Origin: an uncultured Spirochaetota bacterium
GTDB lineage: Bacteria; Spirochaetota; UBA4802; UBA5550
Reading direction: 5' to 3'
Length of the DNA: 64,000 nucleotides
NCBI GenBank assembly: GCA_963827275.1
Contig: CAWHAA010000010.1
Span: 192,001 to 256,000, forward strand
Shown one piece after another: positions 1 through 64,000 of the stretch. The stretch's first letter is position 1, and the number at the start of each line of letters is the position of its first letter. The notes below the pieces were generated by a model, which saw only the letters and a program-made list of their open reading frames with translations, was not told the origin of the DNA and did no database searches. The position numbers and the translations under genes were made by a program.

Positions 1-1
1 C

Positions 2-838
2 CTATTGCTTTTTCGAATGCTCTTCGAGCCACTTTTCAATATGGCCGAGCCTGACGGTTTCACGTATGAACACGTCAACCTGGTTTTTCAGCACCGCGTC
101 GCCGAACGGCAGACCGACGCATATGCTCTCGATGCGGCTCCCACCGGAGAGAAGGAGAAACGCGTTCCTGAGACGGGCGCTGCTCGCGAAGTAATAGTCG
201 AGAAAGAGCGAATCGTGCACGAAGCCGTCAACATCGCGTCTGTTCAACAGGGCGACGCCCTCCTCGTTCGTTGCGACGACCGTGCGCGGCATGTCGGGAA
301 ATTCAGTCAGGAGCAGATGCTCGTAGGCGCTCCCCTTTTTCACTGCGAATCGGAACCCCGGGACCCGCTTCAGGTCCCAGATGGTCGCTATCGGCTTCTG
401 CTCGAATCGATCGCCAAAACTTGTTTTCGGCAGCGAGCGTATGTCGGCAAGCACACCAGGCGTTACGGCAAGATACGGCTCGGAGAACCATACCGTGCGC
501 GCACGGTTGAGATTGCGCGAAAACCCGCCGATAACCACGTCAACGCGCCGCTTCCCGAGTGCCTCGGCATATTCGCTTATCTCGAGCGGCACCAGCTCAA
601 ACCGCACGCCCATGAACTCTGCGAGCCCGCGCGCCAGCTCAATTTCCACGCCCCGCTCTCCCGCGTTGAAATTCAGCGGCGGGTAGTCTTTTGAGATGCC
701 GATGCGGATCATCTTCTTCTCCATGATCGAGCGATATGCGTCATCATGGCGGGAACCGGAAGCCCATCCTGCGCCCCCCGCGAGCGTCATCAACAGAATG
801 AGCAGGGGACATATGATGGCGTGTGCGAGTGCTTTCAT
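2..838 (-). CDS. Amino-acid ABC transporter substrate-binding protein (SBP family 3)
   Basis: Signal peptide, then IRIGISKDYPPL, GVEIELAR and FSEPY motifs; start set at MKALAH (838). Confidence 0.8.
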   Translation of the reverse strand: MKALAHAIICPLLILLMTLAGGAGWASGSRHDDAYRSIMEKKMIRIGISKDYPPLNFNAGERGVEIELARGLAEFMGVRFELVPLEISEYAEALGKRRVDVVIGGFSRNLNRARTVWFSEPYLAVTPGVLADIRSLPKTSFGDRFEQKPIATIWDLKRVPGFRFAVKKGSAYEHLLLTEFPDMPRTVVATNEEGVALLNRRDVDGFVHDSLFLDYYFASSARLRNAFLLLSGGSRIESICVGLPFGDAVLKNQVDVFIRETVRLGHIEKWLEEHSKKQ

Positions 839-888
839 GCGCGTTGCTCCTTGGACAGGACCTGACATACGGATGCTCAATGTGGCCG

Positions 889-1974
889 TCAATTTTTTTC
901 GATAAAAATGGTGCGTGTCGGATAGGCAAAACCTATCTTCATTTCGCTGAATTTTCGGAATATCTCAAGATTGATCTCGTGCTGCCTGTCCATATAGTAG
1001 TTAAAATCCGGCATCATAATATAATACACGATCTCGAAGATCAGTCCCGAATCGCCGTATTCCTTGAAATGCGTCCGATCAAACTGGACGCCGCTGGTCG
1101 AATCTATTATCTTCCTGACGATGTGCGGTATGGCTTCGATCTGCTCGGGTGTCGTCTGATAGACGACGCCGATATTCTGCACCACCCGCCGCTTTTCCAT
1201 TCTCTTGTAATTATGGATCCTGCCGTTGGTCAGGCTGGCATTCGAAATGACGATCTGCTCTCCGCTCAGGCTCTGGATCCTGGTCGTCTTGATTCCGATT
1301 TTTTCAACGGTCCCCATCTTGTCGTCTATGATGATAAAATCGCCGATTTTAAACGGCTCATCGAAAAATATCACGAAATAACTGAAAAGATCGTGGAGGA
1401 CCGTCTGGGAAGCCAGGGCGATTGCAACGCCTCCGATGCCGAGACCGGTGACGATGGCCGAGATGTTGAATCCGATGTTATCGATTATGAATATGAAGCC
1501 GACGGACCAGACAATGATATTGATAAAGGTGGATATGCCGGAGATGCTCTTTTCTACTCTTGCGGCATCTCTCTCCTTGTCCCGTCTCAGCAGGTATGCC
1601 TTCAGCGAATCCTTTATGATGAAGGACACCAGCCGCAACGCAAAAATCGACACGATTATGACAAATGCGATGTAGAGGTTTTTTCCATGCCGCGCCGGCA
1701 CGGTCAGGATAGTTGTCAGCACCAGATATGCAAGGACGGTGTATGCCAGCGGAAAAGAGTATCTCCGCATACGGTGCATCCTGAGAGAGAATGTAGGCTT
1801 TTCACCCTCAGCGGCGCGAGACGAGCGTTTTTCAAAAAGACGCTTCACCACTGACACCGCGGCAAGCGCGACGAGCAGCACGCCGGCAGCGAGGGCGATC
1901 TGCAGCAAAGAATTGCCGAATATTTTGTAGGCGACTATGGTCCGAGTAAATTCTTCCATGGTTTTTCCCGTCAT
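889..1974 (-). CDS. MscS-family mechanosensitive channel
   Basis: TM helices, GLGIGGVAIALASQ, PFKIGDFI, GTVEKIGIKTT, FAYPT. Confidence 0.93.
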   Translation of the reverse strand: MTGKTMEEFTRTIVAYKIFGNSLLQIALAAGVLLVALAAVSVVKRLFEKRSSRAAEGEKPTFSLRMHRMRRYSFPLAYTVLAYLVLTTILTVPARHGKNLYIAFVIIVSIFALRLVSFIIKDSLKAYLLRRDKERDAARVEKSISGISTFINIIVWSVGFIFIIDNIGFNISAIVTGLGIGGVAIALASQTVLHDLFSYFVIFFDEPFKIGDFIIIDDKMGTVEKIGIKTTRIQSLSGEQIVISNASLTNGRIHNYKRMEKRRVVQNIGVVYQTTPEQIEAIPHIVRKIIDSTSGVQFDRTHFKEYGDSGLIFEIVYYIMMPDFNYYMDRQHEINLEIFRKFSEMKIGFAYPTRTIFIEKN

Positions 1975-2094
1975 GACACGTTCAGTGAATCCCCTTTTCC
2001 ATGAATGTCAACATAATTTCCGCGAAGCTGTCCGGGACCCGTGCGCCCGGCATGAGAGGGGCGCCCTCCTGCGATCATCACTTCAATGCCTGCT

Positions 2095-3879
2095 TTAAAA
2101 ATAGTACCATATACTTTGATAGTCTGAAACATCCTCTCCATATTTTTCAAGCCTTGAAAGATAATCAAGCAAAGGAATATCCTCGCCCACGTATGTCCTC
2201 TGATCGGCAATCTTCTTCTCCCATGGATGGAATTCATAGACACGAGCGCCGTTCCTCCTGATTGATATAAGGTCCCTGTTCTGCCAGGCATTCAGGTTGT
2301 TTTTACCGAGTCCGGGCACATTATAGACCGGTTCATCGGTACGGGAAAGTCCGGGCATAAGGCGCGACTCCTCCTTCTGCTCCTGAAGCATTCGCGCTAT
2401 GGGCACGCGGTAATCGGCGGTCTCAAGTTTGCCTTTAGGATAAAACGAGTAATATGGATCAACACCGCACAACCGTATGAGGCTTCGCAGCCTTGCTGCT
2501 TCGAACTTCCTTGATATAAAAAATGTGAATACGAGCTGGTTGTACACCGAAATACCACGGCTTTTCAGTTTTTCCACCGCTGCGCAAAGATCGGGAGTAA
2601 GCTCCAGCGGGTGCTGTATGTGCGTCATAAGGGCAATCTCCCTTCTGCCGGGCTGTCTGAATGAAGCAAGCATATCGCATAAACTGTCAGTAAACCTCAT
2701 TGGAAGGGTGACAGGCGTTCGTGTCCCGATCCGGATTCTTTCAACATGGGGAATGTCCGCAAGTTCGGCAAGCATTTCCCGCAGCCTTGAATCCGACAGG
2801 ACTAGGGGGTCGCCACCTGTTATCAGCACCTCTGTTATGGCCTCGTGTTCCCTTATCCAGTTTATCGCCGCGGACACCTGCTCATCGCCCGCCATTGAGC
2901 CCTCCTCGAGCGGACCCTTAATCTCCCAGTTTCGCTGGCAGTAAACGCATATCTGCGGGCAGGAATTATACGGTTTGAGTATCACAATCCCCGGGTAGCG
3001 TCTTGTGACAAGATCCTCGGGGGAGGTGTCCCCTTCGAGCATGAAGTCCTCGGCATACCCTTCCCTGCTGCCTGCACATGAATCAATATAGCTTCCCGGA
3101 AACAGCACCTGGGCGCGGACAGAAATGTCTTCACCACTGTCCGGCGACTGGAAAAGTGACGCATAATAGGGGGTAACGCCGAAAGGGATGCCCGCAGCGC
3201 AGGTCCTCTCAATATTTTCCTGTTCAACAGTGCTGAGATCCGTGTACCCGGAAAGGGTACTGCTGTCACGCGCGATGTTGCGGAGGTGCCAGTGCCAATC
3301 ATTCCAGTCAGGGCCGCTCCCCCCGGCAGCGTTCAGTATCCTCCTGACCCTTTCACCACGCCTGCTCTCTACTTCAGGTTCAAGGCCCGACCTGTAAAGG
3401 ATCATCCGATCGGCCAGGTGTTTATGCATCAGGTCAAGCTCCGACGAACGGACGATCGCCGCGTCACGCCCCTTCAGTCCGGCAGTATCGGAAAATGAAA
3501 ATAATGCCTTTTCATGAAACCTGAATTTACCTTCGATCCCCCGGACAAGGTGGTACAGTTCGGCCCAGAAACCTTCGGATAGTGACCTGTCAGGCTTTCC
3601 CTTCACGGCATTGATCAGCTGTTCAAGCACACTGAAGCCCGCGAGCCTTTCGCTGCGGTGATGGAGCAGCCCGCGCCATACCCTTGCACAGTCGCGTATG
3701 ACGACAAGGTCCAGATCGTGAATATCGTTATCCCTGTCCGAATAGGAATAAAAATGCCTGTGGTTGATATGATGCAGCAGTTCTTTCCTGATTGATTCAA
3801 TCCCGGTATCAGCACCGAGCAATCTGTTCCATTCATCTGAAATAGTCTTGAACAGTTCAGGGGTGTATTGCTTTTTCAT
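2095..3879 (-). CDS. KamA-family radical SAM protein (lysine 2,3-aminomutase-like, long form)
   Basis: WNDWHWHL, VTPYY, CPQICVYCQR, VLITGGDPL, RIRIGTRTPVTLPMR; GGAGG RBS before ATG 3879. Confidence 0.88.
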   Translation of the reverse strand: MKKQYTPELFKTISDEWNRLLGADTGIESIRKELLHHINHRHFYSYSDRDNDIHDLDLVVIRDCARVWRGLLHHRSERLAGFSVLEQLINAVKGKPDRSLSEGFWAELYHLVRGIEGKFRFHEKALFSFSDTAGLKGRDAAIVRSSELDLMHKHLADRMILYRSGLEPEVESRRGERVRRILNAAGGSGPDWNDWHWHLRNIARDSSTLSGYTDLSTVEQENIERTCAAGIPFGVTPYYASLFQSPDSGEDISVRAQVLFPGSYIDSCAGSREGYAEDFMLEGDTSPEDLVTRRYPGIVILKPYNSCPQICVYCQRNWEIKGPLEEGSMAGDEQVSAAINWIREHEAITEVLITGGDPLVLSDSRLREMLAELADIPHVERIRIGTRTPVTLPMRFTDSLCDMLASFRQPGRREIALMTHIQHPLELTPDLCAAVEKLKSRGISVYNQLVFTFFISRKFEAARLRSLIRLCGVDPYYSFYPKGKLETADYRVPIARMLQEQKEESRLMPGLSRTDEPVYNVPGLGKNNLNAWQNRDLISIRRNGARVYEFHPWEKKIADQRTYVGEDIPLLDYLSRLEKYGEDVSDYQSIWYYF

Positions 3880-4704
3880 GTAACCTCCCGGGAAAACAGC
3901 GACCCGCTCCCGGTATAACCGGGGATCGAACAAATACAGATATTGATTGGCTGCACAGGTACTTCAAAATGCGTGGCGACAATGCTTATATACTATCAGG
4001 TTCCCGGATCGGATTTATGTTACAACCTGCCGTCACATACATGCTGCGGTATTATTTCACGTGTCATTCTGCCGCCTTGCCGGCTAACCGGAATGATCCG
4101 CATAATACTATAACGCCCGTTATACCCACTGATAGAAACCGCTTCGAAGAAAAATCCATGATCAGTGAAAACACCGCGGTTATGTAAAAAAAGCCGATTT
4201 ATTCATTTCCCGGGAGCCTGCCCCCTTACGGGTACCAGCCACAGGGACACAATGCGTAGTATCTGTTGTACCTGTCCCGGAGCACGCAAGGCCCCTTCCG
4301 GCAGAAAAGCGCCGGACAGTAGCTTCAAATTTTTACCCCGAGCCTGTCGAAGGGTTGCTCGCGTCGTGAAAATTAAGAAAAATTCATGAAAGCCGACAAG
4401 AATGGCTCCACGGTGATTATTACATCAGAGGACAGCATTTTTTCAAGACAATTTTCTACTAACCTCTGAAGAGGGACCTCGGGTAAAGAGGAATCTGGGG
4501 GGGGTTCGCGTGGGCCCACTTCGAAGGACAGGTGGGATCATTTAAACGCGACATAATGCATTTAATTCTAATTATTACGAATAAAATGCTTGAAAAAAAA
4601 CAGCATAAAAACGATAGTGTCAACCCAGATTATGTGATGTGACGGGCCATATACTATGCCTGTCCGGAACACGAAACAACCGTTATTGCAGAAAGGAAAC
4701 AGCC

Positions 4705-4893
4705 ATGGCTAAATGTGAAGTTTGCGGCAAGTCGATCCAGATAGGGAACAACGTCAGCCACTCGAACAAGAAAAGCAAAAAGATCTGGAAGTCAAATATC
4801 AAGAAAATCCGTGTGCTGGAAAACAGCAAGTCGGTAAGAAAATACGTCTGCACCCGGTGCATCCGTTCGGGAAAAGTCCTGAAAGCGGTATAA
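4705..4893 (+). CDS. rpmB: 50S ribosomal protein L28 (Cys-containing form)
   Basis: MAKCEVCGK..GNNVSHSN..VCTRCIRSGKV; AAGGA RBS. Confidence 0.97.
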   Translation: MAKCEVCGKSIQIGNNVSHSNKKSKKIWKSNIKKIRVLENSKSVRKYVCTRCIRSGKVLKAV

Positions 4894-5853
4894 CTATTTT
4901 CTGCGCGGACGTTCCGCCCGGGGCGTCCGCACATCACGGTCACCTTCTTTGTTCCCCAGTTCAATCAGCAATTCGAGGATAAGAGCGGCAGGCGCGGAGA
5001 GCGGCCTGCTTTCAGAGCGTACGAAATAAAAATATCTCTGGACCAAAAGCCCTTCGACTTCGATTATTTTGAGCGTCTTCAAGCGGACTTCGCGCGCGAC
5101 CGACAGCCGCGACATGAACGATACGCCCAGTCCTGCGGCAACCGCCTCCTTGATCCCTTCCATTGACGTGCATTCCATCACCGGCTGGAGCACCGACGGC
5201 GTAATGCCGTGGCGGGACAGCGCGTCCTCGCAGGTTTTCCTCGTACCGGAGCCGGCTTCCCGTATGATAAAGGGCAGGCCGGCAAGCTCCCCCACGGCGA
5301 CCCGGTCAGGGTACCGGCCCGGCCCCACCAGCACGATCTCGTCACGGCAGACCGGCGTGTACACGAGGAGCGGGTTCTTGTATTCCTTTCCCACTATGCC
5401 GATGTCCGCCCGGCCTTCCTTCACCATCTCCACCGCTTCCCGGCTGTCGGTCACCTCCAGACGGCAGGTCATTCCAGGGGCTCTTTTGCCGGCTGACGCG
5501 AGGATGCCCGGCAGTATGTAGGCGGCCGGTACCGTGCTTGCCGCGATCCTGGTCATACCGGCTGCCGCGCCACGCCCGAGGTCGGCAGACAGCGTCTCGA
5601 CGCCCTTCATCAGACGTTCGCAGAAGGCATGGAATATCTTCCCCTCGCCGGTCACGGAAACGTCGCGCGCGGTGCGGTTGATCAGCTTCACCCCCAGGGC
5701 CTTTTCAAGCAGGCCGATGTGATGGCTGATCGTCGCCTGTCCCACCTTCAGCCTGCGGGACGCCCGCGTGAAGCTGTTCTCGTTCAGCACCTCGAGAAAG
5801 GACCGCACCTGCTTCAGGTCAAAATTGAGCTCCCTGTTTTTCTTCATGTTCAT
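4894..5853 (-). CDS. LysR-family transcriptional regulator (CysL-like)
   Basis: HTH SFTRASRRLKVGQATISHHI; IAASTVP, REAGSGTR, IKEAVAAGLGVSF. Confidence 0.92.
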   Translation of the reverse strand: MNMKKNRELNFDLKQVRSFLEVLNENSFTRASRRLKVGQATISHHIGLLEKALGVKLINRTARDVSVTGEGKIFHAFCERLMKGVETLSADLGRGAAAGMTRIAASTVPAAYILPGILASAGKRAPGMTCRLEVTDSREAVEMVKEGRADIGIVGKEYKNPLLVYTPVCRDEIVLVGPGRYPDRVAVGELAGLPFIIREAGSGTRKTCEDALSRHGITPSVLQPVMECTSMEGIKEAVAAGLGVSFMSRLSVAREVRLKTLKIIEVEGLLVQRYFYFVRSESRPLSAPAALILELLIELGNKEGDRDVRTPRAERPRRK

Positions 5854-5905
5854 GCCTCGTTGCCCGGATCAGAGACCGGCATGCGGCCTCCACTCCCCGG
5901 TATAT

Positions 5906-6235
5906 TCATTCGTCCGCGTCTTCGGTGAGCCGCTCCTGTATCCCCGACAGGAGCCCGAGATATTTTTCCCTGGCGGCGAGATAGCCCATGATGACCTCGT
6001 TCGCGGAGACCATGTCAGTGAGGCTTTTCAGCTGCTCGAGCTCGTACTGTTCGATGCTATCGCCCTTCCCCTGGCGATCCTGCAGCTCCGCGGAAATGGT
6101 TGCGTAATCATCAAGGAGCCGCGACGAATCGCTGTCAGCGGCAAGCGCCTCTGACAATTTCACAAAATCCGTGTAGATCGATGTTTCCCGTATGAGACGG
6201 CCCAGTTCCGCCGCCTGCGCCAATATTTTTTCCAT
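5906..6235 (-). CDS. YlbF/YmcA-family regulator
   Basis: 109-aa helical protein MEKILAQAAELGRLIRET..; true start lies inside the longer track ORF 5906..6826. Confidence 0.75.
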   Translation of the reverse strand: MEKILAQAAELGRLIRETSIYTDFVKLSEALAADSDSSRLLDDYATISAELQDRQGKGDSIEQYELEQLKSLTDMVSANEVIMGYLAAREKYLGLLSGIQERLTEDADE

Positions 6236-6445
6236 GATGGTCTCCGGTAAAATAGGTATGGGGCACCGCCCGTTTTTAATCAAGAATATTTTACCAGGCG
6301 CGGGCATCCTGGCGCCGGCCCGGGGCCATCTGGCGACAGGAGCGGGCGGTGTTTTGATTGACATTTTAAGCGCGGTATTATAACCTTCCTGGCAGGAACA
6401 GGACGGCAGCGGCCGTTTCCAAACTATCCCGGAGAGCGACATCAC

Positions 6446-6802
6446 ATGGCTGAACTGAAAGAAATAGTTGAAGACGAAAATAAAATCGACACCGTCATCG
6501 CGGAAGACATCGTGTTCAAGGGGAGCCTGAAATTCAAGAATTCCCTGAAGATAAAAGGCTCCTTTGAAGGCAGGATCGAGACGGACGGACAGCTGATCGT
6601 CGGGCGGGAGGCGAAAGTGAGCGCCGACGTCAGGGCGAGCGAGGTCAACAACAGCGGCGTCTTCAACGGCAAGATCAAGGCGACAAAGAAAATCGAGCTT
6701 TTCAAGAAGAGCAAGACATACGGAGACATCATATCCCCGGACCTGAATATTGAATCCGGCTCGATATTCAACGGGACCTGCATCATGGAGGAAAAAAATT
6801 AA
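6446..6802 (+). CDS. Bactofilin (polymer-forming cytoskeletal protein)
   Basis: DTVIAEDIVFKGSL..IKGSFEGRI..GDI..LNIESGSIFNGTCIM. Confidence 0.93.
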   Translation: MAELKEIVEDENKIDTVIAEDIVFKGSLKFKNSLKIKGSFEGRIETDGQLIVGREAKVSADVRASEVNNSGVFNGKIKATKKIELFKKSKTYGDIISPDLNIESGSIFNGTCIMEEKN

Positions 6803-6817
6803 CCGCCCGGTGCTATC

Positions 6818-7552
6818 ATGAAGCATCTGACCGTCATCCTGTTATCCGCGGCGCTGTTCGCCTGCATGGCCTCAGCGGCGCGCGCCGCTGAAAAAACAGA
6901 GAGCGCGCCGAACGCCTCTTTCGGTATCGCCGGGTCCTTCGGCGAATACAACGCGTGGGAGCGGAAAAATGGCGAATCCCACATGCGATACGAATTCGCC
7001 CCTGCATACGGCGGCGGGCTTGTCTTTGAAAAAATGTTCAACAATCTCCTCGGTATCCACTCCGGGCTCTGGTTCAACCGCTTCAGCATAGACATGACCA
7101 TGAAGCAGTCGTGGAAGTGGTATTCATTTGACTTGATGAGCCTCATGCCGATCAAGATGATGTCAACCGGCTGGTCCATCAGCGTGCCGCTCTCCCTTAT
7201 CGTCTCCCTCAACGCTTCCATCTTTTCTTTCAACATACTGGCGGGAATCAAGTACACGCAGATCGTTGACACGGACACCAGGATCGACAATATTTTCATG
7301 TCATACAAAAAGCATTTCGACATGCTCCCCTACATGAACCAGCCGCAATTCGCGTTCACACTCGGCGTCACATTCAAGTTCAGGGTCGCGCGGTTCGTCG
7401 ACATCTTTGTGGGCGGCATCGGCGAGCTCTATGCGACTGAATTCATACAGTCCGATGACAGCATAACGCATCTCTTCAGCCTGACCGCGATTGCGGGCGT
7501 CATGTTCAGGACCAATGTGTTCCCCATCCCGGCCGCCGCACCCCCGCAATGA
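6818..7552 (+). CDS. Exported protein, possible outer-membrane beta-barrel
   Basis: Signal peptide and alternating hydrophobic/aromatic strands. Confidence 0.55.
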   Translation: MKHLTVILLSAALFACMASAARAAEKTESAPNASFGIAGSFGEYNAWERKNGESHMRYEFAPAYGGGLVFEKMFNNLLGIHSGLWFNRFSIDMTMKQSWKWYSFDLMSLMPIKMMSTGWSISVPLSLIVSLNASIFSFNILAGIKYTQIVDTDTRIDNIFMSYKKHFDMLPYMNQPQFAFTLGVTFKFRVARFVDIFVGGIGELYATEFIQSDDSITHLFSLTAIAGVMFRTNVFPIPAAAPPQ

Positions 7553-7712
7553 CACATCCGCTCATTTGTCTTCATGTGACTCCTTGTCCATGATCCGCAT
7601 CATGGACCGGCCGGCGGGTTCAATCAAGGCGTTTATATCGTGCGGAAAATCAAGCCACCCATGGCAGTTCCCTTCTTCTGCGCCCCATCAACCCGGGAAG
7701 CCGGACCGGGAC

Positions 7713-7748
7713 AAAAAAAGGGACCGCCCTTGCGGGACAGCCCCTTTC
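7713..7748 (-). terminator. Intrinsic terminator of etfBA
   Basis: Minus strand GGGGCTGTCC-CGCAA-GGGCGGTCCC followed by a T tract, just after the etfA stop. Confidence 0.8.
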
Positions 7749-7770
7749 CAGAATTCAGTTGCGATCGATC

Positions 7771-8721
7771 TTACAGCTTCTCTTTCATTGCCGGGATGAC
7801 CTCGAACAGGTCGCCCACAATACCATACATCGCAATGTTGAATATGGGGGCTTCCGGGTCCTTGTTGATGGCGACGATGCATTTCGATCCCTTCATACCG
7901 GCCACGTGCTGGATGGCGCCGGATATGCCGCATGCGAGATACAGGTCGGGAGCGACGGTCTTTCCTGATTGGCCGACCTGCCGCGCAGGATCGGTCCAGC
8001 CGGAGTCGACGACCGGCCGTGAGGCCGCGTACTCGCCGCCCAGCTTCTGCGCGAGGCTGACGATGACGTCTTTGTACTTGTCGGCGTCCTTGCATCCGCG
8101 TCCGCCGGACACGATGATCTTGGCCTGGGAAATGTCAACAGCGCCCGCCATGGTCTCGACGATGCCTTTCGACTTGGTGCGAACATTCGCGATATTCGCC
8201 GAAACGGCGGTCACAGTGCCTGCCCCGCCGGCAGCTTCCATGTCGAACGCGCCTTTCTCAAACGTGGCGACAAACTTGTCGGTATTGACCTTTTTCAATT
8301 CCTGGATCTTTCCGTTGTAGGTGTTCCGGGTGAACACAACGCTTCCGCCCTCAACGGCGGCCTTGTTGCAGTTTGACACGATGCCGGCGCCGATCGCCAT
8401 GGCGACCTTGGCCGCGTAGTCAACGCCGTCGTACGAATGGGGGATGAGAACGCCCTTGACGTCCTGGGTGTCCACCACCGCCTTGATGGCCTGGGTGTAA
8501 CCGTCAGCGGTGTAGCCTTCGAGGGCCGCGTTCGTCACTGACAGTACGAGGGGAATGTATTTTGCTATTTCTTTCGCCAGCGTGTCGTCTTTGCTCATTA
8601 TCGCCACTGCCGGCTCGCATCCGAGCGCCCCGGCCAGGCTTTTCGCCGCTTTGCAGAGCTCGAGGCTGGCATCGGTTAATTTACCGTTTCTGTGTTCAGC
8701 TATTGCTACTATCTTTGCCAT
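7771..8721 (-). CDS. etfA: Electron transfer flavoprotein alpha subunit
   Basis: IIVSGGRG, ASRPVVD, QVGQSGKTVAPDLYLACGISGAIQHVAGM. Confidence 0.97.
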   Translation of the reverse strand: MAKIVAIAEHRNGKLTDASLELCKAAKSLAGALGCEPAVAIMSKDDTLAKEIAKYIPLVLSVTNAALEGYTADGYTQAIKAVVDTQDVKGVLIPHSYDGVDYAAKVAMAIGAGIVSNCNKAAVEGGSVVFTRNTYNGKIQELKKVNTDKFVATFEKGAFDMEAAGGAGTVTAVSANIANVRTKSKGIVETMAGAVDISQAKIIVSGGRGCKDADKYKDVIVSLAQKLGGEYAASRPVVDSGWTDPARQVGQSGKTVAPDLYLACGISGAIQHVAGMKGSKCIVAINKDPEAPIFNIAMYGIVGDLFEVIPAMKEKL

Positions 8722-8734
8722 TGTCGCATCCTCC

Positions 8735-9505
8735 TTATATCACCTTGGCTTCGTTCTTTAATTTCTCAACCAGCTTCGCGGCCGCGGTCGCGGCGTCGCC
8801 CTGAATGATCTCCGCCTTGTGCTCGGATACAGGGAAGTACATCTTGATGAAATCGGTCTTTGACGCGGCTGATGCGCCCATGTCGGAGGCCTTCTTTACA
8901 TCAAGGCGTTTTTTCTTGGCTTTCATGATGCCGGGAAGGGTCGGGTACCGCGGCTCGTTGATACCTGATTGCACGGTGAGGACCGCGGGCGCGCTCATTT
9001 CAAGCACTTCGTTCAGACCGCCTTCGAGCTCCCGGTTGACCGTGAGGGCCGTCCCGTTTACTTCCAGCTTCTTGACGTTGGTGCAGTGCGGCCACCCCAT
9101 CAGGTCGGCGAGGGTTACGCCGGTCACCGCGGCCTGGTCGTCTTCCGCCTGTACGCCGGTAAGGACGAGCTCAACGCCGCCGATGCTTTCGATTGCTTTC
9201 TGCAGTGTCGAGGCAACGACAAAATTGTCGCCGGCTTCCACCGCGGGGTCATTCACATGGATGCCCCAGTCCGCGCCCATCGCGAACGCCTGCCGGATAT
9301 CCTTCGCTGCCCGATCGGGCCCGCAGGTTACGATTACGACCTCTCCGCCGAACTTTTCTTTCAGCTGGAGGGCTGCTTCGACGGCGTAGTTATCGAAATC
9401 ATTGATTTTGAAAGCGATCTGCGATTCATCGATTTTTTTGTCTTCAAGGATTTTGAATTTTGATTCCATGTCAGGAACCTGTTTAAGACAGACAGCTATC
9501 TTCAT
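8735..9505 (-). CDS. etfB: Electron transfer flavoprotein beta subunit
   Basis: MKIAVCLKQVPD, AVEAALQLKE, NEPRYPTLPGIMKAKKK. Confidence 0.97.
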   Translation of the reverse strand: MKIAVCLKQVPDMESKFKILEDKKIDESQIAFKINDFDNYAVEAALQLKEKFGGEVVIVTCGPDRAAKDIRQAFAMGADWGIHVNDPAVEAGDNFVVASTLQKAIESIGGVELVLTGVQAEDDQAAVTGVTLADLMGWPHCTNVKKLEVNGTALTVNRELEGGLNEVLEMSAPAVLTVQSGINEPRYPTLPGIMKAKKKRLDVKKASDMGASAASKTDFIKMYFPVSEHKAEIIQGDAATAAAKLVEKLKNEAKVI

Positions 9506-9796
9506 CTCCTTACTCCCCTTTTTAAAATTTTGATAATAGAACCAGTATGAAATTCAATAATTATACATTTTTTTCGCGCCGCTGCGGGCGGGCGGGTAAA
9601 AATGGTTATAATTATTAATTATGCACTACATCTGCCAAAAAATAAGTCCGCGCCTGGGTTGGGCAATTTATGAACAATGTTGTAAACATATATTTAATTG
9701 TCAATATTAATAGGCATCGGGATTTCATTTTTTCGCGCCGTCACTTTGATGGCGGGGTCATCTGACTCCGCCTTCATGGTGCCCCGCCACGACGTA

Positions 9797-11494
9797 CTAT
9801 CCGATCAATTCCCGCACCTTCTCAACGAGATCGTCTTTTTTCACCTTCATCACATCCCCGCCCTTTCTCAGCTTCACCTCTGCCTCACCGGTCTGGAAGT
9901 AGGTCTTTCCCACGGTGATCCTCACCGGTATCCCGACAAGGTCCGCATCGGCGAACTTGATGCCGGGGCTCGCCCTGCGGTCGTCATAGAGCACATCAAT
10001 CCCCGCCGTGCAGAGCATATCGTATATCGCGTCGGTCGAAGCGGTCTCCTCATCGCTCTTGCCGAGCCCCACCAGGTGCGCGTCAAAGGGGGCAATCGAC
10101 GCCGGCCAGACGATGCCCTTCCCGTCGTTATGCTGCTCCACTACCGCCGCCATGGTGCGGTTCACGCCGATGCCGTAGCACCCCATGACGGGCGTGACCT
10201 TCCCGCCGTTTTCATCGAGCACGGTTACGTTCATGGATTTTGTATATTTATATCCGAGCTTGAATATGTGCCCCACCTCGATCCCCTTCTTCACATACAT
10301 GGGAGCGCCGCACCGCGGGCACGCGTCGCCCTCCTCCGCGCAGGTGATGTCCGCCTCTTCCCTGATGATGAAATCGCGGCCCGGGTTCACTCCGTCGAAA
10401 TGCACGTCTTTTTTGTTCGCCCCGGTTATGCCGTTCGCGATATTCTTCACCGTTATATCGAATATGATCCTGATGTCCTTCTTTGTCACCGGGCCGGCAA
10501 ACCCCACCGGTGCGCCGGTGACTTCCTCCACGACCTGGTCCGGCGCAAGATCAAGCTGTACCGCGCCGGCCGCGCGGGCCAGCTTCTGCTCGTTGATCTC
10601 GCGCCCGCCGGGCACGACCGCCATGACGGGCGCGCCGTCCGCCTCGTAAATAATGCTTTTCAGGAAGCGGTCAGGCTCGCACGCGAAGAAGCGGGCCAGC
10701 TCGTCAATGGTCTTCACATCGGGCGTGGGGACCTCCGTCATCTCCTTTTTCTGCACGTCAGGAGCGGCGTCCGCGCGCCGGTACTCCGCCTTTTCACGGT
10801 TGGCCTTGTACCCGCACCCGCCGCAGAGCAGGAGCGTCTCCTCGCCCACCTCCGACGCGACCATGAACTCCTCCGAGTTGCTGCCGCCCATGGCGCCGGT
10901 GTCCGCCTCGACCGGTATGGTGTCAAGCCCGCACCGCTCGAACACGCGGCGGTACGCGGACCTCATTGCCTGGTACGAAGCCTCAAGGCCCTTCTCGTCC
11001 ATGTCGAATGAATAGGCGTCCTTCATGATGAATTCCTTGCTCCGTATCACGCCGAAGCGCGGCCGTATTTCGTCGCGGAACTTGGTGTTGATCTGGTAGA
11101 CGTTGACCGGGAGGTCGCGGTATGACGAGATGATGCCGCGCACCGCGCCGGTGAAGGCTTCCTCGTGTGTCGGCGCCAGCGCGTATTCCTGCCCGTTGCG
11201 GTCGCGGATGCGGAACATCTCCGGGCCCATGCTGTCCCAGCGCCCCGACTCCTTCCAGAGGTCCGCCGCGGTCAGCTCGGGCATCAGGAACTCGAGGGCG
11301 CCGGCCCGGTCCATCTCCTCGCGCACGATGCCGATTATCCTGCGCAGCACGCGCCAGCCCAGCGGCAGGTATACGTACATGCCTGCCGATTCCTTGCGGA
11401 CCAGGCCCGCGCGCACCATGAGGCGGTGGCTCAGCACCACCGCGTCGGAGGGGTCTTCTTTCAGTGTGGGGAGGATGTATCTGGATAGTCTCAT
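9797..11494 (-). CDS. proS: Proline--tRNA ligase (with editing insertion)
   Basis: LAPTHEE, KFRDEIRPRFG, GIEVGHIFKLG, MGCYGIGVNR. Confidence 0.98.
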   Translation of the reverse strand: MRLSRYILPTLKEDPSDAVVLSHRLMVRAGLVRKESAGMYVYLPLGWRVLRRIIGIVREEMDRAGALEFLMPELTAADLWKESGRWDSMGPEMFRIRDRNGQEYALAPTHEEAFTGAVRGIISSYRDLPVNVYQINTKFRDEIRPRFGVIRSKEFIMKDAYSFDMDEKGLEASYQAMRSAYRRVFERCGLDTIPVEADTGAMGGSNSEEFMVASEVGEETLLLCGGCGYKANREKAEYRRADAAPDVQKKEMTEVPTPDVKTIDELARFFACEPDRFLKSIIYEADGAPVMAVVPGGREINEQKLARAAGAVQLDLAPDQVVEEVTGAPVGFAGPVTKKDIRIIFDITVKNIANGITGANKKDVHFDGVNPGRDFIIREEADITCAEEGDACPRCGAPMYVKKGIEVGHIFKLGYKYTKSMNVTVLDENGGKVTPVMGCYGIGVNRTMAAVVEQHNDGKGIVWPASIAPFDAHLVGLGKSDEETASTDAIYDMLCTAGIDVLYDDRRASPGIKFADADLVGIPVRITVGKTYFQTGEAEVKLRKGGDVMKVKKDDLVEKVRELIG

Positions 11495-11744
11495 GCTGTC
11501 ACCTGCTCTCTGTGTGCGGGTCCATGCCCCGAACCGATAAATTTGCTGTCAGCCTGACACGGGATGCGGCATGTCACGACGAGCAGGCGACACGGATGTC
11601 GCCGGCAGCCCCGTTATACATGGATGTATATACGGGGCGGAGCGAGTGTGATATGCCGCATCCCCTATGCCGGCAAAAAAGTCCTTGCGTTACATGATCA
11701 GTACACCTGAAAATCCATGTCAATACTTTTTGGATACCCGTACC

Positions 11745-12443
11745 ATGCACCGCATAGCAATAATCAACCCCGACGCGTCCGAGGGGATACGAAAAAATTT
11801 GATGGGACTCGACCTTGAGCCGATACCCGTGCCGAAGAGTGCCCTGGTTCCACGCCCGATTTCCGGCCATCCGGACCTGCAGGTCTTCGTCCATGACGGC
11901 CGGGTCTTCTGCCATCCGGATATTTCACCCTCATTCATTTCAAGCATTGAAAAAAACGCCGAGGTCATCGTGTGCGGGACCCGGCTTGCCGGGGATCACC
12001 CGGGCGACATTCCGTACAATATCGCCTGCGCCGGCGGCCGCGCCTTTCATCACCGAACCGTGATCGATCCGACCATCAGGGAGTACCTGGACGCACATCA
12101 CATCACCCGCATCGCCGTGCGCCAGGGCTATGCGAAATGCTCTGCGATGATCGTTGATGACAGCGCCATTGTGACCTCCGATGTTTCCATACATGGGGCA
12201 GCCGCCGCATCGGGGATTGCATCGCTCCTGATACGCCCCGGGTCTATTGAATTGCCCGGATACAGGTATGGATTTATCGGCGGGGCGACCGGCACGCTGG
12301 AAGACGCGGTGCTCTGCACCGGCGGGCTTGAACATCATCCTGATTATGAAAATATATCGGCGTTTATCGCGGGGCGGGGTAAAAAATTCGTCCCTCTCGA
12401 CCGCGGTCCCGCGATCGACCTGGGAACCATTTTCATCATATGA
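11745..12443 (+). CDS. Hypothetical protein, DUF6873-like (amidinotransferase/GME fold)
   Basis: ISGHPDL, DIPYN, QGYAKCS, YGFIGGATG, IDLGTI; family recalled from motifs. Confidence 0.6.
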   Translation: MHRIAIINPDASEGIRKNLMGLDLEPIPVPKSALVPRPISGHPDLQVFVHDGRVFCHPDISPSFISSIEKNAEVIVCGTRLAGDHPGDIPYNIACAGGRAFHHRTVIDPTIREYLDAHHITRIAVRQGYAKCSAMIVDDSAIVTSDVSIHGAAAASGIASLLIRPGSIELPGYRYGFIGGATGTLEDAVLCTGGLEHHPDYENISAFIAGRGKKFVPLDRGPAIDLGTIFII

Positions 12444-12482
12444 GCGGCGGCGCCCCGGCGGCGCCGCGCCCTTCCTGCATGG

Positions 12483-12935
12483 TCATTTTGTCAGCTTGAA
12501 GCTCGTATTGTATTCAACGTAGGTCTGCGCCACCATGTCCCGTATGGTGATCTTGACCGCGCAGACACCGGCCTGCTGAACGGACCCTATCGGGATCTGG
12601 AAATACATGGGGACCATGTCCTCGTTGGTCGTCGACCCGTCGACAAGGTTTTTCTTTTCAAGGCTGAGGGCCGGGACGCTGAGGTCGGCCTGCACGATAA
12701 CGAGGTTCTCGTCATTTGGACTGAGCCCCTTCATCTCGAGGTTGATGAAAACCGTCTCCCCGGCCTTGAAGATCTTGTCCTGTTTCATCGGGCCGTATTT
12801 TTCAAGGGATATGCTCGTGAGGTTGACCTTTATCACCTTTGATTTTTGAAATTGGGCCGGCACCGGCTGGTCCTGGGCCGAAATCGACACCGAAATCAAC
12901 AATAACGCAGCCAGAGAGAGCGGTAATCGTTTCAT
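12483..12935 (-). CDS. Exported hypothetical protein (beta-rich)
   Basis: Signal peptide MKRLPLSLAALLLISVSISA; GGAG upstream. Confidence 0.65.
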   Translation of the reverse strand: MKRLPLSLAALLLISVSISAQDQPVPAQFQKSKVIKVNLTSISLEKYGPMKQDKIFKAGETVFINLEMKGLSPNDENLVIVQADLSVPALSLEKKNLVDGSTTNEDMVPMYFQIPIGSVQQAGVCAVKITIRDMVAQTYVEYNTSFKLTK

Positions 12936-13034
12936 TAAAATTCTCCACAAATTGAATATTATTTCCTGGTTCTTCTTTCCATAACCATATAAAAAATAGT
13001 CGAAATTTTCAACTCATTTTTTTATGATGCCTGT

Positions 13035-13589
13035 ATGAAAGAGACTATCCCTGTCCCGTCAGAGGACGAATGCTTTGCGATCATGAAGCGCTACAACATG
13101 CGCGACAACATTATGCGTCACTCGGTGCAGGTGATGAACGTCGCCATGGCGCTGGTGGCAAACCTCCGCGACCCGGGCACGGTGCAGCCGGGCCTGGTGC
13201 GGGCAGGAGCGCTCCTCCATGACATCGCGAAGACGAGGACTATCGAGACGAAGGAGATGCGCCACGACACGATCGGCGGGGAGATCATGCGCGGGCTGGG
13301 ATACGGCGCGATCGCGGAGATCGTCGAGTCCCATGTCGTGTTCGAGGGCTTCCGTCCCGACGGCGTACTCGAGGCGCGCGAGCTCGTTTTTTACGCCGAC
13401 AAGCGGGTCATGCACGAGTCGATCGTATCGATCGACGCGCGGGTCGATGACCTGGTGGAGCGCTACGGGGTGAACGAGCGGATCGTGAAGCTTATCACGG
13501 AGAACAAGGACTTCGTGCTGGAGGTCGAGAGGAAGATACAGGGCTTCCTCGTCCGGGACATCGGCGAAATAGTGGCCGGCCTATGCTGA
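13035..13589 (+). CDS. HD-domain phosphohydrolase
   Basis: RHS..V, GALLHDIAK, H..IG, VESH, YADKRV. Confidence 0.9.
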   Translation: MKETIPVPSEDECFAIMKRYNMRDNIMRHSVQVMNVAMALVANLRDPGTVQPGLVRAGALLHDIAKTRTIETKEMRHDTIGGEIMRGLGYGAIAEIVESHVVFEGFRPDGVLEARELVFYADKRVMHESIVSIDARVDDLVERYGVNERIVKLITENKDFVLEVERKIQGFLVRDIGEIVAGLC

Positions 13590-15232
13590 GGTACTGCATC
13601 CTCGACTGCTACGTGGATGAGCCTGCCTGCTTCGGGGTCCCTCCCTTCATCTCCCCCTACCCCCGCTACATGTACGGCGCCCTCGTGGACGCCGGCGCCG
13701 ATGAATCAGCGATCGTTTACCGTACCATAGACACGCTCAGGGAACGCGAGTACCGGCTGGATGAGACCTACGCAATGGTATTCCTCGTGGGCGGGGCGGT
13801 CGTGCCCGGCAGGTACCTCGGGAGCAAAATCGGGACTGCCGCCGAGATACGGCGCATCGCGGAGCGCAACCCCCGCCAGGACTTCGCCGTCGGCGGCCTG
13901 ATAAGCCACGTGCTGCAAGGAGCCCCCAACGTCACGCTCGTAAGAAACGACATAGAGAAGTTCGCTCATTGCTACGCCCGCGGCGCCGCGTCGGACGCGC
14001 GCCGTACGGCCGCCGAGATAGCCCGGTGGTCACTGCCCGGTGCCGCGGTGGTGCGGCGCCATCCCCGGTTCCCCCACGTCATCTGCGAGATAGAGACCTC
14101 GCGCGGGTGCCCCCGGGAGAACCACTGCGCCTTCTGCTCGGAAGGACTGTTCGGGCCTGTTGAATTCAGGGAGCCGGAAGATATCATCGCGGAAATCGAC
14201 GCCCTGATCGCCGCCGGCGTCTCGCGGTTCAGGCTTGGCCGCCAGGCCGACATCCTCCAGTACCGGTCAGACTGCTCTTCGTATACCGACGGCTTCCCGA
14301 GGCCCGTGACCGGGCCGATACGGCAGCTCCTGGCCGCGCTGCGCGCGCGGGGCGACCGCGGGCTCATACGCGTCCTGAACATCGACAACGCCAATCCCGG
14401 CACGATCGCCCGCTTCCCGGAGGAAGCGTCGGTCATACTGGAGGACCTTGCCGCGACCGTCACCCCGGGCGACACGCTGGCCCTGGGCGTCGAATCGTTC
14501 GATGAGCGCGTTGTCCGCGCAAACAACCTCAAGGTATCCGCCGAAGGCGCCGCCCGGGCCATCGAAATCATCAACGGCATCGGCGGGACCAGGCGCGGCG
14601 GGCTTCCCGCCCTCCTCCCCGGCGTGAACCTCCTCCACGGCCTCGATGGAGAAACGGACGGCACCTTTGAGATCAATTACCGCTGCCTCGCGGAAATCAT
14701 GCAGCGGGGACTTCTTGTCAAGCGGATCAACATCCGCCAGGTCCTTCCCTTTCCCGGGACGCCGCATTACGGAAAAAGGACCCGCGCCTCGACCGCGATC
14801 GAAAACAGGTTCAGGTATTACCGGGATAAAATACGTTCGGACATAGAAAATCCGATGCTCGGAAAGATATATCCGCCGGGCACCGTCCTCCGTGACAGCC
14901 AGGTGCTGGAAACCAGGGCGGGATACTCCTATGGCAAGCAGATCGCCAGCTACGCCATCACGGCGAAGTTCCCCCTCGAGCTCCCTTTGATGGGCTTCCT
15001 TGACGCGATGGTGGTGGACCACCGCGAGCGTTCGCTCACGGCGCTCCCCTTTCCCGCTGATATAAACACCCTGCCGCAGAAGGCGCTTGAGCTGGTGCCG
15101 GGCATCGGTAAAAAGAGGGCGGCGGATATCATTCTCAAAAGGCCTTTCAGGAACCTCGACGAGGCGCGGGAGATGCTGGGGGACGTTGCGGAGGATGTCA
15201 AGAAGGGGATGATGGCGGGATCCCGGCACTGA
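13583..15232 (+). CDS. Radical SAM protein with C-terminal helix-hairpin-helix (COG1031-like)
   Basis: DEPACFGVPPFISPYPRY, ETSRGCPRENHCAFC, DINT..LELVPGIGKKRA. Confidence 0.85.
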   Translation: MLRYCILDCYVDEPACFGVPPFISPYPRYMYGALVDAGADESAIVYRTIDTLREREYRLDETYAMVFLVGGAVVPGRYLGSKIGTAAEIRRIAERNPRQDFAVGGLISHVLQGAPNVTLVRNDIEKFAHCYARGAASDARRTAAEIARWSLPGAAVVRRHPRFPHVICEIETSRGCPRENHCAFCSEGLFGPVEFREPEDIIAEIDALIAAGVSRFRLGRQADILQYRSDCSSYTDGFPRPVTGPIRQLLAALRARGDRGLIRVLNIDNANPGTIARFPEEASVILEDLAATVTPGDTLALGVESFDERVVRANNLKVSAEGAARAIEIINGIGGTRRGGLPALLPGVNLLHGLDGETDGTFEINYRCLAEIMQRGLLVKRINIRQVLPFPGTPHYGKRTRASTAIENRFRYYRDKIRSDIENPMLGKIYPPGTVLRDSQVLETRAGYSYGKQIASYAITAKFPLELPLMGFLDAMVVDHRERSLTALPFPADINTLPQKALELVPGIGKKRAADIILKRPFRNLDEAREMLGDVAEDVKKGMMAGSRH

Positions 15233-15249
15233 CCTGCACCGGTTTTATT

Positions 15250-15413
15250 CCCCCCTGTCCCCCGTAGGGGGCACGAATCAGCGGACTGAATATCGATTTA
15301 GCTTTTGATACGATAACGTAAGAGTTATATAGGAAAGGTTTGATTCTGCATGCCCCCTCCGGGGGACAGGGGGTCGGTTTGATCCTTCACGCCCCCTCCG
15401 GGGGACGGGGGGG
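15250..15413. repeat. Three REP-like GC-rich palindromic units
   Basis: GCCCCCT(C/A)CGGGGGAC(A/G)GGGGG core: inverted copy at 15250-15273, direct copies in units starting 15337 and 15376 (39-nt period). Confidence 0.75.
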
Positions 15414-15423
15414 CGTCTCACTA

Positions 15424-15750
15424 TCAGTACTTCTTCCTCTCCCGGTTGTGGTTGAGGCGGTTCATGACATAGAGCGCGGCGTAGGCCCCGATGAACCCCG
15501 CGATCACATCGACGCCGATGGTCATCGAGAGGAACTCAAGGATTTTCGCGACGATATTAAAGAACAAGAAATCGAGAACGTACACCCCGATGATGGCGCC
15601 TATGGTGCCGACGACGAGCCCGCCGACATATCCCCCGAAGAGGTCCCTTCTCTTCATGTTGTAATAGATGGACGAAACCAGCGCACCGAGGGCCACGCAA
15701 ATGGCGATGGCTTTCAACACATTTAAAAAACTCCACAATCCTTCCGGCAT
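15424..15750 (-). CDS. Small Gly-rich membrane protein (GlsB/YeaQ/YmgE-like)
   Basis: Hydrophobic helices, GGLVVGTIGAIIG. Confidence 0.65.
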   Translation of the reverse strand: MPEGLWSFLNVLKAIAICVALGALVSSIYYNMKRRDLFGGYVGGLVVGTIGAIIGVYVLDFLFFNIVAKILEFLSMTIGVDVIAGFIGAYAALYVMNRLNHNRERKKY

Positions 15751-15863
15751 GATGCAACCTCTCTGCTTCTATCGCGCCGGCCCGCGCTGCGCGCACCGGC
15801 CGGACAAAATTATTCCATAAAAAACATGGTGCACATAATCAGCACCACGGCGGACATGTCCAT

Positions 15864-16469
15864 CTAAAAAAATATTTCTCCCTTGCCTTCCCTGATGACG
15901 ACCGGCTCACCCTCGGTGAGATCAACGACCGTTGACGGCCGTGACACCTTCGGGCCGGCGTCTATGACCAGGTCCACCTCGTTCCGGTATATCTTCTCGA
16001 GGTCTTTCGGCTCCACGATGTACTCCCCGCTTACGGAGTTCACGCTTGCCGACATGATGGGCCTGCCCAGCGCGCGCACCAGATCGAGCGCGATGTTGTT
16101 GTCGGGGATCCTTACCCCGATCGTTTTCTGGTTCGTGATGGCTATCCGCGGCACCAGCCTGGTCGCCTTGAAAACCAGCGTGTACGGGCCCGGGAATGCC
16201 TTCTTCATTATTTTAAACGCCCTGTCTGATATGTTTCTGGCATATTCGCTTATACCGGAAATATCGCTGAACATGAAACTCAGCGGCTTGTTGCGGCCGA
16301 TTCTTTTTATCCAGTATATCTTTTCAATTGCATGCTTGTTGTTGATATCGCACCCGTAGGCATACACCGTGTCAGTCGGGAAAATGATCACGCCGCCTTC
16401 CTTCAGCACTTCCACGGCCTTCTCGATCAGCCGCTTCTGCGGATTCTGTTCATTAATTACAAAAATCAT
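15864..16469 (-). CDS. Sua5/YciO/YrdC family protein (threonylcarbamoyl-AMP synthase family)
   Basis: IFPTDTVYA, PGPYT, TIGVRIPD, SASVN, PSTVVD, REGKG. Confidence 0.92.
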   Translation of the reverse strand: MIFVINEQNPQKRLIEKAVEVLKEGGVIIFPTDTVYAYGCDINNKHAIEKIYWIKRIGRNKPLSFMFSDISGISEYARNISDRAFKIMKKAFPGPYTLVFKATRLVPRIAITNQKTIGVRIPDNNIALDLVRALGRPIMSASVNSVSGEYIVEPKDLEKIYRNEVDLVIDAGPKVSRPSTVVDLTEGEPVVIREGKGEIFF

Positions 16470-16574
16470 CCTTATTTCTCATTGCGCAATATATACTACA
16501 TTATCGTACAGGAGTAAGTATAAATTTAATTAAACAAAAACATCTTTTAAGTCAGGGGAATGATGCGGACAAAC

Positions 16575-16613
16575 AAAAAAGGCTTTTGCAGGAGTGCGCG
16601 CTGCAAAAGCCTT
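16575..16613 (-). terminator. Strong intrinsic terminator with no upstream minus-strand CDS
   Basis: AAGGCTTTTGCAG / CTGCAAAAGCCTT perfect inverted repeat, T tract on the minus strand. Confidence 0.7.
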
Positions 16614-16862
16614 CAACCTGGTAAATTATGATAGGAGTGTATCATTAATAATCATTAGTATGATCGGGCGTAATGAGGAATTACTTGATTACTTTTTTGG
16701 ATGAATTTTTAAAAATTTATTATATTACATTGAATTTGTTGATTCTCGCCCCCTCCATGCGACGGGGGATTCAAGAATGATCGCACATGTGTTGAAAAAA
16801 AATGCTTGCTAAAATAAAATCGAGCGACTATTGGAACATATGCAACGAGGAGGCTTTTCCCG

Positions 16863-17228
16863 ATGAAAAAATTTCTCTTTCTCCTGCTCATCCCGGCCGC
16901 GCTCTACTGCAACGGGAAGCCGAAAATCGTATTCGATACGCCCACGCACGATTTCGGCAAGCAGGAACAGAATGTTGAATTGAAACATATTTTTATCTTC
17001 AAAAATGCCGGCGACGGGACACTCCTGATAGATAAAATAGTTCCCGGTTGAGGCTGCACCGGCGTCCTTCTCTCAAAGAAGGACATCCCTGCCGGAGGCA
17101 GCGGACAGATTGAAGTTTCATTAAAAACCGGCTCACATACCGGAAGGATCAGCAAATCGATCATGGTATATTCAAATGATCCGGCACAGAAAACCGTCAG
17201 GCTGGTCATATCGGCCGATGTAAAATAG
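16863..17228 (+). CDS. DUF1573-family lipoprotein, candidate selenoprotein (TGA 17049-17051 = Sec, UGC motif)
   Basis: GAGGAGG RBS; DFG..F.FKN.G...L.I..IVPG-TGA-GCTG....IPAGGSGQI...KSIMVYSNDP; frame stays open to TAG 17226-17228 (121 aa). Confidence 0.8.
17059..17095 (+). promoter_or_regulatory. Putative SECIS-like hairpin
   Basis: GTCCTTCT-CTCAA-AGAAGGAC (17064-17084) begins 12 nt after the TGA; outer CCGGC/GCCGG pairing. Confidence 0.5.
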
Positions 17229-17232
17229 GATT

Positions 17233-19374
17233 GTGACCGCGGTGGCGACCCTGAAAACCCTGCCCGGATCTCCGCTCCCGCCGGGAGCGCACTTCACCAG
17301 GAACGGCGTCCAGTTCTCACTATTCAGCAGGCACTGCACGTCGGTAACGCTGCTCCTGTTTGAAACCGATGAGCCTGACGCGAACTACACCGAGGTGCCG
17401 CTTGACCCGGACATCAACCGGACGGGCGACATCTGGCATATACTGGTGGAGGGGATCGAGGAAGGCCAGCTTTACGGCTACCTCATCGACGGGCCCTATG
17501 ATCCGCCCGCGGGCCAGCGCTACAACAAGAACAAGCTCATCCTCGACCCGTGCGCCCGGGCCATCACCGGCACGCGCCGGTGGGACCTCACCATGGCGCA
17601 GGGATATGATGAGCACTCGCCCGACCTGGACCTTTCCTTTTCACGGACCAGCAGCATTCCCTTCATGCCCCGCTGCGTCGCGATCGACCGGCCGATGGTG
17701 CTGCACGGCACGCCGCTCAGCGTACCGGAGCGGGACTGCATCATTTACGAGCTGCACGTCAGGGGGTTCACCTGCCACCGGTCGTCAGGAGTCGGGCGCG
17801 GCGGCACCTTTCGCGGCCTTGTTGAAAAAATTCCCTACCTGAAAGATCTCGGCGTCAACGCCGTCGAGCTTATGCCGGTGCAGGAGTTCGACGAGGACGA
17901 GAACACGAACATAAACCCGCTCACCGGGGAGAAGCTCAAGAATTACTGGGGCTACAGCACCATCGCCTTCTTCGCGCCGAAGGGCTCCTACTCCGCGTCG
18001 GGGAGCATGGGGGAGCAGGTACGCGAATTCAGGGAGATGGTCACCGCCTTTCATGACGCGGGGATCGAGGTGATACTGGACGTCGTGTTCAACCACACGG
18101 CCGAGGGCGACGAGACCGGCCCCACCCTCTCCTTCCGCGGGATCGACAACTCGATCTATTACATCCTGAAAGAAGACCGCCGCTATTACACGAACTTCTC
18201 CGGATGCGGCAACACCTTCAACTGCAACCACCCCCTGGTGCGCGAATTCATACTCGAGGCGCTCCGCTACTGGGTCATCGACATGAACGTGGACGGGTTC
18301 CGCTTTGACCTTGCTTCCATCCTGGGGCGCGACCAGAACGGCAGCATCATGAGCAACCCGCCGCTCCTCGAGACGATCAGCGAGGACCCGATTCTCAGGA
18401 ACTGCAAGATCATCGCCGAGGCGTGGGACGCCGCCGGGGCCTACCAGGTGGGAGAATTCCCCGGCCGCTGGGCCGAATGGAACGGCAAGTACCGCGACGA
18501 CGTGCGGCGGTTCTGGTGCGGGGAGGAGAACAGCGTCGGCTATTTTGCCACCCGCGTCACCGGCAGCTCCGACCTGTACGGCGACTCGCCCAACGGCCCG
18601 CTCCAGAGCATCAACTTCGTCACCTGCCACGACGGGTTCACCCTGAACGACCTGGTGAGCTACCAGCGCAAGCGGAACATCGAAAACGGCGAGAATGACA
18701 AAGACGGGGAGGAGAACAACGCGACCTGCTGCATCGGCGCCGAGGGGCCTGACCGCTCGCCGGCGGTCACGAAGCAGCGGCTGAAGCAGATAAAGAACTT
18801 CATCGCAACGCTCTTCCTCTCCCAGGGGATCCCCATGCTCCTGGCGGGCGATGAGTTCAGGAGGACCCAGAAGGGCAATAACAACGCCTACTGCCAGGAC
18901 AACGAGATCTCCTGGGTCGACTGGAGGCTCATGGAGGAAAACCGGGACCTCCTGCGCTTCACCCGCGAGATGATACGGTTCAGGCAGCGCCACCCCGTCC
19001 TGAGAAAAGGGAGCTTTTTCGCCGGCGCCGCGCATGGCGGCATAAGCGCCCCGGACATTGCCTGGCACGGGCACCATGTGAACGAGCCGGACTGGACCCC
19101 GTCAAGCCGCTCAATAGCAATGCTCATCAACGGCGAATACGCCGGGCTGACCGGCGACGCCTCCGATAATGATCTGTACGTGATTTTCAACGCGGCAGGA
19201 TCGGACCGCGTGTTCGATATTCCCGAAGCCCCGTCGGGCAAAGGATGGAGGGTGGCGGTCGATACCGCCAAGGACTCGCCCGAAGAAATTTACTCCGATG
19301 GGAAAGGACCGCTCATAAAGAAAAACCGCTACCCGGTGGGCAGGCTGTCCACCGTGGTGCTGGTCAGTGATTAG
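17233..19374 (+). CDS. glgX: Glycogen debranching enzyme (GH13 isoamylase)
   Basis: IIYELHVRGFT, NYWGY, DVVFNHTAEG, DGFRFDLAS, IAEAWD, TCHDGFTL, GNNNAYCQDNE. Confidence 0.97.
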   Translation: MTAVATLKTLPGSPLPPGAHFTRNGVQFSLFSRHCTSVTLLLFETDEPDANYTEVPLDPDINRTGDIWHILVEGIEEGQLYGYLIDGPYDPPAGQRYNKNKLILDPCARAITGTRRWDLTMAQGYDEHSPDLDLSFSRTSSIPFMPRCVAIDRPMVLHGTPLSVPERDCIIYELHVRGFTCHRSSGVGRGGTFRGLVEKIPYLKDLGVNAVELMPVQEFDEDENTNINPLTGEKLKNYWGYSTIAFFAPKGSYSASGSMGEQVREFREMVTAFHDAGIEVILDVVFNHTAEGDETGPTLSFRGIDNSIYYILKEDRRYYTNFSGCGNTFNCNHPLVREFILEALRYWVIDMNVDGFRFDLASILGRDQNGSIMSNPPLLETISEDPILRNCKIIAEAWDAAGAYQVGEFPGRWAEWNGKYRDDVRRFWCGEENSVGYFATRVTGSSDLYGDSPNGPLQSINFVTCHDGFTLNDLVSYQRKRNIENGENDKDGEENNATCCIGAEGPDRSPAVTKQRLKQIKNFIATLFLSQGIPMLLAGDEFRRTQKGNNNAYCQDNEISWVDWRLMEENRDLLRFTREMIRFRQRHPVLRKGSFFAGAAHGGISAPDIAWHGHHVNEPDWTPSSRSIAMLINGEYAGLTGDASDNDLYVIFNAAGSDRVFDIPEAPSGKGWRVAVDTAKDSPEEIYSDGKGPLIKKNRYPVGRLSTVVLVSD

Positions 19375-19583
19375 ACGGCCGCCTTCGCGTTCAGGTCCTG
19401 CATCATTTTCGTGATCATGCCGTCGTCCATGCCATGGGCGCGGGCGCCCTGCTCTATCGTCTCGGTGACGGCGATGTGGCAGCCTATGCAGTGCATGCCG
19501 TAGCCGGTCAGGATAGGAGCGGCCTTGGGAAACTGGCGGAGAAGCTCACCGAAGGTCATATCTTTATTTATTTTATCTGCCAT
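19371..19583 (-). CDS. DUF1858-domain protein (CxxC)
   Basis: INKDMTFGE..GMHCIGC..ETIEQGA.AHG. Confidence 0.88.
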   Translation of the reverse strand: MADKINKDMTFGELLRQFPKAAPILTGYGMHCIGCHIAVTETIEQGARAHGMDDGMITKMMQDLNAKAAV

Positions 19584-19884
19584 GTCATTATCCTCGTGTT
19601 AAATTTGATAATTTAAACGTAATAATGTTACCTTTTTACACTGTCCACCTTTTTTTTGAATAAACGTGGCATTTTATCGGCCAAAGTGAAAACATTATGT
19701 CGAAAATAATAGTATAAGCCAGAGGGTATCCCCTGGCTATAAAATATAAATCTATTTATAGCATATCTTTTTATTTACAAATTATATTAATTGTAATATA
19801 CTAATTACTGAATTCAAATGTTTTGATGTAACAATCCTTCCCTCTCTCCTCCCGAGAAGGAAGGGAAGAAGCTGAAAATAAAGC

Positions 19885-21558
19885 ATGAACATAATACTGA
19901 TCATAATCCTCCTCGTCATAGTCCTCATACTGATCTGGGCGCTCATGGGCGGCAAGGCAGAGGCCCCGGACAGGAGCGCCGCCGGGGCCACGGAGGAAAA
20001 CAAAACATTCAGACGCAGGGCCTCCGACAAGGAGATCGAAAAAGAGTTTCCCGACGAGGCTCCCCAGCCGGCGAGAAGAAAAACCGACCTCCCGCCGAAA
20101 GAAGAGGTTGATGAGGAGCCTGACAGGCCCTTCAAGCTCCCCTACCTGGCAGACGAGATCATACCCGACTGGTCCCGGTTCAGGATCTACCGGAGGACGG
20201 TCCTCAATTCCGAGGTCTATGCCGGCAAGGGCGATTATACCACCGCCATCTCGCTGTACGAGGGGGTCCGGTCGCGGATCCAGGACATCGACACCAGGTT
20301 CAAGATTGACGCGAACATAGAGTACCTGAAGCAGTATAAGAAGAAAAAGGAAGAGGACGCCAGGCGCAAGGAGGAGCAGGCGAAGCGCGGCGTCACCGAC
20401 GACGGCTCCCTGGGCGGCAGCAACGAGATCAAGATCAAGGTCGGCGGCGTCCCGTCAAACGGGATCCGGATCGACTCGCTGCCGGAAACGATCAACATTG
20501 GCCTGGTCGACACGGCGAAGATGATGGACACCGACTCCATCGTGCAGAACATTACCAGGAACATCAAGGGCGAATTGAGCGACGTCAGGGAGGAGATGAA
20601 CAGGCTGAAGGAGGCCGCCGCTGGCGGCGCCGCTCCCGGACAGGACAGGCTTGCGGAAGCGCTTACCGGCCTCAGCGAACGGATCGACCGGCTCGATTCG
20701 TCCCAGTCCGCCGGCGCCTCCGGGGACAGCGTCGCTGATATGGCCGCCAGGGAGGCTGCCAGGAAGCAGGCGGGTGAGCTTTCCGATCTGAAAAAGGAAT
20801 ACCGGAACCTCAGCAACACCATCCGTGAAATGGCAGAGGCGCGCATTCCCGAGGCCGATTCCGAGCCCGCGCTTGCGGCGGCAAAATTCGACCTGCAGAA
20901 AGCTTCGGCTGAAAACCGCGCGCTGAAAGACATGCTGGCGAAAATCCCCGGCCGCCAGGCCCCGGGGCCGTCCGCTATCAGGGAGCCCGGCCCGGCGGGA
21001 CCAGGACAGGGCGTCGGGACCGCCGAAGAGGACGAGGACATCGAGCTCCTGAGCGAATATGACAAGGACAGGTCCGCTGACGAGCTGAGCGACGATGAAA
21101 TTTTTGAAAAGATACTTCGCGACGACCGCAAGACAAGGGAGCGGGACGATTTCGAGATCATCGGCGAGAAGAAGGAGCGCCGGGGCGAGGACGTCACCAC
21201 GACGGAAGAGATGGACCAGAAACACCGCGAGGACGAGTCGTTCTACCGCCGGCTCCTCTCCACGACAAAGCGCAAGCAGAAGGAGCTGCCGATCCTCAAG
21301 GTGAGCTACGACTTCTCCAAGCTCCCTGACGAAATCGGCCTCTCGCGGGAAAAGAACATCATAGAGTACGCGTTCTACAAGTACAAGCCGATGCTCGAGA
21401 AGGCGAACGAGTACATCAAGAAACGGAAGGTCAGGGACGCGATCAACTACTACAAGGTCGTCATGTCCCAGAACATTCCCCCCGAATTCAAGGCCATGAT
21501 ACGGAAAAACCTGAACGACCTGACCGAATACCTGGAGCGGTACCTGACAGGGGAATGA
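19885..21558 (+). CDS. Membrane-anchored coiled-coil hypothetical protein
   Basis: N-terminal TM helix, charged/coiled-coil middle, helical C-terminal domain; strong codon bias. Confidence 0.75.
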   Translation: MNIILIIILLVIVLILIWALMGGKAEAPDRSAAGATEENKTFRRRASDKEIEKEFPDEAPQPARRKTDLPPKEEVDEEPDRPFKLPYLADEIIPDWSRFRIYRRTVLNSEVYAGKGDYTTAISLYEGVRSRIQDIDTRFKIDANIEYLKQYKKKKEEDARRKEEQAKRGVTDDGSLGGSNEIKIKVGGVPSNGIRIDSLPETINIGLVDTAKMMDTDSIVQNITRNIKGELSDVREEMNRLKEAAAGGAAPGQDRLAEALTGLSERIDRLDSSQSAGASGDSVADMAAREAARKQAGELSDLKKEYRNLSNTIREMAEARIPEADSEPALAAAKFDLQKASAENRALKDMLAKIPGRQAPGPSAIREPGPAGPGQGVGTAEEDEDIELLSEYDKDRSADELSDDEIFEKILRDDRKTRERDDFEIIGEKKERRGEDVTTTEEMDQKHREDESFYRRLLSTTKRKQKELPILKVSYDFSKLPDEIGLSREKNIIEYAFYKYKPMLEKANEYIKKRKVRDAINYYKVVMSQNIPPEFKAMIRKNLNDLTEYLERYLTGE

Positions 21559-21564
21559 AGGTTC

Positions 21565-22464
21565 TTACTTCCCGTCCCATCCCGCAATACGGGCCCAGAG
21601 CCACCATGACGCGTACGCGATACGATTGCAGGTGATCGGCTGGTCGGCGTGGGCGCAGTCGCCGGTACTGAAATAGTGCTCTCCCTGCCGCCGGGAAGTC
21701 ATCCAGTTTTTGTAAAAATTCACACCGCCGCTTATGCCGTTATCATTGGCATCAGGATAATACTTTCCATCCACAGCATGCGTCTCTATGGACCAGTAAT
21801 CCAGGCAGAAGCGCTTCTTTGCCCTGCAGTGGTCCGTGACGGTCCTGTGGCAATGATACGAAGTATCCCATGAAAGGCTTTCACCGTCCCCGTTCGGATG
21901 ACCGGTCATGAACACGAAGGTTACGCGCGGGTATTCGGCGATAAGCTTTTCCATGCGGGCGATATACAGCTTGTGGTCGTGGCCGGCGGGATCGCACCAG
22001 GAGCCCATGGCGACATTGATGTCAGGGTGGGATTTCAGATAATCCCGCACGTTCCCGTACCAGGAATCCTCGCCGGCGCTGAGATCATAGCCGGCCTCCT
22101 CGATGTACAGTTTCCCGGCCTGAGGGATGCCGCCCGACGTGAATGCGTATTTCTCCGCGTCCCCCTTCTTGTAGCCCAGGAGCCCGGTCATACCCGAAAT
22201 CACCCTGCTCCCGTGCGATGTATGGAAATAATATATCTTCAGCTTCTTTTTCGCCTGTTCTATCGCACTCTGCGGAATAGCCCGCAGTACCCCCTCGCCC
22301 GCCGTCCGGAAATCAGCGATTGTCGGGACTTCTGATGAGACTGCCTTTTTCCCCTGCCGGACAACCTGAGCGGCGTCGGAATTGATCGCGCCAGCCTGGA
22401 CAACAACAAGGCACAGACACGCGATGCCGGCCGCAAGTATACTGGAGATACTCTTCTTTTTCAT
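21565..22464 (-). CDS. Exported SGNH-like hydrolase/acyltransferase
   Basis: Signal peptide; YYFHTSHGS, DCAH, C-terminal WWLWARIAGWDG. Confidence 0.55.
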   Translation of the reverse strand: MKKKSISSILAAGIACLCLVVVQAGAINSDAAQVVRQGKKAVSSEVPTIADFRTAGEGVLRAIPQSAIEQAKKKLKIYYFHTSHGSRVISGMTGLLGYKKGDAEKYAFTSGGIPQAGKLYIEEAGYDLSAGEDSWYGNVRDYLKSHPDINVAMGSWCDPAGHDHKLYIARMEKLIAEYPRVTFVFMTGHPNGDGESLSWDTSYHCHRTVTDHCRAKKRFCLDYWSIETHAVDGKYYPDANDNGISGGVNFYKNWMTSRRQGEHYFSTGDCAHADQPITCNRIAYASWWLWARIAGWDGK

Positions 22465-22508
22465 GGGGCGCCTCTTTAAATGGAATTATATATTTGAATG
22501 AATTTTCT

Positions 22509-22943
22509 TTAATCAGTTTTCAGTTTTTTTGCTTTTTTATCAGTATCGATCAACTCGATATTCAGCCCCTGTTTCGCGTATATGAAGGATATATTTTCAT
22601 TATCAAAAGCCTCCCCGGGCTGGGGCGGCGCAAGGACACGAAGGCCCAGGCGCTTCATGTTTTCAATCTCAACACTCATATTATCGCATTTGAAGCATAT
22701 ATGGTGCAGTCCTCCGCCCTTTTGCGCAAATTCATATATGGGTGATTTCTCATCGGATGGCTCTATGAGTTTAACCGTCATCGAGCCTGCTTTTTGCATG
22801 AACACTACGTTCACCTTCTGCCTGGTATTCAATACAACTTCGGTCATCTGGTTGTACCCGAACACCCGCTCCCAGTGCTCAATGCCGCCTTGAATTGATT
22901 TAACCGCTATGCCGATATGATCGATCACCATTGGTGTCCCCAT
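22509..22943 (-). CDS. VOC-family protein (methylmalonyl-CoA epimerase-like)
   Basis: IDHIGIAV, GGGLHHICF, NIELI. Confidence 0.88.
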   Translation of the reverse strand: MGTPMVIDHIGIAVKSIQGGIEHWERVFGYNQMTEVVLNTRQKVNVVFMQKAGSMTVKLIEPSDEKSPIYEFAQKGGGLHHICFKCDNMSVEIENMKRLGLRVLAPPQPGEAFDNENISFIYAKQGLNIELIDTDKKAKKLKTD

Positions 22944-23191
22944 TCCTCTGTATCATATTTCAGCGCTGACGGATGAATATCAGGCACTTCGTCATCCGCC
23001 ATGACGCAGCATCCCTTGTTTGCGAGATTTTATGATTAATATATTTTTGTGTATACAACATGACGATATAACAGGCCTGTCAAGATAAAACCGGGGATGC
23101 CGGAAGATCGATGCTGACATGGCCAGATGAGGCATGGAAATCCCGGGAGCATAAATCTTCTTATGTGTTTTAAAAAAATTCATCAATTAAT

Positions 23192-23230
23192 TTGACGATT
23201 CAAAAATTATTCTATAGATTCATAAGGTTT
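23192..23230 (+). promoter_or_regulatory. Sigma70-like promoter, copy 1
   Basis: TTGACG-N17-TAGATT-CATAAGGTTT. Confidence 0.6.
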
Positions 23231-23397
23231 ATCTGAATTTTTATATTATTCAGATTAAGATCTTTTTCTCATGCGATTCTCTGAATAGTTGCATGAATGT
23301 ACGGTGGATGGAGGAGGAAATCATGGTATTCACCAAAAATAAATAATGAAGTAAATAGTTATAAAAAAATATATATGGCCGCATGGAGGGTTTGATC

Positions 23398-24261
23398 ATG
23401 AAAAAAGTCTTGTTAGTATCAATATTATTCTTATCCGGTTTTTTTTCCGGATGCTTTGATCCCGATAAAAATTCAGCAAAATTGGTAACACTCGCGGGCC
23501 AGTTGGCCACAACCGCAACTGCCCCCGGCACTGATCCGTACACACCTCCCGCACCGCCTCCATTGGAAAACGGGCTTCAGATATATGACGAGTTTAATTT
23601 CTCATGGAACGAGTCATATTCCCCTGACGGCTTATGGTGCAGGTCTTCCTGGGTGGCAACAGGAAACAACCTGTTCACATTTGCCAATGCCCAGATGCTC
23701 TCATCCTACTCCGGCGCGACGGGAGGCGTGCTTCAATTATCCGTAACCGCGAACCAGCTGGAGGGAGGAGAGATACAGAGCGTCGGGGATAACGGCAGCA
23801 GCTTCGGATATGGATATTACGAAGTGCGCATGAAGCTTACGAATGTCTCCGGTTGCTGCGTTTCCTTCTTCTGGATACAATCGCCCGGATATGGTCCGGG
23901 TGAGATTGACATCGAATTCCTTACCAACGAAAATGACGAATGGGGCGGCACCAGCGGCACTGTCTGGTACAGCCTGCACCCGTACGGGGGATCCGATAAG
24001 CACTACCTGCCGTTCGATCCCTCTGCTGATTTCCACAGGTATGGATTTCTGTGGACCCCCACGCATATAACCTTTACCGTTGACGGTGCTGCGGTACGCA
24101 CCTACACCGACGGCATCCCCGATCCCGCACCAGGATACATCATGGCAAATGCCTGGACCGGGAACCCGAACTGGGGCGGCGGCCCTCCGGCGCAGAGGGC
24201 AACAAGCACGTATGACTGGATAAAGTTCTATCCGGATGTAACGGTAATTCCGCCCGAGTAG
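23398..24261 (+). CDS. GH16 glycoside hydrolase lipoprotein
   Basis: Lipobox FSGC; YGYYEVRMK, catalytic EIDIE, FHRYGFLWTP. Confidence 0.9.
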   Translation: MKKVLLVSILFLSGFFSGCFDPDKNSAKLVTLAGQLATTATAPGTDPYTPPAPPPLENGLQIYDEFNFSWNESYSPDGLWCRSSWVATGNNLFTFANAQMLSSYSGATGGVLQLSVTANQLEGGEIQSVGDNGSSFGYGYYEVRMKLTNVSGCCVSFFWIQSPGYGPGEIDIEFLTNENDEWGGTSGTVWYSLHPYGGSDKHYLPFDPSADFHRYGFLWTPTHITFTVDGAAVRTYTDGIPDPAPGYIMANAWTGNPNWGGGPPAQRATSTYDWIKFYPDVTVIPPE

Positions 24262-24313
24262 ATTGGAAAGGATTAATGTTACATAATTTTTTTTTGAAAA
24301 GTTGACCTTTTTG

Positions 24314-24352
24314 TTGACGATCAAAAATTTTTATATTAACATTATAAGGTTT
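24314..24352 (+). promoter_or_regulatory. Sigma70-like promoter, copy 2
   Basis: TTGACG-N17-TAACAT-TATAAGGTTT. Confidence 0.65.
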
Positions 24353-24485
24353 AAGCAAAAGTGAATGGGTGCTGTTACATCAAACAAAAAATGCCCTGTT
24401 CTTTTTTCTGATAACCAAATATATAAAGCCATTACGCGTCACTCTTCACGATGCAGTATGGCAGAAAAGGATATGGGGTCTTACA

Positions 24486-26057
24486 ATGAAAAAGCATCTG
24501 CTTGTTGTACTGTTATTTTCATTTTTCTTACCTTCCTGCGGCGCAGTTGATTTCACCTATCAATCCGCTCAAAAAACGACATCGCTCCTGTTGTCGAGCT
24601 TAACAAGAAACACGTATGATCCGAGGATTCCGGGGAATCTGCAGACTACCGCAGTCACGTCGGACCAGATAACCCTTGGCTGGAACAGCGTGCAGGCTGC
24701 TGCGGGGTACAGGGTGTACCGGTCACTGAGCGTCAATGGGACCTATTCACAGATCGGCGGCGATATTACGGGCACAACCTTTACCAATACATCGCTGACG
24801 GCGGGCACAACCTATTGGTACAAAGTATCATCGTTTTCAACGGCAGACGAAGGCCCTCAGAGCAATGCGGTAAGCGGGACCACCCTGACGGGGACCACGC
24901 CGGGGAGCGACGGGAGCTTTGTGATCGCGGTCTTTTTACAGGACCCGCTGCGCGTCTACAACGGGAAAATCAACGCCGTGAACTACAAGAATATCGGGAT
25001 CAACACATTCCTGGCCCTGTATGACTGGCCGAATGAAGCGGAGATGGGCGTGGGCTACAACCTGCAGGCCGCCCAGGCGCTGAAAAACAACGGGATGAAA
25101 GTGTACGCGGGAAACACCCAGGCCGCGGTTAACTGGAACAATGCGCACCCGGAGTTCGACGATACGTTTGTCGGCTACTTCCTCGGCGACGAGCCGGACA
25201 TGTTCAAGGAAAGCGGCGACCCGGTGCAGGCCGCGGCGTGCATGCCTGACGCCTGGAAAGCCGCGGGGGATGCGCTCCGGGCCGCCGATCCTTCCCGGGG
25301 CGTATGGGGCAATTTCGGCAAGGGCTTCGCACTCGATCCATGGGACGGCTATGCAGTCGACCCGGGGCCGACCCAGGCTGACGACTTTGCCAAGTACGTG
25401 GAACCGACCACGATCATTTCGAGCGACTATTACGGTATCACCGATCCCTGGGAAGTGCTCAATCAGCACGGCATCTGGACATACGGCCGTTCAATAGACA
25501 ACACCGAGAGATGGTCCGCAGGCCGTCCGGTCGTGGGTGTGCTCGAAGCTTCGGCGATCGATCCCGCTGGCAAGGTCCCGAACAACCTCTACGCCCATAT
25601 GCCCGCGGACCTGATCATGCCGACGGTATGGATGATGGTTGTCCACGGGGCTGACGGGCTTATCTACTTCTGTCACAACCTGCTGGATGGATTTATTGAA
25701 GACGGTTGCCTGTATGAGCCGGGGATGAAAGAAGCAATGCAGGCCGCGAATGCCTCGGTCCAGCAGTATGCCGCCGTGCTGGCGACCCCGGACCTGGCGG
25801 GGACCACCGCCACGACGAACGGAGCGGTGCCGGTCGCCACGCTTACGAAACGGCTCGACGGCACCACCTATATCTTCGCGATGGGAGACGGGAACATGGC
25901 CAACATCTACGGCCAGGCGGTCACCGCTACGATAACGGTATCCGGCGGCGGCACCCGCACAGTGGAAGTGGTCGGAGAGGACCGCGTCGTCTCCATGACT
26001 AACGGCCAGATAGTGGACTACTTTGATCCGTATCAGCTGCATATATATCGATACTGA
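24486..26057 (+). CDS. Lipoprotein: 1 FN3 + putative glycoside-hydrolase-like domain
   Basis: Lipobox LPSC; FN3 (PGNL..W..YRVYRS..YWYKVS); GDEPD, SSDYY, HGADGLIYF. Confidence 0.75.
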   Translation: MKKHLLVVLLFSFFLPSCGAVDFTYQSAQKTTSLLLSSLTRNTYDPRIPGNLQTTAVTSDQITLGWNSVQAAAGYRVYRSLSVNGTYSQIGGDITGTTFTNTSLTAGTTYWYKVSSFSTADEGPQSNAVSGTTLTGTTPGSDGSFVIAVFLQDPLRVYNGKINAVNYKNIGINTFLALYDWPNEAEMGVGYNLQAAQALKNNGMKVYAGNTQAAVNWNNAHPEFDDTFVGYFLGDEPDMFKESGDPVQAAACMPDAWKAAGDALRAADPSRGVWGNFGKGFALDPWDGYAVDPGPTQADDFAKYVEPTTIISSDYYGITDPWEVLNQHGIWTYGRSIDNTERWSAGRPVVGVLEASAIDPAGKVPNNLYAHMPADLIMPTVWMMVVHGADGLIYFCHNLLDGFIEDGCLYEPGMKEAMQAANASVQQYAAVLATPDLAGTTATTNGAVPVATLTKRLDGTTYIFAMGDGNMANIYGQAVTATITVSGGGTRTVEVVGEDRVVSMTNGQIVDYFDPYQLHIYRY

Positions 26058-26299
26058 TTGCTATGCCGGGCGGTCCGCCCTGCCGTAGCGGACATTTTCG
26101 AGATGCTCCGGCAGGAGTGAACTGCCGGAGCAATCGAATCAAATCGCATCCGAACTTCCGGATTACTCCGATCGTTCACTGCGGTTTGACCTTTCCTTCA
26201 TTTTTTTCCTCACCTCCCCATCATCACCACCAACTTTTCTTATCGCATAACTTGTGTTAGTTTATTTTATCAGAAAAAATTTTTTTTCATCACTTTTAG

Positions 26300-26338
26300 T
26301 TGCCGATTGAATATTTTTTTATTAGCATTATAAGGTTT
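26300..26338 (+). promoter_or_regulatory. Sigma70-like promoter, copy 3
   Basis: TTGCCG-N17-TAGCAT-TATAAGGTTT. Confidence 0.6.
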
Positions 26339-26495
26339 AAGTCAAAAGGTAACAGGCGCGATCAGTTTTCTCCATGCAAGCCTCACTACTTTTTCACCGC
26401 AACCAAATATAAAAAAAGCCGCGGCAACATAGAAGGCAAAGGCATCAGCGCTTTCTTTTATGTTCAACCGGCAAAAAGGATATGGGGTATTTACA

Positions 26496-28931
26496 ATGAA
26501 AAGACGTTTGTTTTCTCTACTTCTTCTTTTTTCAACAGCGGCCCTGCAATCGTGCGGCGCCGTTGACTTCACAAAGAATCCGGGACAGCAGGTCATGGCC
26601 CTTCTCGGCCTCACTGCCGCAGCCAGCACAAACGCTCCGGCGGCTCCCTATAATTTGCAGGCAACGCCTATCTCGGCAAACCAGGTTGACCTTGTCTGGG
26701 ACAGCAGGTCCAGCAACGAAAAGGGATATAAGATCGAGCGAAGCGCGGGCAGTGTGGAAAACTACACGGAAATTTCCGATATTTCAATATCTGCCAGCAG
26801 ATCATACCGGGACTCTTCCGGATTAAATCCCGGCCACAGGTATCGTTACCGGGTCCGCGCCTATAATGATGCGGGAAATTCGGATTATTCGATACCCGTT
26901 GACACGACTATCCCACCTTCGGAGACTCCGGTTCCGGCCACACCGAGTGTTCTGCAGGGAGAAGCGTCATCCGCCAGCACGATCAGCCTCACCTGGCTCG
27001 ACAATGCGGATAATGAAAATGGCTTCACCATTGAGCGCAAGGCAACCGGCGATCCGGCGTTCACGCAAATCGCAACCGGTCTTGCGGCGGGAACAACAAC
27101 GTACAGCTGTTCCGGCCTGAATTCAAGGACGGTGTATTATTTTCGCGTCATGGCTTTCAACGGCAGCGGGAATTCCGGTTATTCGAACGAGCTTTCAATC
27201 AGCATCTCACCGGTAGTGCCATCTGGCCTGACTTCTTCTGCGACCTCGAGTTCGGAGGTCACCCTCGCATGGACCGACAATTCAAATAATGAAAGCGGGT
27301 TCCGTGTTGAGCGTCGAACGGCCAGCGTAACAACCTACACGGTGATCGCCAGCGATCTGCCTGCCGGGTCCTCGTCGTACGGCGATTCCGGCCTGCTTTC
27401 GAACACGCTGTATTACTATCGCGTGAGGGCGCACAATTCTTTCGGGACATCCGTATATTCCAATGTAACCTCAACGACAACTGATTACGCCGTCCCTGAA
27501 ACTCCCGCGAGTCTGTCTGCGACTGCGATATCCAGCAGCCAGATATACCTGTCATGGGGTGTTGTTTCCGGGGCAGAAGGATACAGAGTATACCGCGCGT
27601 CAAGCGCCGGCGGCAGCTATTCACAGGTGGGCGGCGACATGACGGGTATAACCTTTACCAATGGTTCACTCTCCCCTGACACGACCTACTGGTACAGGGT
27701 TTCCGCATATAATTCAGCAGGCGAGAGCGTTCAAAGCGGCGCGGTGTCCGCGGCGACCGAAACAGGATCGCTGCCGGCGACTGGAGACTCTTTCGTGATC
27801 GCGGTCTTTTTACAGGACCCGCTGCGCGAGTACAACGGGAAAATCAATGCCGTGAATTACAAGAATATCGGGATCAACACCTTCCTGGCCCTGTATCAAT
27901 GGCCCAGTGAAGCCGAGATGGGCAATGGGTATAACCTCCTGGCCGCCCAGGCGCTGAAAGACAACGGGATGAAAGTGTACGCGGGCAATGACCAGGCGGC
28001 CATCAACTGGAACAACGCGCACCCGGAGTTCGCAGACACGTTTGTCGGCTACTTCCTCGGCGACGAGCCGGACATGTTCAAGGAAAGCGGCGATCCGGTG
28101 CAGGCCGCGGCGTGCATGCCTGACGCCTGGAAAGCCGCGGGGGATGCGCTCCGGGCCGCCGATCCTTCCCGGGGCGTGTGGGGCAATTTCGGCAAAGGGT
28201 TCGCACTCGATCCGTGGAACGGCTATGCTGTTGACCCGGGTTCAACCCAGGCAGCCGACTTCGCCAAGTACGTGGAGCCGACCACGATCATTTCGAGCGA
28301 CTATTACGGCATCACCGATCCCTGGGAAGTGCTCAATGAACACGGTATCTGGACATACGGCCGGACTATCGATAATACCGAGAAATATTCAGGCGGCCGT
28401 CCGGTCGTGGGCGTGCTCGAGGCTTCGGCGATCGATGCCGCAGGCAAGGTCCCGAACAACCTCTATGCCCATATGCCCGCCGACCTGATCATGCCGACGG
28501 TATGGATAATGGTTGTCCACGGGGCGGACGGTCTTATCTACTTCTGTCACAACCTGCTGGATGGCTTTGTTGAAGACGGCTGTCTGTATGAGCCGGGGAT
28601 GAAAGAAGCGATGCAGGCGGCGAATGCCTCGGTCCAGCAGTATGCCGCCGTGCTGGCGACCCCGGACCTGGCGGGTACCTCCGCCACGACGAACGGAGCG
28701 GTCCCGGTCGCCACGCTTACGAAACGGCTCGACGGCGCCACCTATATCTTCGCGATGGGAGACGGGAACACGGCCAACATCTACGGCCAGGCAGTCACCG
28801 CCACGATAACGGTAACCGGCGGCGGCACCCGCACCGTGGAAGTGGTCGGAGAGGACCGCGTTGTTTCCATGACTAACGGCCAGATAGTGGACCACTTTGA
28901 TGCGTATCAGCGGCACATATATCGATACTGA
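26496..28931 (+). CDS. Lipoprotein: 4 FN3 + putative glycoside-hydrolase-like domain (paralogue of 24486)
   Basis: Lipobox LQSC; four FN3 repeats; C-terminal domain near-identical to the upstream gene. Confidence 0.75.
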   Translation: MKRRLFSLLLLFSTAALQSCGAVDFTKNPGQQVMALLGLTAAASTNAPAAPYNLQATPISANQVDLVWDSRSSNEKGYKIERSAGSVENYTEISDISISASRSYRDSSGLNPGHRYRYRVRAYNDAGNSDYSIPVDTTIPPSETPVPATPSVLQGEASSASTISLTWLDNADNENGFTIERKATGDPAFTQIATGLAAGTTTYSCSGLNSRTVYYFRVMAFNGSGNSGYSNELSISISPVVPSGLTSSATSSSEVTLAWTDNSNNESGFRVERRTASVTTYTVIASDLPAGSSSYGDSGLLSNTLYYYRVRAHNSFGTSVYSNVTSTTTDYAVPETPASLSATAISSSQIYLSWGVVSGAEGYRVYRASSAGGSYSQVGGDMTGITFTNGSLSPDTTYWYRVSAYNSAGESVQSGAVSAATETGSLPATGDSFVIAVFLQDPLREYNGKINAVNYKNIGINTFLALYQWPSEAEMGNGYNLLAAQALKDNGMKVYAGNDQAAINWNNAHPEFADTFVGYFLGDEPDMFKESGDPVQAAACMPDAWKAAGDALRAADPSRGVWGNFGKGFALDPWNGYAVDPGSTQAADFAKYVEPTTIISSDYYGITDPWEVLNEHGIWTYGRTIDNTEKYSGGRPVVGVLEASAIDAAGKVPNNLYAHMPADLIMPTVWIMVVHGADGLIYFCHNLLDGFVEDGCLYEPGMKEAMQAANASVQQYAAVLATPDLAGTSATTNGAVPVATLTKRLDGATYIFAMGDGNTANIYGQAVTATITVTGGGTRTVEVVGEDRVVSMTNGQIVDHFDAYQRHIYRY

Positions 28932-28969
28932 TACCTGTGCCCGGTAACTGATTCAAATTGCATGTGAGC

Positions 28970-30670
28970 TCACGGATTACACCGTGAGCTCGCTGCATTT
29001 TTGACGGTCGATCTTCCCGCTCGCTTTCTTTGGCAGCGCCCTCGCGAACACGAGCATTCCGCATGACTAGGCCGGTAGCACGAACCGAACAGATTTTGAA
29101 GGGGAACTCTCAGATCATTCTGAGAGCTCCCTGCATTTTTGACACGGTCGATCTTCCCGCTCGCTTTCTTTGGCAGCGCCCTCGCGAACACTACCCCGTC
29201 GGGTACTTTGAACTTCGGCAGCTTCGACGCGCAGTAGCCGAGCACGCTGTCCCCGGTGCACGAGCTTTCGATGGGCACCGCCACAGCGACAAGCTTGTTG
29301 CCCTTCAGCTCGTCCGGCTTCCCGATCACGGCGACCTCAACGATCAGGCCGCTTTCCATGATCGCGTCCTCGATCTCCTGGGGATTGATGCGGTGGCCGC
29401 TCACTTTCAGGAGATTATCCTTCCTGCCCACAAGGTACAGGTATCCTTCCTCGTCCATGTACGCCAGGTCACCGGTGTGGTACCCGTTTTCATCAAGCAC
29501 CCGCGCGGTCGTTTCAGGGTCCTTCCAGTATCCCCGCATGATGTTCGGGCCCGAGGCCGTCAGCTCCCCAGTCTGTCCCGGCGGCACCTCGTTCCCGCTT
29601 TCATCCAGCACCTTCAGCGTCACGCCGGGGATCGCCTTCCCTATCGAATCGACTTTCCGTTCGAACTCCGACGGCTCGAGATAGCTCAGGCGCGCCGACG
29701 CCTCTGTTGCACCGTACATTATAAAAATATCGGTATGGTCAGGAAGCGCGCGGCGCAGGTCCTGCTTGATCTGCCTCGACATGTGGCCTCCCGCCTGCGA
29801 GCAGTACCTGAGCGAGACAAGCTTCTCCCTGCTCGCGGCCAGCGGCGACCGGTGCAGGAGATACGCGAAGGTTGAGGGCACGCCGGACATCCCGGTCACC
29901 TGCTCGTCGATCATCTGCTTCACCACCGCGCCGGTATAGGCGAACTTGTTGTTGATGACGATCGAGCCGCCGGCGGCGAAATGCGTATTGAGCAGCGACT
30001 TGCCCATGACGTAGAAGAAAGGCAGGACCACCATCTGCCGGTCATCGGGCGTCAATCTAAGATACGAGCATATAGACCCGGTGTTGTTCACTATGTTGAA
30101 GTGCGAAAGCATCGCGCCCTTGGGGGTCCCCGTCGATCCGGACGTGTAAATAAGGCAGGCCAGGTCTCCGGGATCGACCGCATGGCCGGGATTTGAAGGA
30201 TCGCCGGCTTCGAACAGCTCTTCGAGCTTGATCACCGGAAACGGCACACCGTCCCCGGCCGATTTCGGCCGCGAGAGTATCAGGGCCTTCAGTGGAAACA
30301 ACGAAACGGGCGTATCCGCAAGTATGCCCTCGAACCGTTCGGACGATATGACTATCGCCGGCTCAATCTCGCTCAGCAGCAACGCCAGCTTGTCCGGCTT
30401 GATGTCCGTGCCGAGCGACACGAACACCGCGCCCGTTTTAAGAACGCCGTAATAGCTCGTTACGTACTCAAGGCCGTTCTGGAGCAGTATGACGACGCGG
30501 TCCCCGCGCGAGACGCCCATGCCGGTCAGGGCCCGCGCCAGCCGGTTAGCCTTTGAATTTATCTCTGAATAGGTGGCGCGGGTCTGCTCGTGTATCAGGG
30601 CAATTTTACCGGGGAAACGTTCAGCGCTGTTCTCGAGGAAGTGATGGATGAGGGCCGGCGGCTGTTGCAT
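28970..30670 (-). CDS. Adenylate-forming (AMP-binding) acyl ligase; 3' end frameshifted as assembled
   Basis: YTSGSTGTPKG, MYGATE, YHTGD, LPKKASGKIDR; the likely natural stop (29115-29117) is out of frame by 2 nt. Confidence 0.9.
   Translation of the reverse strand: MQQPPALIHHFLENSAERFPGKIALIHEQTRATYSEINSKANRLARALTGMGVSRGDRVVILLQNGLEYVTSYYGVLKTGAVFVSLGTDIKPDKLALLLSEIEPAIVISSERFEGILADTPVSLFPLKALILSRPKSAGDGVPFPVIKLEELFEAGDPSNPGHAVDPGDLACLIYTSGSTGTPKGAMLSHFNIVNNTGSICSYLRLTPDDRQMVVLPFFYVMGKSLLNTHFAAGGSIVINNKFAYTGAVVKQMIDEQVTGMSGVPSTFAYLLHRSPLAASREKLVSLRYCSQAGGHMSRQIKQDLRRALPDHTDIFIMYGATEASARLSYLEPSEFERKVDSIGKAIPGVTLKVLDESGNEVPPGQTGELTASGPNIMRGYWKDPETTARVLDENGYHTGDLAYMDEEGYLYLVGRKDNLLKVSGHRINPQEIEDAIMESGLIVEVAVIGKPDELKGNKLVAVAVPIESSCTGDSVLGYCASKLPKFKVPDGVVFARALPKKASGKIDRVKNAGSSQNDLRVPLQNLFGSCYRPSHAECSCSRGRCQRKRAGRSTVKNAASSRCNP
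28986..29191. repeat. 66/68-bp direct repeat of the ligase 3' end
   Basis: 28986-29051 and 29124-29191 are identical except one substitution and a 2-nt indel. Confidence 0.95.
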
Positions 30671-31669
30671 TTATTTCACGTCAATTCCCAGCCTCTCGGC
30701 GCCGTACCGGACCATTTTCATGTCTTCAGGCTGATTGGTCTTCTCAATCCCCTCTTCCCGCTCCATGGAGCCGGAACGGACGATGCCGGCAATCTCCCAC
30801 GCGTAGGGGTGGAAGCCGAATTTCTCCCGGTGTATATGGTTCGCGAGCGCGTTCAGCGTGCAGTTCGACGAATTCGGGTCGGTATCGAGAGGGGTCACCC
30901 AGCCGAGCGATTGTATGAACCTGACGATCTCATTTTCATTATACGGCATGAACGCCAGCGGGTGTATGTTGATGGGCCAGCGGTCCGCCGGGTATTTCAT
31001 GTCCTCATCGGACAGGAAGAACGGCGTGAGCTCGTCCGGAAAGCGCTTGAAGAGCAGGTCGCGCACGGTCTTGTTGGTGATAGCCTGCATGCGCGCGCTT
31101 GTCTGCATGATGGCCGAGGTGATGGGCGCCTGGCCGGGGGACCAGCCGTACGCGGCAAGGGGTATTCGCATCTGGAGCGCGGTCTTGAGCACCAGCGATT
31201 TGACATGGCCGATGCAGGTGGTGCAGATCGAGCTCGCGCGGTCGAGGGTCTTGGGGCTGTAGAAGTCCTCGCGCGCCGCTACCGCAAAGACACGCTTCAT
31301 GAGCTCGAACGGCGGCCGGACGAACAAGCTCGTGGCCCCGCATAGGTCCGTCATGTGGACGATGTTCTCTGCGGCCCGTGGCGAGATGAAGCCGTTATCG
31401 AAGGTGAGCGCCAGTATCCGCATGCTGTACTGCTTTGCCAGGATATGCAGGGTATAGGTGGAGTCCTTTCCGCCGCTATAGGCCATGATGACATCATAGT
31501 CATACTTGCCCCTGACGCCGTCCAGAAGATCCTCGAACTTCTTCGTATATTCATTTTTCTTTTCATCGTCCGGCAGATGCCCGCCCGAGCAATAGTTGCA
31601 GACATGCGCATCATCGAATTGTATGCCCGGAAACGTGTCCGGTAAAACGCAGCGGGAGCAGAAGTTCAT
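30671..31669 (-). CDS. PP-loop ATP pyrophosphatase, N-acetyl-sugar amidotransferase-like
   Basis: CSRCVLP..CNYC, YSGGKDS, CTTC, VRSGSMEREE. Confidence 0.75.
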   Translation of the reverse strand: MNFCSRCVLPDTFPGIQFDDAHVCNYCSGGHLPDDEKKNEYTKKFEDLLDGVRGKYDYDVIMAYSGGKDSTYTLHILAKQYSMRILALTFDNGFISPRAAENIVHMTDLCGATSLFVRPPFELMKRVFAVAAREDFYSPKTLDRASSICTTCIGHVKSLVLKTALQMRIPLAAYGWSPGQAPITSAIMQTSARMQAITNKTVRDLLFKRFPDELTPFFLSDEDMKYPADRWPINIHPLAFMPYNENEIVRFIQSLGWVTPLDTDPNSSNCTLNALANHIHREKFGFHPYAWEIAGIVRSGSMEREEGIEKTNQPEDMKMVRYGAERLGIDVK

Positions 31670-32001
31670 TGGATTGGCCCTTGCAATAGATGTACCCCAT
31701 ACCTTCGCATGGCCATTACACGATCAGCCGCCCGGAACAGGGTTTTATTTTATATCATGAATATATGCCCCCCTCTCTGTATTGTCAATATTCTTTTCAT
31801 AATCATTTTTAATACTGACATTAATTATTGGTTGGATATTTGTTACCGGCATATCTTCAATATTATAAATTACAAAAAATGATTTATGGGCATATCCATT
31901 ATAGCAGACCTGCTTGACAAATAGCAACATTTTCAATAAAATGCTATTAAAATCCTATAAACCTAATCTGAACTTAATGAACGGCCCAGGGTCCACTATC
32001 A

Positions 32002-33144
32002 ATGACAATAATAAAGCAGGCATCACTTCAAGATAAAAATGCCATATGGGAATTCCTTAAAACCGCATATGAACATGAAGAGCACGGGTTTTCAAAATTA
32101 AAATATCCCGAACGATGGATATGGCAGTTTCAGAAAAACCCCTGCCTCCGCCACGGACCGGAAAACAAATTGCCAATATGGATTGCGGTAAAAGACGGAA
32201 AAATTGCCGGACAGGTATGCAGCACCCCGTGCGAATTGGTAATGGGCGATAAAAAATTCGACGCGACATGGCCTACCGACGGTATAACTCTCGCGACATG
32301 CAGGGGTGAAGGCATATCATCCCGTCTCCAGAATACGATTTTCGAGAATTATCCGGTAGCGTTGGCAATCAGCATGGCCCCGATCTCCCGCAAAATATGG
32401 GACAAGGCTGGCGGCATAGAAATTGATCCCCTCTATAACTTCTACTACCCGGTTTCAGCTGACAGCCATGCACTGTATCGTTATTTAAAAAAAAGGACGC
32501 GCAACAGGCCCCGATTGCACAGGCTCATCATGCTTGCCTGCAACTATTTTTACTTTCATGGCGTACTGAGCGCAGGCGGCACCATCGCCATAATAATCAG
32601 GGACCTGATAAAAAAACGGCCGAAATCAAAGCCGCAAACAACCATTAATGAAATCAATGGGTTCGATCATTCAATAGATGAGTTATTACACAAAACGCGC
32701 TACGACTATACCGCCACAGTCGGCAGGAATTCCAGGTATCTTAACTGGCGATTTTTCGAGAACACCCAGATGGATTATCATGCTTTCATAGCGAAAACCG
32801 GCAACGATACAAGAGGGTACATGGTCCTCAGGAAGCCGCATCCATTGGAAATCGGTATCGGCGTTATTGCCGACTTTTATACCACGAAGAAGGATATCGA
32901 AACATTTAAAGAATTGATACGCCATGCCATCGGTTATTTTGGGAAATCAGTAACCAGCATTAAATGCTGCTCATCCGTTGAAGAATACAAAAATATATTT
33001 AAAAAATTAGGATTTATCGAATTGTCGCATTACCAGCCGCTGGTTATCTGCTCTCCCGCCATGCGGGAAGAATTAAAAGGCAAAACACGCGGCTGGTTTT
33101 TAACCGCGATGGACCATGATGTTGACCAGATAATTCCTTATTAA
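32002..33144 (+). CDS. GNAT-family acyltransferase
   Basis: WIWQF..NP, CRGEGI acyl-CoA motif, RNSRYLNWRF. Confidence 0.75.
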   Translation: MTIIKQASLQDKNAIWEFLKTAYEHEEHGFSKLKYPERWIWQFQKNPCLRHGPENKLPIWIAVKDGKIAGQVCSTPCELVMGDKKFDATWPTDGITLATCRGEGISSRLQNTIFENYPVALAISMAPISRKIWDKAGGIEIDPLYNFYYPVSADSHALYRYLKKRTRNRPRLHRLIMLACNYFYFHGVLSAGGTIAIIIRDLIKKRPKSKPQTTINEINGFDHSIDELLHKTRYDYTATVGRNSRYLNWRFFENTQMDYHAFIAKTGNDTRGYMVLRKPHPLEIGIGVIADFYTTKKDIETFKELIRHAIGYFGKSVTSIKCCSSVEEYKNIFKKLGFIELSHYQPLVICSPAMREELKGKTRGWFLTAMDHDVDQIIPY

Positions 33145-33197
33145 TATTCGGCGGCATGCGGCACATTACATAACTACAGGGACAAGGGATTACGAAC

Positions 33198-34058
33198 ATG
33201 AACACCAGGATACCTGCGCAACTTATGTTCTCATTTATTATTGCGATATTTATTCCAACAGGATGCGGAGATACTGCCATGAAGCCCTCTTCTTTTCAAT
33301 TGCTGACAGCATCAATCCAGGAAAAGGAATGGAAAGCCCTCTCGGGGAAAAAAATATATTTCGGGCATCAATCCGTCGGGTACGACATCATTGCCGGCAT
33401 TAAAGACATCATGGATAAAAACCGGAAAGTCAGCCTGAACATAAAGGAGACGGTTGATATGACGGGTTGTACAAACGGGGTTTTCGCCCATTCCCCGAAC
33501 GGCGAGAATGGGGATCTCAGGTCAAAAATCGACGCGTTTGTAAAAACGATGGAAGGCGGCATGGGACAACAGGCCGACATCGCTTTTTTTAAATTCTGCT
33601 TTGTTGATTTTAATGAAACTACCGGCATCAAAGAGCTCTTCAATTACTATCGGTCGGCCATGAAGGGCCTCAAGAAAAAATATCCGAACATAACCATTCT
33701 GCACGCCACGGTGCCCCTCACGACGGAGGGCGAACTCCTTGGCGTCAAAGACAAAGCCAAAGACCTGATAAAAATAATTCTGGGCAGGACAACCGGTGCC
33801 GAAAAGAACGCGATGGCCAACATCAAGAGAAACGAATATAATGCCGCCCTTATTAAAGAATATGGCAGGGCGTCAATTATTGATATTGCGCTCTATGAGT
33901 CCACGGGCCCGGACGGGAAACTATATACGGGGAACAATGCGGGGTCGGAACATGCATCGCTGGTACCGGCATATACCTATGACGGCGGACACCTCAATGA
34001 AACGGGGAAAAGGATCATCGCAGATAAATTCCTCGCGCAATTGGTGCGCATGCGGTAA
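33198..34058 (+). CDS. SGNH-like lipoprotein
   Basis: Lipobox PTGC; IYFGHQSVG, FKFCFVD, DGGHLN. Confidence 0.7.
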   Translation: MNTRIPAQLMFSFIIAIFIPTGCGDTAMKPSSFQLLTASIQEKEWKALSGKKIYFGHQSVGYDIIAGIKDIMDKNRKVSLNIKETVDMTGCTNGVFAHSPNGENGDLRSKIDAFVKTMEGGMGQQADIAFFKFCFVDFNETTGIKELFNYYRSAMKGLKKKYPNITILHATVPLTTEGELLGVKDKAKDLIKIILGRTTGAEKNAMANIKRNEYNAALIKEYGRASIIDIALYESTGPDGKLYTGNNAGSEHASLVPAYTYDGGHLNETGKRIIADKFLAQLVRMR

Positions 34059-34114
34059 TGCCTCCGGAAGACCGGCGTTGATCCGGGTACTGCCTGGTTC
34101 CGGGGCTATTGAAT

Positions 34115-34378
34115 TTACGAGGTAACGGGAACTTTTTTCTTCGTTAAAAAGGCAAGGATATTATTTATCGAGTCGAGGTTCTCCGGGACTATCTCCTCGT
34201 CTTCAATCTTGATCGAAAACTGTTCCTCAAGGAATAAAACCAGCTCAAGGATCCCGGTAGAATCAACAATGCCGCTTTCAAGAAGGGACGTTTCAGGCAC
34301 AAGAACCGCACTGGCGTTTCTTCCGGTAATAAAATTTTCCTTGATATAATGTTCTATCATTTCCCTGGTATTCTGCAT
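34115..34378 (-). CDS. Acyl carrier protein
   Basis: GIVDSTGILELV phosphopantetheine Ser; PENLDSI. Confidence 0.93.
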   Translation of the reverse strand: MQNTREMIEHYIKENFITGRNASAVLVPETSLLESGIVDSTGILELVLFLEEQFSIKIEDEEIVPENLDSINNILAFLTKKKVPVTS

Positions 34379-34750
34379 TACGTTACTCTCTCAAGTTATA
34401 TTGTTTTATCTGCCTGGGCCTGACATTAGCTGGCACAACACATTCGTATAGGCCATTGGTACAACATCGAGTTCTTTTTTGAATTGTATATATACATTAA
34501 TATTATACGTCAAGCCAATTTCCTTTTAGCATATTCAACCCTGGCAATTAATAGATGGCAGACAAGTCACATGCACGGACACACACGATCCAAACCGGCC
34601 ATACAGTACGCTATGCTCAACAAACCTGTTGTCTGGCCCCCTCCCCTTTTTAAATTGCCTGAAAAAATTCAGGCAATTGACATAAAACATATATTTAATA
34701 CTGTACAAAAATGATTTCTTAAAATAGTATAATTCGCAGGAAATTATAAG

Positions 34751-35728
34751 ATGGGACACGCGAAAAAATTTAATATTGATATTCTAAAAATCGACCCGGA
34801 AGTTGAAACAAAACGGGTTGCTGATTTTGTCGCAGACCAGACCAGAAACGTCTTCCGCAGAAACGGCGTGGTGGTGGGCCTGAGCGGCGGCATTGATTCC
34901 GCCGTCATGGCTGCAATAGCGGTGCGCGCCGTCGGGAGGGAAAATGTCGCAGGCCTCATCCTTCCGGAAAAGGAATCCAACCCGGTCAGCAGCTCGTTCG
35001 CCGCAAAGCACGCGAAGGAGCTCGGCATCGAGTTCCGCGAGGTGGACATAACCCCCACCGTCGACAGTGTCGGCGGCTATAGCGCACGGGACGAATATAT
35101 CAAGACCCTGGTGCCGGAATATGAGCCGGGCTATAAGTACAATATCAGCCTGCCGGCCGACCTGCTGGAGCGCGACTCCTTCAATTTTTACGTGCTCCAG
35201 GTCCAGCTGCCTGACGGGTCCCTCAAAAAGAAGCGGCTCGGGATCGACGCCTTCCGCGCGATCACCTCCTTCGCGAATATCAAGATCCGTTCGCGCATGC
35301 TGCATCTCTATTATGAGGCTGAGCACAGCAACATGATTGTTGCCGGCACCACTAACCGCACCGAAATGGTCCTGGGCGATTTCTGCAAGTACGGTGACGG
35401 CGGCACCGACATTGAGGCCATCGCGTACCTGTACAAGAACCAGATATACCAGATCGCCGACTACGTTAACGTCATTCCTGAGATCATCAAGCGTTCCCCG
35501 AGCCCGGACACGTTCAGCCTGCCGGTCACTGACCAGGAATTTTTCTTCCGGATACCATTCGAAAAGCTCGACCACCTCCTCTACGCGTGGGAGAACAAGG
35601 TGCCCGAAGATGAAGTTGCGAAAGTGCTCGGCCTGCCCGTCGAAGCGGTTCAGAGATCATTCAAGGACTTTACCGCAAAAAACCGCGCCACTGCGCACCT
35701 GAGAGAGATGCCGCACGCGTTGTGGTAA
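34751..35728 (+). CDS. nadE: NadE-family ATP-dependent amide synthetase
   Basis: VVGLSGGIDS, ANIKIRSRM, GTTNRTE, KYGDG; context suggests it may not be the housekeeping NAD synthetase. Confidence 0.75.
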   Translation: MGHAKKFNIDILKIDPEVETKRVADFVADQTRNVFRRNGVVVGLSGGIDSAVMAAIAVRAVGRENVAGLILPEKESNPVSSSFAAKHAKELGIEFREVDITPTVDSVGGYSARDEYIKTLVPEYEPGYKYNISLPADLLERDSFNFYVLQVQLPDGSLKKKRLGIDAFRAITSFANIKIRSRMLHLYYEAEHSNMIVAGTTNRTEMVLGDFCKYGDGGTDIEAIAYLYKNQIYQIADYVNVIPEIIKRSPSPDTFSLPVTDQEFFFRIPFEKLDHLLYAWENKVPEDEVAKVLGLPVEAVQRSFKDFTAKNRATAHLREMPHALW

Positions 35729-36119
35729 TTTTCTCAAAATATGACATATCACTCCATTAATGTTCATTTTTTATAACATATTCTCAATCCATTCAATTGC
35801 ATACAATGAGTTACCTTAAACGCTGATTTATTGCCCTGAATAGTTTACGTTGTAATAACCCATTGACTGTGATGGCTCCTGTGATTATAGTAGTATGTTA
35901 CAATATTGATTTTCATCAGTATATAACAAATGCTGCGTCTTCTATATTATATACCCGCCAAATTATTCTTGAATTATGTTTTGAGTGTTTCTATCATGGC
36001 AAAATATATACAATCAATAACATGTAATCGGAAAAGTCAGCAATTCATTGGGTAACCATACATAAATAGCCGCTTACATGTTATTGCGCAGTTGTTGGGT
36101 TCACACGGGGGGATCAATT

Positions 36120-37742
36120 ATGAACAGACGTACTATCGCATTAATTTTTATTTTGACAGCCTTTGTTGTATCATCATGCAATCCTGTCGGCCTTACAAGC
36201 CGCAATGACCAGAAACTGATGGTCCTCATCAGGGCGCTTCTTGCGGACGTCTCGGGAGCCCCGGTTGCCCCGAGCAATCTTACCGCGACCCCGGCATCCA
36301 GCTCACAGATAAATCTTTCATGGACCGATAATTCCACTAATGAAACCGGATTTATCATCCAACAGAGCCAGAATAACATCGACTTCACTCAAATTGCAGC
36401 AGTCTCTTCTAACGTAACGACCTACAATAACAGCGGCCTGGCACCCAGCACTACGTATTATTATCGCGTCCTGGCCTCCAACGGGTTCTTCAATTCAGAA
36501 TATTCGGAAGACTCCGCGACAACCGATGATCCGCCCGCATCTGCTCCAAACGACCCGAGCAATCTTACGGCTACCCCGGTATCCAGCTCGCAGATAAATC
36601 TTTCATGGACCGACAATTCGTCTGACGAGACCGGGTTCAAAATTCAACGCAGTGCAAATAATATTGACTTTGTTCAAATTGATACCGTCCTGGCAAATAT
36701 AACAACATATAACAATACCGGTCTATCCCCGAGTACCCCGTATTACTATCGCGTATATGCTTATAACGCTATAGACGATTCTACCGGGTATTGCGCGGCC
36801 AGCGCCACGACGTTGTCCACAACACAGATCATCGCTGACCACAGCATAGTTGACGATTATGACAACATACCGGCATTTTACATGGCTGAAGTAAAAAAAA
36901 TGATGGTCCACTTCCCCGGCGAATCGCATTCATCGGGCTATCGGAGGGGGATGGAGCTGCTCGAAGCCCAGAACGCCAGCTACGCCTGCAACGTATCAAC
37001 CGGCGAAGCGTATACAGACCAATACGTCCGGGTCAACGACTGGGGCTGTGGGGAAGCGACATGGTACACCTGGTATGCCTATGACGCCCATAACGGTGGA
37101 AATGTCGGCATCATTAAAGATCTTATTGATGAATACAACTCGCACGGGCACCCCATGCATGCCATAGGCTTCGGATGGTGCTGGGACACGACCTGGACGA
37201 ATGAACCAACCACAACGAAAGACCCGGTGTACGGGTGCGGATGGGCCGGTTCATCAGACGGCGGTCCGGACGGCAACCTCCCCTGGGGCCTGGATGCCGG
37301 CGATTTCTCCATTACCAACAACCGGGTCTCCATGGATACCTACCTCGGGGCCACTGAAGATTACCGGCTCTACTGTATCAGCCAGTCATATCCGACCAGG
37401 GTCATCTTCACAACCAGCCCGGCTGATGTGGGGGATGGGGCTGACAGTGAAAACGCATACCAGCGGTACCTCAAGCATGAGCATATACGCAATTATGTGG
37501 CGGCAAACTCGGCCCGCATCCTTTTTGACTACAGCGACATTCTCTGCCATAACGATGCCGGGGTAGAATATACGAAATCATGGAGCGGACACACCTATCC
37601 CGAAATTCATCCCGACAACATGCTTGACCTCGACGGGTTCTACGAAGAGGACGGGGACCACATAGGCGAGCGCGGCGCCGTGCGTTTAGCCAAAGCGCAA
37701 TGGTGGCTGCTGGCGCGTATAGCGGGATGGGACGGGCTTTAG
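36120..37742 (+). CDS. Lipoprotein: 2 FN3 + SGNH-like domain
   Basis: Lipobox VSSC; two PSNLTATP..WTDNS repeats; FPGESHS, DGDH, WWLLARIAGWDG. Confidence 0.7.
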   Translation: MNRRTIALIFILTAFVVSSCNPVGLTSRNDQKLMVLIRALLADVSGAPVAPSNLTATPASSSQINLSWTDNSTNETGFIIQQSQNNIDFTQIAAVSSNVTTYNNSGLAPSTTYYYRVLASNGFFNSEYSEDSATTDDPPASAPNDPSNLTATPVSSSQINLSWTDNSSDETGFKIQRSANNIDFVQIDTVLANITTYNNTGLSPSTPYYYRVYAYNAIDDSTGYCAASATTLSTTQIIADHSIVDDYDNIPAFYMAEVKKMMVHFPGESHSSGYRRGMELLEAQNASYACNVSTGEAYTDQYVRVNDWGCGEATWYTWYAYDAHNGGNVGIIKDLIDEYNSHGHPMHAIGFGWCWDTTWTNEPTTTKDPVYGCGWAGSSDGGPDGNLPWGLDAGDFSITNNRVSMDTYLGATEDYRLYCISQSYPTRVIFTTSPADVGDGADSENAYQRYLKHEHIRNYVAANSARILFDYSDILCHNDAGVEYTKSWSGHTYPEIHPDNMLDLDGFYEEDGDHIGERGAVRLAKAQWWLLARIAGWDGL

Positions 37743-38024
37743 TTTCATATCAGCATTCGATACTATCCCTTAACCGGATTATTTAAAATAGCGCGGTCAA
37801 ATGGCTGTCGTAATCACCTGGTTTTTCTGGTATGGCCCCGGAGTGTTAATTCAATCCTTTTAAAATAATTCCATATGCAAAACCAATACAATGTGCATGT
37901 TCGCACATGATGGATATTCATACTATTAACCATTTACAAATCCGCATTTACAATTTTTTTATTTGCATTCACCGGCCTGTTGAATAAATTGTTTTCAGCT
38001 GCCTGCGGGAAAGGAGTATAAAAG

Positions 38025-38948
38025 ATGCTCAGCATTATTATCGTCAACTACAAGACATCAAAAGATATCAGTACATGTTTAGAATCAATCGTCCGGCATG
38101 AGAACCGATACAGGGAATACGAAATTATCATTGTCGATAATAACTCAAATGATCCCGGACTTGAAGCACTGGGGAGCAGGTTTTCCTTTATAAAGATCAT
38201 CAATGCCCCGAAAAACGGCGGTTTCGCGTACGGTAATAACATTGGCATAAAACATGCTGCCGGCGACTGCATTCTCCTGCTGAATCCCGACACCTATCTG
38301 GAAGATAACGGGATTGAGAAATTATATGAAAGGTTAAATAATGATCCGGGCCTTGACATTATCGGCCCCAAGCTCCTTAACGCGGACCATACGAATCAAT
38401 CGATCAGCGCGCCCAAGACATATCTGACCCCGTGGAATTTATTCTGCAGCCAGTTTTATTTAAACATACTGTTTAAAAAATCCAGGACATTCAATTCTTA
38501 TTACCAGACATACATGGATTATGATGCCGAAAGATTCGTGGAGCAGGTGTCCGGGGCTGTTTTCATGTTCAAGCGGAGGATCATTGACACGATAGGGCTG
38601 CTCGATGAAAATTATTTTCTGTATTATGAAGAATCAGATTATTGCCTGCAGGCGGTAAAAAACGGCTTCACCCTGCTCTACTATCCCGGGAGCAGTGTGG
38701 TCCATACCGGCCATACATCGACATCTGACATCAAGGAATGGTCCATCACTATTTTTATCGCTTCATTCAGGTATTACTTTAAGAAAAACTTTAGCCCGGC
38801 CGCGGCCTATATCTCCATTGCGTTATTGTTTATCGGATCATCGGTGAGGTGCATCATATACCTGTTGACCTTCAATAAGAATTATAAACACTATTATTGC
38901 CTGATAAAAAATATTATTACCGCCATGTTGCCTAAAAATATTGGATAA
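38025..38948 (+). CDS. GT2 glycosyltransferase
   Basis: SIIIVNY, IIVDNNS, GFAYGNN, LLLNPD, LDENYFLYYEESD. Confidence 0.93.
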   Translation: MLSIIIVNYKTSKDISTCLESIVRHENRYREYEIIIVDNNSNDPGLEALGSRFSFIKIINAPKNGGFAYGNNIGIKHAAGDCILLLNPDTYLEDNGIEKLYERLNNDPGLDIIGPKLLNADHTNQSISAPKTYLTPWNLFCSQFYLNILFKKSRTFNSYYQTYMDYDAERFVEQVSGAVFMFKRRIIDTIGLLDENYFLYYEESDYCLQAVKNGFTLLYYPGSSVVHTGHTSTSDIKEWSITIFIASFRYYFKKNFSPAAAYISIALLFIGSSVRCIIYLLTFNKNYKHYYCLIKNIITAMLPKNIG

Positions 38949-39279
38949 TCCGGAAATGGCGGGCCGGTTTCTTGTGGCGGTCAGGAACAATTAACCTGGC
39001 CCTCTCCCCTTGATGAAAATTAAAAAATACTTGCTTTTTATAACCACCAATATAATTATCTTGTTAATATTTTTCATGTTTGCAAGCAACAACCGCCATT
39101 GAGAATATTCCGGCTGAGTGTATTTCCGATGTGCGAGCATTGTTGTTCGGGTATCACAAAAAACCCGGTTCATCTATAGAGCTTTTTTCTACCCTGCGAA
39201 ACAAACAACGCAGGCATGATGATATACTGTCAGTCTGCCATGCCATCTCACGGTTGGCGCATAACATCTTCTATGGGCG

Positions 39280-39909
39280 ATGAATAACATGAACACACTA
39301 TTCTACTATCTCTTTAAATTTTTCACCAGGGTAAAAATCAGGAATCTAATATTATATCTCGTCAAAAAGTTCGATGGCGGCGAAATCTACTCCGCCACGC
39401 TTCGGAAAATATACAAAGACTTTTATAATATTGACATAGGGATGTATTCAATGGGGACATGGTTCACCGGCTCCATTGATCCCTTTACAACGGTCGGGAG
39501 ATACAGTTCCATTGCCAGGGGCGCGACAATAATAAACCACAATCACCCCGTCGACTATAAATCGACGCACCCGTTTTTTTTCAACCCGGTCTTCAACTAC
39601 ACCGACAGCTGGAAGGTGCAATTCAATAAAAAAACAATCGGCAATGACGTCTGGATCGGGGCCAATGCAATAATAATGCCCGAAGTAGCGGCTATCGGAG
39701 ATGGCGCAATCATCGGGGCCGGCGCCGTTGTCAACAAGGACATCCCCCCCTACGCGATTGTCCTTGGCAATCCGGCGCGCATCATCGGTTACCGGTTTTC
39801 CCCGGAAATAATTGAACAACTCCTGAAATCCAGATGGTGGGAAAAATCAATTGATGAATTGGTGCCGGACATCAGTGAATTCACTCATTCCATGAAAGCC
39901 GGGCTGTGA
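39280..39909 (+). CDS. CatB-related hexapeptide O-acetyltransferase
   Basis: [37 protein letters not shown]. Confidence 0.9.
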
Positions 39910-39977
39910 TAGAATTCAACCAGGGCAGCGCAATATACCGGAACATGGATAGGCCTGGCCTCATCACGGCAGGATGA

Positions 39978-40793
39978 TCACGTTTTTATAAAATTCAGAA
40001 GTTTTTTCTTTATCGCGACGGCCAGGGGCATCCAGCTGTAAGCGCCTAAAATTTTCAATTTGTATTCTATCGGCCAATCCGATGTACCCATCTCTATTCT
40101 CCCCTTTTCAAATGCATCCGCGGGCATATATGGTGATTCAGAGTTGATGGTAAACACCTGCTCATATCCGGCCATTCTGCACAGAGTGATGGTTTCTTCG
40201 GAATAATCGCCGTAGGGAAACGCGATGTATCGTATTGGCGTCCCAATGGACGACTCGAGTATATTTTTTGATGCAAGTATTTCTTTATACGCGCTCGCGC
40301 TGTCGAGCGTGGAGAGCCTGCGATGGGTAACGGTATGCGAGCCGAACGTCACATATTCTGACGGTATCTTTTTTAATTCATCTGCCGTCGCGACTCTCTC
40401 GGACTTCTCTTTATCGCCCGGGCTGAAAGACCATCCGGGGCTTTTCCCGAGGAAGCCCGCGGGGATGAATATGGCAAAGGGAATGCGCCGCTTCAATAAT
40501 TCAGGCACGGCATTGTCGATTGCGCTGGTGAAGGCGTCATCGAAGGTAATGACGGAGTATCGCTTGCCTGCTTCCATATGATGATAATCGCCGGGACGGA
40601 TGGGCGTGGTGTTACGCGCAAGATATTCAATCTGGTCAATAAATACCCGGACGCCTTCAGGCGGTATGGAATGATAAAACAAAATGATACAGGAGGCTGG
40701 AATTTCACGATTGAACAGCTGCAACACGCGCAACGCCGGCTTCGCCAGCAGGATATATACGATGCTTATTATGATTTTCAATAACCGCTTCAT
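39978..40793 (-). CDS. Polysaccharide deacetylase (CE4)
   Basis: ITFDD, FGSHTVTH, AFPYG. Confidence 0.9.
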   Translation of the reverse strand: MKRLLKIIISIVYILLAKPALRVLQLFNREIPASCIILFYHSIPPEGVRVFIDQIEYLARNTTPIRPGDYHHMEAGKRYSVITFDDAFTSAIDNAVPELLKRRIPFAIFIPAGFLGKSPGWSFSPGDKEKSERVATADELKKIPSEYVTFGSHTVTHRRLSTLDSASAYKEILASKNILESSIGTPIRYIAFPYGDYSEETITLCRMAGYEQVFTINSESPYMPADAFEKGRIEMGTSDWPIEYKLKILGAYSWMPLAVAIKKKLLNFIKT

Positions 40794-40871
40794 TTCCGCA
40801 CCATAATAATACTTCGCGTGCATTATATTCCCGCAACGAGGGACGGACCTCCCCGGGCCACCTTCCCCGTG

Positions 40872-42359
40872 CTAACCATTCCCCTGCTTAATTGCCGATG
40901 AAGAGACCCGCAGTATATGCAGGAGAAGGTAGCTGCCAAAAATCGAAGCGAATATAATCGCGAAAACAAGGCCCCAGATATATGAATAATTACTTTCTAT
41001 TAATTTCCTGAGAAAAATTACCAGTGTGATCCCGGCGGAAAATATTGCCGTGCTCGGGACCATGTCACGCCAATTAATATTCCACGGGATATGCCTCTTC
41101 CCGAGCATGCCGATACAGAATGTGTATATAAAATATGATATCATGGTTGCGTAAGCAGCGCCCCTGTACGATGTGTACGGGATGAGGATGAAATTCAATC
41201 CGATATTCGACAAAGTGGCCAGAACAATCCAGAGAAGCATGACTTTCGTTTTCTTGATAATCTCATACGGCTTGTGCGCGAATGTGCCGATTGAATTCAG
41301 GATTACCCCGGCAAACACGTACGGCAGGATAATACTCCCTTCACGGAACTCGGGGCCGAGGAATATCAGCGCAATATCCGCATGGAATAAAAACATCATG
41401 CCGACGGCCAGAAATCCGAGCGATATCATGTTTCCGATTATGAGCCCCAGCACTTCCCCCGTTTTTTTTACGTCATTGGTACCGGCGATTTTCATAAGGT
41501 ATGGGGCCAGCGTCAGGGTCACCGGGATAACAACAAGGAACACCGAACCTACTATCAACCTGTAATTCGCGTCGTAGATCCCGACATCCTTCACCCCGAG
41601 ATAAAATTGGAGTATATATCGGTCTGATACATCATGCAGGATACTGGTAAAATACCAGAACGTCATGGGAAGCCCAAACCTGACGAATTCATTGAACAGC
41701 ACCCAGTTCGATCTCTTTTTTACCGCATCAACAATTGATGTAATTTTCGGGAACCTTGCTTTTTTCCATAAAAATGGTATTAATATCGAGGAACTGATGG
41801 TAACAGACCAGAACATGACCTTAATATCCATGTGAACGATAAGGAAAACAAGGACCAGTCTCAATACAAACGTCACCAGACTGTCAGCCAATTTATAAAA
41901 AACAAATGATTTTGCCTGCATCTCGGCGGGCAGTATGGCGGTAAACAGGTCGAAGATGGATGTGCTGATAACATAGATAAGCATCGGGAACAGGAACGCT
42001 CCCATTTCCAGGGCAAGATACCGCTTGATGACAAGCACCGCGACCATCCCGAAAGTGCTCTCCAGGATGAAGATGAGCCAGATGCCCATGAAAATTACAT
42101 TCTTGATCTCCCTGACCTTTGCGGCATCAGTCTCGCCCGGGATGTACCGTCCCACGACCTGCTGAAGCCAGAAGGATGCCACCGACCTGAAGGTGTTCGC
42201 TATGATGAGGAAAAGGCTGAAAACTCCATATTCGGAAGCTGAAAAGTGACGGGTGAATATGGAAGAAGTAATTAATGTTATGGCCGCCGGAATAATAGTG
42301 CCCGGCACATACGTCACGATTTGTCTGAATATATTATTTGTTAAAATACTCTTAATCAA
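40872..42359 (-). CDS. wzx: Wzx-type flippase
   Basis: Many TM helices; EYGVF, DRYIL..LG..DVGIY, NIGLNFILIP..GAA; TTG start. Confidence 0.85.
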   Translation of the reverse strand: MIKSILTNNIFRQIVTYVPGTIIPAAITLITSSIFTRHFSASEYGVFSLFLIIANTFRSVASFWLQQVVGRYIPGETDAAKVREIKNVIFMGIWLIFILESTFGMVAVLVIKRYLALEMGAFLFPMLIYVISTSIFDLFTAILPAEMQAKSFVFYKLADSLVTFVLRLVLVFLIVHMDIKVMFWSVTISSSILIPFLWKKARFPKITSIVDAVKKRSNWVLFNEFVRFGLPMTFWYFTSILHDVSDRYILQFYLGVKDVGIYDANYRLIVGSVFLVVIPVTLTLAPYLMKIAGTNDVKKTGEVLGLIIGNMISLGFLAVGMMFLFHADIALIFLGPEFREGSIILPYVFAGVILNSIGTFAHKPYEIIKKTKVMLLWIVLATLSNIGLNFILIPYTSYRGAAYATMISYFIYTFCIGMLGKRHIPWNINWRDMVPSTAIFSAGITLVIFLRKLIESNYSYIWGLVFAIIFASIFGSYLLLHILRVSSSAIKQGNG

Positions 42360-43081
42360 GATAACAACCTTGCGTATTTATTAAATAACATGCGATCGCC
42401 GGCATTAGAAATTCGACATCAACATGATTCATTTTTATAATATTTTTCAATGTTCCCGGAATTACTGCTTACAAGATACTAGATTAATGATTTCTTAGAT
42501 TAACTATCTTCGTAGCACATGTAAAATAAAATAACTGCAGGATTATATATACTATTTGCGTACATTGCAATTCAAGAATATAAATCGTAACTCATGGATT
42601 TATTATTGATACTATAGAAAATAATCATAACAAATCAGGATAGATTCACTGCATCCCAAAACTGAAATAGAGCATTTATCACGACAAACAATTGGGACAT
42701 TTAATGAAATTTTTATATTTTTGTAAAATATAAAATCTATTTTCACTTTTTTTATTCATCTGGTTCTAAATAATCGTCCGCCGCGGATTACTATCCTACC
42801 TGTTTAACGCAGTTGCCTCATGTCCCATCGTCCATCGCAAGCCCGAATAGTTCCTGGCGAAATTGACAACCTCCTGCTCTGTTTAATAAAATAAACTTGA
42901 CAAAAGGTCATTCAGCCGTATTTCTATCATTACAAATTACACGTTTAAGGGAACACTCCCGAGGGCATAGCAGGGATATGTCAGCCCTGTTGTCCTCTCG
43001 CTTGAGTACGGATAACCAGATTTGGCTCTTAGCAGCATGATGCCATACGTATAAGTATATGTGACAAGAAAGTCAGACATT

Positions 43082-44455
43082 ATGAAATATATTCTAATTG
43101 GTGTAACAATTATTGGCTTCGGCGCCTTCTATTTCCTGACCGATATCCCCCACATGGTAATCAAAGAACTGTTTCTCATAAACAATCAAGCACCCGTCAA
43201 ACTGATCGTTGATGACGCCATCCTGCTGAATGTTGTCATAGCTCTGGCATTTTTTTTACTGCTCTATCTCCCTTCAAAAACCAACAGGGAAAAAGAATTT
43301 TTCAACAGGCCATTTTCTGATTCGCTCAAGGGCATTGCGATGTTCATGATTATGATGCATCATCTGTCCCGGTGCATTATCAATCCATCCGATATGATTA
43401 TTTTTTTTGATTTAGGGTATGTCGGGTTCGCGTGCTACCTGGTGCTCTCCGGCTATGGCCTTACAGAATCATACAAGAGGAAAGGCCTCCAGGGCACGTT
43501 TATCAAAGACCGTTTTCTCAGAATTTTTATACCCGTGTTGCTGATGAATACATTTATCCAGGTGCTGAACCATATCGTCGGGCAGGAAAAGACCGGTATT
43601 ATAAAAAGCATCGCAACCATTCTCGGCATTATCAATCTTAACTGGTTCATCGGCTTCATAGTCTTCTGGTATCTGGCGTACTATGTTTTTTATAAAAGAA
43701 ATTTTTCTGATAACATCAAAATAATACTATTATTTGCCGTATCATTTGTCCTTCTGGCATCAGAGAGCATCCATCCCATTATTCGCATAAATGCCCTCAG
43801 TTTTCCCTGCGGCGTGTTTATGTCTCAATACAAATCAAGAATTTATGATTTATATACGAATAATAAACCGAAAAGTTTTAAGCTGGCGGTTTTTGTCTTT
43901 TGCGTACTATCACTGATTCTTTTTCTCCTTTTTGCCGGACTTTTGATCAAAGAACCGCCCCTGAACCAGTCAAACCCCTATCCTTCATCAATATTCATAA
44001 TGCAGAATCCTCTATCATATTTTGATTTACGCCTGTTCCTGATCGGGGCATGTATTGTTATATCCTGCATAATCCTTATTGTTAAGCGCACGGAAGTCAC
44101 TATTACGCTTATATTGAATCTGCTTTTTTTCAGCTTTTTTGTCGTGATCTCAACACCAAATGTTCCCAGGGAATTACTGCAATATTTTACCGCCAATGTT
44201 TCAGCATTATTGGCAGCAGCATTTCTCATTATTGTATTAAAATACATAACCAGGAACAGGTCATCATACTTCTTCACCCAATGGGGAAAAATGTCGCTGG
44301 AAATCCTGATTCTTCATGGATTATTTTTAAATCAATATGTCTTCATCCTTTTTAAATTTCCCCTCCACTACTCGATAATTTTATTCATAATCTTCATCAC
44401 GGTCATTTCATATCTGTTTTTTAAAATTTCAGAGTTCATACAAAAATATTTTTGA
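43082..44455 (+). CDS. Acyltransferase family 3 (OafA-like) membrane protein
   Basis: DSLKGIAMFMIMMHH, LSGYGL, RFLRI, GKMSLEILILH. Confidence 0.85.
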   Translation: MKYILIGVTIIGFGAFYFLTDIPHMVIKELFLINNQAPVKLIVDDAILLNVVIALAFFLLLYLPSKTNREKEFFNRPFSDSLKGIAMFMIMMHHLSRCIINPSDMIIFFDLGYVGFACYLVLSGYGLTESYKRKGLQGTFIKDRFLRIFIPVLLMNTFIQVLNHIVGQEKTGIIKSIATILGIINLNWFIGFIVFWYLAYYVFYKRNFSDNIKIILLFAVSFVLLASESIHPIIRINALSFPCGVFMSQYKSRIYDLYTNNKPKSFKLAVFVFCVLSLILFLLFAGLLIKEPPLNQSNPYPSSIFIMQNPLSYFDLRLFLIGACIVISCIILIVKRTEVTITLILNLLFFSFFVVISTPNVPRELLQYFTANVSALLAAAFLIIVLKYITRNRSSYFFTQWGKMSLEILILHGLFLNQYVFILFKFPLHYSIILFIIFITVISYLFFKISEFIQKYF

Positions 44456-44478
44456 TTTTGTGCGTGCAGGAAAATTCC

Positions 44479-45288
44479 ATGCCGGTTAATACACCAATCA
44501 CATTTGTTATCCCCGTCAATAACGATGAAATATTCAGTATTTCGGCAATGACCTCCCCGGTCCTAAAGAATACCGCGCATGAAATAGTAGTCAAAAGAAA
44601 TTATTCTTCTGCGAGCCTGGCATATAATGACGCGCTCTCTGGATCAAGTAACGACCTGTTCGTCTTTATGCACCAGGACGTATACCTGCCCGAAGGATGG
44701 GATTCCAGGCTGCTGGACATCATTGAATCGATGGATAATACATTGCCGTGGGGCGTGCTCGGATGTGCCGGCATAACGCATGACCATGAGGTTGTTGGCC
44801 ACGTATATTCAAATGGCATGAATTCCGTGTTGGGCAAGCCTGACAAGCCCAGAGAAGTGGTATCCCTTGACGAAATGATTTTGATTTTAAAAAAAAGCAA
44901 CGGGATACGGTTCGACCCCGCCCTGCCTCATTTCCATTTATATGGAACAGATATCTGTCTCGAGTCAAATAAATTAGGATTTAAAAATTACGCGATTGAC
45001 AATTTTTGTTTTCACAATGACGAAACATTCGAGGATTTGCCCGGTGAATTCTGGGCCTGCATCAGCTATCTTAACTCGAAGTGGAAACTAATGGATTGCA
45101 AGCCCATATTGCCGATAAAAACACTCTGCGCGATAATACCGTCAAACAATATCGAAAAGGTCATCTCCAGGCTGAAATCGGAATTATACCTTTTCAAGTG
45201 CAGGTTATTCAAGAAACAGATAAAGCGCATAATGGACGTTCAGGAAATCTTGCAAATCGTGAATTCCACGATGTCGAAAAACATTTAG
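44479..45288 (+). CDS. GT-A glycosyltransferase
   Basis: LAYN, FMHQDV, FHLYGTDICL. Confidence 0.8.
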   Translation: MPVNTPITFVIPVNNDEIFSISAMTSPVLKNTAHEIVVKRNYSSASLAYNDALSGSSNDLFVFMHQDVYLPEGWDSRLLDIIESMDNTLPWGVLGCAGITHDHEVVGHVYSNGMNSVLGKPDKPREVVSLDEMILILKKSNGIRFDPALPHFHLYGTDICLESNKLGFKNYAIDNFCFHNDETFEDLPGEFWACISYLNSKWKLMDCKPILPIKTLCAIIPSNNIEKVISRLKSELYLFKCRLFKKQIKRIMDVQEILQIVNSTMSKNI

Positions 45289-45334
45289 TCGCATGAATAG
45301 CATCGCCCCCCAGTTGAAGCCATTCAGAATGAAT

Positions 45335-46921
45335 CTAAATTTTTCTGTATATCCAGCCCGGGATCGGGAACGTCCTGTTATTCAGTATTCCGCCCATTAT
45401 CTTGGCGTTATGTATACTTAACGCCTGCAAAATATTCTTTGTGCTCTGTACGTTGTCCTTCCCTTCATTGGCTATTAAAATCACGCCATCAACGCTTGAG
45501 GACAACATCGTAATGTCCGGCAGCCGCGTAATGTTCGTGCAATCTATCAGGACCCCGTCATACTTTGATGTCAGTTTTTTTAGTATTGTTTTTATTTTTG
45601 ATTTATTCAATGAAGCGGTTGAACCTTCCGAAACATTCCCGGTCTGCATGACATGCAAATTCGGGCCGATAGTGGAAATGGCATCATCGAAATTAATATT
45701 GTTCTCATTTAACAAGTTAGCCAATCCGGGCCTTTCATCCAATTTTAACAGTTTCTGGATTATCGGCTGGTTCATATTCGCATCGACAACCAGCGTATTG
45801 ATGTCTGAATTCTTCGAGAGTGAAAACGCGATATTTGCGCATACAACAGAATTCATGGCCTGCGGCGAAACGGAAATGAACAATAATGACTTTAGATTTT
45901 GGACCTTCATGAATATAAAAATCTGGTCCGCAAGATCAACATAAAATTCGGCATATCGCGAACCTTCCGGAGCGTCGCTGATCAACAGCTTGTCGATTAT
46001 TCTTTTTTTAGGTATTGTGCCGAGGCTTGGCAGGTCGAGGTATTTCACGAAATCATCGGGGGATTTCAGGGTATTATTAAGCATATCAACGATAAAGGCA
46101 AGCGCGAGTCCGAGGAGCGTGGCGACAAACAAGCCGAGCATCATCATCATCGATCGTGGCTTGCCAACCGGCTTGAAGTCCGTCGACGCCTGCTCGATTA
46201 TTTTGACGCTTGCCGAACCGATAGAATCCAGGTCTGAAATCTCCTTCCCGTTCAGGTTCGTCGAAATTTTATTTATGTTGTCCTGCAGCTGCTGGACCGT
46301 CGGATGCAGGTCGCCGTATTTCAACGTTAGCTCGGCCAGCTGCTGCTGGAGATCATAAATAGTGTATGACCTGCTGACCACATTGGCAATTTCTACGGCC
46401 TTTGTGCCATCATAATCGCGAACAACAATCTGGAATATGTCCGTTGCGGTCTCTATCCTTGTCTCGATATTATCCTTGAGCTGCGACATCGCCTTCCACA
46501 AGAGATATTCTTCTTTTTCCACCGGTGAAAGCGATGCGATATGCGCTCTTTCATTATTTGCCATATAATCGACCAGATACCGCTTCAGAGGATGGCAATA
46601 CTTTTTCTCGTAATCCAGCGGACGACTTTCCAGACCGAGCGCTTTAACGGCACGTTTGATCACGGGGTTCGATTTGACAATGGCCATCTGCGTGAGATGG
46701 ATACGGAAGGGGCCGACCGCTTCATAGGTAGGGGCCGCAATCTGGCTTATTCCCTTGATATGTATCATCACTTTCGCGGCATACATGGGGGTTTTAAATA
46801 TTATGAATAAATACGTTAAGGGGACCACGATTATAAATGTTATGATTATTATCAGCTTCTGCCTGAAAAAGGGCCTGATAAAATCGCGAAAGGTTATGCC
46901 TGTCAAATCATTCTTGTCCAT
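45335..46921 (-). CDS. Wzc-like polysaccharide co-polymerase with degenerate BY-kinase domain
   Basis: Two TMs, YGDLHPTV, LGTIP, LVVDAN, VLID; Walker A region reads SVSPQAMNS. Confidence 0.82.
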   Translation of the reverse strand: MDKNDLTGITFRDFIRPFFRQKLIIIITFIIVVPLTYLFIIFKTPMYAAKVMIHIKGISQIAAPTYEAVGPFRIHLTQMAIVKSNPVIKRAVKALGLESRPLDYEKKYCHPLKRYLVDYMANNERAHIASLSPVEKEEYLLWKAMSQLKDNIETRIETATDIFQIVVRDYDGTKAVEIANVVSRSYTIYDLQQQLAELTLKYGDLHPTVQQLQDNINKISTNLNGKEISDLDSIGSASVKIIEQASTDFKPVGKPRSMMMMLGLFVATLLGLALAFIVDMLNNTLKSPDDFVKYLDLPSLGTIPKKRIIDKLLISDAPEGSRYAEFYVDLADQIFIFMKVQNLKSLLFISVSPQAMNSVVCANIAFSLSKNSDINTLVVDANMNQPIIQKLLKLDERPGLANLLNENNINFDDAISTIGPNLHVMQTGNVSEGSTASLNKSKIKTILKKLTSKYDGVLIDCTNITRLPDITMLSSSVDGVILIANEGKDNVQSTKNILQALSIHNAKIMGGILNNRTFPIPGWIYRKI

Positions 46922-47143
46922 AATACTACCATCATTTATTTACTTCGGATATCATGCCATGCAATCGCATGCGATGCTTGAGAAACAGGATCGTTACCGG
47001 AAATCAATACCAACCACACGCGCCCTTAATCATTGCATGTGGCGCCCAATTCTACATCCCTGATGACGCATTACCGACATGAATAATACGACAATTTCGC
47101 ATCATCAATGGTATATGATTTTTTCAATACTACTTTCGCCAAC

Positions 47144-47713
47144 CTAAAAGAAGCCTTCAGAGACAATTACAATATCACCCGGCATTAATATTATGTCTTC
47201 CTTTGCATTGCCGTCTATCGCTTTCTGGAGGTTTATCTTGATGCTTTGATATCCCGGCTTGTCCGGATACAGCCTTAACAATTTTACACGGCTCTTTGAG
47301 CCAAACCGGGTAAAACCACCCGCTATGGATATGGCCTTAAGAACGGTCGTGTTTTCCTGCAACTGATACGAGCCGGGCCTTACCACTTCTCCCGAGACGG
47401 TAAAATTTCGGCTATGTGACTCAATAAGAGAAACAACGACAACCGGATATTTGAGATACCCGCTGGAAAGGCGCAATTGAATATTCTGCTGGATTTCGCT
47501 GATAGTTTTACCCTTTACTTTGACGCTCCCGATGTATGCCACCGAAACCTCGCCGCCCGGCGTTACGGTCGAACGATCGGTTATCTCGTCGGGCTTCAGG
47601 ATTCTCACTTCAATGATATCGCCCACTCCGACCCTGTAAACTTCATCTTCTGCGTATAAAAAAGACACCTGCAGCAGTGAAATCAGGATAGCCGACAGAA
47701 AAAGTCCCTTCAA
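47144..47713 (-). CDS. Polysaccharide export OPX protein (Poly_export + SLBB), short form
   Basis: YRVGVGD, GEVVRPGSY, AISIAGGFT, LMPGDIVIV; GGAGG RBS before TTG 47713. Confidence 0.88.
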   Translation of the reverse strand: MKGLFLSAILISLLQVSFLYAEDEVYRVGVGDIIEVRILKPDEITDRSTVTPGGEVSVAYIGSVKVKGKTISEIQQNIQLRLSSGYLKYPVVVVSLIESHSRNFTVSGEVVRPGSYQLQENTTVLKAISIAGGFTRFGSKSRVKLLRLYPDKPGYQSIKINLQKAIDGNAKEDIILMPGDIVIVSEGFF

Positions 47714-47938
47714 TTTCTGGCCTCCACAATAATTATCCTTATTATATAGCATGCGTATAATATAACAACAATAATAATTACAATCCATAAAATCGTGAAT
47801 TAAATGATCCGACAATAAGCTGTGCTGTATTCATCGGCGACATAGTATCGTTGACTCGTAATAATTAAAATCATCAATCAAAATTTGACAAGATATAGAT
47901 GGCTGAGTTCTTAAAAAATCATTAAAATAATGATAATT

Positions 47939-49273
47939 TTACAATTCCGCCGTGGCGCCGATGGAGATGCGATTCCGCACGTACCCGCTATCCGCGACTT
48001 CAAAGCCGTTCCTGTTATATACATATCCGCCCAGGACACGGTACCCATCAACATGCGTATAGTTTACCGAAAGATCATACCATACCCTGATGGAAAAATT
48101 TTCGGTGAATACATACGCAACTGATGGGGCAAACCCGAACAACCTGTTTGTTGTATTTCTGTGCACATAAAAACCCTGGCCATAATAAATAGACGCCTGT
48201 ACCATCAGCCTGGTGAATACTTGCCGGGTGAAATCACCTGAAATTTGCCAGCTCGTGAACATGTCGTTTATGTTTTCCATTATTGATGTCCGGTAGGTGA
48301 ACGACAGGCTGGCGGTTGTCCTGTCGTCCACGTCATTGACCAAGGTAAGAAAAGCGAACACCCTGATGTAAAGCGGGTTTATTGACGCAAGATAGTACTG
48401 GACAGGGTTCATGGTCAGGCGTATGTCATTGTACGGGACCAGGAAGTCGGGAGCCACCCTGCACTCCGCATAGAGCTGGTTCGTAAAGCTGTGCCTGTAC
48501 CCCAGGCCGGGGGTATGTATATGCGAGACCCCGCCAAGATTTTGCTGTATCCATGAATAGTCATAAAATACAAATGTATAATTAGACGAATCCCAGTGGA
48601 CCTCATGCTGGGTCCTGGCCATTTGCGACAGGGTGTGATCGATGTTACGATCAATGAAATTATTGTTAATAAGATTATAATAATACTGCCAGTTTTTCTT
48701 GTAGTGATTCTTCATGTATTGGATTGAATATCCAGCGGTAAACCGGTAATGCGCGTTAACAGTAAATATTCCGTCTATAGCAAAGTTATTATTGAAATAG
48801 TCCACCCTCCCCTCCGTGATACCGAAAGACCGCTGGTAACGATCCGGCTCCGGATAGTGCTGGAAGGTATCCGAGATCAGGAGATTTACATTTTCAGAAA
48901 ACATCTTTGTATAATGCAATGTCGCGTCTTCATAGATCCTTGACATTTTTAAATTTTTCGAATAGAGTTGGCCGAACGCATGCCCGATGAGCTCAAGCGT
49001 CTGTGTCCGTCCCTCATGGCGGACCCCCAGGCCCAGCATTATTTCCGATATAAAATCCCACTGGATGCTCTCGGACAAATGCAGCGGGATCTGCCCGGGA
49101 TTCAATATGAGCGGGTTGGGGTTGAAGGGAAGCTCGACTGTCGCATTGATATTATCATCAAATGTTTCACGCACATATCCCTCTGCGACGAGCTCCCAGC
49201 CATATGAAATGCCGATGCATGAAAACACGAACAGCAATATAATATTTATTTTTATAAAAAATGATTTGGGCAT
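47939..49273 (-). CDS. Outer-membrane beta-barrel, probable EPS secretion porin
   Basis: Signal peptide, ETFDDNI, aromatic amphipathic strands, YVRNRISIG end; directly upstream of the OPX and co-polymerase genes. Confidence 0.65.
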   Translation of the reverse strand: MPKSFFIKINIILLFVFSCIGISYGWELVAEGYVRETFDDNINATVELPFNPNPLILNPGQIPLHLSESIQWDFISEIMLGLGVRHEGRTQTLELIGHAFGQLYSKNLKMSRIYEDATLHYTKMFSENVNLLISDTFQHYPEPDRYQRSFGITEGRVDYFNNNFAIDGIFTVNAHYRFTAGYSIQYMKNHYKKNWQYYYNLINNNFIDRNIDHTLSQMARTQHEVHWDSSNYTFVFYDYSWIQQNLGGVSHIHTPGLGYRHSFTNQLYAECRVAPDFLVPYNDIRLTMNPVQYYLASINPLYIRVFAFLTLVNDVDDRTTASLSFTYRTSIMENINDMFTSWQISGDFTRQVFTRLMVQASIYYGQGFYVHRNTTNRLFGFAPSVAYVFTENFSIRVWYDLSVNYTHVDGYRVLGGYVYNRNGFEVADSGYVRNRISIGATAEL

Positions 49274-49589
49274 ATGAGTATATCTATAAAATATTTTTCA
49301 ACGCCTGAATTCCCGCGGTAACATCATTGCTCAAATAATACGCACGTGACGCAGAGATAATTCAAATGTACCCGCGAATATTAATTATGCAGACCAGACA
49401 ACAGGAATTCACAGATTTATTAAAAGGAATTTCGACAACACTTCATACATAAAAATCCGGCAAGAATCATGAATGTCTGATCAACGGAATACGGCATACC
49501 AGCCATATGATTTTGGCTCTCGACTGTTTTCACTGATTGCATTATATAACGGACCGCGCGTATATTTTTCACCTGTACTGCGCTTCCAT

Positions 49590-51074
49590 CTATCTGCCAT
49601 GGCCCAGAAGCATAACCATAATTGTTTTAAAAAATATCATGGCGTCCAGCTTGAGTGACCAGTTGTCAATATACTCAAGATCCAGATCCATCCATTGATC
49701 GAAACTGAGGTCATTCCGGTTTGGCTGGATCTGCCAGAGACAGGTAATGCCGGGCTTCATCGACAGGCGTCTTCTGTGCCAGATATTATACTGGGCAACC
49801 TCTGAACCCAGCGGAGGCCTGGGGCCAATGAGGCTCATCTCGCCTTTAAATATATTCAACAGCTGCGGCAGCTCATCGATGCTGGTTTTTCTCAAAAACT
49901 TGCCAATGAAGGGAATAATGCGCGGGTCATTTTTTATCTTAAATGCGGGCCCGTCCGCCTCATTCAGCTCCTTCAGCTTTGCGAGCTTTTCCTCGGCGTC
50001 TTTCACCATGGTCCTGAACTTGAAGACCTTGAACGTCCTCCCGTTCAGGCCGACGCGGTCCTGTTTGAACAACACCTCCCCTGTGGAAGTGATTTTTATC
50101 AATGCGGCTATGACCAACAACAGGGGTGACAACGCAAGCAGCATCAAACCGGAGATGGTGTAATCGAAAAATAATTTGATCAGCAAATCGCGGTGCCTGG
50201 TGCTTGTAGAGCTCAGCACCATGGATGGAATCCCCTTTAAATCATCGAAATATATCCGCGCGACCCTGGGTTCATAGAAGAGGGAATGGATATGCCAATC
50301 GGGAAATATCCTCACCTTTATCCCCATGAGTTCAATCAATTGAATATACGCCTCGATATTATCAATCTGATGCATCGGCATAGCGAAAATCACCTCATCA
50401 ACGACATTATTGATGATTATGCCCTGTATGTCATCGACAAGGCCGATTACCTTGACGTCATCTTTAACGCGTTTGCCGATGCTTTTTGCGCTGGTATCGA
50501 GGCAACCGATAATTGAATAGTTATCTTTGATTGAATTGAGAAGACTAATGGCCCCGGCGGCCCGCTCCTTGCTCCCTATAATGAGAACCTTCACCTTGTT
50601 ATATTCTGATTGGTCGGATTTTTTGTATGACCAGTATATCAATGATTTACTGGCAACCAGTATCACAATATTAATTACGTAGAAAAGACCGATGAATAAC
50701 CGGCTTACGTCGCGTATTTTCAACAGAAAGAGCAACATGACCAGGATGATAATCCCCGCGGTGACCGCCTTGATGATATTCGTAAGCAGATCAGTGAAGC
50801 TGGGTCTCGATGAGACATCGATATTAATAAAAACGAAGGTACAGAACCATATCAGGATTACAATGAGCGCAATAATTTCATAGCTGGGCGGACTGCTGGC
50901 CGCCCCATAGCTGAATGGAACAAATATTTTTTTTATATGGTACGCGGCGATATAGGCGGCCAGGCTCAACAGAACATCCAGTATTCTATTTATCTGGATC
51001 AGCAGCTGCCTTTTTTGCAGTTTATCGAAGGATAGAACTTTTTCCTTTAAAGGCATTGGGTTGTTATTTTCCAT
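49590..51074 (-). CDS. Initiating undecaprenyl-phosphate sugar phosphotransferase (WcaJ/WbaP family)
   Basis: FKFRTM, DPRI, LRKTSIDELPQ, MSLIGPRP, KPGIT, YIDNWS. Confidence 0.95.
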   Translation of the reverse strand: MENNNPMPLKEKVLSFDKLQKRQLLIQINRILDVLLSLAAYIAAYHIKKIFVPFSYGAASSPPSYEIIALIVILIWFCTFVFINIDVSSRPSFTDLLTNIIKAVTAGIIILVMLLFLLKIRDVSRLFIGLFYVINIVILVASKSLIYWSYKKSDQSEYNKVKVLIIGSKERAAGAISLLNSIKDNYSIIGCLDTSAKSIGKRVKDDVKVIGLVDDIQGIIINNVVDEVIFAMPMHQIDNIEAYIQLIELMGIKVRIFPDWHIHSLFYEPRVARIYFDDLKGIPSMVLSSTSTRHRDLLIKLFFDYTISGLMLLALSPLLLVIAALIKITSTGEVLFKQDRVGLNGRTFKVFKFRTMVKDAEEKLAKLKELNEADGPAFKIKNDPRIIPFIGKFLRKTSIDELPQLLNIFKGEMSLIGPRPPLGSEVAQYNIWHRRRLSMKPGITCLWQIQPNRNDLSFDQWMDLDLEYIDNWSLKLDAMIFFKTIMVMLLGHGR

Positions 51075-51689
51075 TGTGGCTGTTTCTTATGTTTGAGTTT
51101 CTATAGAGCAATCTATATTTTAAAATCAAAATCCTATTAGAATATACAATATAATATATTCATAATGTGATAACTATGTATATTTTTCCAGCTCCAAAGA
51201 AAAACTAAATAATTATAGTTAATTAAATATAATAAAACGCATGACTTTACAATAATTAGTCAATAAAAAAACCATCGAGATGGGTTTATTTTCTTTATCT
51301 TGTATTCTATATATTTTTTTAAGAAGTCACATAATCAGGCCTTTCATTATTGTAATTACACCTGAACGTTATATTCATCAATTTATAGGCACAGAGCATG
51401 GTCCGTATCATGTCATTAACGCAGATGACGTATTTTTAGAGGGGCATCCCGATAAAAGACATGAATTTGACATAATGATATATAATCGCATATTTAAAAA
51501 CACAAAGAAGCCCAGTTATCGATGAATCTTCTGGAGCAACCGGCGCGAGCAGGTCCTGTGATTAATTGTTCCGGGATCAGATTTATAAAATTACTCTTGC
51601 AAAAATTAACCATCTGGCGCATGAGGAGGAGATAGATTAAAATTCTTCATCGATGAACTGAATAAATTTCGCAGCACCATATACTATAA

Positions 51690-53108
51690 ATGAAACAAAA
51701 TAAAACCAGCCATATACTATATAGCGTATTGTTGATACTGCTTGTGGCAATCCTGAGTATTTTCATTACCCAATTGCTTTTTGTAAAAACAAAAGCGGCC
51801 GTATTTCTCCCCTTTGTACTGCTGCTCTTCGGCCTGGGCTGGCACTATGCCCCCCTGGCCGATGTCAAAAAAGTAATATTGATCTTTATCTTCCTCTATC
51901 CCCTGCTGCCATGCCTGGCCGGCTTTCAGATAGCGGACGGTGTCCCGGTATTCAGGACACAACGGATTGCAACGATACTCATCATTTTATTTCTGCTGCG
52001 GAGACAGCTATTCTTTAAATACTTCAAAAATTTCTTCGCCAGCAACACATACACCTACCCATTATTGTTTCTTATTTTATCATTATCCATGACCGCGTTC
52101 TTTTCCTACAACAAGATCGGATCAATTTTCGGGATCCTGTCACTTGTGTTTGAATCAATCATACTGGCGGTAATTGTTTATAATGCATTTGAAACAGAAA
52201 GGGATATCGACCTGCTGATCAATGCCCTTACCGCCTCGGTAATTATTTTGTGCATTCTGGGCATTTACGAGAGGCTTTTTGAACACAACATATTTTTCTT
52301 CTTCGGGGTTTTTGATCCAACTCTTGCATTTGCCACTGAATTCAACATCAGATACGGAGAAATAAGAATACAGGGCCCCTTTGATCACCCGATAGCCTTC
52401 GGCGCATATCTCGTCGCCTCTCTTACCATTGTCCTTTATAAATTCAGGGACAACATTATTCTTTTTAATATCGCATTGGCATTGGTGGCCCTTACGGTCT
52501 ATTTTACGCAATCACGGTCCGGCATGATCGGTTTTGCGTGCGTTTACATCATGTATTTTATCCTTATAAATCACAAAAAGAATTTTATCGTCAGCTTCCT
52601 GGCGATTCTCATTATTTTTATACCCAATGCCGGCACTATTCTGGATTATTACTGGGAGATGGATGAGTTGATGGACTCGCAGTACCTTCAAACGGAAAGG
52701 ACAAGGCAATTCTATTTTCTCATAGAATATATAAAAGAAAATGTACTGTTCGGATATGGCGCGATTGAGCCCCCCGCCCATCTGGTAAGCGACACCTTCG
52801 GCATGGGCCAGGCCCACCATAATACCATCGACAATTATTACCTGTTATATGCATTCCATTACGGGGTCATGGGGCTGGCAGTATATCTTATATTTTATAT
52901 CTCTATATTTTTAAAGCCGCTTATGGTATTGAAGGGGACAATCCTCAGGAACAATCTGGTCATCGCAATATTTATTTCCATAGTGGTTATCGCCATAATA
53001 AACATTGTTGTCGCACTGTGGTCCTTTCTTTTTATTATATGGATTTATCTCGGGATATTGAGCCGGATCCTGGTAAACCATACAAGCAAACCCGCATGCC
53101 GGCAATAA
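51690..53108 (+). CDS. Wzy polymerase / O-antigen ligase family protein
   Basis: Many TMs; RIQGPFDHPIAFG, TQSRSG, LFGYG, IDNYYL. Confidence 0.85.
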   Translation: MKQNKTSHILYSVLLILLVAILSIFITQLLFVKTKAAVFLPFVLLLFGLGWHYAPLADVKKVILIFIFLYPLLPCLAGFQIADGVPVFRTQRIATILIILFLLRRQLFFKYFKNFFASNTYTYPLLFLILSLSMTAFFSYNKIGSIFGILSLVFESIILAVIVYNAFETERDIDLLINALTASVIILCILGIYERLFEHNIFFFFGVFDPTLAFATEFNIRYGEIRIQGPFDHPIAFGAYLVASLTIVLYKFRDNIILFNIALALVALTVYFTQSRSGMIGFACVYIMYFILINHKKNFIVSFLAILIIFIPNAGTILDYYWEMDELMDSQYLQTERTRQFYFLIEYIKENVLFGYGAIEPPAHLVSDTFGMGQAHHNTIDNYYLLYAFHYGVMGLAVYLIFYISIFLKPLMVLKGTILRNNLVIAIFISIVVIAIINIVVALWSFLFIIWIYLGILSRILVNHTSKPACRQ

Positions 53109-53290
53109 CCCATCAAATTTAGTGCAACTTAACATTTAGAATCGATATTTTATCAATAATTTTCTATTTATTCAAAATAAAGTAATTGACAGCGGAGATG
53201 AAATGTTACTTTTCCCATACCAGAATGTAATTAATTATACGGGGATTATTTGATTGTCATTGATAGATCAGCTAATACCCCCGAGTTTCC

Positions 53291-54157
53291 ATGAAGACCG
53301 TTATCATTACGCCGAGTTACGCGCCTGACTTTGAGCGGTGCAAAATACTCTGCGAGAGCGTCACGAACTTTGCCACATCGTATGATCAACATATCATTAT
53401 CGTTGATGCCAGAGACCTTGCCCTTTTTCAGACACTCAAAGCCCCCAAGATCCGGATAATTACAAAAGAATCGATCCTGCCCCGGTGGATAAAAAAAATT
53501 CCCTTTTCAAAGAGATGGTGGTTCAGCTTTAAAACGCTTCCCGTGAGGGGCTGGATCCTGCAGCAGATAATAAAGATGTCCGTTGCCGAGCACATTGACG
53601 CGGACATGTACCTCTTCATTGATTCCGATATCATGCTGATACGGCCGGTGGACATGTCCTTTTTCATGAGAAACGGCAAGGTGCGGATGTACAGGTTCCC
53701 GCGCGTGAAAAAGGATTTCACCGAAAAGCGCCACATGGCGTGGTACCGTTATGCCGGCAAGCTATTCGGCCTCAAAGGCGAGGATTATTTACAATATGAC
53801 TATATCGGTCCTTTCGTTACATGGAGAAAAGACACACTGATAAAGATGAACAGGCATATTGAGAAATTGACCGGCAAAAAACACTGGCAGATGGAAATAT
53901 GCAACACGCTGGATTTTTCTGAATATATACTGTACGGTTTGTTCTGCGAGTTTATTCTCAAAGAAGACTCGGGGCATTACTTTGACGACACCATGATATG
54001 CCATACATCGTGGATTGAGCCCATCAACAATCTCGATGAGCTCGAGGATTTCCTGAAAAGAATAACCCCGGAGCATATCGGGATCTGCATCCAATCAAAC
54101 TTAAAAATTGAGCCTGACAAGTATATCGACTTCATCAGAAAAAATATACTCAAGTGA
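53291..54157 (+). CDS. DUF6492-like putative glycosyltransferase, copy 1
   Basis: TPSYAPDFERC, RGWILQQIIK, DSD, FSEYILYG. Confidence 0.72.
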   Translation: MKTVIITPSYAPDFERCKILCESVTNFATSYDQHIIIVDARDLALFQTLKAPKIRIITKESILPRWIKKIPFSKRWWFSFKTLPVRGWILQQIIKMSVAEHIDADMYLFIDSDIMLIRPVDMSFFMRNGKVRMYRFPRVKKDFTEKRHMAWYRYAGKLFGLKGEDYLQYDYIGPFVTWRKDTLIKMNRHIEKLTGKKHWQMEICNTLDFSEYILYGLFCEFILKEDSGHYFDDTMICHTSWIEPINNLDELEDFLKRITPEHIGICIQSNLKIEPDKYIDFIRKNILK

Positions 54158-54431
54158 CCCCCGGCAGGAAAAAACATCGGTTTTTGTTGCGTTTCTTACA
54201 TAATTACATTCCTTACATATAAAACGTGCCCTCTCACTGATTATTTTCTTGCATCCCAGCCCTACTCCCTATACCATGTCTTATTCTGACAACAATGTGA
54301 TAGTGATGCATATTCAAAATCAGCGAAAAATCTGGTTGATGCATCTTTTTGGTTTTTTCTGTGGTGTAAACATTAATAAAACAAACACTATGGCTATACT
54401 TCGCTAAAATATCATTAAAAACCGAGGTCCC

Positions 54432-55298
54432 ATGAAAACAGTAATTGTAACACCGAGCTATGCTCCCGATTTTGAACGGTGCAAGATCCTCTGCGAAAGC
54501 GTAAAAAAATTTGTCACCTCCTATGATCGTCACATTCTCATCGTCGACAGAAAAGACCTGTCGCTTTTTAAAACGATCACAGGGCCAAAGATCGAGATAA
54601 TAACAAAAGAATCGATCCTGCCCCGGTGGATAAAAAAAATTCCTTTTTCAAAAAAATGGTGGCTCAGCCTTAAAACCCTCCCGATCCGGGGATGGATCCT
54701 TCAGCAGATAATAAAATTAGCCGTTGCCGAATTTATCGACGCGGACGTTTATGTTTTCTGCGACTCGGACATAATTATTGTCCGTCCCACGGATGCGTCG
54801 GTATTCATTAAAAACGAGAAAGTCCGCCTGTTCAGATTCCCGCGCGTGGAAAAAGACTTTACCGAACCGCGGCATGTAAGCTGGTACCGTACCGCGCAGA
54901 AAATGTTCAACCTGACCGGGGATGAGTACCTCCAGGGAGACTATATCGGCCACCTCATAACATGGCGAAGAGATACGCTCTTAAAGCTTAACAGATATAT
55001 TGAAAAAAGATACGGCAAAAAAGATTGGAAAACCGTCATGGGCAATACGCTTCATTTTTCCGAATATATTCTGTATGGAATTTTCTGCGAGTTTATCTTA
55101 AAGGAGGAATCCGGGCATTATGTGGACACGACGGATATTTGCCATTCATCATGGCATTATCCGGTTGACAATCTCGATGACCTCCGTACATTTTTGGAAA
55201 AACTGCGGCCGGAGCACCACGCAATCTGCATTCAATCCAATTTGAAAATCGAGCCGCATAAATATATTGATTACATAAAAAGCGTCATTGACAAATAG
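54432..55298 (+). CDS. DUF6492-like putative glycosyltransferase, copy 2
   Basis: Same length (288 aa) and motifs as copy 1. Confidence 0.72.
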   Translation: MKTVIVTPSYAPDFERCKILCESVKKFVTSYDRHILIVDRKDLSLFKTITGPKIEIITKESILPRWIKKIPFSKKWWLSLKTLPIRGWILQQIIKLAVAEFIDADVYVFCDSDIIIVRPTDASVFIKNEKVRLFRFPRVEKDFTEPRHVSWYRTAQKMFNLTGDEYLQGDYIGHLITWRRDTLLKLNRYIEKRYGKKDWKTVMGNTLHFSEYILYGIFCEFILKEESGHYVDTTDICHSSWHYPVDNLDDLRTFLEKLRPEHHAICIQSNLKIEPHKYIDYIKSVIDK

Positions 55299-55310
55299 CA
55301 CGGGATAACA

Positions 55311-56204
55311 ATGGGGAACTCAATATCAGTAATAATACCATCATATAATTCGGATAAAACAATACCCCATACCCTCGAAAGCCTCAGGGGCCAGAACAGG
55401 GAGTATCTGAAAGAAATTATCATCGTGGATTCCTCGGACAACGAGGGGATGAAAGATGTCATAGCCAGATACAAGTCGGACACAACGATATTCGTTAATG
55501 CGGGCACCCGGGTCATTCCCTCGAAGGGAAGGAACATAGGCGCCGCCAGGGCCCGGGGAGATATTTTCGTTTTCCTTGATGCAGACGTTATCCTTAAAAA
55601 CGATTATATCGATCTCGTGGTTGAAGCGTTCCGGGATGGCGTTCTCGCGGGATGCGGAGGGATCGGCATCCCTGAATTTCAACGGGACATGGACATCGTG
55701 GTGGCGCAATATTACTTCCAGCTGAGTGAATATATACCAGTTGGCAGGACCAGGCACAAAGAGAACATGGCGGGCTGCAACTTGTTCTGCAGCAGGGAAA
55801 TCTTTTTCGCCGCTGGCGGTTTCCCCGAGATCCGCGCCACCGAAGACGTACTATTCGGCATGAACGTGAACAAAATCACCCCGACATGGTTCGTCCCGCA
55901 GGCCACAGTCATGCATATCTTCAGGGAGGACAGGGACGGATATTTGAACAACCAAAAACTGCTGGGGACCTATATCGGAGTGCTACGGTCAAACCAATCC
56001 GGGACGTTCATATACCGGGGGATAATGCCGGTCCTGCTCATGCCCCTGTTCTTTTTATATAAATTCTGCCTGGTTCTTTCCAGGGTCCTCGCGGCGGGCG
56101 GCACCCATCTCCTGCGATTGATCAGGGTATTACCGACTGTCACCTCCGGCGTATGGTACTGGACCATCGGCATGGTCCGTGGCGCGATGGGCTCTGTCAG
56201 ATGA
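55311..56204 (+). CDS. GT2 glycosyltransferase
   Basis: SVIIPSYN, IIVD, GRNIG, FLDAD, GGFPEI..ED. Confidence 0.92.
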   Translation: MGNSISVIIPSYNSDKTIPHTLESLRGQNREYLKEIIIVDSSDNEGMKDVIARYKSDTTIFVNAGTRVIPSKGRNIGAARARGDIFVFLDADVILKNDYIDLVVEAFRDGVLAGCGGIGIPEFQRDMDIVVAQYYFQLSEYIPVGRTRHKENMAGCNLFCSREIFFAAGGFPEIRATEDVLFGMNVNKITPTWFVPQATVMHIFREDRDGYLNNQKLLGTYIGVLRSNQSGTFIYRGIMPVLLMPLFFLYKFCLVLSRVLAAGGTHLLRLIRVLPTVTSGVWYWTIGMVRGAMGSVR

Positions 56205-57360
56205 AAATTCTCATATTCAGGGACAGTATAAAAAAATATTTGATTATTATAAACAGCATTCTCCTGCTGCTGCTTGCGCTATCAACTCTATGGCCCCTTG
56301 AGTTCAATCCAGAAAACAGGGTTTACAGGCTGCCGGGCGGTACCGGCCTCTTATTTGACAGGGGAGGCATGGTAACCGAGCATGACAACAATGAAGGGAT
56401 GGCGTCTCTTCTCGCGAAGCACCCGGACATAGCCCAGCTGAGCTTTGAAGTATTTTTAAGGCCCCTCTCCCGTCACGGAGATACCACCTCGGTCATCCTG
56501 TGCTTATACAACGATCACAACCCGGAGATACTCGAGATATCGCAATTTGACTCAAGTCTGGTCGTGCAGCACCGCCGGAGCCATTCCTATTTCAAAAACA
56601 CCTACCACGAGATATACGTCCCCGGCGTTTTACTGCCTGGAAAAAAGTCACTCATTACCCTCGTAATAAACAATGAAGGCGCCAGGGTGCTTGTAGATGG
56701 AGATGAAAAAGCCTATTCCCCGGCCTTTACACTGCGTAACACCATGAATGAAATTCGAAATTCACATCTTCTCCTGGGGAATGACCCGACGGTAAATGAT
56801 CCCCTCCATGCCGAATTGCATGGAGGGGCTATTTATGCGGCAGCACCGGAAGGAAAGAACATATCAAGGCATGTTGACCTGTGGAAGCAAAATAAATTTA
56901 AAGCTCTTTCCCGGGAAAAAAACATTGTCGCGCTCTACCCGATTTCAGAAAAAAAGGGCCCGTCCTCCATAATGTAATCAATGATGCAAACAACCTGCAT
57001 ATCCCCGGTACCTTATTTGCCCTGCACTACGTCTATCTCGGGCCGCCATGGCAAAATTTCTGGAAAGCAAGGCTCTTCTATATCGATTGCATAATGAATA
57101 TTCTGGGCTTTATACCGGTGGGGTTTTGTCTTATTGCGCTGCTTGTCGCTTGCTTTAAAAAATATCCGATGCGTTTCAATATGCTCGTTGTACTTATCGG
57201 GACATGCCTGAGCCTCGCCATAGAATCATTCCAGGTATTCATTCCGGCGAGGACATCATCAATAACCGATCTCGTGTTCAATTGCGCAGGATCAATTCTC
57301 GGCGTGGCGCTATTTCGTTATGCATATAACAACCTACGGATACGAAAAGAAGCACGATAA
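56201..57360 (+). pseudogene. VanZ-family membrane protein with LamG-like domain, split by a -1 frameshift at ~56949-56956
   Basis: Frame A stops at 56977; the -1 frame is open from the A run through NILGFIPVG..IESFQVFIPARTSSITDLVFN (VanZ) to 57360. Confidence 0.7.
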
Positions 57361-57370
57361 CAGGACATGC

Positions 57371-57883
57371 TCAAACAACCTTTTCCTCTTCGAAGCCCTC
57401 AAACCATCTCATCTCGTCAACAGTAAAGCAGTCCGCGAGCCCGAGGTCCGTAAAATAGTCCCTGAGTATCTTGAGGTGCAGTATTTCTTCCTCTTCTTCG
57501 GTGTAACCGGCGCTCTTTGAATTGATTATATCATGATAGGTCTCATCGACCCATTTGAAGAAGGACCCGTCTTTCTCGCTGAATATGACCCAGCTTGCGA
57601 CCATGTCGAACTTCAGGGTGTCCACCGCCCTGTTAAACTCGTCATCCGGCACCACCATGAGAGAGGTGGCCATTTCGGTCTGAAAGTAATCTCCCCAGGT
57701 AACGATGGTGGGGCGGACGCCGTATTTTTTCCTGAGCTCTTCCGCGGTTTCCTCGCGAATATACGCCTTCGTGGAAATCCTGTCGATAAAATCCTTTACG
57801 TAAACAAGGCGGCCGACCCTGCCGATACTGATAGTCCCGTCATTCACCATCGTTATGAGAGATTCGTTGATCAGGTCCTGCAT
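57371..57883 (-). CDS. Hypothetical protein
   Basis: 170-aa acidic ORF with AAGGAGG RBS and strong codon bias. Confidence 0.75.
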   Translation of the reverse strand: MQDLINESLITMVNDGTISIGRVGRLVYVKDFIDRISTKAYIREETAEELRKKYGVRPTIVTWGDYFQTEMATSLMVVPDDEFNRAVDTLKFDMVASWVIFSEKDGSFFKWVDETYHDIINSKSAGYTEEEEEILHLKILRDYFTDLGLADCFTVDEMRWFEGFEEEKVV

Positions 57884-58009
57884 GGCAGCCTCCTTAGCCG
57901 GTATGCGTGGTATAATTATTCATCGGCATTTTACAGACAGCCGCATAGCATAATTTTCACAGGACCGGGTAGTGGCCTTCCGGATTCTATCGCCGGCGGG
58001 GATTCATCT

Positions 58010-59092
58010 TCAGCGTACAAACGGTGATCGCCTGGCGAATGTGCCGAAGGCGCACTGCCCTGCATGCTCTGATACAAATTCAAGAAATCGGGTCAGGCTT
58101 TTTTCATTTGATTTTGTGAATAATTTCGAGTGTCCGATGATGACCAGCGGGAGATCGTACTCAAGGTGCCCGTATTTTTTTAGCGCGCGCTTCAGCCCGC
58201 CGATCAGCTGGCCGCCCGTGCACTGATTAAAATCCATCTTCCAGGCATGTCTCCTGACAAGCATTCCCCCTTTCGAGAGCAATTTTGCGGAGAGCGACCG
58301 CACCTGCACAGGCCCGCCGGCGGGCTCCTCCGAACCAGCCGGGCCGTCACCGAGCTGATGCATGAAACCGGTTATGACCCGGTAGAACCGGTTGAGGGAT
58401 ACAAACGCCCATATCAGCCGTTTCTCGCAGTAGATCGGTATCTCGCAGAGCTTGCTGTCAGGGTCCATTTCACATATGTTTTTTTCGCTGGCCTGCCAGG
58501 GAATTAGCTCCTGGCAGGCGTTTGAATAATCAAAATTCACCAGCCCCTCGCGGCCGCCGTATTTAAAAACCGAGGTGTCGATTGAAAATCCATTTTCAAC
58601 CAGCGCCCTCACGATATTTTCAGACGGCTGCATGGACCAGTTCGCGGCCCGGAACGCAAAGCACTCATAATCAGGCTTCACGGGCTTTAACAGGGACTCG
58701 AGAAATTCCTTCCCGCCCCCGATGATTTCATCCAGGCGCTTATAGCGTAACCGCGCAAGGTCATATTCAGAATAATCCTGCTCCCATCCGCCATTCGTAT
58801 AAACGGCGTTATAATAGGAAGAATGGACATGAAGCTGCACATCATGCCCGGTCCTGACCGCCCGTTGCAGCTGCTCAACTATCGCATCATAATGGAATTT
58901 GTCCCGGCCTTCCCTGTCCCGGTATTCCCTGAATTTCATGATTTCAGCGACATCCGCCATGATAGTCAGCTTCGCCCCGTACCTGTCAAAAAGCTTCAGC
59001 ATGCGGTCGGTCGGCTCGACCATCAATTCAAGGGGGTCGCCCTCGCCGTTTCCGTGTATCTCGTGGTCGGAAGTGAACACTATTTTTAACAT
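58010..59092 (-). CDS. Polysaccharide deacetylase-like protein
   Basis: FTSDHE, GHDVQLHVH, AFRAANW, IDTSV. Confidence 0.7.
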   Translation of the reverse strand: MLKIVFTSDHEIHGNGEGDPLELMVEPTDRMLKLFDRYGAKLTIMADVAEIMKFREYRDREGRDKFHYDAIVEQLQRAVRTGHDVQLHVHSSYYNAVYTNGGWEQDYSEYDLARLRYKRLDEIIGGGKEFLESLLKPVKPDYECFAFRAANWSMQPSENIVRALVENGFSIDTSVFKYGGREGLVNFDYSNACQELIPWQASEKNICEMDPDSKLCEIPIYCEKRLIWAFVSLNRFYRVITGFMHQLGDGPAGSEEPAGGPVQVRSLSAKLLSKGGMLVRRHAWKMDFNQCTGGQLIGGLKRALKKYGHLEYDLPLVIIGHSKLFTKSNEKSLTRFLEFVSEHAGQCAFGTFARRSPFVR

Positions 59093-59101
59093 CGCCTGCC
59101 T

Positions 59102-60241
59102 TTATCGGGAAGCATAGTATTCGGAAAGGATAGCGACGATCTGCCTGCTGGTCGTTCCGTCGCCGTAGGGATTGACCGCAGTGGACATTTTCGCATAATG
59201 CCCGCTATCGTTGAGAAGCCGGTTTGTTTCATCGACAATCTTCTTTCTGTCCGTGCCGACGAGCAGTGCGGTGCCGGCATCAATGCCCTCGGTCCTCTCC
59301 GTCACGTCCCGCATCACGAGGACCGGTTTTCCCAGGGAGGGCGCCTCTTCCTGAATGCCGCCGGAATCGGTAAGGACCAGGTATGATTTATTCATAAGCC
59401 ATATCAGATAGGGATAGTCAAGGGGCTCTATCAGGTGGATCCTTTTCTCGTTTTTAAGTATCCTGTTAACAGGCTCCCGCACGTTGGGATTCAGGTGGAC
59501 CGGGTACACTATCTCCACGTCGCCGTGAGTACCGGCTATCTCCTTCATCGCCTCGCACATGTGCTCAAACGGCGCGCCGAAGCTCTCCCTCCTGTGTCCG
59601 GTTACGAGTATTATTTTTTTCGTGAAATCAACGAACTCGAAGTAGTCATGGAACCCGGCCTCGCCCCTCTCCCTGATGATGTCCAGGCCCATGAACAGGG
59701 CGTCAATAACGGTATTGCCAACATTCCATATATTTTCCGTTATGCCTTCGCGCTGCAAGTTTTCGACCGCGCGGTCCGTGGGAGCGAAGTGGAACGTTGA
59801 AAGATGGCCGGTCAGTATCCTGTTGCCCTCCTCGGGAAACGGCGACAGCTTGTCGCCGCTCCGCAGCCCCGCCTCAAGATGGGCGACTTCCGTCTTGGTA
59901 TAATACCCCGCCAGGGAGCCGGTCAGCACGGTCGTTGTATCGCCCTGCACGAATATCAGGTCCGGCTTCAGCTCATCAAGCACCTTCTGCAGCCCCTTCA
60001 GGGACATGATGGTGACATCAAACAACGATTGTCCCGGCTTCATGATATCAAGATCATAATCCGGCTTGATCCGGAAGAAATCAAGGACCTGGTCGAGCAT
60101 TTGACGGTGCTGGGCGGTGACGCATACGCTGACATCGAACCTGTCGGGATTTTTCTGGAATTCTTTTACCAGGGGCGACATTTTTATCGCTTCCGGACGT
60201 GTACCGAAAACAAATAGAATTTTAACCTGTTTTTTGTTCAT
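59102..60241 (-). CDS. wecB: UDP-N-acetylglucosamine 2-epimerase (non-hydrolysing)
   Basis: GTRPEAIKM, QGDTTT, HLEAGLRS, TDSGGIQEEAP, NPYGDG. Confidence 0.97.
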   Translation of the reverse strand: MNKKQVKILFVFGTRPEAIKMSPLVKEFQKNPDRFDVSVCVTAQHRQMLDQVLDFFRIKPDYDLDIMKPGQSLFDVTIMSLKGLQKVLDELKPDLIFVQGDTTTVLTGSLAGYYTKTEVAHLEAGLRSGDKLSPFPEEGNRILTGHLSTFHFAPTDRAVENLQREGITENIWNVGNTVIDALFMGLDIIRERGEAGFHDYFEFVDFTKKIILVTGHRRESFGAPFEHMCEAMKEIAGTHGDVEIVYPVHLNPNVREPVNRILKNEKRIHLIEPLDYPYLIWLMNKSYLVLTDSGGIQEEAPSLGKPVLVMRDVTERTEGIDAGTALLVGTDRKKIVDETNRLLNDSGHYAKMSTAVNPYGDGTTSRQIVAILSEYYASR

Positions 60242-60544
60242 TGTGTTACCCGGGATAGTCTGTATATATTATTGAATTAAAAGAAACGGCATTTATTTAA
60301 AATTTGGAACAGTCATTTCTTTATTAATTGACACAAGAATGGGAAATATTAAATAATAGTCAACTATAATCACAATATCGATCATGTTCCCCGATTGATT
60401 TTAATAGACTTCCAATCGGGACAGGAAACGTTATTAGAGGCCTTTATTTGTCTATGACGAATTATATGTTTCCGCAAGGCACGGATTTCTGATATAATTT
60501 TTTACAATTCACTGTTTATGATATAAAAATTTGAGGACAAAAAG

Positions 60545-61303
60545 ATGCGGGTAAAAAGAATAACCATCATGGATACGCCGGTCGATCCATTAACGATGCA
60601 GGAGACAGTAGCATTAATTGACAGCGCAATAAAAGCGAAAAAAAAGATGCAGCAGTCCGATGTCAACGCATCAAAAATAATAATGATGAAAAAAGACCCC
60701 GCGCTCCGGGAAGCCGTCGTCAACTGCGACCTCATCAGCGCTGACGGACAATCGGTCGTATGGGCCTCAAGGTTACTGGGACATCCATTGCCGGAACGGG
60801 TGACCGGCGTCGATTTGATGCAAAACCTGGTAAAACTCGCCCATGAAAGAAAATACAGGGTCTTTTTCTTCGGGGCGAAGGAAGAGGTCGTTAAAAAAGT
60901 TGTGGAAGTGTATTCGGAACAATATTCCCCGGGCATCATTGCCGGGTATAGAAATGGATATTACAAGCAATCGGAAGAACCTGACATTGCCAGATCAATA
61001 GGCGCCGCCAAGCCGGATATGCTGTTTGTTGGAATGCCGTCTCCGACTAAAGAAATCTTTTTGCATAAATACTCCAAGATCCTCAATGCCACATACACGA
61101 TGGGCGTCGGTGGAAGTTTCGACGTCGTATCTGGTACTATTCCGAGGGCTCCGCTATGGATGCAACGCATGGGTCTGGAATGGGCGTTCAGGCTGATCCA
61201 GGAGCCTGGAAAATTATGGAAAAGATACCTGCAGACAAATTCATTGTTTATTTATTATTTGCTGCAGGAGCTTGTTAAAACAAGAATAGCTCCGAAGCAA
61301 TAG
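60545..61303 (+). CDS. WecG/TagA-family glycosyltransferase
   Basis: ADGQSVVWAS, ERVTGVDL, GVGGSFD, RAP, GLEWAFRL. Confidence 0.95.
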   Translation: MRVKRITIMDTPVDPLTMQETVALIDSAIKAKKKMQQSDVNASKIIMMKKDPALREAVVNCDLISADGQSVVWASRLLGHPLPERVTGVDLMQNLVKLAHERKYRVFFFGAKEEVVKKVVEVYSEQYSPGIIAGYRNGYYKQSEEPDIARSIGAAKPDMLFVGMPSPTKEIFLHKYSKILNATYTMGVGGSFDVVSGTIPRAPLWMQRMGLEWAFRLIQEPGKLWKRYLQTNSLFIYYLLQELVKTRIAPKQ

Positions 61304-61618
61304 TAGTCATTCATCCATAATTGTATATCTCTCAAGCCGGGAGAACATTTCAATTCACGCGGGATATAAATCATTTAACGTCGCATTACATCCGCCCGCC
61401 CGGGCCGCCTTCAGCTATCCGTTGTTGAATCATAATGAAGAGATTTCCCACATTTTCACATATTATAATTGACTGATTAACAACTGCGTATATCCTGTGT
61501 GTCATAGTAAGGGGACATCTGCGAACGTTTGCATTCCCGGCGCTGGCAACAGCGGGGTGTTTCATGCGTTTCCCGGCGTCACCCTTCCAATAAACAGCGG
61601 ATTTGAAGCAGAGATGAC

Positions 61619-64000
61619 ATGGATGCGCGTTCCGATATACTGAATACAATCAAGATCAACCAGCAGAAATTTCAGAACTATAACGCATTAAAGCTCGGCA
61701 ACCTCCAGCGGTCCCTGTCGGAGCAGCAGGCGACAATACTGCTCGAACTCATCCCCTATCTTCTCAACGTGAACACCGCCGGGCTGCCCGGCCACGTCCC
61801 GGCAGCGAACATGCCCGCCGGAGTATACGACTTTGTCCCCTCCCCGCGGCTCATCGATTTCATTTCGAAGCGCTTTCCCGACTCGGGGGTCACCCGGAAC
61901 AGGGTGGACAACCCGTTCATCCTCATGATGGCGCTCATCGGCAGCTGCGGCACGATCGCCTATACCAGACAGTCGGACTTTGACTTCTGGCTCTGCTACC
62001 AGGAAGGGAAATACGACAGGGAGGCCATCGGCCTGTTCAAGACAAAGCTCCGCACCATCGAGGGCCTGGCATATGAAAAATTCAACATGGAGATACACTT
62101 CTACCTGAACGAAATAGGCCGTGTGCGGAACAACATCTTCGCCGATGACGGGGAAGAGCTTTCCGGCTCCTCGATCGGCGAGCTCCTGAAGGAAGAGTTC
62201 CTCCGGAGCTCCATCGTGCTGAGCGGCAAGGCCCCCTTCTGGTGGGTCGTGCCCACTGACACCGATAACGCGACCTACGACACCTGGCTCGAGGCGGCAA
62301 AAAAATCCGACATGGCGGACCGCTTCATCGACCTGGGCAACCTCTACAGCATCAAGCAGGAGGACTTCCTTGCCGCGGGGCTCTTCCAGATACTCAAGTC
62401 CCTCGGCAACCCCTTCAAGTCGATCATCAAGCTCGGCCTCCTGGAGCGGTACATCAACAACTACATGGACAACCCGTTCATCTGCAACATCATCAAGAAG
62501 AACATCCACGAGGGCAACCTGGCCTACGACCACATCGACGCATACATCATCATGTTCAACTACGTGTACGACTACTACAACTCGATCGTCAAGGACAGGG
62601 ACGCCCTGGACGTCATCAAGACGTCGTTCTACCTCAAGGTCGAGCCGGTCCTGTCGCGCAGCCTGTCCGGAAAGCAGGAGGAGGGGTACAACCCGGACAA
62701 GACCCGCATCATGCTGGAATACGTGAAAAAATGGGGCTGGGCCGCGGCAAAGATCAGGGAGATGGACAATTTCAACAACTGGAGCATCGAGCCGGTGAGC
62801 CGGCTCCTGAACAACGCGAAGAAATTCGTCCTCCAGGAGTACCGGCGCATCCTGGGCAATATCGAAGACGCACAAGGTCAAGCACAAGTTCACCGACGAG
62901 GAGATCAAGGCGATAAGCCGAAAGATCTACTCGCACTTCCAGGTGTCCGACAACAAGATCGACAACACCCTGAGCTTCAAGAACTATCCGCCCGAAAAGC
63001 TTTTAAAAATCGAATATGTCCGCGACCAGAAGGGGAACGAGACATGGTTCCTGTCCAAGCGCCTCATCGTCGACAACCACCCGAACATCGTCATCATCCA
63101 CAAGGACAGGACGCTGCTCGGGCTCTCGGTCTGGGTCAGCCTGAACGGCCTGTTCAAGAAGGACTACACGAGGCTCGAGATCGACACGGGCCTCCACAGC
63201 CTTGAAACGAACTTCCTCCGCGAGCTCATATCCGACATCTCAACGAACTTCATGTTCAAGAAGATCAACGCCTTCCGCGAAGACTACCTGAAAGACCCCT
63301 ACCCGGTCATGAGCTATGTCATCTTCAACATCTACTCAAAGTACTCGCGCAAGATCGACGAGATCTTTTTCCTCTACCACGACAGCTGGGGCTCAACCAG
63401 GTTCGAGACCTTTAAAAGCGAGATGGACCTCGTGCAGGTACTGGTGCGGGCCCTGAACGGCTGCATCGCCACGAAAAGCGATTACACGAGCGCGATGAAC
63501 GTCGTTTCCTCCTCGCCCTTCAGCTCGACGAAGGACTTTATCCGGATCAAGACGTTCATCAACGACCTGTTCTCCTTCTTCCTTGACGGCAACGCCGACG
63601 CGAAGAAAAGCTACGTCACCATGATGGGCAACCAGTACCTCATCTTTTACACCAGGAAGACCGGCGCTTCCGCGGTCATCGACACGATCCTCTGCGATTC
63701 CGAGGCGAAGATGATGTTCAGCCTCTCGTTCAACTACGGGCTGAAAAACATGATCCGGGTGGACCCGTCCATCAAGGAGCTCAACTTCCTGAAGACCATC
63801 ATCGACAATTCCAGCAACGAGGCGATCCAGATATACTTTGACAGCGACCGGAAGTACTCGCTCTTCTACGTGATCGACGAGAGCGGGTCGCTCTTCTTCT
63901 ACCGGAAGCCGGCCGACCTGCTGTTCGATTACCTGACGCGGCTCTACCTCTTCGCGAAGAACGTGGCGTCGCAGGTGGTCCGGCAGAACCCCGCCTCGTC
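61619..64000 (+). CDS. cyaA: Class I adenylate cyclase, +1 frameshift at ~62865, incomplete at window end
   Basis: IGSCGTIA..SDFDFW, LKEEFLRS, PFKSIIKLGLLE; the +1 frame is open from ~62865 to 64000 (DSWG, VIDESG). Confidence 0.78.

Follow-up and report, generated by a model that had tools for sequence, protein, structure and literature searches.

According to section 5 of a recent review (PMC13188914), the bacterial SECIS consensus has a G among the first two loop nucleotides and a loop located 16-37 nt from the UGA; the canonical form is taken here to have a loop of 3-9 nt, a stem of 4-16 bp and an energy of -7.5 kcal/mol or lower. BSepDB records a canonical SECIS in 87.4% of 57,630 entries and leaves the remainder uncharacterised (PMC13326102), 13% of known genes were missed in the bSECISearch benchmark (PMC12013277), and non-canonical bacterial SECIS elements are acknowledged, as uncharacterised, in the accessible parts of these same three sources. 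In the accessible portions of the literature on bacterial SECIS elements, with subscription journals, the 2005 bSECISearch paper and two Haft papers lying outside this scope, no two-hairpin or distal form is described.

The closest described protein family is also known from prediction. A 'DUF1573 domain-containing protein, UGC' stands among the bacterial selenoproteins in two reviews (PMC9312934 and PMC13188914), both of which refer back to the study of the Olavius symbiont, in which six new families, OS_HP2 among them, were described (PMC1976440, Zhang and Gladyshev 2007); the SECIS figure legend of that paper names five of the six and omits OS_HP2. As far as the consulted sections of these three sources go, the family is predicted only, with no function or selenium labelling given. 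Likewise, no function is stated in the consulted parts of the literature that mentions DUF1573, and one BSepDB supplement gave no DUF1573 match. The selenoprotein family is thus not new, having been predicted since 2007, and the novelty implied by the earlier note's hidden candidate selenoprotein is not supported: OS_HP2 has long been catalogued and an NCBIfam family, NF041425, exists for it. Since the family is already catalogued, the selenoprotein by itself does no more than correct the annotation of a spirochaete order without cultured members. What appears from the sequence to be new is the recoding signal, which would consist of two hairpins with a G-loop beyond the 37-nt limit.

The gene lies at 16863..17228 (+) of the window, the whole 64,000-nt stretch of DNA that was analysed, and was assigned as DUF1573/OS_HP2-related from profile matches and an alignment of the loci of the order. 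The frame opened by ATG 16863 has TGA 17049-17051 (+), following ...DKIVPG, as its sole interruption and ends with TAG 17226-17228, so that the read-through product has 121 aa and contains U63-G64-C65. On the basis of the sequence, a structural model and the alignment, the in-frame UGA is the predicted Sec63 codon, the residue lying in the turn that joins strand 54-61 to strand 65-69; its partner in the U-G-C motif, Cys65 (17055..17057, +), is invariant in a 17-sequence alignment. Four bases separate the TAG from GTG 17233 of a glgX-like ORF, and alignment to TGC homologues places the TGA exactly where the CGC motif of DUF1573 has its first Cys. The earlier note had described the continued frame, its end next to glgX and the position of the TGA in the same way, and truncation of the protein by standard gene calling, which it had foreseen, is supported.

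A ribosome-binding site with GGAGG is present at 16847..16853 (+), and most of 19 relatives have a GGAGG-like motif before the ATG. Further upstream, an A-tract with a -35-like hexamer (16800..16811, +) is likely part of a promoter; a similar A-tract/TTG motif was judged by eye to precede the gene in most of the 19 relatives, and a consensus promoter scan gave an overlapping site at 16792-16820, with 4 sites observed against 2.7 expected. An in-genome search retrieved no second close copy of the DUF1573 Sec gene. In two public DNA runs, each belonging to a different study, contigs span the TGA codon: all 17 differences between record 2 of X1 and the gene region were seen and none falls in the TGA codon, and neither does any of the 26 differences listed out of 27 for record 11 of X2. 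The gene region had no coverage in the single RNA-labelled run examined. The closest named records are at most 78% identical to the protein, their loci being a biased sample chosen by an IPAGG-containing peptide pattern.

The protein matches the whole Pfam DUF1573 model (PF07610) over aa 22-120 with 79.3 bits against a cut-off of 26.1. Among NCBIfam families it scores highest with OS_HP2_seleno (NF041425), also at 79.3 bits and hence under the 100-bit cut-off, whereas Desulfobacterales members score 127-131 bits; this would place the gene in the DUF1573/UGC family and not in the strict NF041425 subfamily. It shares with OS_HP2 the Pfam domain, the Sec at the first Cys of CGC, the signal peptide and, in the Desulfobacterales members above the cut-off that were checked, the same two-hairpin layout. 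It differs in having 121 aa, one domain and a likely lipobox Cys, against open frames of about 230-510 codons for the Sec matches in Desulfobacterota, and in its spirochaete order, its glgX linkage and its lower score. The gene represents a single-domain, probably lipid-anchored spirochaete branch of DUF1573/UGC located upstream of glgX. Matches to NF041425 were found in 58 of 151 genomes of the phylum of the Desulfobacterales record, many with one TGA, and for the Desulfobacterota Sec loci sequence was taken from the best 30 loci only. One Syntrophobacteraceae genome (G063) has five such matches (L150, L152-L155), each with one TGA. A longer Sec DUF1573 gene in one spirochaete genome (L065, in G030) groups with Desulfobacterota and has their 39-nt spacing; judging from its sequence, either transfer or mis-binning may be its origin.

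TGA 17049 is very likely decoded as selenocysteine. The genome encodes selA, selB, selC and selD, the tRNA-Sec (anticodon UCA), selA and selB genes being neighbours on contig C8, and its selD itself has an in-frame TGA. Homologues are present in 48 of the 61 genomes of the order, 45 of them with TGA at this column and three with Cys only; when paralogues are counted, the order has 56 loci, 48 with TGA and 8 with TGC, although these genomes are kin, so that the counts overstate independence and do not represent separate trials. All but one of the 45 TGA-carrying genomes have a selA, and the remaining genome is 65% complete and has a selD with TGA. Among the nine genomes lacking selA, one has the TGA form, one the Cys form and seven no match; two Cys-only genomes of the order nonetheless have selA. 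When 201 genomes sampled from the phylum were searched, matches outside the order came from eight genomes, and all of these lack an internal stop. Desulfobacterota also have Sec forms of the DUF1573 gene, and Sec is thus kept in two phyla. The earlier note had proposed reading the TGA as Sec and had suggested looking for alternation of TGA and Cys at this column, for the Sec machinery, for the codon in independent data and for its restriction to one strain. All of these computational checks came out in favour of Sec: both codons occur at the column, the machinery is complete, contigs of two DNA studies keep the TGA with no listed difference in it, and its presence in 45 genomes shows that it is not confined to one strain.

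We attach very little probability to the opposing readings, namely that the TGA is a true stop, left by a pseudogene or a sequencing error, or encodes Trp or Gly through an altered code. The latter might find support in three database homologues with W at the Sec column, but these residues are likely code-4 readings by gene callers on contigs of about 1 kb. A C-x-C or W-x-C motif is present in 137 of the 150 top family representatives, and there too the W is likely a TGA read under another code. Genome-wide, 1664 out of 3680 rough gene calls terminate in TGA, which is therefore an ordinary stop; the tRNA-Trp has anticodon CCA, which reads UGG only, and the tRNA-Sec with UCA is separate. With an ordinary TGA stop and a tRNA-Trp of this kind there is no code change, as the earlier note had also concluded. 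The frame downstream of the TGA is kept in 48 loci and independent contigs retain the codon. Pseudogene, error and global recoding were accordingly rejected on the tRNAs, the TGA-stop count, the conservation in the order and the independent contigs.

Two hairpins can be drawn after the UGA. Hairpin 1 (17064..17084, +) has 8 bp and a 5-nt loop without G, the loop lying 20 nt after the UGA, and is predicted to be a spacer-compacting element; hairpin 2 (17086..17105, +) has a GGA loop (17094-17096) 42 nt after the UGA and is predicted to be the SelB-binding SECIS apex. Their stem energies are -11.4 and -10.8 kcal/mol, respectively. The free mRNA is predicted to be most stable as one long stem, within which the GGA loop is buried; without the UGA and the six bases that follow it, the two hairpins replace the long stem in the fold prediction. 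Among 15 genes of the same genus, synonymous identity is 0.815 over codons 64-81 versus 0.48-0.55 in four other segments. Across 25 genes, 84.9% of cells are paired in the two-hairpin structure with 15 compensatory cells, a level that none of 500 shuffles reached, and in the helix of hairpin 2 alone 94% of cells are paired. For the rival long stem 77.6% are paired, with one compensatory cell in its distinct helix. The single long stem was thus rejected as the SECIS, being less conserved and yielding to the two hairpins without the UGA and six bases. A pair in hairpin 2, formed by the wobble base of Pro76 and the first base of codon 80, covaries among 46 genes (U-A in 27, C-G in 15, G-C in 2, mismatch in 2). 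The RNAalifold consensus of 16 genes recovers hairpin 2 and pairs the 5' part otherwise, over the UGA. An Rfam search gave four weak matches, all far under the gathering score.

Comparison with codon-resampled nulls separates Sec genes from Cys genes. For hairpins 1 and 2, the median z is -2.5 and -1.5 across the 48 Sec genes from spirochaetes and -1.9 for either hairpin across the 22 from Desulfobacterota, versus 0.05 and 0.05, -0.7 and 0.06, and -0.3 and 0.4 in three Cys sets, the last of these being five Cys genes that share the IPAGG peptide. A z below -1 was obtained in 46 (hairpin 1) and 37 (hairpin 2) of the 48 spirochaete genes and in 21 and 17 of the 22 Desulfobacterota genes; among the Cys genes this holds, for hairpins 1 and 2, in one gene each of a set of 7 that includes a spurious row, in three and one of a set of 9, and in none of the 5 IPAGG genes for either hairpin. 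These counts cover all but two spirochaete Cys loci and six Desulfobacterota loci. In Spirochaetota as well as Desulfobacterota, the two hairpins are thus a feature of the Sec genes and not of the Cys genes, although the relatedness of the genomes means that the counts are not separate trials.

Which of the two hairpins is the SECIS is less obvious. Both have a canonical loop size, stem length and energy, yet the G rule and the 16-37 nt spacing do not fall on one hairpin: hairpin 1 has its loop at 20 nt but no G, and hairpin 2 has GGA at 42 nt. Hairpin 2 resembles the canonical SECIS in being a stem-loop 3' of the UGA in the coding region with a 3-nt loop starting with GG and an energy below -7.5 kcal/mol, and differs from it in that the G-loop lies 42 nt after the UGA (39 in most Desulfobacterota), behind a second conserved hairpin. 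A loop starting with G is found on hairpin 2 in 51 of 54 spirochaete and in all 22 Desulfobacterota Sec genes, and in the region of hairpin 1 in 9 of these spirochaete and 2 of these Desulfobacterota genes; the spirochaete loop counts score L026 as a failure though its hairpin 2 is intact, and omit L037. Only two of the 48 spirochaete Sec genes, L051 and L055, have no stable hairpin 2, and they are also the only two with Leu-Leu-Gly, which gives a GGN triloop on hairpin 1, 21 nt from the UGA. L051 and L055 were not sisters in the first tree, and a tree joining them had a higher score and was not rejected (p-AU 0.70), so the loop switch may represent one or two events.

From these sequence patterns, hairpin 2 is probably the SelB site. 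Against this, Gly78 of the protein also constrains the GG of its loop, and we considered the alternative that Sec is inserted with hairpin 1 as the SECIS, at canonical spacing and under a relaxed loop rule, hairpin 2 being an accessory or a by-product of P-A-G-G. The loop of hairpin 1 is located 15-22 nt after the UGA in nearly all Sec genes, synonymous selection is stronger on hairpin 1 than on hairpin 2, and the TGA is kept in the two Sec genes without hairpin 2. In addition, strain variants of this species, like the minority of genes counted above, have a hairpin 1 loop that starts with G, and hairpin 1 could for this reason be the SECIS itself. Yet its loop sequence varies freely, even within this species; hairpin 2 has a covarying pair that links a synonymous to a nonsynonymous position and is absent from the IPAGG Cys genes; and a GGN triloop is found on hairpin 1 in precisely the two genes that lack hairpin 2. 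We consider hairpin 1 a rather unlikely SECIS and retain hairpin 2 as the preferred SelB site.

Other Sec genes provide a reference for the spacing. In addition to the DUF1573 gene, SelD, three formate dehydrogenase (Fdh) alpha subunits, a HesB-like and a Prx/AhpC-TSA-like protein are likely encoded by Sec genes in this genome, at C10:406688(-), C5:386743(+), C5:369032(+), C9:113417(+), C6:101741(+) and C4:261016(-); this list is a minimum, the motif scan for others being too noisy. At two further sites, C5:272851(-) and C8:429374(+), a TGA has coding-like sequence on both sides and may mark small or unlisted selenoproteins. C6:18474(+) was rejected as a Sec gene: its TGA lies in an apparently frameshifted methyl-accepting chemotaxis gene that is likely broken. 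The G-loop is located 16-17 nt from the UGA in 22 of 30 SelD genes of the order, many with a CC-GGN-GG apex as in hairpin 2, at 25 nt in 14 of 15 Prx-like genes, at 25-26 nt in 21 of 25 HesB-like genes and at about 18 nt in the three Fdh genes of this genome, so that these other selenoprotein genes follow the consensus. In the Prx-like (L185-L200) and HesB-like (L201-L230) genes, a short hairpin with its loop about 10 nt after the UGA precedes the G-loop hairpin, and tandem hairpins after the UGA may be commoner than thought.

A mechanism can be proposed in which the ribosome, on covering the UGA and the next bases, would cause the mRNA to refold from the long stem into the two hairpins. Hairpin 1 would loop out 21 nt, so that the G-loop 42 nt away would effectively be spaced about 21 nt from the UGA, much as in the signals of SelD and Fdh, and SelB would bind the GGN loop of hairpin 2. 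As this loop is the codon of the invariant Gly78, the signal would have arisen at a place where the protein sequence provides GGN in any case. The full-length product would then be exported and lipidated at Cys16, whereas a stop at the UGA would leave a piece of 62 aa with under half of the strands, likely non-functional. Extended to both phyla, the comparison makes it somewhat probable that their DUF1573 Sec genes represent a distinct SECIS class, in which SelB binds a G-loop 39-42 nt out, the intervening hairpin compacts the spacer, the loop is a movable module that shifted to the first hairpin in genes that lost the second, and the folded distance is what counts.

The N-terminus of the protein has a predicted signal peptide (16863..16910, +), with a basic N-terminus and a hydrophobic stretch, helical at residues 5-15 in the model, that ends at Cys16, the likely lipidation site. 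This Cys is kept in 39 of the 48 Sec loci, and the protein is therefore likely an exported lipoprotein lipidated at Cys16. It is preceded by Tyr, which is atypical at position -1 of a lipobox and occurs there in only 5 of 205 candidate lipoboxes of the genome. The remainder, aa 22-120 (16926..17222, +), is an Ig-like (PapD/ASH-type) beta-sandwich according to Pfam (PF07610, PF22544) and AlphaFold2, whose model has a mean pLDDT of 91.1 and seven strands, with U63 in a turn just before strand 65-69. Hence, of the exported Ig-like lipoprotein put forward in the earlier note, the fold and the export stood, and the lipid anchor is likely, given the conserved Cys, despite the unusual Tyr. The best structural match is 2qsv from Porphyromonas gingivalis (Z 14.3, rmsd 2.9, 105 residues aligned; Foldseek E 3.3e-7), but this is a 220-residue chain with 18-19% identity and a title that gives no function. 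The other top matches are PapD/ASH/VesB domains, and a PDB search by sequence gave no match.

By analogy with CsgC and nDsbD, exported Ig-like sandwiches with an exposed CxC pair (PMC3173608, in the part consulted), the U-G-C turn could be a redox site of the cell envelope, a reading that we regard as evenly poised. Its chemistry would be that of a selenol/selenenylsulfide, exchanging with thiols and disulfides of envelope proteins. Neither CsgC nor nDsbD is among the listed fold matches, however, and the likeness is one of analogy. Sec might instead be inserted for a structural Se-S bond or as a metal ligand, with no catalytic redox role, which is possible though the less probable of the two. 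The nearest folds are Ig domains of the PapD/ASH/VesB kind, for which no catalysis is known and whose roles are in binding or structure, not in redox enzymes, which counts against the redox reading; Cys versions are widespread, with Cys orthologues even in two selA-containing genomes; and, in the part of the 2026 review consulted, the predicted selenoprotein ligands are mostly metals (PMC13188914). On the other hand, Sec is costly and yet retained across two phyla, and CxC motifs, one of them on the Ig fold of CsgC (-139 mV), have isomerase-range potentials (PMC3173608). In addition, L051 (from G022) is a Sec orthologue that reads U-G-I and keeps the TGA and a GGN hairpin; its loss of Cys65 weakens the case for an obligatory Se-S bond. 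The whole picture, with Sec decoding, an envelope U-G-C redox site and a two-hairpin SECIS with SelB on hairpin 2, is in our view reasonably probable from the sequence evidence.

The downstream glgX-like isoamylase gene (17233..19374, +; Pfam CBM_48, Alpha-amylase and ISOA1-3_C) is likely co-transcribed with the Sec gene. In a neighbourhood survey covering 54 of the 56 loci, glgX was found downstream of 38 of the 48 Sec loci, in five families and frequently only tens of bases away, and of three of the six Cys loci examined; the divergent Sua5/YciO gene upstream is conserved within the family only. A DUF1858 protein of 70 aa that contains a C-x-x-C motif is encoded at 19371-19583 (-), converging on and overlapping the end of glgX, and some relatives have it in this position too. 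The breadth of the glgX link, wider than that of the upstream neighbour, could suggest that the Sec gene is a selenium-sensing leader, in which UGA termination under scarcity lowers expression of the glycogen-debranching glgX. We find this improbable: the Cys orthologues keep the glgX link, which makes selenium control of glgX unlikely, the gaps to glgX reach 150-370 nt in one family, and in an informal look no glgX was noticed beside the genes from Desulfobacterota.

The two-hairpin layout, its covariation and the natural loop-switch variants offer a direct test of whether SelB responds to folded or to linear distance. If true, a folded-distance rule could account for some of the bacterial selenoprotein genes, roughly 13%, that have no canonical SECIS; SECIS predictors would then be widened, and the limits on placing Sec in recombinant proteins would be loosened.
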